DNA of 63,612 nt, the filler included, from Bonamia ostreae (Eukaryota), in the NCBI GenBank assembly GCA_040357525.1. It is 52 parts of 52 records of this genome, joined end to end, with 100 filler letters (N's around TTAATTAATTAA, not from the genome) between each part and the next. Parts side by side here need not be neighbours in the genome. Positions count along the whole stretch, not along the records: positions 46,618 to 47,740 come from JBDODL010002632.1; 51 more parts are not named here. The stretch is one strand, 5' to 3'. A program made the translations under genes and the position numbers. This document shows, in pieces, positions 1 through 63,612 of the stretch. Position 1 is the stretch's first letter, and every line of letters starts with the position of its first letter. The notes below the pieces were generated by a model. That model had not been told where the DNA came from and did not search any database. It saw only the letters and a list, made by a program, of their open reading frames with translations.

Positions 1-570
1 ATGGTTAACTCCGTTACAACTCAACCTTAACTTCACTTAGATTCTAACCTATTTTTAATGAAAGGCGACGATAAAGAATAGTGATCAATATCATAACATC
101 ATAACAATAGTTATGGTTTATATGTTGAATATAATTACTTTTTTATGAAAGTGTTTAAAAATAGAAAGATGGATTATGTCAGCTTTTCTGTACACAACTA
201 CAGATGTTAGACTTTTCATGTTTGATCAATTTGAAAAATTTCAAAGTTTTTGTCATGACAAAGTAAAGTTTCAAAGTTCCATCGTAATTACTATGATTAT
301 ATACCATTTTGCATTTGAGCTACACTGTTCAAAATCTTTGGTGTGTCCATTACCCCCATTTTTGAAGGATACATTGATATAATCTGCCAAGTGAAAGTCA
401 TGCAACTAGTTATTAATTTACATTGTCAGTAGGTCACTTTCATAAAAGTTAAGACTCTTTGAATGCAATTTGTCATGATTACTGTTCTGAACAAATATAT
501 AATTCTCCTAATACCATAATACATGCATATGCTTAAAATTTACAGATAAATCAGTTTTGGTTATTTTTCA

Positions 571-1038
571 GTAACATATACAATTACGCATACAGAGTGG
601 ACATCATATGAGAAAGAAACAGTCGACTCCATTTCACTTACGACGCAGTCTACATCCATACCCGGGGATACTAAAGTACTACTTATGGGGGTCATTGCTC
701 TTATAGGTCTGCTCGTTGTGATATTTTCTATATACTGTACATTCTACATTTTCAACAAACTGTGTCAAAGAAGAAGGGGACGTTGTGAAAACGTATCTCT
801 GTCCTATCACAACATACACAAAGGACTTTCTGCTGTAAATATCATTCCGGAGTTACATACAGATGGATTAGAGACAATTAGGGAGAACCTGGAGTTGTCA
901 GAAGAAATGAGGGAAGTTTGTGATCATTACGAGAGGGTTGAGGAAAACGTTGATGATCTCAAAATCGATTTGATCAATACCAGCCAATGTGTTGATGTCA
1001 TCTCATCCGTAAATGACACTTATTTAAACCCTATCTGA
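571..1038 (+). CDS. Terminal exon of a single-pass membrane protein (host-like)
   Basis: Acceptor ttatttttcag at 570; hydrophobic GVIALIGLLVVIFSIYCTFYIF followed by basic QRRRGR and a tail with Tyr motifs (HYERV, TYLNPI). Confidence 0.55.
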   Translation, partial: VTYTITHTEWTSYEKETVDSISLTTQSTSIPGDTKVLLMGVIALIGLLVVIFSIYCTFYIFNKLCQRRRGRCENVSLSYHNIHKGLSAVNIIPELHTDGLETIRENLELSEEMREVCDHYERVEENVDDLKIDLINTSQCVDVISSVNDTYLNPI

Positions 1039-1130
1039 AATGAATAGTTATAAGGTATACGAAGTAACACACATATATTTATATATAAGAGTTCTGACTT
1101 TAAAAATATATAAATTGAAAATAGTGTGTC

Positions 1131-1230
1131 NNNNNNNNNNNNNNNNNNNNNNNNNNNNNNNNNNNNNNNNNNNNTTAATTAATTAANNNNNNNNNNNNNN
1201 NNNNNNNNNNNNNNNNNNNNNNNNNNNNNN
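1131..1230. other. Artificial contig spacer N44-TTAATTAATTAA-N44 (first of 51; recurs about every 1.22 kb to 62493)
   Basis: Identical 100-nt unit between all segments; TTAATTAATTAA gives stops in six frames; segment lengths fall monotonically 1130 to 1119. Confidence 0.99.
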
Positions 1231-1371
1231 ATGATGTTTATGTTAACTTTACTCGGGACACCTTAACCTTGCTGTGTTCTCCGCACATGTATTCTGAAGT
1301 TCACATTTAAAAGATTCTGCAGTTAATCGTAGTATGTCGTGACCAAGTCCTCCAAAACCTGTTAAACTATT

Positions 1372-1800
1372 ATGGGTACATATTGTGCCCCATTATTGCC
1401 TGATCTGTTTTATACTCTTGTGAGGCAAAATTTATCCAAGTTTCTAAATGACAAGAAGAATTTTGGATATTTAGATTGATCGACGACGTTTTATTTATCA
1501 ACAACTCTCATTTTCATTCACATCTGGATTCGATATATCCAAGTTAGCTTGAAACATAAGACATCACGGTGTTTCATATCTTTCATATTTTATCAAAGAT
1601 AGATAGCAACAGCAAAATAACAGCACAATCTTATGACAAAAGAGATTACGTTAACTTGTCAATCATTAGCTACCCTCATTGTGTAGCCACTTCAATTTCA
1701 GCTGCAAATTGTGTTGATATCTGATTGGATTCTGCATCGAAACAGGCTTCAGACAAGAAAGATGATGTTATAAGGATTTATAACAGTATCATTTCAAGTT
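1372..1800 (+). pseudogene. Decayed reverse transcriptase of a Penelope-like retroelement
   Basis: MGTYCAPLLPDLF, RLIDDVLFINN..FHSHLDSIYPS*LET*DIT and KITAQSYDKRDYVNLSIISYP match the PLE-type RT motifs MGTNCAPLLADLFL / RYIDD / LYDKRDDF; stops and frameshifts present. Confidence 0.8.
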
Positions 1801-3811
1801 TATTCGTAAATGCAAGCTGTCATTTTGTTGGATGCTATGGTACTGTTTTATAGAAATTTCATTTTTTGGTCAAGGAAATTTCAACCCAAAAGGGTAGGCC
1901 AATTCCACCTATCCGTAGGTTAAGGTCGACTGCAGACAATGTTCTTTAGTTCAACGAGGCCTTCTAGATTTGGAAATTGTTGTACAATCGTTAAGCAATG
2001 TTTCACAGAAGAGTATTTATTGATGTTACGTGATTGTGAAGTACGATGAGCGGAAATTCTTTAATATATTTTTTTCCGGAATCCTCCTGGGTTCTGAATT
2101 TTGGAGTTGTGTGATAGGTATGAAATCGGCCTTTTAAACAACAATATATATTATTTGTCGGATATTTCTGTCTAAGTAAAATGTTTTAGATATAATTCCT
2201 ATTGACCATTATTCTTTCTGTTTTCAATAATGACGATGGTACATTCTCATTCTGTCGATATTTAAAAAAAAACAACCAAGGTATTAATTGACTTAGAAAT
2301 GAGGTAAAATGTCCATTGTACGTACCAATATGCCTTGTAAATCTAAACCTTCAATATGATNNNNNNNNNNNNNNNNNNNNNNNNNNNNNNNNNNNNNNNN
2401 NNNNTTAATTAATTAANNNNNNNNNNNNNNNNNNNNNNNNNNNNNNNNNNNNNNNNNNNNGATTGGGGTGAAACTATACTGGAATCTATTCTAAGATATT
2501 TAGTGAAACTTTGAACATATTTAGTTCATTCATTTATTTATGTTTTTGCGATACAAAGTTGTACCCCAGTGTCAACAAAGCACAGACAGTCCAATCAACC
2601 AGAAAATATTTTGAATGTTCTGATTCCTCCAATTGCTTGATCAACGTGAATGCTGTGTTGTGGTATCTTCTGCACCAGTGTGACATGTGTCTAGGATGCA
2701 CTTGTCACAATTTGCGGATTGGAAGCTTGCTTTTATTTTTATCAAGATAATATTGCGTATCCTTTATTTGCAATTACTGAATCTCTTCGTTTCATGTACA
2801 TAGATTCCACGAGCTGTTACAAACGTTTCAAGAAACCACATATGATGGTGATATCTTTATCAGTCTCTGCTGGAATATAAAATTGAGAAGCTAAATACTT
2901 GATGCCATAGTTGTGAGGTAGACGCTTTTTGTCAGTAAAGCTTTTGGTCCGAAGGCATTGATTCAATGCCATTCTCTTTCTTCCGATTATTGACACATGA
3001 TGCAAAGTAAAAATCTGATGCAATGATGAAGGTGTGGTTTATTTAAAGATGGGTTAGTATTGAAATTTTCCTTTAACTTTTTTCTTTCTTGCTATGGTTA
3101 ATGGTGTAATTAACCAACAACTATATTGGGTGTTTTATCATTTTCACATTGTTTCCTTTGAAGATGTTGATTTACGTTTGCTGCTGGTTCTACATGTTGC
3201 AAGCTTCTCATTTTCCATTATTCATCTGGAAGCTAAAACAAACAATTATTGTAAATCAGATACATTTTTCTCTTTTCTGCTTAAAAATGGCATATATACA
3301 AATGTACGTAACATTCATTTTATTGACACTTCCGTTTGTAAACAAAATCATGTAATTTCAAAAATTATATTGTAGGCAAAGAGCATAGGAGTGGAACTGC
3401 ACATAAAATAATACGAGATGTGAAGATTCCTCGCATGTTTTAACGTTTTATTACCAGAATATATAACAAAAAAAAACTTATTGAAGCAAGCGTCAAAGTC
3501 GGTCACAAATACTTGGTAACTATCAAAACTACCGGTATACTGAAAAACTTAAAATAACAAAGTGATCAATTTTAAGAATACCATAAGGTANNNNNNNNNN
3601 NNNNNNNNNNNNNNNNNNNNNNNNNNNNNNNNNNTTAATTAATTAANNNNNNNNNNNNNNNNNNNNNNNNNNNNNNNNNNNNNNNNNNNNCCATGGGTCT
3701 CGTGCTGAGAAATGCTATTAAGTATTCCATATTGATAACAATAATGTACATTAAATGTGGATTTTGATAGATAGGAAATCAAACACTTTCCAGTTTAATC
3801 ATCTTTTGTAG

Positions 3812-4420
3812 CACAAGCCCATGCCAACAAAGAGAAGTGTGCAGAGATGTATGTGGAAGCTGTTATTGATTTCAGTGCATCAAAACGCCTAATGCATCTC
3901 CAGGAGGTTCATTTTTCTGATAGAAATAGTGTTATTGTCAGACTTATTGCAGACACATTTGAACAAAAGCTAAAAAGCTTAGCTGTCCCTCCAAGACCTC
4001 GCTTTTTTCCATCTTGCAAAGAAATAAGTGTACCTGAGCAGCCTAACAAGACAGAATGTATTTTGAAATTACATTTTAAAGTGGTAATCTATTGTGGAAA
4101 TATACATGAAAGTGATGTGGAGGCAGTGAGCTGTGGTCAGGATCCAAAGTTGCAGAGCAAAGGTCGCATCGCTCAAGATATCATAAAGAAATGCAAAAAC
4201 TTAAAAGATGAGTTAAAAACATTGAGCAAGAAGGAAACTCAGCCTGGAGAGACAATTTTGATGAATTGCAATCTGAAATATGCAAAGAGAGTCATATTTG
4301 TCATTACAGAATCTCCTTCATCTGCAGACCAGTACATTTTTCAAAATTGTTACAGAAATGTGCTAAACATAGCTGACCAAAATGGAATCACAAAATTAGC
4401 TCTTCCTCTTATAGGAACAG
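3812..4420 (+). CDS. Internal exon of a macro-domain (PARP14/15-like) protein
   Basis: ttttgtag acceptor and ACAG|gtaagc donor; VVIYCGNI..DVEAV, CNLKYAKRVIFV, CYRNVLNIAD..GITKLALPLIGTG are macro-domain hallmarks. Confidence 0.8.
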
Positions 4421-4992
4421 GTAAGCTTTGATTATTTCATCGATAGATACCAGTATTATATATTGCTCTGGATTAAGTGTATATTTCAGCTCACTTGTTC
4501 TGAGTAGGTACATACATGTATGTAACTTTTGATCAAAATTTGTCTGTCATTGCAGTGGTCTGTTTGACATAAAACCATTTACCAGTGACTTAATTATATC
4601 CATGTATACACATGGAAAAAGGTGATTGCAATACCAAAGTTACACCTTTATAAAATGTTTTGAGAACAGCACAAAAATGCTTAATCCATTGGTTGGACAA
4701 GCAACTTTTTACTATAAATCACAGATGGATGAATGCAAATAATTGGCAAAAACCTAAAACTGCATATGCTGAGCGACATATTGTTCAGACGATTCTGTTT
4801 GATAGTGGATCAGTTATGGTNNNNNNNNNNNNNNNNNNNNNNNNNNNNNNNNNNNNNNNNNNNNTTAATTAATTAANNNNNNNNNNNNNNNNNNNNNNNN
4901 NNNNNNNNNNNNNNNNNNNNATCGCGAGTATCTTGGAGAAATTGTTTTGTTTAATAGGAGTTAACTCTGTCGATCGCAAAAAAGTTAAATTT

Positions 4993-6034
4993 TTATATTA
5001 CGTCGGCTACGCGTGCGTCTTTGGATGTCTTTGAACCGAAGTGGACGATCAAGACTTTGGCGAGAGTTGGGTCGGCAGATGCATGAGCGTATCGTGTAAC
5101 ACGCATTGTTTCATTGCACTTCGATGCATGAGCGTTCCCTCCGCGACAAATCATGGTCGATATAATTGCAGATGACGAAGGTTCGACCAAGTCAACGGGT
5201 GAGGCGTCCTTGCTAAGACCGCGCGACCATATCCCGTTGGAGTTTACGGACAGGTCAAATCCGACAAGAAAAAATTTGGAATTATTGTTTACTCTGCGAA
5301 GAAAGCTCCCGCAAATGCTTTGTTGAACAGTCTTATCACTTCGCGCCGCTTCCAGAACTTCCCTTCCACCGCTTCCAATTCGCCCAACACGAGCGCAACT
5401 TCCGCGACGACACTCTCCGCCAAAGCTGCGCAGCCGATTTCCCTTAAAGCCGCCTCCGGGACGATTTTGCTCAACGCGCGCCTTCGAATAAAATAGCAAA
5501 CTCGACTTCTCGCCGGCCGTAGCAAGCGACGCCGAAGTCCGCCAGCAGTTGCAGCGCAGACAGTCTGCCCAACGCCTCCCGCGGCGGCAGCGGCGACTCC
5601 CTCCGCAGATACAGGTGCTTCGTCTGCGCGTACATCACCCTCTGCCACACGAAGGAGGCGCTCCGCTCCAACTGCGCCCTGCCCATCGCCTCGCAGCGCA
5701 GGAGAAACACGGGCTCTTCCACGGCCGCGAGCGCGTCGCCCAAAGTCTCGCTGTCGCCCGCGCCTAACAATGTCGATTTTATGTAAAGCCACAACGAGCG
5801 CTCCGAAATAAAACCTCTCGACCAACCGGTTCCGCGCTCGAATAAAACGATCTGGAACGGGTCGAGCAGCGATCCTCTTCGCTCTCCCGGCGTTCCACCG
5901 AGCACCCCCGCCAGCTCCAGAACAGCCGCCTTCAGGTCGCCGACCGAAACGTAGAACAGGTGCACCGGGTAAATCGCGAACTCGAAGCACTTCCCGTCTA
6001 ACATGAACATATTCACGCGAGCAAACTCGTTGAA
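4993..6034 (-). CDS. FERM/band 4.1-like protein, partial, with micro-intron (protist-like, GC-rich)
   Basis: YAQTKHLYLR..P....ALGRLSALQLLADFG resembles the FERM central lobe; removing 20-nt GT-AG intron 5482-5501 joins REVE|RALSKIVPE; junction near 5261-5292 unresolved. Confidence 0.6.
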
Positions 6035-6239
6035 CTAGAAAAATTTGATNNNNNNNNNNNNNNNNNNNNNNNNNNNNNNNNNNNNNNNNNNNNTTAATTA
6101 ATTAANNNNNNNNNNNNNNNNNNNNNNNNNNNNNNNNNNNNNNNNNNNNAGAAAATATTTAAAAATGCAAATATTTTAATATAATGTATCTAACTTTTTG
6201 AATTAAAGTTTACAACGGAGAAGTATGTTTGTGTTTATA

Positions 6240-7278
6240 ACTTATTGTAGAGTGTGTAGGTTATCGTAGAGTGTGAATGTTGTTGTGGAGTGTGAATGTT
6301 ATTGTGGAGTGTGGTGGTTATGGTTGAATGTGTAGATTATTGTGAAGTATGTAGGTTATTGAGGAGCGTGCAGGTTATTGTGTTGGCTATTGTAGAATGT
6401 GTAGAGTTATTTTCGAGTGTGTATGTTAATTGCGGAGTATGTGCAGTTATTGTGAAGTGTGTAGGTTTTTGTGGAGTGGGTACGGCTATTGTGGAGTGTG
6501 TAGGTTATTGTGAAGTAGGCATGGTTATTGTAGAGTGTGTAGGGCTATTTCGGAGGATGTATCGTTGTTGTGGAATGTGTCCATTATCGTGGGGTGTGTA
6601 GGGTTATTACGGTTATTGCGTTACTGTGTAGGTTATTGTGGAGTATGTAGGTAATTGTGAAAGGCAAGTGTGTAGCCTACTGCGGGTGTGTGATTTGTGT
6701 GGAGTGTGTAGGCTACTGCGGGGTGTGTGATTTGTGTGGAGTGTGTAAGTTATTGTGGAGTGTGTTTGTTTTTGTAGAGTGTTGACTTTTATTGTAGGGG
6801 TGTAGGTTATTTTGGAGTGTAGACAGTAATTTGAGAGTATGTTGGCTAGTGTGGAGTGTGTACGGTTATTATAGTGTGGGTAGGTCATTGTGGAATGTGA
6901 ATGTTATTGTCTAGATAATAGTGAAGTGTGAAAGGATATTTTGGAGTGTTTAAGCTATTGTGTAGACTGTAAGCTATTGTGAAGTGTAGACGGTTGGTGT
7001 GGAATGTAGACGGTTCTTGGACATTTAATGTGGAGTTTGGAGGATATTATAGAGTGTGTATGTCACTGTAGAGTGTGCATGTTATTGTAAAGGTAATTTT
7101 AGAGTGTGTAGGTTATTGTGTAGGTGATTGTCGAGTGTGTAGGTTATTGTGTAGGTGATTGTAGAATGTGTAGGTTATTGTGTATGTGATTGTATAGTGT
7201 AGGTTATTGTGTAGGTGAATGTACGGTGTGTAGGTTATTGTGTAGGTGATTGTACAGTGTGTAGGTTATTGTGTAGGT
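6240..7278. repeat. Degenerate GT-rich minisatellite (about 20-nt unit gtgtaggttattgtggagt)
   Basis: Dozens of imperfect copies fill the contig; overlapping ORFs are low-complexity artefacts. Confidence 0.9.
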
Positions 7279-8091
7279 NNNNNNNNNNNNNNNNNNNNNN
7301 NNNNNNNNNNNNNNNNNNNNNNTTAATTAATTAANNNNNNNNNNNNNNNNNNNNNNNNNNNNNNNNNNNNNNNNNNNNTATATCATCCTGTGCTTTTTCT
7401 CTTTTAGGTCAATGAACCAATTTAACTTAAATAAATTTTGCTCACCTTGTTCCTAACATACTTCAAGCAAAAATATCATTTTGCATGGTATTTCACAATA
7501 AAGAGGTTCCATGCATAATTTCACAACTCAGTTTTACATGCCATTATCATTGTTCAAGCTTGTAGCATTTTTATTTTTACAAAGTTTAATTTGCGACATA
7601 CTTTATGATTATAACATACTAAAAGGTGAATCATTTCACTTCTGTTCCACCATAGTATTGGGGTCTACGTACAATAATATCTGTGACATAAATTTTCTGG
7701 GGTGCCACCCGACGATTTGGGTTTTATGTCTGTTTATCATGCTTTTAAATATACATGTATGTATATATAGTGTGAAACCGATTTTATAGTCATATATTTG
7801 GCAAATTAACACTGTTGTAGAATTATTTCCCATATATGAAGTGATTAATCTTGTTTGATAGCTGTTCGTTCTGCATTTATGTATGTTTGTTTTGTAGCAG
7901 ATCGTTAAGTTTGCTTTAATTTTGTACATTTGTTTTGCAAAACGTTCTGTTAATCATGCATTTAATGTCATTTATTAAGCGTTTGTAGTCATGGAAATTA
8001 TACATGTTTATTTTCTCTGATATGGTGTTTTTTGTCCTTTGCATCGCCTAAACAAATTCATTCCTACCAGGATTACGTATCATAAATTTAT

Positions 8092-8160
8092 GACTATACC
8101 GGGAATCGAACATGGATCATTGTATTACTAGTCAGGTGCTCTTACTACTGAGCTATATCC
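8092..8160 (-). mobile_element. tRNA-derived SINE head / tRNA pseudogene
   Basis: Minus strand GATATAGCTCAGTAGTAAGAGCACCTGACTAGTAA...GTTCGATTCCCGG: A-box, B-box and CT-AGT-AA loop, but stems are poorly paired. Confidence 0.65.
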
Positions 8161-8257
8161 ACTTTATCCACGATCTATCAATTTCACTACCTATATGAAT
8201 GAATGAAAATTGATAGTCTAGGTGGACATGCCATTACTGGTGTTGTAACTAGATAAA

Positions 8258-8410
8258 GGGTTCACGTCCTGTGTAACTGTTCAACAGGGGATGTTTACTC
8301 CTATTTGGCACCCAATCCTGCTTCTGGTGTTTCCGAAAGGCATTGTATGCTCCACTGTCAATTTTATGTTCTTTTTGGGATTTATAAGTGCGATCACTTT
8401 CTATCTTCAT
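8258..8410 (-). repeat. Copy of an abundant dispersed host repeat
   Basis: Similar to segments at 59-97, 12161-12194, 14751-14817, 15241-15283, 19031-19052, 26908-26924, 37937-37952, 48473-48550, 49063-49080, 57018-57155 (core aaggtgaagataacgaacagtgatcaa / gggctcacggcg..gtga.cggtc.acagggga). Confidence 0.75.
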
Positions 8411-8764
8411 TCTTAGAAGAAATTGTAAGTATGAAATTCTTGATTTAAAATAATTCCAATATCTTCATCTCCTTTTTTCATAGACCAATGGAGAAAGATG
8501 ACGGATANNNNNNNNNNNNNNNNNNNNNNNNNNNNNNNNNNNNNNNNNNNNTTAATTAATTAANNNNNNNNNNNNNNNNNNNNNNNNNNNNNNNNNNNNN
8601 NNNNNNNATATTTTTAAATTGCGCAAAATTTGTGTTTTAGACGGACGACCAGTTATTAGTTTTGTCGTTAAATATCAAAATTATAAAAATTGTAAAAATT
8701 GAAAAAATTTAAAGCGACAAAATTTGAAAAATAATTCGAAAAATTGAAAAATGAAAAAATTTAA

Positions 8765-9643
8765 TCAACTCAATCCGATTTTACAACGTAAATCTTTCCA
8801 AATTTCCATCAAAATCTCAATTTTCGCATTAAAAGTCTAAATTTTTAATTGAAAACTTCGAAAGGAATAACAACGCTTTTTGAGCCATCCTTTTCTCTGA
8901 CAACGATTGCCACGTAATAAAAATATTTGTAAAAATTTATACCTTCGTTTATTAAAACGTCTTCAATTTGGTCCCAAGAGATAAAAACAGATTTGAATGG
9001 TTCATTTTTCCGTTTGTATCTATTGATCTGCAATCCGTGATTTTCCAAAATTAACATTTCCTCTTAATTTTTAATTTTTGATCAAAAATTTCTTTTTTTA
9101 CAATTTTTTTCTCGATTTTTTTTTTGTTTTTCCGATTTTTTACAATTTTTTTGTTTTTTCGATTTTTTATATTTTTCCGATTTTTTACAATTTTTTTTTT
9201 GTTTTTTCCGATTTTTTATAATTTTTTTATATTTTTCCGATTTATTATAATTTTTTTGTTTTTTTCCGATTTTACAATTTTTTACGATTTTTTTATTTTT
9301 TCCGATTTTACAATTTTTTTTTTTTTTTTTACAATTTTTTCTATTTTTTTTCGTTTTTAAAGACAAAAAAGGACAAACCTTTGAGCGTGTAATTTCGTTT
9401 ATCGATAACGACGAATGAAGCGGGGAGAGAACATAAGAACAAAACGATGACAACGGATGAAAGTTTTTCAACATACAAATAAACGTACATTGAAGCCAAA
9501 ACGAAAAAGAGAAAAGCGAACAAATCAAAATTATTGAAAATCTTCTTTTTGTCGATCAGTTCGATCGAACTGAATTCGTCAGAAAAAGTTTTTATTTGCA
9601 ATTCTAGTCCTCTTAGTTTATAAAATTGTTTATTTGAATCCAT
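8765..9643 (-). CDS. PIGH: GPI-GlcNAc transferase subunit H (PIG-H/Gpi15), complete, 3 exons
   Basis: Exons 9643-9379, 9062-8857, 8836-8765; two TM helices then EEMLILENHGLQI..FISWDQIEDVLINEGI..YYVAIVV..VVIPFE..ILMEIWKDLR; introns 316 and 20 nt, GT-AG. Confidence 0.88.
9085..9360. repeat. Low-complexity tandem repeat (tttttccgattttttacaa-like) inside PIG-H intron 1
   Basis: Repeated ccgattttttac/ataatttttt units between donor 9378 and acceptor 9063. Confidence 0.85.
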
Positions 9644-9836
9644 TTTGTTATATAGATTCGCAGTAATAATGTGAGCTTTAATAGTTTAAGTTTTTACGTA
9701 TAATAATTTTTATTTTTTTGTTTCAAAATTTTTGTTNNNNNNNNNNNNNNNNNNNNNNNNNNNNNNNNNNNNNNNNNNNNTTAATTAATTAANNNNNNNN
9801 NNNNNNNNNNNNNNNNNNNNNNNNNNNNNNNNNNNN

Positions 9837-10623
9837 TTTTATTAAACATTTCTTCAACTTCACCCGTAACTGGATTTTTAATTCTTCTTATTATATTTTT
9901 TTCAGCTCCTTTGCCTCTTATGGCAATTTTACAACCTGTTTCTTTTTCCAATCTTTTTTGTGTATTACCTCTGGGTCCTAATATAGCTCCTATAAAATTT
10001 GCATCTGGGTATTGTTTTACTGGGAACCAAAGAATGCTTTCAAAAAGCGGTTGTTTATAATTTGATGGGGGAGTATAAGTTGGATTTAACTGTATTAGCT
10101 GATGTATAAGCATATTTTTATCTCTTTCCTTTAATTATATTATTTAAACTAGTTTTTCTCTGTATCTTACTTATATTGTATTTGTTCTTACGACATTTTT
10201 ATCATATTCAGGAGGAGGTTCCTCCAATTTTAAGAATCTTGATTATAATTAAATTAACGGATCGTTTTTTTCTGGTACCGCATTAGGAAATAATAATTTC
10301 CTATTCATTACAGTTACTTTTTCTAGTCTCAATTGAAATAGATTAATGTCATCGATTGTTAGTTTTGTTCTAGCCTGGCTACCCCATCTCTTTTTTCTTT
10401 GATTATCCTTTGAGGTGATAATTCTGTTTTCGATTTTAATAATACTGGTACTTAATCTGTTTCGCCAATTTGATTTTTTATTTCCTTGTTCCTGTTGAGA
10501 AAACCCATCATCTTAAAATGATAAAATTAAACCTCCGCTCCATCTTGTTTTTCTGATTCTTCGCCAATTATTTAAATCAAATGGCGAATAAGCTTCATAG
10601 GGATCCAAAACCAATTTAATCAT
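9837..10623 (-). CDS. SF1: Splicing factor 1 / branchpoint-bridging protein (KH domain), 5' part
   Basis: Three 21-nt introns (10512-10532, 10238-10258, 10129-10149); ULM-like [58 protein letters not shown]; one in-frame TAA at 10171-10173. Confidence 0.92.
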
Positions 10624-11755
10624 ATTATATGTAAATTTGTCAACTGTAAACCAAATTATTTATTATATGATAAATGTTTGATTTTTATTTGCAAGTTACT
10701 ATATGTAAAAAATTTATTTTTAATGTCCTAATTAGCCACTTTGACAATTTTGTTAAGTTCAGTATCCTTTTACAGTCTATTAAGTTTAGTATCCTTTTCG
10801 TTAATATCCTTTGCAATCTAATAGAAAGTGTTTGTTTGTTTCTCTCTTGTTAAATAAATACAATTTTCTTGCATTCCGCATTTTATTCGAAAAAAAAATT
10901 CTTTCGAAGAAATAACGCTTAAACCGGCTTTCACCATTTTTTGGATGTTTCTGTTTTGACTAAAANNNNNNNNNNNNNNNNNNNNNNNNNNNNNNNNNNN
11001 NNNNNNNNNTTAATTAATTAANNNNNNNNNNNNNNNNNNNNNNNNNNNNNNNNNNNNNNNNNNNNAGTCTTGCATACATATCGTAAAAGGACATCATTTG
11101 TGATTTAAAAAAATTAGAAATTATGTAATTTACCGCACAGAATTATCTACCATTTTCGTGAATCATTATGTTTACTTTATATCGTACAGTTATATAACCA
11201 ATCCCAAAATACGTAAGTGTAGATAGAACACATCGTAACTATCAAGTGAGCCTGAATGTCCCACCGGTGTATATGTAACAGGGTCTGAGGCTATGCTAAA
11301 ATTATTATCTTTAACAGTTGTCTATCTTTTGTAAACATAATGAAAGATTATGTATGGATGTAATATCCATTGTAATGTCATCTGTGGTGTATCGTGTGAA
11401 TTCCACACATCCGTTGTATAATATGGTATCTGATTTTACAGTGAAATATGTGACGGTATGCACATGGTATGATTTCGATCGAGGTCATTTACTGTATATC
11501 ATATGGGTATCGCACATCGCATGAGACAAATTAAAAAACGTAAGGTTTCAAAAAGCATTCATTCGACAGGTGAAACGTCCAAATAGTCGTCGGAAAGTCG
11601 CATTGTATAATCATATCCATATAACGCAACAATTTGTAAATATTGAACTTTAATGTACCAGGTATTTTACTCACATATATCAAATGCTAAAAATATTCAG
11701 TGCTCTTCTGCTCTAGTGCATTTTAATCTAGTCATGTTGGATATTGTTACTATAG

Positions 11756-11983
11756 ATCACTCCTCGGGATACTTGCCTCTATCTTTGACGATGAATTATG
11801 TGGATGGTTGTCCAGATTCAAAGGAATTGTGGGACAAGGCTGCAGCAATGAAAAGATGTCATGAAATCTCCAATAAATGTGTTGGTCTGTTTAAAGATCC
11901 CAGACTGGAATATCACTGTCTTATCAACCCATACAATAATGCAACTGTAGAGGTTTGCGCTCCAGCTCGTCGAATATTTGGAG
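11756..11983 (+). CDS. Exon of an oyster-type uncharacterised Cys-rich extracellular family
   Basis: AG/GT-bounded; CPDSKELWDKAAAMKRC...YHCLINPYNNATVEVCAP pattern that I recognise from an expanded Ostreidae family. Confidence 0.7.
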
Positions 11984-12294
11984 GTAATCATTACGCATCA
12001 TGACTGTCTTTCTGTGTTCTTGTTGACCGCATGTTTACAATGATTCGTGTACAACACATATATGTTTTAAAATAAATGTAAGATCATTCAAGTTATGAAA
12101 CAATAAGCTGTTAGAAACTAAGTCTCAAACCGCTGTTTTGTACAATCATACTAGTACAAGACATAGGGCTCACGGCGGAGGTGATCGGTCGACANNNNNN
12201 NNNNNNNNNNNNNNNNNNNNNNNNNNNNNNNNNNNNNNTTAATTAATTAANNNNNNNNNNNNNNNNNNNNNNNNNNNNNNNNNNNNNNNNNNNN

Positions 12295-13422
12295 AAACTT
12301 TTTCGTTAACAAAAACAAAAATTTGGCCAATTCGAACATTTTCGTTGAAAGAGTGTCAAAAAATTTTGATAATCTCTCTGAAAAAAACAATTCTTTGATC
12401 ACTTTTTGGAAATACGGAAAAAGGCCAAACGAAACGTTTTCCTTTTCCAAACTCTTCAAAAATGATTTAAAAACTCTCTTAAAATGTTCTTTTTTAAGTT
12501 CTTGTAACTCTTTGTGCACTTTAATGCTTCTTTTGAATTTTGCTGATTGAAGAAGCAGTTCAGTTTTATTTTCAGAGATTTTTTCGGTTCGAGATTTTTT
12601 GCCAAAAATCTTTGATTTTGACTCTCTTTCTCCAGAATTTTCGCTAATTGCATGTTCAATAAAAGGATTTCGAGTAAACATGTTTTGTCGTTTAAAATTA
12701 AAATTTTGAGTTCGAAACAAAGACTTTTCGTTTGTTTTTCCAAAAGTTTGTATATTTTTCTTCTTTCCAAAAAGTCTTTTTAACGATTCTATTGCTATCA
12801 ATTCTTCCTCTATTTTGAATTTGAGTTAAAACCTTTTGTCCTTCCGATACTTGTTTTCCCAGAACTTTTTATAACAGATTCTTTCGCTATTTTTCGCATT
12901 TTCCTGTATTTAGAATCCTCTATTAAACTATTTACTTCTAATTTGGGAGATTTCTTTGGCGTTTTGTTAGATTTCGTTTTGGTATTCTCGTCTTCTAGCT
13001 TCTTTTTCTTCAAAGTGTCTTTTAATATTAACTGGACACTTTTTTCTGAAGTCGAGAGAATTTTAGAAGGTGAATCTTTTTTGGCGATATTACTTTTCGA
13101 AAGATAATTCATATCATTAAGCACACTTTCTATTTCCTTCCGAATGGATTCGAAAAACTTTTTGGATTCTGGTGAGTTTTTGCTTTCGTTTTTCTTTCGA
13201 TTGTACAGTTCTAACATAATTTTAATTTCATCTTCCAAAGGAAGCTCTTTATTTAAATTGCTTTTAGAATCTTTTAGAAGATTTTCCCCCAAATTTTGTT
13301 CTTCTTTTGGAAACGTTCTCTTTCTCGCAAATACTGATTTTGTTCGCTTTGTATCCTCGTTGAATTTAGAGGAACTTTTTTCTTTTATTGCATCCACATT
13401 TTGTTTTGAAGAACTTTTTTCT
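12295..13422 (-). CDS. Hypothetical Lys/Ser/Glu-rich protein, partial (protist-like)
   Basis: Two ORFs joined in frame by 23-nt GT-AG intron 12810-12832 (GRTK|EEELIAIE). Confidence 0.7.
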
Positions 13423-13522
13423 NNNNNNNNNNNNNNNNNNNNNNNNNNNNNNNNNNNNNNNNNNNNTTAATTAATTAANNNNNNNNNNNNNNNNNNNNNN
13501 NNNNNNNNNNNNNNNNNNNNNN

Positions 13523-14403
13523 TCGTAACGATTCAACTCGTTTTGAACTTTTTTCGACTCGATTCTTTTTTCTTCTTTCTTCGCTTCGGCTCTCGCAATT
13601 TCTCTGTTTTCAGCGGCGATCCGTTTGCTCAAAAAAGCGATTTCCGAATTTGCTCTCTCCAAATCCGCTCGCGCGGTTTCCCTTTCGTCTTCGAACCTGG
13701 CGATGCTCTTTCCGATCTGCTCAATCTCGTTTTCAAATTTAGCCAAATTGGCTAAATTTTGCGTTTTGGCTTCTTCCGTTTTGGCGATTTCTTCTTTGGC
13801 GGTTCGCTCTTCCATCGCGGCTTCTTCGACGCGCCGCCGGAGACGCGGCAATTCGTCTTCGTTTCGCAGAAATTCAGCTCGCAGCGATTTCATGTCGCGG
13901 TTACTGTTGTCGTCCAAAGCGCTTTTTTCGGAGAGATCTTCGATGAGCCGCGACAATTCGGAGAGCTTTTCGCTCATTTCGTTCTTCGATTTTTGCAAAA
14001 TGTGGATTTCTTTTTCAGTCGATTGGATTTCTTCTTTTAGTTCGATTCCGCGCAAATTTTTGTTTCGACGAATCGAGCTTAAAAATTGGTGTTCCATTAA
14101 TTGCAGTTTTTCGGTTTTCGTTTCGAAAGAATTTGATTTTTTGAGGTTTTCTGCTTTTTCGTCGAGCGCGCCGAGATTTTTTTTGAGTTTTAGAATGGAA
14201 TTTTGGAGAGCGTTGTTGTGTTGGAGTGAAAGTAGGAGTGATTTCGAACGAGTTTTGGAGCCACCGGAGAGAGTGCCGTGCGGTTCGAAGAGTTCGCCGT
14301 CGAGAGTGACGGCTCTGACGCGTTTCTGGAGTTCGAAAGCGACTATTTTGGCTGTTTCAAGATTTGGGCAAATCAGCGTTGATCCGAAAACGAATTCCAT
14401 CGC
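13523..14403 (-). CDS. SMC2: Condensin SMC2 hinge and coiled coil, partial
   Basis: AMEFVFGSTLICPNLETAK.VAF...RAVTLDGELFEPHGTLSGGS followed by long heptad region; acceptor caaaag at 14404. Confidence 0.92.
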
Positions 14404-14433
14404 CTTTTGTTTTTAAGAAATTGTATTTTTGAC

Positions 14434-14650
14434 AATAATAATAAACAAAAATTGGCAAAAATAATAATAAACAAAAATTGGCAAAAATAATAATAAACAA
14501 AAATTGGCAAAAAATGATAATAAACAAAAATTGGCAAAAATAATAATAAACAAAAATTGGCAAAAATAATAATAAACAAAAATTGGCAAAAAATGATAAT
14601 AAACAAAAATTGGCAAAAATAATAATAAACAAAAATTGGCAAAAATAATA
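14434..14650. repeat. About 27-28-nt tandem repeat (aataataataaacaaaaattggcaaaa) in SMC2 intron
   Basis: About 8 near-identical copies running to contig end. Confidence 0.95.
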
Positions 14651-15978
14651 NNNNNNNNNNNNNNNNNNNNNNNNNNNNNNNNNNNNNNNNNNNNTTAATT
14701 AATTAANNNNNNNNNNNNNNNNNNNNNNNNNNNNNNNNNNNNNNNNNNNNTTTCCAGAGGTTCATGCCCAAAGCCCAATTTTGTATTTTGAGACTGATTA
14801 CTGTTCGCTATCTTCGGGTTTTTTTTTTCCGATTACGTACATTGCGACAATAGTTTGCATTGGGGCTTTTTCTAAAAGTATTTTTTATAATGATGCTTGT
14901 TGACTAAATGCTAGCAATGTTAGTTTTACATGCACTAGATCTACCCTGCATCAAAGGGAAAAGTTAAGATAACAAACATCTGAAGATTCTCCTTCACAGT
15001 AGCTAATATTTTCGCGTGGTAGAACATTAACTGGATACTACAATGTACATGCGTACCTCTGTTTGTAAGAATTTTAATGAAATTTAGGTTTGGTAACTCA
15101 AATTCATTCGTCTTCTTGACTGGTAAATTAAATGTGTTTTAAATTGTGTTTAAGGTTTATCTTATTTTGAATGAAGAAGTTATTTATTATCTTGAATTAT
15201 TAAAGAAGAATTTATTTTGAAAACTGAACTCAAATGAACGAAAAGGTGACGATAACGAGCCGTGATCAATCTAATAACTTATAAATAAAAAAAAGTAAAT
15301 TATACACGTACATGTATATTGAAATCGGCATTAACGTAATTTTGACAATTTTGAATTTAATGTTGAATTGGTGATGCTAGTACATGTAACACGGAAACCT
15401 CTACTGAGAATCTGACACATAGTTATAACTCCGACTATTTTATACGATATGATCAATAAACATAAACCAGAAAACGTGTAAATGTGTTTATTCGCTGAAT
15501 CTGTAAGTAGATCAACAACTTATCTTGCACGTATCACTCCCTGATGATAAACATTGTCTGGTTGTCAGGTTTACCAAGAGATAATAAAGACGGACTGCAA
15601 TAAAATACAGGCATGATCAACTGGTTTCATCGTAAATACACAAACCGACAAGAACAAGATTTCAACAATTTACAAGTTCTTGTAAATCTTCACATAAAAT
15701 ATTCCACTACCAGTAATTTCGACCAATCAGTTGACAGTAACAATTCAGTCCTCTACTGAACATTAAGGATGGAATAAATTTTGGATTCTGCAATTCATTC
15801 CACCGTGATCTGACACTTATTCTCGCTGACGACCGTGACGATATAAAGAACCAAAAACACCTAGTAAGTCAAAGTAAGNNNNNNNNNNNNNNNNNNNNNN
15901 NNNNNNNNNNNNNNNNNNNNNNTTAATTAATTAANNNNNNNNNNNNNNNNNNNNNNNNNNNNNNNNNNNNNNNNNNNN

Positions 15979-16120
15979 TAAAGCGATTTAATTGAATTTT
16001 TGCAATTTTAAATTTTGTTTTGTTATTATTAAATTTTGTTTTGTTATTATTAAAGCGATTTAATTGAATTTTTGCAATTTTAAATTTTGTTTTGTTATTA
16101 TTAAAGCGATTTTATTGAAT
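15979..16120. repeat. About 52-nt AT-rich tandem repeat
   Basis: taaagcgatttaattgaatt unit seen three times. Confidence 0.8.
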
Positions 16121-16266
16121 TTAGCTTTTTTAAATTTAAACTTTAGCCGGGTTAAAGTAATATATTCCCATATTTCTATTTTTATCTGAAACCATTTTGC
16201 TGCAAATGTGTTCATTTAATCCATTTATTCTTAATTATTAAATTTAGCCAAAATGTTAAAAATTTG

Positions 16267-17070
16267 TTAAATATAAAAATTTTGCCAATCAAAATTTAGC
16301 CAAAAAACTTTTTGTCGTTTTTCCAAGAATTAGTTTTCATGTCGTAGTGTTGTAAAATTTGACAAACGCCAAGTCGCATGTTTTTATTTTTCTTTCTCAA
16401 TCTGGTCAAAATCTTTCCTTTTTCTGATTTTGTGTTTAAATTTTCGATTTTAAAATTTTAATCTGAAAATGAAAAATTGCAATTCCATTTTGTTTATTGA
16501 AAAACCGTTATTAAAGCTTTTCCCTCGAATAGTGATGTAACAATCTGGAAAAAGATATCCAGTTTCGACCTTCTGCAACGGCGGTTTATTGCATTCGACA
16601 AACTCGTTCGTTTTAAAGTTAAATTCGAGTTCGTCTGGAAAGTTTTGAAGAAGTCGAATTTCTTCCGTTTTGTATTCCTTGTCCAATTGACTTTTTGATT
16701 GACCTTTGACGATTTCTCTCGTAGCTTTGCAGAAGAGCTCGTTCCCGAAGATTTTTTCTGGTAAAGAATTGTAATAGACAAGTCCGTCTAATTTTAAATT
16801 TAGCATTTTAGACAAATTTTAGAAGATTCACAATTTGTTTGCACCTCTTTTTTCTTTAACGATAAAATGCGAAATCTTTCCGAATTCAAAACTGTTTTTC
16901 GATTTCAATTTGACAATATCTCCTTTTTTAAATTCTTCTTTTCCGTAGATCGCTTTTAAGAACTTTCTTGTGAATTCTGCGTTTTTCTCTTCGATTTCAT
17001 CCAAATATTGTATCTTTAATGAAGTTGAAATTGTTGATATTTTAATAGAAAGTGTTTGTTTTAAATGGTT
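16267..17070 (-). CDS. Hypothetical protein, spliced, possibly KOW/SH3-like folds (protist-like)
   Basis: Frames FKKGDIVKLKSKNSFEFGKI, GLVYYNSLPEK...PDCYITIRGKSFNN and EKGKILTRL..WLNFDWQNFYI* can be joined by GT-AG introns; start not found. Confidence 0.45.
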
Positions 17071-17680
17071 TTATTTAAATTAAGTTTGTTGTGGTGGGGG
17101 AGGGCGNNNNNNNNNNNNNNNNNNNNNNNNNNNNNNNNNNNNNNNNNNNNTTAATTAATTAANNNNNNNNNNNNNNNNNNNNNNNNNNNNNNNNNNNNNN
17201 NNNNNNTAAAATCGTTATTTAATAAAGTAAGGCAAAATATTTATTTTCTCTTCTACCTTTTTCTCAATATTTTTTCAAGTTTTCTAAAACCTTTCTCAAT
17301 CGCATTTGAAATTTTTTTCAAATGTATTTTCTTAATTTTTCCACTTAAAGGGCAATTCCAAGAAAATGCTCTATGAAAAATATCACAATTAACACAGAAA
17401 TTTTTTATTTATACAATCCCTCTCCATTTGATTTTTTACAAAATAAATTTGTTTTCCGTTATTATTTTTAATTTTTTCAATGTTCTCTCAAATATTTTGC
17501 AAATTAACGGTAAAACAAAATAAAAGCAAAAGGGAGACGACAGGAACCATTTCCGAGATTTTTACTTAAATTTTCCAATTTTTGCGATAAAACAAAAAGC
17601 GATTTAGTTTTTATCTATTTTTTAAAGCTCATCGGATATTTAGATATTAAACTTTTTAGATAAATAAACCACAAAATTTA

Positions 17681-17941
17681 ATGTTTGGAATTGCAATGCA
17701 GAAAAACATGCTCAGACTTTTCAGTAACAATATCACATTTACTCATTCGCCGAATTTAAGCTACTTTAATATCGGACTTTTGTCCAATATATTCGAACGG
17801 CTTTTCGTTAAAAGGACATATCAACCGAATATCCGAAAAAGAAAGCGCAAACACGGATTTTTGGCGAGAATAAGAACTAAAGAGGGCAGAGATGTTATCA
17901 AACGGCGCATGAAGAAAGGCCGAAAGAGCTTAGCCGTATAA
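17681..17941 (+). CDS. MRPL34: Nuclear-encoded mitochondrial ribosomal protein L34 (bL34m)
   Basis: [41 protein letters not shown] is the L34 signature, preceded by about 43 aa presequence-like extension. Confidence 0.93.
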
Positions 17942-18434
17942 TAAATTTTAAACAAAAAATTATTTATCCAAAAAATAATCTTCAATGTCGTCGATAATCA
18001 TTACAAAATCGTCGATTTCGTTGTCGTTCAATTTTAGATTTTTTGGTTCAAATTTGATAAAATGTTTTTCTAAATTTCTCATCCCCTTTAAAATTTGTTT
18101 TTTCGATTAATTATTTAAAACAATTTTTGTCATTTTTTGTTAAAAATTGTTCTAATAGGATTTTTTTAACATTTTTGTTATTCTGTTTTGATTTTTTTTT
18201 GTTAATATCTATTTTTTGTTTAGACATTCTTATTTTATTGTTCTCTAAATTTTAATCTTTTGTTTTGTTAGTTTTGTTGTTTATGAGAATTTACTTAATT
18301 TTTTATTTATATAATTGTTTATATCCTGTATAATNNNNNNNNNNNNNNNNNNNNNNNNNNNNNNNNNNNNNNNNNNNNTTAATTAATTAANNNNNNNNNN
18401 NNNNNNNNNNNNNNNNNNNNNNNNNNNNNNNNNN

Positions 18435-18844
18435 AACACAGGTGCAATGTTAGATTCAAGTTCATGTGTGTCTCTTTTAATCAGTTTTTGTCTTGAGCTT
18501 TGAATTTCTGAAATTTGCGGTACTTGGTGATTTTCATGAGAACCAGACACAAGGCATTTCAGACAAACTGGAGTATCACATTGTTCACAGAACCTTTCAC
18601 ATTTCTGTTTTTTATGCCGCTTGCAATCTAGTGGGATAATTTCAGATTTTTTACATTCAAAAGTGATGACATCGTGCCGTATTGTGGGATTCCAGGTTAT
18701 GTGATGACCTGCACAGTCCTTACAACGGTTGACTTGACAGGTGTTACACACCATCTTTGCAGCAAACTTCCGGTCTTTGCCAGGACGAAGTTGACAGCGT
18801 TTCACGTCTTGTGCCCTGGCTTGGGGGTCTTCTGAGGTTATCAT
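18435..18844 (-). CDS. B-box/TRIM-like protein N-terminus (bivalve type), partial
   Basis: DP...AQDV.RC start, B-box1-like C..C..C..C..H..H and B-box2 CKRH....C..FCEQCDTPVC..C....H..H, then coiled coil; first CxxC degenerate (CQLR). Confidence 0.88.
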
Positions 18845-21382
18845 TTTTGCTTTAAAACAAACGTCATTGTGTTACAGATAATGCAAGGATTACGATTAAT
18901 GCTTTAATAATCATTAATTTTTTATATTATTGTAATCAAAGTTTGAAAATAGCAAAACAAAGATCTCATAACCTATACACCAATAAGAATTATTACAGAC
19001 TTTAACAGAAATCAATTTGTCATTTAGCGCTGTTCGTTATCTTCGCCTTTCATGGCACATTTTCATCTGTTTTCTTACCTTATTATGCCGATTCCATGAT
19101 GGCTGAATATTTGCACTTTAAGATAGTAAAATTTTATTGATTTAAGTTTTCTACTTTGAAAATAATAACATTGCAATGTTTTTGGCATTTAAATATTTAC
19201 CGTCTGCATTTCATGTATATTTTTACATTTTGAAAAGGCGCATTCATGTGTATGAAGACCTCTCTGTCGCTGGGTATGAACTATTTCAAGCTAGAATTTT
19301 TTCCAATTATTTTGTTGTCTGAATTTTGCAGCATATCGGTAAGAGAATCATCTGGAATTATGGAACAAGTAAATTTGAAAATTCTGATAAGGTTTTCCCC
19401 AAAGCAAAAATTATGAAAATACCCATGTTTTTCCAGCACTACATCCACTTTGCACAAGTTCTAGGTGTTAGATAACATTACTGGATGCTTGTTCAACACA
19501 ATTTCATATAAGCAATGTCCACTCTGAAAGTAAACATACTCAAAAAGCAGGATACAGTGGAANNNNNNNNNNNNNNNNNNNNNNNNNNNNNNNNNNNNNN
19601 NNNNNNTTAATTAATTAANNNNNNNNNNNNNNNNNNNNNNNNNNNNNNNNNNNNNNNNNNNNAGGATAAAAAAAAAGATCAATTGTTCATTATGCTACAG
19701 TATTACAGTATTGATTAAATTTTTTTTAATGAAAAGTGTTTTATGTTTTTGATATTCATCATTTCTTTTTTCCACAAACATCAAATGCTTGTTATGACAT
19801 GATACTGTTGTCAAGGAGAATCTAACTGCATATGTGAGTAATATTAAAAAGAATATACGTATATTATCCTTCAAGTATTTATTGTATTTATCACAATTTA
19901 AATAATTCAAATAAGCGTAATTTGAAGACTTTGGTCACTACGGTATATAGTTTTTGCAAGGATATACTTTTATTGTTGGTTTAGTTTTTTCTTGAAATGC
20001 TTATAAAGATATTCTTCAAAACATTGTCTTTTTATTAACTATTGTACGATCTCAATTTAGAAAGATAAGATATTGGTTTGGTTGATATGGTACATTTTGG
20101 TTACTAGATATATTTCTAATGTTACTATGGACTTTTAGATTGAATAGGTTCCAAAGTTCTAAGGAACTTTTAAAATTAAATGAAAACTGAAATTGAAAAT
20201 ATTTTGTGTATTATGAAAATCATATATGCTTTTACCAATGCGAATGAATGAGATGTTGCTTGGCAACATGACGTCACAACAATAAACAAAAGCCATAATT
20301 ACAAACCCTACTCTCCGTTGATATTTTAGAGTGAAACTTATTGATATCTGAAAGGGGTATAGAATGGCCCATACTACACTTAGTCCTTTCTACATGTTCT
20401 TCAACCCCTTCATTTGTCATTCTTTTAATACATGTGATTATTTAGTTTACATTAAAATCCACTCACAAACCTATGATTAAACAAGTTGACCAGGGTCATT
20501 TGATGTCAAAAGTTTTTCATAGACATAAGTATATTTGCATTAATAAATTTCTCCGACATAGTTTAAGTGGCAAGGTTGATTTTCATGATACTCGTTTTAC
20601 CACAGTATTATACTTTGGCCCAATGCAGTGCATTGCATTGTGTAAAGATCACAAAGCTATGAAGATTTTGAGATAACAGATAATATATATAAGTTTGTAA
20701 ACTGAGATAAATTAAGAGATGTGTCTTTGCAAGACCCCCCCCCCCCACCCATTTTCGATAAGGGACTTCTGGGATTTGTGACAAAAAATTNNNNNNNNNN
20801 NNNNNNNNNNNNNNNNNNNNNNNNNNNNNNNNNNTTAATTAATTAANNNNNNNNNNNNNNNNNNNNNNNNNNNNNNNNNNNNNNNNNNNNCTATGATCCC
20901 AACAACATTTTAAGTGCAATTAACACACGTCTTGACATTACTCATCACAAATCATATTCCATGAAACCTTCAATACATGTTTTCACACACACAAATAAGG
21001 TATTTGTCATAAACATATACTGCATTATATCCTATCATTCATAGCACCTTGAATTTTTTTTGTTCCATGGAATTGAATGAAAAATACCGAGAACGAAATA
21101 CAAGTAAGATACAGTACACATATATAATAATAAAAAAAGAAACATAGAGTAAATTTGTGAGTTTGTTTTGGGTTTTTCCCTACATTCTAGAATTGTCTTG
21201 ATACTTTCTCGTCATTGTTTACAGATGCTCAAACATTCAAAATAACAATTCTACAGGTACAAGTTTTCAAAATAAGTCCTACAGCTCTTGAATCCATAAA
21301 TGCTATTAGTGACCATTACACTAATGTGAACTACTCAAACCATACAGAAGTACATTATAAACGTTTTTAGATTTTGAGTGTT

Positions 21383-21840
21383 TTAAACATCAACAGGAAT
21401 GCTGGAATTGGTTTGATTCAACAAATTCACTTCTTGACCATTTCCTTCTGTGGAAGTTATAGTATTATTCGGATCATTCGTATGATGACATTTCAAATTT
21501 CGTATGTATGACAGTACTCTTTGCAAAGAAATTTTTTTCCAATACATGCACATCACAATTATAATAATGATGCTCACTAAAATGCTAATAGTAATACTGA
21601 TAATTATGATAATTAATTTGTTCGATTCTTGTTCTTGTTCATTCATTCTGGCCGTTGTATTGTCATACCCTTCTGGAGGTCCTTTCTGGTATTCTGATTT
21701 ATTAGCTGAATTTTTTTCATTCATTCTGGCCGTTGTATTGTCATACCCTTCTGGAGGTCCTTTCGTGGGTTCTGAGTTTTCTTCAGGACACTTAACACCA
21801 TATGTTAAAGTACCATTACATATTTTGAATGACTGATCAC
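21383..21840 (-). CDS. Terminal exon of single-pass membrane protein with internal duplication (host-like)
   Basis: ttttcag acceptor; KGPPEGYDNTTARMNE twice at 78-nt period; Ile-rich TM followed by WKK. Confidence 0.65.
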
Positions 21841-23344
21841 TGAAAATAAACTTTAACATTAGTAATACAGAAATACCCTGCCATATCAAAATTTATAGAT
21901 AGTATACCTAAGCATGTTGCGACACTATACATTTATTTATAATTTCAGGTCAACACGATGTTAATTTTAGCTACCTGAGAAGTCGGCAGCAGATCTGTAG
22001 CTCTCTGGGAAAATCTTNNNNNNNNNNNNNNNNNNNNNNNNNNNNNNNNNNNNNNNNNNNNTTAATTAATTAANNNNNNNNNNNNNNNNNNNNNNNNNNN
22101 NNNNNNNNNNNNNNNNNTTACAGAGGAGCATCTCAACTGGCACGCCCCTCTGAACGACAAATCCATTACAAACGAAGGAAAGTACTATAAATATAAATTG
22201 TAAGATATAGTAAGTTTAACGAAACCTCAAAAATATTAAAGGGATCGAAGAAAAGGAAAATTAACATTTAAAAAGGGCAAACAAATGATATCTTTCATAT
22301 TTACTTAGTAGATAATATATTAACTATACATTAACATTATTGACGGTTCGCATTAATAATTAGATTGATATGCATGTATTAGTGATATGATTATACACTG
22401 TATGTTTGCTTTTCTTTCAAATGACAATTTCCTCTTCTTCTTTTAAATTTACGAGGGAAAGTAAACTTTAATATAAATTTCATTTTGACAAGGTGCTAAC
22501 TATCGGGTATTCAATTATGCCATTTTCATTACCATTGGAATCTACATTGTATACCTTCTACTAACCCAATAATGGTTGGTTGAGTATTCATTGCCTGATA
22601 TATTGCCGCCTCCGCTTGGGTACATTTAGGTACATGTACATGGCACCAATGGTGCCATCAATTTTCTCTTTTGCTGCAACATTTGTCAATCTTAAAAGCG
22701 CGTTGTTGTTTTTTAAATTTCTCTTAAATATAGTTAGCTCGATAGTAAAAAATAAAAAAACAATTTTAATATAAATATTTATCTCTTTGTTTGATGCCGT
22801 CATGATGTTTGTTGATGAAATCTAAGGTTGTGTCATTTTTTAATTGTCTTTATGAAATTAGAAAAAGAAATAATTTTTAAAAAACATTTTGCTATATTTA
22901 TTTATTTCTATTGATGAAATATTTCTAAAACATTTTATCAGATGGGCATAATTATCAGATATATCACGGGGAATAGGCTAAAATTATATATTTTTTATTC
23001 ATTTATACTCATGCATTTGTTTTCTTCTATTATATATCTATTTTCGCGAATAAAAAATTCTGGACTGCAGTCTAATCATTCTTTTATCTCTTGGTTTTTT
23101 TTTTAGTTGGGGTCTATTATTAGCATGATACGCAAAAAACAAATCTTATATATGCCGAGGTAATGTAATTAATATATATTTGTCAATTAAAGATGATTGA
23201 AGATTGATTTTATATTGTTTATAATCCCTCTTGAGAATTTTTCANNNNNNNNNNNNNNNNNNNNNNNNNNNNNNNNNNNNNNNNNNNNTTAATTAATTAA
23301 NNNNNNNNNNNNNNNNNNNNNNNNNNNNNNNNNNNNNNNNNNNN

Positions 23345-23832
23345 TGCGCTTTCGGTTCGACTCTTTGAATGTGTAAATCTGCGAGATTTGGCCTTCCGGG
23401 TTTAGAAAAGCGAGTGTGCCGTTGTTTGAACCGGCGCAGATGTGCACATGATAACGTTTGCTCGTTCTTCGGACGAAGCGGCGGCAACCAGCGCACAGCA
23501 AATAGTTCTTGTTGCCTTTGCGCCACTGCTCTTCCATTTCCCGTCTTGTAATTCTGCCCTTAAAATGCCGCAGAGACTTTTTTCCAGCCCGAAAAATTTT
23601 TTTGGAAGTTGTTTTTTTCGGCGGAAAATCGCTCTCGGAATTCTCAAAGTCGGAATACACCAAATCGTCGACGTCACAGGGAAGAAAGAACTGCTTCATT
23701 TTCTTAATAGCCATCTCGTCCGGTCTTCAATTTTTATAGAGCTTAATATTACTCGTTATAAATCGGATCTCCGAAAATATTCGAAGTGGAAAAAGCGGTT
23801 TTAATTGGACCAGCGCTTTTTTTGCTGAGCAT
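23345..23832 (-). CDS. Hypothetical protein with C2HC/C2H2-like zinc finger, partial (protist-like)
   Basis: ATG 23832, 28-nt intron 23725-23752 restores frame (IYNE|PDEMAIKK); CAGCRRFVRRTSKRYHVHIC. Confidence 0.6.
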
Positions 23833-23915
23833 CGCAGACCAATTTATCTTCGAAAACTAATATACCAAAACGTGCTAACAAAAGCTAAATCAAAAAGCTT
23901 AATTATTTGAGCTTA

Positions 23916-24471
23916 ATGGTCACAAGAAAAACGAAAATAGACTTAAATTTTGACACTAATAAAGTAATCGCAAATTTAATTAAAGAACCGATTGACCTGC
24001 GAAGAACAAAATATCGCGACTTATCGGCCAGACGAGGAACCAGACGAACTGGCGAAAAGAAAATTAAAAAGTTTTCGAATTTGGAGAGAATTGTTGGAAT
24101 TCCCTTTATACAACAACGTGGTCGACGACAGACTGGTTGAATTTTGTAAAACGGCAAAAGATAAGAGTGATGATAACGCAATTTGACACGTTGAACAAAA
24201 AGATGGCAGAAGTCAATAAGGACGACTGGGAAAGATTGCGCAAAAAGAGAATCGACAAATTGCCGATGTTCACTGCAATGACCGAAGACGGGTCATTTTC
24301 GGAGTTCTTTACTTCGATGAACGGATTGAGCAGCGTCTACGCAAAACTGGTTTTGAAATCGCGGATAGTCCATGACCCGAACAACGAAAAGTCGAAATCG
24401 ACTTATTTGTTTAACGGGGATTTTTTCGAAGACGAGGATATTTCGGAGATGGACAAAATAATTGCGGAAAA
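23916..24471 (+). CDS. Hypothetical protein, partial, 3 exons (protist-like)
   Basis: 22-nt (23964-23985) and 25-nt (24136-24160) GT-AG introns merge three listed ORFs into one frame. Confidence 0.7.
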
Positions 24472-24571
24472 NNNNNNNNNNNNNNNNNNNNNNNNNNNNN
24501 NNNNNNNNNNNNNNNTTAATTAATTAANNNNNNNNNNNNNNNNNNNNNNNNNNNNNNNNNNNNNNNNNNNN

Positions 24572-25592
24572 AAAATCTACTTCATTTTCGTGATTATTAA
24601 TGATATTTTGATCATTGTCGAAAATTTTATTTCCTGGCGTTGCGGAAATATCTGTTTCAATCAAATTTTTGTTATTATCAAAATCTATCCTTTTTTTAAT
24701 TTCCAAATTGGTTTCGTGATCCTTTTCCAAATTTAAAGTTTCGTTCCTCAAAATATCAATGTTGGTTTTGTTAATATTATCTTTTATTTTTCCATTGTTA
24801 CCAATTTCAATTTTTTCCCATTTTCCATTATCGCACACAAATTTTTCTTCTTTAATGATCGACCTAAAACTACAAACCGTCCCGTTTCGAACCTGTTCGG
24901 AAACGCAATTTTTCGGAATTATTGACAAATCTTTCTCATTTATCGTTTTGTTGGTAACATTGAAACAATTTAACCTTTTGTAAACAAAATTCAAAGTCAA
25001 AAAAAGCGGCATTTTCTTTGTGGAATCGTAGCGATAAAGTTTGTTTTGGCAGACCAACTTTACTGTGTTTTTGCCATTGAACCCAAAATTCCCGTTTTTG
25101 CATTTTATTATTACCTCGTGGCCCAAAAGTACATCGTCCTCGCCACTGTTACCACTTATGACCAAAAACTGATCGTTATCTTCTATCGTCTCGCAACCGC
25201 CTTTAACGACAGAAAAATTACAGATTAGAAAAGTCGAATGCAAAACTTGTTTTGAACATGTAACCCAATTTGTTAACACTGGTTATAACGGCGTATGAAG
25301 AAAAGGCAGCCAACGAACATCCAGATTTATCAACCATCCGAATACACAAAGCAAAAATATCATCGCATTCGCTGTAGCTATATGACGAATAATCGTAGCA
25401 GAAATCATGGTCATAACAACAATGGTTCAATTCCACAAAAGTCTGACTTTGGCAGCCGAGCCAAACTCGGTGCGACAAAAAATAGGAAATCGGTTCTGCG
25501 CCGCAACTCCAACCGTTATTTGCTGCCCACTTTTCGCGTAACAGTTGGTTTGCAGAAACAAGGGATAAAAGTGAAATAATAAATGTGCACAT
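24572..25592 (-). CDS. Secreted phospholipase A2-like domain fused to sushi/CCP-like Cys domains, partial
   Basis: Signal-like MCTFIISLLSLVSA; SCGA..LNHCCYDHDFCY..CDDIFALC PLA2 His-Asp motif; 64-nt phase-1 intron 25201-25264 joins to GCE..GHEVIIKCKNG..G...LVCQN and C..NGTVCSF..FVCDNGKW. Confidence 0.72.
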
Positions 25593-26197
25593 TTTTAAAA
25601 TAAATGTTATTTTTGTAATTTTAGTTTTTGTTCAAATGTTTTTTAATCACTTTCCAATTCATCTTTTGTGGTCATGTCGATGCTTATTTTTCGAAGATNN
25701 NNNNNNNNNNNNNNNNNNNNNNNNNNNNNNNNNNNNNNNNNNTTAATTAATTAANNNNNNNNNNNNNNNNNNNNNNNNNNNNNNNNNNNNNNNNNNNNTG
25801 AAATGTATATGTTTCTTGTTTCATCAGGTCATGAAGGTAGCAATCACAAGTCGTGATTCCCAGCCATATCTTACTTATTTTACTTAATAATATTTTACTT
25901 AAACTGAACTCAAAATTCAGCTAGCGAGAGTATAACGTTATTGTTTTACGAGTGTTTACATGGAAACGAAGTTGCACTTAGACATATAACACCACTACAC
26001 TTACTGCTACCCTCATTGTGTTGTTCATAAACACAAAGCAACTATCAGATTATACATCACAATTCAAACCATTTCATACACCACAGACTCGTTCTATTAG
26101 TACTTTTCATTCTTCGAAGATTAAATTGCTACAATTAATGCAAAAGGTAATTATTTTGTACTGTTGAAAAATACACATTGAAGATGATGACAATTAC

Positions 26198-26466
26198 CTT
26201 AATTATCGGGTTTGGTAGGTAAATGTCGGCATATCTATATCCTTGTAAGCTTGTCGGGCTGTTTTGAACGTCTGTTTGTAGGGAACTCATTGAAGTATAT
26301 GTGTCATTCCGGATTACCTTTCCATCCTCAGAAGTACATTTCAGTCTTATTTCATTACTCGAGTGCACACGATAAATTTTGTCCGTTGAAGGGATATTAG
26401 AAGTTTTAAAAAGTTTCACATTGGTCAGTTTGTTAATTAATGACGATTTCCCAGCACTCGTCTCTC
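26198..26466 (-). CDS. Exon of a dynamin-like P-loop GTPase (host-like)
   Basis: AG/GT-bounded exon reading GETSAGKSSLINKL..PST...ADIYLPNPIIK (G1, G2 and pre-G3 segment). Confidence 0.8.
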
Positions 26467-28310
26467 CTATAATGCAAAACAGTCAAAGGAAGGATGATAT
26501 CAAACTCATAAATCCCATCAAAAGTTTTTTATAAGTGACGGGGGTACAGAGTTGAAAAATGGAAGAAACATTAAAACATGTGAATCGATAAATATAATGT
26601 GGATCTGCTTATGCATTTACGAGTAGGAAATTCGTGATAATGACACGGTTGGTAATCAAATTCACAAACGTGTAGGTACATGCAATTGTGAAACTGCGTT
26701 ATAAATCATGATATTGATTTATCTTGGAATCAAAGGAGTTTCATCTTTGCCAAGTATGTATTGAGCGTTGGTCAGCTCTTTTAGTCTTTAAATTTCTTAT
26801 AAATTTCTGAAACAATAGGACTTCCTCCTTTTTCAATAATGACGCCAGTAGTCTGATAAAAACAATTAAAACGATATGGTCATGGAGAATACGAAAATTA
26901 TTCACAATGAAAGGTGGAGATAACNNNNNNNNNNNNNNNNNNNNNNNNNNNNNNNNNNNNNNNNNNNNTTAATTAATTAANNNNNNNNNNNNNNNNNNNN
27001 NNNNNNNNNNNNNNNNNNNNNNNNGTTGAATATCGTGTTAAACATCCGTTGGTATGATACCCACCTCTAATAGCAAAGGGTGTCATTTTTTTTGTTATTG
27101 GCATTATGTGCACATTAATTTCAATATTGATTAACTTTCAGAATATGTTGTGTTTGTTTAGAAAATTCAAGCTAATAAAGGTATTAGCATATAAACATCT
27201 TCCATGGCTTAAGTGAAGTCGTTTATTTGGGAATGACTGTGATATGACAACTCTAAGGGAAACACATATTTTTGAAATATAAGGGAAGTCAGTGTTTAAT
27301 CTTTATGAATGCTTTTGCAATCCTCGAGGTTGTAGCAAAGGACCAGTTAAATTTGACAAAAATTTTCTGGCTGAAATTTGGAATTTCCAATACCGTAACC
27401 GCATTCTACTAAAATGTTATACTGATAGCATTGCCATTTGTATCGTACACTAATGATATATTTCATGAACTTGGTCCGTCTCAAGTTTGTACCAATGAAA
27501 TTCATGAACTTTCATTTATTTTGCCTCACCTTAGTATGAAATAAATGGTAATGAGCCCTAATAATGCTTCACGAAATGAAAGTAAATATAACATTTTTGT
27601 ATTCAGTGAATAAAAATGCTATTCTAAAACAAAAAACACAACGAAATGCATCCAAAACCAAATGAAATCTTTAAAACATCTTAATCTTCAACGATGAATA
27701 AGTGCATATAAAGGGGGGTAATTTTCTCACTGTATAATAAACAAGATGTCTCCTGTTAATTTCTTAACATTTTTTAGAACACTCACTTGATGTTTGATAA
27801 ATGCAATTCAATATACAATTGTTCTAAATGATTATATGAAATAAGTGAAAATTACTCTTTTCAACTTACCGTTTACTCCAATGTGTAATTCAACAAATGT
27901 TTAAAGCAATCCTAATGAAGATCGGAGGTGTAGAAGACGCTCTATGCACAACCTTTTCAAACTCATTGGAGTGTTTATAGTTACGAACGGCACTGCGAAA
28001 AAATGCATTAAAATATTTCTTTAACCGCAGGTGTTTAAAAGACTACCTCAATGCAATTTAAAGTAATTGGATACACTTGTATGAACGTTCGAGTGATCTG
28101 GTTGAAGACAATAAGCATGGCATGGCTTCCTCTTATGTAGGCATTCTGGGNNNNNNNNNNNNNNNNNNNNNNNNNNNNNNNNNNNNNNNNNNNNTTAATT
28201 AATTAANNNNNNNNNNNNNNNNNNNNNNNNNNNNNNNNNNNNNNNNNNNNAAATTTTAAAAAAAAATTAAAAAAACATCTAAATATACCAAAATAAACTA
28301 AAATAATTGT

Positions 28311-29376
28311 ATGGTCGATCAAACTGAACAAACAAATCCAACAAAATCACCAGAAGACGAACGGCAATACAGAATCGCCGTCTTAAAAAACGGGATCAAA
28401 GCAGTTCTGGTTTCGGACCCCGAAACCGAAAAGGGAGCGGTTTGTATGCGCGTTGGCATCGGCAGTTTTAGCGACCCGGTCGATCTGCCCGGGACAGCCC
28501 ATTTTTTAGGTTTCGTAAACGATGATTTGGTAAAACAGAGCACATGTTGTTTCTGGGCACGCAAAAGTTCCCGAAAGAAGACTTTTTCGAAAACTTTCTG
28601 CAGGAAAATGGCGGGATGTCAAATGCGATGACCGACAACGAGGACACAAAATATTTTTATGACGTCCATCACACCGGGTTATTGCCTTCGCTCGAAAAGT
28701 TCGCAAGTTTTTTCACTTGTCCGCTTTTGCGCCGTGAATCGTCTAAAAGAGAGATAAACGCAATTCAATCAGAATTCGAAATGGATTTGCCGCACGATTC
28801 ATGGCGCTTCCATCAATTGGCCGCGCACATTTCTGATCCGAAAACTGTTCTCAATCGATTCTCAATCGGTATTTTGCCATTTTTGATCGCCAATTTTGGA
28901 AATTCTCACAACTAAATAATGCGATTTTTAATAAATTTTATTAAGGAAATCTGAAAACATTGGTCGACGAACCTCTAAAAAAAGGAATTGACGTCTTCGA
29001 AGAACTTAAAATTTTTTACAACAAATTCTATTCTTCTCATTTAATGACATTAGCCGTTATCGGCCGAGAAAACCTCGACGTTCTCGAAAATTCGATTCGG
29101 TCCCATTTTTCAGATATAAAGAAAAGGAGCTTTTCCGTTCAAAAAAACAATCTTTTTCCGGTCGACATAAAATATTTGGCCAAATTTGTAAATTTTGAGT
29201 CGGTCAAAAAAGCTGAAAATTTGTTTTTGAAATGGCCGCATCCGCCTTATTTAAAAGATTATAAGACAAAATCTTTTTATCTTGTTTCGCATTTGATTGG
29301 TCATGAAACCAAAGGAAGTTTGTTTTATGAGTTGTGCGACAAAAAATTAGCCAATCGACTTTATTGTGGTCCTTAC
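28311..29376 (+). CDS. IDE: Insulysin-like M16A metallopeptidase, 5' part
   Basis: KSPEDERQYR..LKNG, GSFSDP.DLPGTAHFLEHMLFLGT (29-nt intron 28510-28538 splits the catalytic Glu codon), REINAIQSE, RFSIG|NLKTL (77-nt intron 28869-28945), SHLIGHETKGSL. Confidence 0.95.
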
Positions 29377-29650
29377 NNNNNNNNNNNNNNNNNNNNNNNN
29401 NNNNNNNNNNNNNNNNNNNNTTAATTAATTAANNNNNNNNNNNNNNNNNNNNNNNNNNNNNNNNNNNNNNNNNNNNACCACAACACGATTAAATGGTCTC
29501 TTCTATTTTTGAAAAGACAACAAATTGACCATTTTAACATTTCAAGTTTTCACAATATTTGCATTTCTAATTTTCCTGATTTGCGTTCTAAGATAGATAA
29601 TAAATATCATGATTTCAGCGCAAATTTAATTTTCAAATTTTATTTTGCAG

Positions 29651-30422
29651 TTCTACTATTGGACAAATTTCGAAGAAAGAACTTTTTTCAAAGAAAACTA
29701 CGAGTCACTCATATTTACCGGATTAATCGAAAAATATCACGGTAACAATAACTCTCTTTATGACAGTGTATTAAATATAGGTTTTCAGATTTCACACCAG
29801 AACTAACAGAGTCTGCAAAGGAATTGTTGATTTGGAAGTTCATTAATGATAAATACAAATTCACTTTCATATTAATCAGAGGAACATATCACCCAGGGTA
29901 CCATTTTAAGACTCTAACAACGTGAAGGTTATTGTCTTTTTGCATTTCAATGAAAATGGCATTGTGAAGATTCTGTTATTATAAGAGTGAACATGTTAAA
30001 TGAAATAAATGTTGAAAATGCTGGCTTCCTATTCGAAGAGGAAATACAATACAGTAGAAATCAGTTGTTGATATAATAAATATGTATATATGATTTTGCT
30101 ATAATGAATAATCAATAATAATTAATATTATTAGTAGAATGGTAATGAAGCATTTGACCTTTTAGGATTGAGACATTTATTTATCTTTTCCTTATCCTTT
30201 ATTGATGCAGTATTGTTTAGACTGTTTGATGGATTTTCAGCAACACTCATCTATTCTGTGTAAAAGATTTACGTATTTACCCATAACAGAAGACTTTTAC
30301 ATATAAATTCAAAACGAAAGGAAATAGCTTACAACCTGAACAATGCATTTCTTTTTGAATATTTATTTTGCAGTTCTAAGATGGGTTGATGAACCGTGTC
30401 ACGATCGGATGCTTTTCATAAA
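29651..30422 (+). CDS. Possible short host exons of unknown protein
   Basis: AG/GT-bounded open segments near 29651-29741 (FYYWTNFEER..), 29790-29897 (DFTPELTESAK..) and 30374-30423; family not recognised, last phase uncertain. Confidence 0.35.
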
Positions 30423-31500
30423 GGTAGAGTCGTTACGTATATTTTGTTCAGAGTAATATTGACCCTGACAGGTGCTTCTATAACTCTAAAAGTAACACTA
30501 CTCTGCCATACCTCTCCCAACCTTTTGTAGAGTGTTTCATAATATGCTTGGAATTCACATGACGGATATCATTATCGAAGACAAAATATAATATACACTT
30601 GGNNNNNNNNNNNNNNNNNNNNNNNNNNNNNNNNNNNNNNNNNNNNTTAATTAATTAANNNNNNNNNNNNNNNNNNNNNNNNNNNNNNNNNNNNNNNNNN
30701 NNCAATTTTCATCCATGAAGTTTCTGAAAATGCCTCCAAAGGTATTTCATCATTGTTACCTGTATCGATTCCTTAAAGTTGTCCGATATCAGTAAATTAT
30801 TGCTTCTTTATTTTCAGTCAACAACATATGTACTACTTTACTAAATCAATTGTTACCTCACAATCAAATGTACACTTAATAAGATGTTGAGTCGTAGGAA
30901 TTGCGTACCCGAAAACGAAGACGCAAGCAAGCGTGCGACCTACGTTAAGTTTTAAGTTCGTGTTCGTTTCATCGAACGAAGCTCATGTCACGAAGAGATG
31001 CGACGAGCTCGATCCAACTACTGCACATATGAGTCACGTAATGTGTTCTTCATCACTTGAAAAATGATGGAGTATCTAAAGTGCTCTGAGAAAACGTCGC
31101 GGTAACTGCGGAATTATCGTGTTTTACTCACCTATAATTCATTAGGCACATCCCGTGAATTATGCAAGTTTCTAATGCTTTGAAAATAGATCGATTCACA
31201 GACGGAGTATTGTAAGAATTATTGATGTCCTGCTTCCGATATAAAGTCATTCGAAATAGACGAAGTTGCGATACATCAATTCTCGCTGAGTCATCCCCGA
31301 ATACACACAGACTTACCAGAAGCATCATAAAAATGAATCGACTTCACCAGTAAAATGACATTATAATTACACTTATCATTTGATTTTTATCTCAATATAC
31401 TTATTCATTTGTTGTTATTCTGTTTTTTTCGTTACTGACGGAAACATGTCACCCACCGTCTTCTGCCAACTACTTGGACAAGTGAACTGTCATTTGTATG

Positions 31501-31742
31501 TTCAGCCGTAGTTACAGAAGGCTGGAAGTCTCAAATAAGGTGTAGCATATATCGATTACTAGACATTTTTTACGTTTTATCGCTTTTGATGAAAGACCAA
31601 AAAAACAGTGAATCCAAAATAAGACTTCACAATACACTGTTTATATAAAGTGCTTCAAATTGCCCGTGGTGAACTGAAGGCAGATTTCAATAGTATGCTA
31701 CATCTTATTTGATACTTCCAGCCTTCTGTAACTACAGCTGAA
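31501..31742. mobile_element. MITE-like element with 49-bp inverted repeats
   Basis: 31501-31549 and 31694-31742 are reverse complements with 3 mismatches; non-coding interior; TSD not resolved. Confidence 0.7.
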
Positions 31743-33651
31743 GATACGCCTACACTGTCCACATATATTTCTACTATATCATCCAAACGTGTTAATTACA
31801 AACGAACTTTACAGTGCATAGACATAGANNNNNNNNNNNNNNNNNNNNNNNNNNNNNNNNNNNNNNNNNNNNTTAATTAATTAANNNNNNNNNNNNNNNN
31901 NNNNNNNNNNNNNNNNNNNNNNNNNNNNTGGTGACAAATCTAAAGGAAGGAGATGTGGTATAAGTATATAAATGTGTTTTAGAAGCTTTAGCAAGCCTCA
32001 TTGGTTTTTCCGGTGACTGGCATTTGGTTATTATCAAGACTCAGTAAATTGTCCAGGGATAGGTTTATGCCGTGTTTCAATGCACTTTATTTCTCGATAA
32101 AACATCGATATTTTTTTTCTCTTGTCATATACCCCTTTTTAATGGCTATGTTCTTTGCATTATGATGAACATATGAGCAATGAAAAATATAATTACCTGC
32201 TACCTCCGCAACACAAGCATTCTCGAAACTTTCATCTCCTCTGAATCTTGAGATTAACATGCTTCATAGCATCAATGATAACATAGCTTGCGAAAACAAC
32301 TGTTATGGACACAGAGGAGGATACCATCTAAGCCAACGGCCCGTGTGCGATCATTTGAGTTTGCATGCTCAAAAGTCAATTTTCACTGCTGCTTTCATCA
32401 AGATGGTGATGGCTCCAAATATTTGACTACGCCCTTCTACATAATGTAAAATACACCAACATGGATAGAACGCTCAAACACCTAGTCTCACAGAGTCTAA
32501 CTAGTTTTCTTCGGAAAAATTATACAAACTAATCATGCCAATGACAGTCTTAATGTACTATTTCCTTTTAAGAGAAGTGCCAAAATCATACATTAAATTA
32601 AGGACATATATCATGTCCCTCACATACGATAATTGGCATGCTAAATGTTCAGATTCAATACACGACTCTGACAGTGAGTGTGAAACTTTTTACCTGTAAT
32701 GTGATTCGCTAGGGTTTGGGTCACCCCATTGTGGTTGTGTTTTTCTTGGTATATATCCTGTCTCGCCAGGTTTTACCAACATATATAGGATTGCCAGGAA
32801 ATTACCATTAACTGCGGAAGTATTTAAATGTCATCATATTTGTGTCGATTTGGAGACGAATATTTTGTTTTCAACAGTGAAGGACCAAACCGACATGTAC
32901 TATATCTTGAAGCAACTGTATGTTCCAATGATACGACGCCTGATTTTGTTGATTGTGTTTATATGGAAGATACGAAAATAGCACTTCGGATATTAATTTG
33001 GTAGTGTGGTAAACATATTCTGCATTCTTTTGATGTCCTGTTGATTGATTGATNNNNNNNNNNNNNNNNNNNNNNNNNNNNNNNNNNNNNNNNNNNNTTA
33101 ATTAATTAANNNNNNNNNNNNNNNNNNNNNNNNNNNNNNNNNNNNNNNNNNNNTAATAAAGTTGTAAATAAAATTAAAAATACAAATCCTCTTTATTGAA
33201 AAAATCAAAAAACTAAAATCTACATAAATAGTTACATTATTAAACGTAAAAGAAGTCGTTCCAAGAAAAAACCTTTTGGTATTTAAAAATAATTTTTTTT
33301 GTTCTTTTTTTATGTCCATTCTAAATAAGATTAATCGATAATTTATAACAACTTTCTATAAATATAATATAGAAATGGTTAAAATGATAAAACGACACAT
33401 CTTCAAAAATAGAAAATGGATTTGAAATATTTAAATATTAAAACGACACATTTTTCAAAAAAAAATCGAAATGGATGAAATTTGAGATATTTAAATCTTT
33501 ATCGACTAAAAATAAGATTAACTTTATCTAAGCTTATACGAAAACTTATCATATAATAAACAAATGCGAAAGCTTTAAATTTTGCTAAACTTTGATCTAA
33601 AACCTGTTTCATAATCTTTTACTATATAACAAAAACAACAAAATTTAGACA

Positions 33652-34278
33652 ATGTTCCGAAAATTATTCTCACGAAAAAACATTTCTCCGTCTATTCTGC
33701 AATCCCTAAAAGCAGCGCAAAAAAGGAGAGCGTCGTTTCTAAACAAAACTGAAACGCTCTCAAAAGGCGAAAAAATTTTCTACACCGGAATGGGCACCGC
33801 CGCCACCTTCGGCATTCTCAGCGTAGTTTCAAACGGCCTCTCTTCGTCTTCCGCCCATCTCGGCGCCTTCTCGAACGAAACGCGCCGCCGTCTTCAATCT
33901 GGCTACGGCCACGTCATCGGCGGAATTGCCTTAACCGCCTCAAGCGCTTTTTACTTGTTCCGTAATGGCTTCGCCGCCAAAATGGCTCGCGTCAATCCTC
34001 TAATGCTCTTCGGCGTCAGTTTCCTTGCAGTGATCGGTACTTCGATCGCAACTCAAATGACGGATTACCATAAAAATCCTTCGCTCAAGTACGCCTTCTG
34101 GAGCCTGTTCAACATCTCCATCGCCGCGACGCTGTGTCCGATGGGCGTCTTCGGAGGTGAGATCTTGTTTAAGAGCGCCATCGCCACCGCCGCCATCGTC
34201 ACGTCGATGTCAGCCATCGCCGCTTCTGCGCCTTCGGACGCGTTTCTTAATTGGGGAACCGGTCTCGGAATCGGTTTG
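33652..34278 (+). CDS. GHITM: GHITM/MICS1 (TMBIM5, Bax inhibitor-1 family) mitochondrial inner-membrane protein, partial
   Basis: Basic presequence MFRKLFSRK; RRRLQSGYGH..LTASSA, LCPM...GG.IL..A..TA.IV..MS.IA.SAPSDAFLNWG.GLGIGL. Confidence 0.9.
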
Positions 34279-34378
34279 NNNNNNNNNNNNNNNNNNNNNN
34301 NNNNNNNNNNNNNNNNNNNNNNTTAATTAATTAANNNNNNNNNNNNNNNNNNNNNNNNNNNNNNNNNNNNNNNNNNNN

Positions 34379-35192
34379 CACTTTTCTCAAAATTGTAGAT
34401 CGAATTTCCAGTAACAATTTCGCCATTTATCTCCGAAATATCGTTTTTACTCAAATTCTCGTTCTCCGACTTTTCACTGCTTTTCAAAAGCTCCGCAATT
34501 TTCTCTGTTGAAATTTTCAGATTTTGCAGATTCGCCGATTCGGGAGTGCTGAAATTTAGACTTTCCTTTCTTTTCTTTGGCGTGTTTTTGCCCAGTCGAA
34601 TCGATTTTAAATCGATTTGACCTGTTATGCTCGATCTTCCCGTCGATTCGTCATTTTGTTGAACATTTCTATTTTTTCAAAATTTTTAAGTTTAATTTTT
34701 TGACGTTCCAGTTATTTCCAAAGTGCTGTTATCGTCTTCACTAATATTATCTTCGTAATTCGCAAAGAAGCGGTTGAGAAAACTTGTCGGCGTTGATTTT
34801 AACGATTTATCGTCGATTTCAGTTTCTTTTGAAATCGCTAAATTTTTGTAATTTGAAACATGTCGAAACGGATTGTTCAAAATTTTCATTTTCAAAATTT
34901 TCTTTTTCGGTCAGTTCGTCGTTTAACGGAACATATTCTCTTTTAAACGACAGAGCTGATTTTTAAATTTTTTTAGAAAAAAAATTTACAAAAATTTTAT
35001 AAAATTGAGGACATGAAGTTTCGTTTATTTTTTTGTCGTTATTTGAATATGTGATTAGTTGATTTGAAGTACCGAAACTGACTCTTCGGCGCTTTTCTTG
35101 TTTTCCGTTATTCGATTTCTTGCGATAAGAAATGTTTTTACCTTCAAAATAGACAATCTTCTTTTTGTTTGTGAGCTTTCTTCTTTCGTCAT
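34379..35192 (-). CDS. KNL1: Probable KNL1/Spc105 kinetochore scaffold N-terminus, partial, 5 exons
   Basis: Introns 35119-35141 (23), 34956-35012 (57), 34838-34859 (22), 34669-34704 (36); product MTKEESSQTKRRLSILK|KSNNGKQEKRRRVSFG.. then acidic disordered region with DDNSTLEITG. Confidence 0.7.
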
Positions 35193-35969
35193 TTTGTTTT
35201 AAAGCTTTGCAGATATTTTTATTTTAATGATTTGTGTATAATAAATTTAGGAAGTTTTAGCATTTTTTTATAACTTTATGGTTGCTTTGTTTTAGCGATC
35301 ATTTATTTTTGATATTATTTAGCTTTGAAGCTTGATCAGATTTTTTGTTTAAAAATATAAAAATGGTTTAAAATGTAAAAAATAGGTTACAGCAGCAAAA
35401 TTATCAACTCTCATTACTAACTTGATTCGTACCATTCTCTTCCCCGTTCTCTTCGTTGTTTTGTGTTTCTTGAATTGCATTTTCGTTGTTCTTTACTTGA
35501 CTTNNNNNNNNNNNNNNNNNNNNNNNNNNNNNNNNNNNNNNNNNNNNTTAATTAATTAANNNNNNNNNNNNNNNNNNNNNNNNNNNNNNNNNNNNNNNNN
35601 NNNAACTTGTTAATGTACACCAAGATAGCTTAATAGAAAAGCACTCATGAAAACATGAGGGATTTGGGTTCAAGTCTGTCTGAGTAAATCATAAGTCCAT
35701 CATCTGTAAATAATTATTTTAGTGATTGATTGGTTAATTAAAGTGGAATATTTACATATACTAGATATTGGCTGTTACAGAAATAACAACATGAATTTGA
35801 AACTCAAAATAGAAAATAAATCCGCATATAATTTTTTAGAGTGTGTAACAACATCCTCAAAGGGTACTTGAGAAAGGGGGCATATTAACAGAGTAACAAA
35901 GAATAAACAATTGAATTTGAGTTCAGTTATGCTTTTAATTATGTTTTTCGATAAGCCGTAACTCCATGA

Positions 35970-36410
35970 TTAGAAATAATACATTCCCCAGTATTGCATC
36001 AGCTCCTCTGCATATTTTAAACTAGTACTGTGTCCCCTTTTCATTAACTCCATGTGTTTTCTGCTCACAGCTAGTTGGAGATTTGTTAGAGCAACTTCAT
36101 AAGATTTTTTCAGAATTGTATCTCCGGGATGTTGCTTCAAGAGTTTTCTATGTTTAACATACTGAGAAATGGTTGGATCATCAGACAGAAGAGTGGACAA
36201 TTTGTGTGCCATTGACTTTTTCACAAAATCTGCAAGGAGCAAAGTGTAGGTGTAATTAGCCATAAGTGTTAAATCAAGAATATAGAATTTGTTGAGCATT
36301 TCACTTCAGTGAGGTTTGATCACATGTCAGTACATACTGTCACTGCTTTTTTGTTTAGCGTCTGCTGGCATCTTCTCTACTTTATTATTGTTTCACTTAA
36401 TTTCCTGTAG
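35970..36410 (-). pseudogene. Uncharacterised, probably disrupted coding remnant (host-like)
   Basis: 109-codon ORF with protein-like composition; upstream extension has stops/frameshift. Confidence 0.3.
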
Positions 36411-39400
36411 AACTCTCTGAAGATAAGATTTAAACATTTTTGATATGCAATTTATTGAAGTCATTTTTTGTTTTATAATTTGATTAGACTCTGGAGTTTA
36501 CCATTTAAACTTGATGCCAATGTACAAATGGATATGTCCTGTCCATGTACACATGGATATTGGGAATAAATAACTTAGATTTGATAGTCATATTTTGTCA
36601 ATCTAATAAAAATAAACTGTTTTCAGAACAGCACGATTGTTGTTTTTCTCTCTTTTTTTCTTCTTTTTGTTTGTTTGTTTGTTAGATTCGGTTCATAGGT
36701 CCAATATATCTAATTTCAGGACAAAAATNNNNNNNNNNNNNNNNNNNNNNNNNNNNNNNNNNNNNNNNNNNNTTAATTAATTAANNNNNNNNNNNNNNNN
36801 NNNNNNNNNNNNNNNNNNNNNNNNNNNNAAAAAATCTAATAATGGTTACCCCTTATGCATTGGAGATCACAATATTTAATGTGAAAAGGTATTATTTTGA
36901 AATTCATTTTGTGCTTCATAAATTTCTATACATGAACAATCATTATTGTAAAATTGAAAAAAAAAATTGTTGAAAAGAAACGACAAAAACCCACTTTTCC
37001 ATATTCATTATCAAATCAATTACATATGATTGCGCTACAAGTTTGAATATAATGTATCCGAAAATTTTCCAAATGGGCACTAGTATTTTGATAATCCAAA
37101 AGCTGAAAATGAATTAATAATCGCATAGTAACGATTCAATATCACACTCAATAGAGTAAATGGAAGAAGCGGATTAGAAGATGTGAACACGTCTTTTGCA
37201 ATCAGTGTAGCGGAACGCCTCGAGTGATAAGCAAAGGCATCGGGATATCAGTATGTCCTGCGAAGAATTGCCGTGAATTATTTTTTATCACATTGCCATA
37301 TGCTGAAGTGGAAGAGGAGAGAGAAAACGTGGTATTTATGTTTACCTTTGTACAACATCATTTGACATAAAGAGGTGTTCAAATACATGCATAGAGCTAT
37401 ATACTTTACAATTAATATACGGTTAATATCGCACTGTTTGTCTTTACTTCATATTTCCACCAAATTATTAAAATCTTACAAAACGAAGCCATAATCTAAG
37501 GCATATTTATTAGCCTACAGTGACGATCCACGATGTTTCTTTACTCACGTATGACGGCTGTATTAGCTTGGATCACTCCACCTATCGATTATGGAAAGTT
37601 ATATTCCTTATCATTTCTTAATTTTTATCCAACGAAATCAGTCTTGCTTTCGTACTCAATGGTAAACATGGCGATCATCACGGAGCAACATGTCAACAGA
37701 TAAACAGGCATATGTAACCTGTTCTATTCAAATTCTTTGACATAGATCCAGAATAGAAACATACGGTTGCTGCGTCTATGTTCTTTCTCTCATTTTTGGT
37801 AACGATGTGGTGCTATAATTTGTATGGCTTCCTAGAGAGGACATGGTGGGAAATACGTATGAAAAATAGAAGACAGCGTAATGCAGAAAGTGGTACATGT
37901 TTTTAAATGTCTGTAAACTAGAATTTTAATAGATACAAGGTGAAGATAACGANNNNNNNNNNNNNNNNNNNNNNNNNNNNNNNNNNNNNNNNNNNNTTAA
38001 TTAATTAANNNNNNNNNNNNNNNNNNNNNNNNNNNNNNNNNNNNNNNNNNNNAATGTTCTTTACGACAGTGTCCTACACCAGGAGTGAACGTCAATAATC
38101 ATACTAAACGTTGACCAATACAATAAAGAACGCTGAGGTCTACAGCCATAAGCGCCAAAATATCAATCAACAGTGTTGGTAGTTCACCCCAAATTGATGA
38201 AGCCTCACTGTAAGTAAAAACTGAAATACCTTTTTCTTTTTTCTGCTCAATTGCTTGCATCCTTTTTTCCTCTGTAATAGATAAGGAACAAAATGCATCA
38301 GATGGCTTAGAAAGCGGAATCAAAATGAGGACTTATTCTTTCATTGAAAACCAAGTACCTTGTATTCTATTTTCTCTGACCCTGGATTCTGCCAAACATT
38401 CTGCATAACATAAAAAATTACAAATGACAATCAGGTGTGGACAATATTCATTTTTTGTGATTTTCAAGGACTAAACTTGGTTTGGCGCAAACATACATGT
38501 AGTGTTGTAAATTGAGTTTGTAATATGATACATATATGATCTTTTTTCATGTACCTAAATATCGTTCTAATGATTGCGACCTGAACATACAATGTAATAT
38601 GCGTTACGTTTGTCCAATCAATGTAAAGATACACTGTATCGATACGGAATATATTTGCAAACTCACATCATATGATTACCTGCACCTGGATCAAATATAT
38701 AGTGGTTTATCCAACAGAGAAAAAAAGATTCATCAATGGGCTATATCTTTTCAAGTTTTTGCTCTCGAGCATTGCACTGCATAACCCAATTTGCGTGATT
38801 TGTATATGAGTCTGTGGTATTCTGGTTTTGATCCATTTCATTTCATATGTAGATTATTGCTAAATAAGTTCTTATTGGTTTGAAATCATCATTGCATGTA
38901 TCTATAAGCATGTTCAGAAAACTGTTCTTGTCACATTTGAATACTTTTGACTTTCTTGAAAACTAAAAATGCATTCGATAAAAAGGCATTTATTTCTTTA
39001 GAAATCCATGGTCAATGAATCACCTCTGCATAGTCAGTTTCTTGTAGACAGTGACATTTCAATCACGGCTGATTCTGTATTTTTAAGTTGTAAAGTGTTT
39101 TTATCCATAGTCAAACGAATAAAAGAAATTAATGTTAATGGCATAAAGTAGCAGCATTTTCATGTATGTGAAATGTNNNNNNNNNNNNNNNNNNNNNNNN
39201 NNNNNNNNNNNNNNNNNNNNTTAATTAATTAANNNNNNNNNNNNNNNNNNNNNNNNNNNNNNNNNNNNNNNNNNNNCACTCTGCATATCATTTTATTAGT
39301 TATAATATTACGTTATAAGGTTAATGAAGAGCGGTCGTTGTCATAGTTAGGGTGGTAAATGGATGATTTGTCATTTGGGGAAAACGTTACAATAGAAAAA

Positions 39401-40998
39401 GAAATAATTTAAAAGCCGGGGTCACTGGAATTCAAATAAGCGTGTTATGCTTAATTGATCAATTGTATCATGTTGTAAAATCATTAGATAATCTACCTTT
39501 TTTGAATGAAAATGGGTATTCATCAAATTGATCAACAGTTTAATTATAGAATCATTGATTTTTTTCCTACACTGGAATTATTTTTGAATGGCTCACTTCC
39601 ACCATACACGTATTTGATAACCCGGTCGTGTATGTTATGCACGCAGTGATTGTACTTTTAAATGCCGTTGCCACCGATAGATCGATTGAATATAAAGTTT
39701 AGTCAATATTGCACCAGGTACATGTAGCAGGTAAAACCGATGACCCAAATAACTGTTACGAAATATCCAACCTATTCCGCCAGGTATAAAAACAACATTG
39801 GGTGTAACAGATTTGACATTTCGCACAGTTAGGACAAGTATAATCACATCTACAGAGGTGATATCAAATGCAATCACACATGTTGACTGATACTTGTTAT
39901 GCTTAAATGAGTGACGATTATACTATGTATGGATAAAAACAAAATAAAGACTTACAGCGATACGTGGACATTGTATTGGATAAATTCCATGAGTTGCGCA
40001 GCAAATCATGCTCAACACAAAATAATCCTGGAATATCCCCCATTGGTTTTGAGGTGCTTGTAGGGTAGTGATGGGTCCAATGTTGGATAAAGTGTAAAAT
40101 AACTGCATCTTGCAAATTATTTATGAAAACACAATTATTAGGTCATTTAATAGTTTTCCTATTTCAAGTAATTTGCTCATTGTCCCTGTCAGCAATAACG
40201 TGGTTGGCTTGTATTTTAAACACTGTTACAGTATTGATCATGCGCTACATCCATTCCTAGGAGTTAGCATTCGTGTCATTTATAAGTGATTTTAAGATTC
40301 TAGTGAGCAAGCATAATGCTATATCAAAACTGTGTTTCTAACGACATTTATATCAACCGCTGTAACAAAATCAACACCAACGATTTCGTTTTTTTTATTA
40401 NNNNNNNNNNNNNNNNNNNNNNNNNNNNNNNNNNNNNNNNNNNNTTAATTAATTAANNNNNNNNNNNNNNNNNNNNNNNNNNNNNNNNNNNNNNNNNNNN
40501 TTGGAAGAAAACAAGAGATTGAATGTCAACCTGAAATGAGTTAAGTATCTTGGTCGGTTCGGGATTATTGGTCTCCGAATCGATCTACCGAGAAATTCGA
40601 ATAATTCTATGTGGAGACGATCCCATCACACAATGAAGATAATCTGAGCTTGCTAGCTTGTTAACACTGACAACATGAAGGCTTCGCTGGTCAATATATT
40701 TAAAACCATCAGGCTTTTAAAGAACAGTGCGAGTGAAAAAATAACTTGTTTTTTCTCAACATTAACTATTTATTGTTGAATATTTAAGTTACTAAATATT
40801 TTTATTAAACACCTTAATTTAAACTATCCTTGTATAGAAATAATTGAAAAATCGAGGAAAATTATCTATTTTAAATAATATTAATATATAACATAATAAT
40901 AAAAATAATATTAAAAATTATCAATAATAATAATTGATCAACAATAATTTTAAATAATGTGATTGTTTAGTTAAAGTATTGTTAGTGAGCAACCATAT

Positions 40999-41624
40999 TT
41001 ATTGATAAAAATTTAATTGAATTTGCTTTTGCAAATAATTTAAAAATTGCTCATATGATAGTTGCTCAAATTGATCTTTTTTCGAATCTTTAAAAGAGTC
41101 TTCCACTAAATATCTAGGATTGTTATATATATCATTAACATTTCTAGTTATACCATCATAAATTTCATCATCATTTTCATCAGAAAGATTAGTTAAAAAC
41201 AGCGTTTTCGTAACCCCATTAAAGTATGAGTACGATTTTTTATTTGACAACGTTTTGAAACTCAAGTTTATAATGTCTTTTTCCTCGATATTTTTATTAA
41301 TTATATTAATTTCAGACAATTTAGGATAAATGAATATTGAAGATCCTAGACTGTCACTCGAAATTATATAATTCTCACAAATTTTTTTTTCGATATCTAA
41401 TATATAAGTATCAAATATTTTACATTTTATTAGAGCCAATGTAAATCTTTTATGTTGTTAATAAAACAATGGAAAATATTTTAGAGTATCTGGAATTATT
41501 AACTCAAAACTTTCTTTGTTGTTTATGCAATGTCTTTTAAACGAAGATAGAACTTTGATGCATGCTTTAACTATGGCTTTTTTGTAATCTAATATTTCTT
41601 TAATTTTTATTTCTCTTATCGCCT
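40999..41624 (-). CDS. SEC24: COPII coat Sec24 C-terminal part
   Basis: CIKVLSSFKRHC..ELIIPDTLKYFP|LFTLALIK across 21-nt intron 41447-41467, IYPKL, and terminal LVED..LSYEQFLNYLQKQI. Confidence 0.85.
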
Positions 41625-44345
41625 NNNNNNNNNNNNNNNNNNNNNNNNNNNNNNNNNNNNNNNNNNNNTTAATTAATTAANNNNNNNNNNNNNNNNNNNN
41701 NNNNNNNNNNNNNNNNNNNNNNNNGGGGGATCTGTGAGATCTACATTTGGGTTTCTCATAATAGTCTTAAGCACATACATAATGTTTTGAAAGAAAAGTT
41801 TAGAGTGAGAGACATGTCGATGAGGAGATAAGGTTAGTGCATATTTCTTACATGCCCGAAGGTCTCTACGAAGATGGTGAAACCTAATGTTGAAAAAGAA
41901 ATACAGAAACGTAAATGAATCTGTGGTGTTTTCTGATTTTTGTATCTTTATTCATGTTTGTTTATAGAAATGTATTTTGATCTGTCTATAAAGGTAATTG
42001 ACGGTATACATGAACCATTTCCATATTACATATACGTTTCACATAACTTTATCAAAATTGATAACTCGACAGGTGTCTGGAATTTCGTTCAACAACTAAA
42101 CATTTCGGCATGCCTTTGAACTTTCAACATTCTGTTTTGGTGAAATTTTCTCTCTCCAATTGTGGTCAATGGAATTTTCAGATCGTTGCTCTGAAATAAA
42201 TGCAGATGTATAGGTCATGTAAAGTTTATTCGTGAAAGTTAAAAAAGTGTTTCAGCCTACGCAATGAATTCAGTGTTAAGGAATGCTCATCACATGTTGA
42301 AAATAGTTGTTAATGTTTAGCCGATCTATGTACAGTCTTCAAATAAATGTATATAATGATTAAACACTAATGTTCATCAAAAGTCCCATATTCGATACAT
42401 CAGTAGCCACAAAAATTTTTCATCAAATCTTATTATACTTTAAAGCACAGTCTGTACTTCATAACCATTTCCTAGTACACTGTAAGTTTATTGTTTGTTG
42501 GGTTTTTCGCGGATAATCGTGGCTTAGTTTAGCGGTTTGATATCATGCCGCCAAAATTTACATCCAGATGTGTTTGCAATCTAAATATGTAGGTTATCAA
42601 GAACGATAATTCTGCCAGTTTAGTTTAGCATAACTACGGATGATTTCGTCGTAATACATGGCATGCCTCTGTATGTATTTATTTCTAATAAAATCTTTGA
42701 TCATAATGCATAGCAGTTGTGGTTTATTCTGTCAAATGTAAATTTTTCAGCTTGGGGGATAATTTTTTTTCTATTTCGGTTGTTGCAGACGTTTTCAATA
42801 TATGTAATTACCACTACACTACTTATCAATTTGTCGATGGAATTCCATNNNNNNNNNNNNNNNNNNNNNNNNNNNNNNNNNNNNNNNNNNNNTTAATTAA
42901 TTAANNNNNNNNNNNNNNNNNNNNNNNNNNNNNNNNNNNNNNNNNNNNATGAATCCCCGCGAAGTTTGTTTACAACAAAAAAGAACAGACTTACGAGGTT
43001 TGTACAAACTTCCGGTCTTCTGATGGGAAGCTTTCTTACCGCTTTAAACAATGTCATATGTTGTATAACAATGTGGAAGGCGCAGATAACCCTACACAGG
43101 GAAGCACCATCGCTGCAGCGAAAGATAACTTTGAAAATAAATTGAAGAATAATCACTCCTTTACAAATGGAGAAAATGATAGGTCTGTGTTACTTTCATA
43201 GTACATATTGTAAGGCAATTTATGACGGATTGTAGACTCTAGAAAGGGTGAAGGAATTCGAGTTGAATTTCAACTACAGTTGAGTATTTCTATTGATCTA
43301 TGTATCTATGTATTTGGCTATATTGTTTATGGGGAAATGGTATATTTTCTATATATTGATCATGTTCAATTTCGTCCAGCATAAAACCATGAAGACATCA
43401 ACTCATATATTGTATCCTTCGAATTCAAAGGATTGAAAACACTAATTCAAAAGTGGATCCATGCATTCTTTTTCAATTTAGTGAAAGAAACTTCTTGCGA
43501 GTGGTCATACATATTCATTACTCGAGCAGAATGTAATCCACAGTATATTGCATATTTATACAAATTGCCACCCAAAATTGATCCTGGGCATCAGTGAAGA
43601 TAACTTTGGCAAACTGGAAACAGAATGTTCAAGAATATTTCAAGGAATCAGTTACTGTTCGTGTATGGTTTCCCATACTTACTCCCCAAACTACAGTTGT
43701 ATTTCCAAGTTACGTTTGAAATGAAACAAATTTTTTATTTGACCGAAACAGAGTCCCCTTTCCTTAATATATTGTTTTACAAGATTGACCTAGAGTTTCT
43801 AGAGAAAGATGTACCCAAAGTAACTAACAAACAAGTAACTACGACAAGGATTAGTCAGAAAAAAATCTTAAACCAAGGTACTAGACACAAAATGACATAA
43901 GGAATGATTGAGGCAGGGAGGTGTACACAAACGATTTATTTCAAAAGCTATAACCATTCTTCTACTGATTATTAAAGCGACAGATATATACAATATGAAC
44001 GTATGACAAAATATGTAAGAATGATTATGATATACACATGTTAACGATCGTGATAGCGTGTTTTGTATTCGNNNNNNNNNNNNNNNNNNNNNNNNNNNNN
44101 NNNNNNNNNNNNNNNTTAATTAATTAANNNNNNNNNNNNNNNNNNNNNNNNNNNNNNNNNNNNNNNNNNNNAAACAATAAAAATAATCAAATTATGCCAT
44201 CCTCTAAAAATCGTCAAAAATATAAAATTTTAAACAAAAAAAATTAAAAAAAACGTGAATTGCAAAAATATAAGATAACAAAATTCCATGTAACAAAAAG
44301 AAGAAAACAGTTTTAAGTTTAGATTATTTTGTCTTCCGATCAAAT

Positions 44346-44720
44346 TTGGAAGATAAAACGAGATATTTGGCAGACGATTGTTTAAGCAAATCGAATCGCA
44401 AAGAAATAATTTTTCGAAACGAAAATTCGAAAAAGACAAAAACTTTAGTTTTAAGCTCTATCGGACTTTTAATGTTATCTGAATTTTTAAAGAATTTGTT
44501 AATCGAAAGAGATAAAAAACAGTTTAACAAAATCGCAAAAAATTTTCATCTTTTTTCTGAAAATGTTTGTCCAAAATTGATAAAATTGATCGGAGACAGT
44601 TTAGAACAAACAAAGAAAAATTTTGAAAAGGCTTTAAAAAAGTCCGATTTTGTAGATAAGAATGATTTTTTTAAAAAAGAAAGTTTGAAAAGTGATTTGA
44701 AATTAATAAATTGTTTTTAA
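44346..44720 (+). CDS. Hypothetical protein, 3' part (protist-like)
   Basis: 124-codon ORF in gene-dense AT-rich contig; start unresolved. Confidence 0.5.
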   Translation: MEDKTRYLADDCLSKSNRKEIIFRNENSKKTKTLVLSSIGLLMLSEFLKNLLIERDKKQFNKIAKNFHLFSENVCPKLIKLIGDSLEQTKKNFEKALKKSDFVDKNDFFKKESLKSDLKLINCF

Positions 44721-44816
44721 TTGTCTCAAATTTTTTCTTTTTTAACGAAAAAACATAAATTAAATCTTTGCAAAAAAGTGCACTTTTTTGACTAAAAAAT
44801 TCAAATTTAAAAAGAA

Positions 44817-45294
44817 ATGTCTTTTAATAAAACAAAAAATTACATTGAAAGTCCGAAAGCTTTAAAAAATCTGAAAACTCCTCTTACTCCTCGTCTTTCC
44901 GGTCTTACAAAATCATTGACAATCGATCCGAAAAACGTTTGTTACCACCGTAAAAACCTCTTTGAAACATGTACAAGAACATTTACCGCTGACTCAAACA
45001 GTTTTTTGTTGTGCGAAAAAAATGGCGTTTCGAGAGAAAACGAAGAAAATATTGATTTTCTCAAAAACAAAGAAAAAACAACCGATTTTGATAATAAAGA
45101 AAATGAGTGCAATGTTTTTTCCGATTTTGATTTGCAAAATGACGAGAACATCGAGATTAATAATTTTGTAACATTTAAATCTCTTTTTGAAGTAAAGAAA
45201 AAGAATGTGAAAAGTCGATTAAATGGAAATTGCGAAATAAATAACGAAAAAAATAAAAATAACGCTTTAATGGGAAAAGTTATTCTTGTCCAGA
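44817..45294 (+). CDS. Hypothetical protein with SP/TP sites, 5' part (protist-like)
   Basis: ATG-initiated ORF open to contig end; SPK, TPLTPR, RKNLF. Confidence 0.55.
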
Positions 45295-45394
45295 NNNNNN
45301 NNNNNNNNNNNNNNNNNNNNNNNNNNNNNNNNNNNNNNTTAATTAATTAANNNNNNNNNNNNNNNNNNNNNNNNNNNNNNNNNNNNNNNNNNNN

Positions 45395-45835
45395 TCGTCC
45401 ATTTTTAGTTTATTGCAATTTTTTTGGCAATTTTGACAATTTAACTTTTTCGTTCATTTTTTGTTTATTGCAATTTTTTTGGCAATTTTGAAATTTAACT
45501 TTTTCGTCCATTTTTAGTTTATTGCAATTTTTTTTGGCAATTTAACTTTTTCGTCCATTTTTAGTTTATTGCAATTTTTTTGGCAATTTTGACAATTTAA
45601 CTTTTCGTCCATTTTTAGTTTATTGCAATTTTTTTTACAATTTAACTTTTTCGTTCATTTTTTGTTTTTGCAATTTTTTTTGGCAATTTTGACAATTTAA
45701 CTTTTTCGTCCATTTTTTGTTTTGCAATTTTTTTTTGGCAATTTTGACAATTTAACTTTTTCGTACATTTTTTGTTTTTGCAATTTTTTTACAATTTAAC
45801 TTTTTCGTAAATTTTTTGTTTATTGCAATTTTTTA
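45395..45835. repeat. About 43-53-nt tandem repeat (aatttaactttttcgtccatttttagtttattgcaatttttttggc), probably intronic
   Basis: About 9 copies, followed by ctaaaaag acceptor and open exon DDPTFSKTFGEHTIELDGKK.. Confidence 0.9.
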
Positions 45836-46617
45836 ATATGCTAAAAAGGATGATCCGACATTTTCTAAAACATTCGGCGAACATACAATAGAACTTGATG
45901 GGAAGAAGATCGTCGGGATTAATATTTTCAAAGGACATAAGAACACGATCGAACTGTCCGCATTCAAAGCTGTCAATATTTACCACCTCTTAAAAACTTT
46001 TGGAATCGACAAAAATAAGTTAAATTTGGAAAACGGTTTGTTATCCAAATTTTGCTATTAAATCTTTAGTCGAAAATTCTAATTTTTCGACATTTTTGGA
46101 CTATTTTTTGTTATGTTAAATTTGGTTTAAACTAAAAATAGAATTTTGGGAGAAAGCGAAAATAAAATATGAAGAACCAAAAAATTATTACAGCGAAAAA
46201 ATGGAGAAGATAATCCAAGACGGAATATTGACGAAAAAGGTTAATTTTTTAAATTTAGCAACAATATTTTGGTTACGCGATAAAAACTTTTGTTTTGTTG
46301 GGAATTGCGTTGTTGCCGGTAAAATTGATGAATAACGAATAAAATATGGAAAACATTTAAACTTTAGTTTCCGGTTTTTCAAAGCGTTTTCTTTGGCTAA
46401 ATTTTAAAATTTTAAACTTGTAATGAAATTTGTAAAACGTCAAAACGTCGATCATTTCCAACTCCAAACCAAGCAAATTCTGCAACGTTTCCCTATTTTT
46501 GAAAATAAACGAAAATANNNNNNNNNNNNNNNNNNNNNNNNNNNNNNNNNNNNNNNNNNNNTTAATTAATTAANNNNNNNNNNNNNNNNNNNNNNNNNNN
46601 NNNNNNNNNNNNNNNNN

Positions 46618-47674
46618 GTAATAATGGTACTTCTAAAAAGTAAATTTAAAAATTAAAAATTAAAATATTAAATTTAAAAAACGGCCAACTTCTGCATTTT
46701 GAGGAGGATTGGGTGGTAATTTTCGGGTTTCTAAAAAGTAAATTTAAAAAACGGCCAACGTCTCCTTGTTGAGTTTGATTGGGTTGTAAATATATGATTT
46801 CGAAAAAATATATTTAAAAATTTAAAAACTGACTTCATCATAAACATAATAACCAGATTCTTTAAATTATTAAATTTAAAAATTTAGAAAAATCTAGATT
46901 TGGGATTTATAAAAAAATTCAAAACTTTTAAATAAAGTATATTTGTCGAATAAAAAATTTAAAAAACCTTCCGTTGGAATTGATGTTGCAAGAGAATATA
47001 CACTTCTTCCAAATTCTGGATTATTACTCGGATCAAAGACGAATTTAAGTAAATCAGATTTTATTTTAAAATTATTAAAAATATTGAAAATTAGCTAATG
47101 TAAATTTCTCAAATAAAAGATATAAAAAAACCGTCGGCAGGTACATATAATGGATTTATTTTCAGATCTCTAGTAGAAGAATCTAAGTAAATCAGATTTT
47201 ATTTTAAAATCATATTAAAAATATTGAAACTCGGATTTTGTTTTTTTTCATTAGTTTTTTGTATCTGTGTAGGTCTTATTCCTCCTTGACAGGCGTATTA
47301 AAAAAAACTTTGAGCATTTTGTCTAACTAATCTCGTATTTGGCAGCGATGATTCATCATCTGAATCTTCGGAAGTAGTTTGAGAATCTGATTTTAAATAT
47401 TGAAAAAACCAGATTTTGTACTCGGTGGGGCGGCATAACCGTATCGATCTTTAAATTTATTAAAAATAAAAAACATGATTGTTTTGTTGTCCCTTTATAA
47501 TTTTAAAAATATTGAAAAAAACCAGATCTTGTACTCGGTGGGGCGTCATAATCGAGTTGAGCTTTAAATTTGTTAAAAATAAAAAACATGATTGTTTTGT
47601 TGTCCCTTTATAATTTTAAAAATATTGAAAAAAACCAGATCTTGTACTCGGTGGGGCGTCATAATCGAGTTGAG
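46618..47674 (-). CDS. Mini-exon array encoding Tyr-motif and Pro-rich (SH2/PTB/SH3-ligand-like) disordered protein, partial
   Basis: Phase-1 exons 47674-47636, 47561-47523, 47448-47410 (39 nt each), 47386-47231, 47182-47132 (51), 47015-46968 (48), 46859-46830 (30), 46800-46753 (48), 46730-46683 (48), all lengths multiples of 3, with GTTT donors. Confidence 0.72.
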
Positions 47675-47740
47675 CTTTAAATTTGTTAAAAATAAAAAAC
47701 ATGATTGTTTTGTTGTCCCTTTATAATTTTAAAAATATTG
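47395..47740. repeat. 113-nt tandem repeat (exon+intron unit), 3 copies
   Basis: ccagatcttgtactcggtggggcgtcataatcgagttgagc units at 47410, 47523, 47636. Confidence 0.95.
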
Positions 47741-47840
47741 NNNNNNNNNNNNNNNNNNNNNNNNNNNNNNNNNNNNNNNNNNNNTTAATTAATTAANNNN
47801 NNNNNNNNNNNNNNNNNNNNNNNNNNNNNNNNNNNNNNNN

Positions 47841-48304
47841 GGATGTTCTTATAATTGTTGTTGAGGATATTAATGTTGTCGAAGATGTTGACGACGTTAT
47901 TTTCGAAGTTAGTGATGACATTGTTCCTGTCAAAGTTGTCCGAGATGTTGTTGCTGTGTCTGACGAAGGTGTTGTTATTACCGCTGATGAATGTGTTGAT
48001 GGTGCTGTGCTCGGTGTTGTTGTAGATGGAGCCGTTGTTGTTGATGGTGTTCTTTCTGATGATGTTGTTTCTATTGATGCTGTTATAGCAGCCGAATTTG
48101 TTGAATGTGGTATTGTGAAAGCTATCGATGGCGTCGGTCCTGTTGCTGTTGTTGATAGAGTTGTTGAAGATGTTATCGGAGCAGATGCTGTCGTTGTTCT
48201 TTCTATTATTGTGTTGGTGCTAGTTGTTGTGGATACGGTTGTTGTGAACGAGTCCGTTACTGATGTTGCATTTTGCGATGACTTTGATGCTTGATCGAGG
48301 CATG
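47841..48304 (-). CDS. Mucin-like Thr/Ser-rich exon (host-like), partial
   Basis: ttcacag acceptor then open frame SQNATSVTDSFTTTVSTTTSTNT..TTTAPSTTTPSTAPST to contig end. Confidence 0.8.
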
Positions 48305-49531
48305 CTGTGAATGAAATAATTAGTGTACTCCACCTTTACCGCACCGAATTACATGCGTGTGAATTTATATTAACGGTATTTATAGTTTGACTATTTGAGG
48401 GTTGTCTTAATTCTGCTGGAAAAATATACAAGACCATGCTTAAGTAGTCTGAAATCTGAGCATGATTTATGCAAGCATCCCTAATCAACTGGTCACACTC
48501 GGTGTGAGCCCTAAAACTTGATCAGGTAATCAGAGCAATCCGCAATCAACATTAGCATATAAAGAACGTCCTTACAATTGGGATGAAGTATGTTATACAG
48601 CATCTGACCCAATGATAGGTCTTATTTGTAAATAGGATTATTATAACAACGCGATGATTAGCCAAATCCCGACTCTCAACGAGACTGTTGAAACCACTGT
48701 GACACCAAACCGAGACTGTTGAAAACCCCGACACCTCAACTTATTTGTCAATAACCTGTTTCGATCTAAAACTGATCAAAAACAATCTATCAAAAATGTA
48801 TATATTTTTTAGATTTTATTTCATTATAGCTGTTTGTGAAAGCTTTGAAGCGTTGATACACCTTTAGAGATGAATACTTTTGGAATTACCTGTATTATAT
48901 GTCCATTTAAATGAATTGGCGGATGCATCACAGATTGTACAATAATCAGATTCGTTCGATTCNNNNNNNNNNNNNNNNNNNNNNNNNNNNNNNNNNNNNN
49001 NNNNNNTTAATTAATTAANNNNNNNNNNNNNNNNNNNNNNNNNNNNNNNNNNNNNNNNNNNNGTTCGTTATCTTCACCTTGCATGTAGAACATTAGAGGC
49101 AAAACATAAATTTATGGAAAACCGAAATGTATTTAGAATATAAAACTGTTAAGTGATGTATCTTATTCGGTATATGTACATGGGTTCATTTGACAGTTTT
49201 GAGAATTTCAATAGAATCTACAAAGTCAAAATACGATACATCTTTGGAAAATTGATATTTTGAATACAAATATCAAAATGCTCAACCTTGAAACTGGTAA
49301 GTATGACACGTCTAGGTTACTAATGGACATTGCTGATAGATACAATATGATAAACTACAATTGCCATCAAATGTAAATGAATTTGTCCATAACCTGTTAT
49401 TACCTGAACGTACATCATAAATTAACAACGCGATTATGAAAATGTATGTATGGTTGCTATTACCGGCACGCAGTACGCCCGATAAAACCTTGTTAAAATT
49501 TAATCATATACAAATAACATACATGTTTCTG

Positions 49532-49897
49532 CCTGTAACAAGTCCTGGCGAATCTTCTGAATCATTTGCAAGGTTTCTTGCTGTGTCCGCTGAGATATGT
49601 TACCTAAGCATAGATTACAATATTTGATTTGAATTCGTTGTCTTTCAATACAGTATGCTATGCACAGTTGGTTATCAAATAATTTATGCATTATGAATCG
49701 TTGAAGTGCTGAAAATGAAATCGGAGTGTACAAAAATTTACCTTCAAGGTCCCTCATTTCAATGCCAATTCCTCTAAATTTCTCTTTAAGCGCTGCTTCT
49801 GCAATAAGATTTTGTGCTTGCTTAAAGCGATCAAACGTATTGATGTATGAAGTGAAAGCGTGTGTAAATAACCATAGAAAAAGCAAAAACAATGAAA
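49532..49897 (-). CDS. Probable exons of membrane/coiled-coil protein (host-like)
   Basis: Hydrophobic FLLFLWLF then DRFKQAQNL..MRDLE|gtaaat donor; likely next exon GNISQRTQQETLQMIQKIRQDLLQ. Confidence 0.35.

Positions 49898-63612: not shown

Follow-up and report, generated by a model that had tools for sequence, protein, structure and literature searches.

The question raised by positions 46618-47740 is whether a stretch in which standard gene callers place no ORF carries a spliced gene, and if so, of which organism and for what kind of product. The window, that is, the whole 63,612-nucleotide stretch that was analysed, consists of 52 unrelated contigs of ~1.1 kb, sorted by length and joined by artificial N/TTAATTAATTAA linkers. 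Positions 46618-47740 are one entire 1123-bp contig between two such linkers:

46518..46617, no strand: artificial linker (N44 + TTAATTAATTAA + N44), parting the contig from the unrelated preceding contig
47741..47840, no strand: artificial linker of the same kind (N44 + TTAATTAATTAA + N44), parting it from the unrelated following contig

Since the contigs are unrelated and length-sorted, the adjoining ones say nothing on the genomic context of this one, and the gene is cut short on either side. The first-pass annotation had read its minus strand as a mini-exon cassette gene assembling animal-type phosphotyrosine and SH3 docking motifs, a candidate mimic of host signalling. Our preferred reading, to which we give a probability of roughly 60%, is a spliced gene fragment, open at both ends, of an AT- and CpG-rich eukaryote with tiny GTTT..AG introns, whose disordered product would have arisen by tandem duplication of exon+intron units. 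The contig sequence recurs in three DNA runs of two studies (0.65-0.91 of sampled words), one run being possibly its source, and no RNA run was among the 24 runs listed. Two exact-pattern scans of metagenome contigs for it gave 0 matches each, and neither Rfam nor tRNA scanning revealed RNA genes in the window.

As had been stated at first pass, a long ORF is lacking: stop-to-stop frames in the contig reach 66 aa at most. On the minus strand, 11 exon-like blocks lie in AT-rich spacers (GC 0.39 in the blocks vs 0.155 in the introns), and their spliced frame is open over 162 codons. The ten complete blocks, of 39, 39, 39, 78, 54, 51, 48, 30, 48 and 48 nt, are all phase 1 and multiples of 3. Model introns measure 22, 23, 24, 29, 48, 50, 74, 74, 108 and 116 nt, the shortest two agreeing with the earlier description of AT-rich introns of 22-23 nt. 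All ten donors read GTTT, although they are not independent, the units sharing few ancestors, and the acceptors read AG in nine cases and CG in one. By hand tally, the 15 GTTT sites of the minus strand comprise the ten model donors, the donors of three candidate micro-exons and two others. The features of the model are the following:

47701..47718, minus strand: candidate 18-nt micro-exon (AG, 18 nt, GTTTTTT) in a 74-nt intron; found by the parser at penalty 0-2
47588-47605 and 47475-47492, minus strand: repeats of the candidate micro-exon; frame-blind parser
47636..47674, minus strand: exon 1, 39 nt, phase 1-1, YDAP, acceptor AG, donor GTTTTT; model, also found by the frame-blind parser
47523..47561, minus strand: exon 2, 39 nt, identical duplicate of exon 1; model and frame-blind parser
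47410..47448, minus strand: exon 3, 39 nt, a diverged copy, with a 23-nt intron after it; model, frame-blind parser and paralogue comparison
47309..47386, minus strand: exon 4, 78 nt, acidic, Ser/Thr-rich; model and frame-blind parser
47285-47308, minus strand: 24-nt intron after exon 4, taking out an in-frame TAA; model
47231..47284, minus strand: exon 5, 54 nt, Lys/Gln-rich, donor GTTTCA; model and frame-blind parser
47132..47182, minus strand: exon 6, 51 nt, NPLY, acceptor ambiguous; model and frame-blind parser
47016..47131, minus strand: 116-nt intron with a fossil copy of the preceding intron; repeat comparison
46968..47015, minus strand: exon 7, 48 nt; model and paralogue comparison
46830..46859, minus strand: exon 8, 30 nt, GC 0.27, YDEV, the weakest block; model, missed by the frame-blind parser
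46753..46800, minus strand: exon 9, 48 nt, paralogue of exon 10, preceded by CG instead of AG; model
46683..46730, minus strand: exon 10, 48 nt, RKLPPNP, with 22-nt and 50-nt introns on either side; model and frame-blind parser
46618..46632, minus strand: exon 11, first 15 nt only, truncated by the contig end; model

The exon chain proposed at first pass largely holds as regards phase and multiples of 3, but one acceptor is CG and the exons span 30-78 nt instead of 30-51 nt. A 156-nt block had been said to need a 24-nt internal intron to escape a TAA, and the intron at 47285-47308 does remove it. An 18-nt micro-exon may lie within each 74-nt intron; it would split that intron into introns of 30 + 26 nt and keep the frame (read by hand). 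For exon 6, the frame-blind parser favours another AG, lying 13 nt downstream, at the cost of the frame. Exon 9 is possibly a dying or skipped exon.

A different reading is that the contig is non-coding, minisatellite-like DNA with GC-richer cores in AT-rich units, the exon chain being an artefact of threading GT and AG sites. We consider this unlikely. In its favour, the repeat families make up the entire contig, and AT-rich DNA is easily threaded: with plain GT donors, the spliced ORF reached 761 nt, a slim margin over the shuffle maximum of 743 nt (mean 518 nt). With GTTT donors, the minus strand gave 695 nt vs 284 nt for the plus strand, and 40 dinucleotide shuffles gave a mean of 285.5 nt (sd 82, max 551 nt). 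A frame-blind composition parser scored 63.9 on the minus vs 9.0 on the plus strand and reproduced 7 of 13 blocks exactly. Internal blocks found in this way were divisible by 3 in 10 of 12 cases, as compared with 9 of 25 short blocks on 16 control contigs taken from the same composition class. Both this excess and the strong strand asymmetry speak against minisatellite DNA.

Other results lean the opposite way. Codon usage was equivocal: one training set ranked the model frame first (-5.93 vs -6.01 and -6.45), and the other did not (-6.09 vs -5.94). Five of the 11 blocks lack a stop in any of the three frames, one acceptor is broken, one unit is plainly in decay, and the GC3 of the model, 0.185, is lower than that of the conserved ORFs (0.35-0.61) and of the training ORFs (0.24-0.61). 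No homologue was found either. The search for paralogues that had been suggested at first pass gave only chance-level matches by blastn and tblastn on the other 51 contigs of the window, and the 66-aa contiguous ORF, which is mostly intron read-through and so uninformative on the product, had 0 matches by word-index and exhaustive search of 1.84 billion representatives. On balance, an exon structure beyond chance is moderately supported, and the parser, the shuffles and the plus-strand comparison support its being strand-specific; that the blocks are indeed spliced we infer from sequence.

The repeats themselves gave a further means of telling a gene from a minisatellite. Two arrays were detected, one of them of 70-nt units (2.3 copies, 80% matches, 46661-46820), and the other as follows:

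47395..47740, minus strand: 3.1 tandem copies of a 113-nt exon+intron unit, 96% matches; tandem-repeat search

The copy number of the 113-nt unit is a minimum, as the contig edge falls within the array. Head-to-tail copies are what a minisatellite would contain, but its cores would be unconstrained, whereas those found here have lengths divisible by 3 and no indels, the indels lying in the spacers. Neither period, 113 or 70 nt, is divisible by 3, and therefore the frame is kept by splicing only. Paralogous exons differ by 7/39 and 13/48 mismatches with 0 indels, that is, by substitutions only, vs indels of 28 nt and 51 nt in the introns of the same units. All 16 differing codons are non-synonymous, including the six by which exon 3 departs from its copies (the 7/39 pair), and the residues Y and APPST are invariant across the three exons of the 113-nt repeat (alignment of 12 columns). 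The 116-nt intron contains, at 47037-47084, a copy of 47175-47222 (85%), in which the old acceptor TTAG has mutated to TTAA, the live acceptor lying 29 nt downstream. With the old acceptor exon 7 would measure 77 nt; the shifted one restores a multiple of 3 (48 nt), a frame-preserving replacement that also argues against non-coding DNA. These observations bore out the first-pass claim that exon+intron units, namely the 113-nt repeat in three copies and the paired 48-nt exons, are duplicating, and growth of the gene by such duplication is supported. A seemingly faster evolution of exons than of introns (Fisher P 0.002, 0.001) we reject as evidence: it depends on how exons and introns are paired, and duplication breakpoints inside units explain the figures equally. 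Inverted repeats in the contig were AT-rich low-complexity pairs only, and transposon ends were not found.

We then turned to the organism. The contig has a CpG observed/expected ratio of 1.42 and a TpG/CpA value of 0.89, and groups with ~16 CpG-rich contigs of the window, apart from ~22 CpG-depleted ones. Genes on the CpG-rich contigs include an M16 insulinase-family peptidase, DBR1, mitochondrial L34 and a Bax1-I protein. The best matches of the M16 ORF share 34-40% identity with it, one of the two named ones being bacterial. For the Bax1-I ORF, only weak protein-atlas rows were obtained (best 0.88). Conserved genes of other contigs in the CpG-rich group yielded six inferred introns (20, 26, 29, 33, 67 and 77 nt), five of which begin with GTTT. 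That of 29 nt is validated, its removal restoring the HxxEH zinc motif and making the Peptidase_M16 matches colinear (profile 2-35, then 38-149), and the remaining five are drawn from frame continuity alone. This applies to three introns of a gene of TOG identity (PDB match 2qk2_A, E 2.3e-7) because the upstream pieces of its contig found no PDB or Pfam support. The unusual GTTT donor and the 20-33 nt size are common to these introns and to those of our model, in line with the protist style proposed at first pass, and the fit of the donors to the organism's own introns counts once more against minisatellite DNA. As for the bin assignment that had been suggested, the contig goes with the CpG-rich, tiny-intron eukaryote and not with the CpG-depleted, animal-like contigs; it is probably of non-host origin, judging from composition and intron style.

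Could this eukaryote be a reduced, parasitic animal whose introns are ultra-short, and the product a native phosphotyrosine scaffold or ordinary adaptor tail with SH2/SH3 partners from the organism itself? Introns below 30 nt are known in myxobolid myxozoans and in Dicyema, according to PMC13644364. An AT-rich genome and fast-evolving proteins would fit, as would the fact that a sequence search with the Bax1-I ORF matched just the window's own protein. However, the donor in those animals is given as 'GTa' in the same source (PMC13644364), whereas a T follows GT here in 5/6 inferred and 10/10 model introns. Moreover, Pfam saw no animal-specific domain on the CpG-rich contigs, the families being limited to Peptidase_M16, Bax1-I, DBR1 and Ribosomal_L34, besides a weak PLA2G12 match below the cutoff. 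We hold such a native scaffold or tail in a reduced animal parasite to be very improbable. A regex scan of the six-frame window translation for kinase/SH2 signatures returned none, which is uninformative, ~19 kb of the organism being covered.

The product of the preferred gene model is 162 residues long, of which 126 are P, S, Q, D, T, R, A, N, E, G or K (hand sum), with P 18, S 17, T 13 and Y 10, and neither C, W, H nor M. Such a composition suggests disorder. It would also suit a structural low-complexity protein of a wall, a coat or an adhesive, with Tyr/Pro-rich repeats that are cross-linked or glycosylated. The absence of Cys, the repeat unit with its invariant Y and APPST, the changes in unit number by duplication, and a possible likeness to Tyr/Pro elastomer and wall repeats are all in keeping with this. 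Yet the fragment displays no visible signal peptide or other extracellular hallmark, and its units are heterogeneous instead of forming one long uniform repeat, so that a structural role appears quite doubtful to us.

Short motifs centred on Tyr or Pro occur once per 13-19 residues of the product, and it was from these that the idea of a host mimic arose. In this scenario, a tiny-intron parasite living in a mollusc would encode on the contig an effector, secreted or on the surface, the Tyr/Pro motifs of which would be phosphorylated and bound by mollusc Src-, Crk- or Nck-type proteins, or read more broadly by host SH2, PTB and SH3 adaptors, as a spliced counterpart of Tir, CagA or Tarp. The contig falls among those of probable non-host origin, Tyr is frequent (10/162) in an otherwise disordered composition, the units change fast, the 16 differing codons all being non-synonymous, and for one of the CpG-depleted contigs the best structural cluster lies in Mollusca, which is a lead only. 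YxxP occurs four times vs 1.09 expected (P 0.014), and NPxY, YDxV and [RK]xxPxxP once each. Three of the four YxxP sites come, however, from a single duplicated exon family, and with the duplicate exon dropped the count is 3 vs 0.95 expected (P 0.052). The four motif classes together gave shuffle P values of 0.0002-0.0005, which are not valid probabilities because the classes were picked after the sequence was seen. The blocks that carry YDEV and NPLY are those least supported as exons, and the CG-acceptor block is possibly never spliced in. Reading by eye, we saw no EPIYA or EPIYA-like motif in the 162 residues, and the fragment, both gene ends being off the contig, contains no start, signal peptide or hydrophobic or membrane segment. 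We thus give extremely little credence to the effector, and just as little to the wider claim of a spliced Tir/CagA/Tarp counterpart in a mollusc parasite. Were it true, the gain, loss and skipping of exons would be a means of varying the motif set of a host-directed protein, and it would matter for mollusc parasitology; at present it is a reading of motifs.

In the reading that we prefer, a eukaryote with tiny GTTT..AG introns would have been co-assembled with a CpG-depleted animal, and the fragment would be an array of exon+intron units generated by repeated tandem duplication, probably via unequal exchange or slippage between near-identical AT-rich introns. Because the exons are multiples of 3 and all introns are phase 1, units could be gained, lost, decayed or skipped without loss of frame. 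The resulting stretch of protein, rich in Pro, Ser, Gln, Asp, Thr and Tyr, would be disordered and fast-changing, our best guess being a multivalent docking or spacer region within a larger protein; any docking role and its partners are speculative. If the model is right, exons are being born and are dying in a genome whose introns measure 20-30 nt, since identical, diverged, replaced-acceptor, fossil and broken-acceptor units stand together within 1.1 kb. The GTTT donor style, common with conserved genes, may also aid the binning and annotation of a poorly sampled organism.

Several known systems invite comparison. PMC10245619 and PMC13644364 give ultra-short introns of 16-17 nt in mikrocytids, 18-21 nt in chlorarachniophyte nucleomorphs and 15-16 nt in heterotrich ciliates, with medians of 22-27 nt in myxobolid myxozoans, and mention Dicyema as well. 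The introns of 20-33 nt seen here resemble them in size, low GC and GT..AG ends. They differ in that lengths are not uniform, ranging over 20-116 nt, and in the GTTT donor, as compared with the 'GTa' reported for the animals among them in PMC13644364. Mikrocytids are reported to be without a mitochondrial genome (PMC11069148). For this reason, the mitochondrial L34 gene on a CpG-rich contig argues against a mikrocytid.

The EPIYA-type effectors CagA, Tir and Tarp carry, as described in PMC3593179, repeated short Tyr-centred motifs in a flexible region, in a number varied by duplication. The contig product likewise has repeated Tyr-centred motifs and a unit number changed by duplication. Yet CagA, Tir and Tarp are bacterial, intron-less, secreted by type III/IV systems and endowed with EPIYA-like motifs, and their phosphorylation has been demonstrated, whereas the contig gene is eukaryotic, spliced in the model, devoid of an EPIYA-like motif and known from sequence alone.

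The substrate domain of p130Cas/BCAR1 holds many YxxP sites in a disordered region, and the contig product resembles it by its YDxP-type YxxP sites in a region of disordered composition. Unlike p130Cas/BCAR1, it has only four such sites, three of them from one exon family, and the fragment shows neither a flanking SH3 domain nor a C-terminal helical one. Finally, animal matrix, mucin and elastomer genes contain arrays of duplicated symmetric phase-1 exons. The contig matches them in its small exon+intron units of a single phase, in the in-frame gain, loss and skipping that this would permit, and in a repetitive product of disordered composition. It differs from them in scale, with exons of 18-78 nt and introns down to 22 nt, and in the probable source of its genome, a tiny-intron microbe as opposed to long-intron animals.

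Positions 46618-47740 make up one entire contig of 1123 bp (GC 0.257), on which the candidate gene lacks both ends and has no flanking genomic context; the flanking contigs are unrelated. The 63,612-base window is no chromosome stretch but is made of 52 contigs of 1119-1130 bp each, in descending length order. Its linkers are identical and artificial (44 N + TTAATTAATTAA + 44 N), and two further gaps of 10 N occur at 55687-55696 and 62898-62907. Because the contigs were sorted by length and joined by linkers, the adjacency of neighbours is meaningless. The next contig listed carries at 47841-48335 (minus strand) a Ser/Thr-rich mucin-like open frame of 165-180 aa, which runs off the contig end and is unrelated to the array.

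The first-pass annotation had noted that no ORF is called on this contig and had proposed, on the minus strand, a chain of small phase-1 exons separated by AT-rich introns. The longest stop-to-stop frame is indeed 66 aa. On rebuilding, the chain largely held: eleven blocks (candidate exons) gave a joined frame stop-free for 162 codons, with phase 1 at all junctions. The ten complete blocks measure 39, 39, 39, 78, 54, 51, 48, 30, 48, and 48 nt on the minus strand, the largest lying beyond the 30-51 nt range originally given. The spacers (candidate introns) are, in order, 74, 74, 23, 24, 48, 116, 108, 29, 22, and 50 nt long, and thus go down to the 22-23 nt announced. All ten start with GTTT, nine end with AG, and their GC is 0.155 vs 0.39 for the blocks. 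The 24-nt spacer proposed as an internal intron is required, as an in-frame TAA otherwise appears. The chain needed correction at the acceptor before block 46753-46800, which is CG and not AG; this exon is perhaps decaying, or is skipped. It also needed correction in each 74-nt spacer, which holds an AG|18 nt|GTTTTTT segment; the candidate 18-nt micro-exon would be in frame and would divide the spacer into 30 + 26 nt. Tandem Repeats Finder and a repeat finder recovered the 113-nt repeat described as present three times (3.1 copies, 96%, 47395-47740), together with a 70-nt unit (2.3 copies, 80%, 46661-46820) and a duplicated 48-nt intron segment.

Since threading short open stretches through GT/AG sites is easy at this AT content, we ran controls. 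A dynamic programme for the longest spliced open frame, using GTTT donors, returned 695 nt on the minus strand vs 284 nt on the plus strand, and 40 dinucleotide shuffles gave a mean of 285.5 (sd 82, max 551). Once any GT was allowed as donor, the margin became thin (761 vs a shuffle max of 743). A frame-blind parser, that is, a segmenter that ignores reading frame and uses GTTT, AG, and exon/intron base composition learned on other contigs, reached a score of 63.9 for the minus strand against 9.0 for the plus strand. Seven of its 13 blocks exactly matched the rebuilt model, and 10 of the 12 internal blocks were multiples of 3. In 16 further contigs from this composition class, multiples of 3 were found in 9/25 short blocks, which is the chance rate, vs 8/10 in the same comparison on the contig of the array (one-sided hypergeometric P ~0.02, by hand, for block copies that are not independent). 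The structural observation was largely right, and better than chance.

The main rival is that the contig is non-coding minisatellite DNA. Counted against the exon model were an equivocal codon-usage frame test, the opening of all three frames in 5/11 blocks, and a GC3 of 0.185 in the model frame. Among the runs listed, no RNA run carried the contig sequence, and two pattern scans of metagenome contigs gave zero matches each. Protein searches with the longest contiguous ORF (66 aa) likewise returned no match, a result uninformative about the spliced product. In favour of the exon model, paralogous blocks differ by substitutions only (7/39 and 13/48, zero indels) and their spacers carry 28-nt and 51-nt indels. 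In one unit the old acceptor TTAG has become TTAA and the live acceptor lies 29 nt downstream, a shift that changes a 77-nt block into one of 48 nt. We consider the minisatellite reading unlikely and estimate at about 60% the probability that the contig holds part of a genuine mini-exon gene undergoing rapid remodelling, whose product would be a disordered Tyr/Pro-rich repeat region and whose owner would be a tiny-intron eukaryote. As a predicted structure on an orphan contig with the gene ends missing, the locus would illustrate neatly how exon units can arise and die without loss of frame.

The 162-residue product is dominated by P (18), S (17), Q (15), D (13), T (13), L (11), Y (10), and R (10), with one F and zero C, W, H, or M; this predicted composition is that of a disordered, low-complexity region in which tyrosine is unusually frequent. 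The fragment contains no hydrophobic run. Across the three 39-nt exons, Y and APPST are invariant. Paralogous exons differ in 16 codons, every one of them non-synonymously; apart from frame, length, and a few residues, the protein sequence is therefore little conserved. The idea that exons diverge faster than introns was not relied on, as the apparent signal hinges on unit pairing.

The Tyr/Pro motifs had been read as a host-signalling mimic, in an effector or receptor tail. Bacterial EPIYA effectors (PMC3593179) offer a precedent by analogy only. Compared with shuffled product, YxxP occurred 4 times vs 1.09 expected (P 0.014), and 3 vs 0.95 (P 0.052) once the duplicate exon was dropped; NPxY, YDxV, and class I SH3-type motifs have one site each. 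The four classes occurred jointly in 0.02-0.05% of 20,000 shuffles, a figure that is not valid as a probability because the classes were picked post hoc from a very large short-motif space. Two of the exons concerned are weakly supported: the YDEV block is the weakest candidate (GC 0.27, never called by the frame-blind parser), and at the NPLY block the acceptor is ambiguous. No EPIYA-like motif was seen by eye in the 162 residues, and no secretion, membrane-anchor, or delivery feature is visible in the fragment, whose gene ends lie off the contig. The functional proposal is unsupported, and we regard it as highly improbable.

Dinucleotide content divides the window. In ~22 contigs CpG is depleted and TpG/CpA overrepresented, a pattern that marks methylated animal genomes; ~16 are rich in AT and have more CpG than expected; the others are intermediate. 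The bin assignment suggested in the first-pass annotation places the contig of the array (CpG o/e 1.42, TpG/CpA 0.89) with the CpG-rich, tiny-intron class, apart from the animal-like contigs. Genes identified in the two classes were as follows.

18437-18871, B-box, CpG-depleted class
3799-4431, Macro domain, CpG-depleted class
58834-59953, minus strand, TOG-domain protein (PDB match 2qk2_A, E 2.3e-7), CpG-rich class
28251-29376, plus strand, M16 insulinase-family peptidase, CpG-rich class
61274-62393, minus strand, DBR1, CpG-rich class
33649-34278, plus strand, Bax1-I family ORF (Pfam E 7e-12), CpG-rich class

The best structural cluster of the Macro ORF is mollusc-dominated, which we take as a lead only. 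The CpG-rich contigs carry housekeeping genes; their Pfam families were Peptidase_M16 (insulinase family), Bax1-I, DBR1, and mitochondrial ribosomal L34. Proteins of the tiny-intron organism are very divergent; a word-index search of 5.8 billion proteins with the Bax1-I ORF returned the window's own protein only, which suggests a very divergent lineage. One ORF on a CpG-rich contig looks SMC-like, with no match in Pfam, and a low-complexity Phe/Leu/Ile-rich tandem repeat lies upstream of it (14360-14650, minus strand). Another CpG-rich contig (CpG o/e 2.73) carries a Lys-rich KKQKNCKK-type tandem repeat (9082-9555, minus strand). Contig 4921-6049, the sole GC-rich one (GC 0.54, CpG o/e 1.48), shows long frames that overlap on its minus strand; it probably has a third origin, possibly a bacterium. 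Contig 51507-52628 holds a short tandem repeat in dense array, with several frames open on both strands (Cys/Phe/Val/Glu/Arg-type on one, Ser/Thr/Lys/Gln on the opposite); GTTT occurs at 38 sites of the plus strand.

The usual donor is GTAAGT-type. Six introns of 20, 26, 29, 33, 67, and 77 nt were inferred in conserved genes of the CpG-rich contigs (TOG-domain, M16, DBR1), and five start with GTTT (P ~5e-4, by hand, if a following T is as common as T is in introns, 0.40). The 29-nt intron was validated, its excision restoring the M16-family HxxEH zinc-binding motif and making two Pfam matches colinear (profile positions 2-35, then 38-149); for the remaining five the basis is frame continuity. 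An unusual intron style therefore links the contig of the array to a non-host eukaryote present in this assembly. No other CpG-rich contig carries a mini-exon array: exons of the conserved genes are long and interrupted by a few tiny introns of mixed phase, and uniform phase 1 therefore belongs to the duplicated array, not to the genome. The GTTT donor is a splice-signal marker for an under-sampled organism and could aid binning and gene calling. Ascetosporean parasites of marine invertebrates have AT-rich, highly fragmented assemblies according to PMC11069148, which gives context and not an assignment. Several lineages of parasites have ultra-short introns. Mikrocytids are reported to be without a mitochondrial genome (PMC11069148), and their introns are described in PMC10245619 as uniform, at 16-17 nt. 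Among animals with ultra-short introns, the myxobolids and Dicyema are reported in PMC13644364 to have a 'GTa' donor, unlike the GTTT of the introns inferred here.
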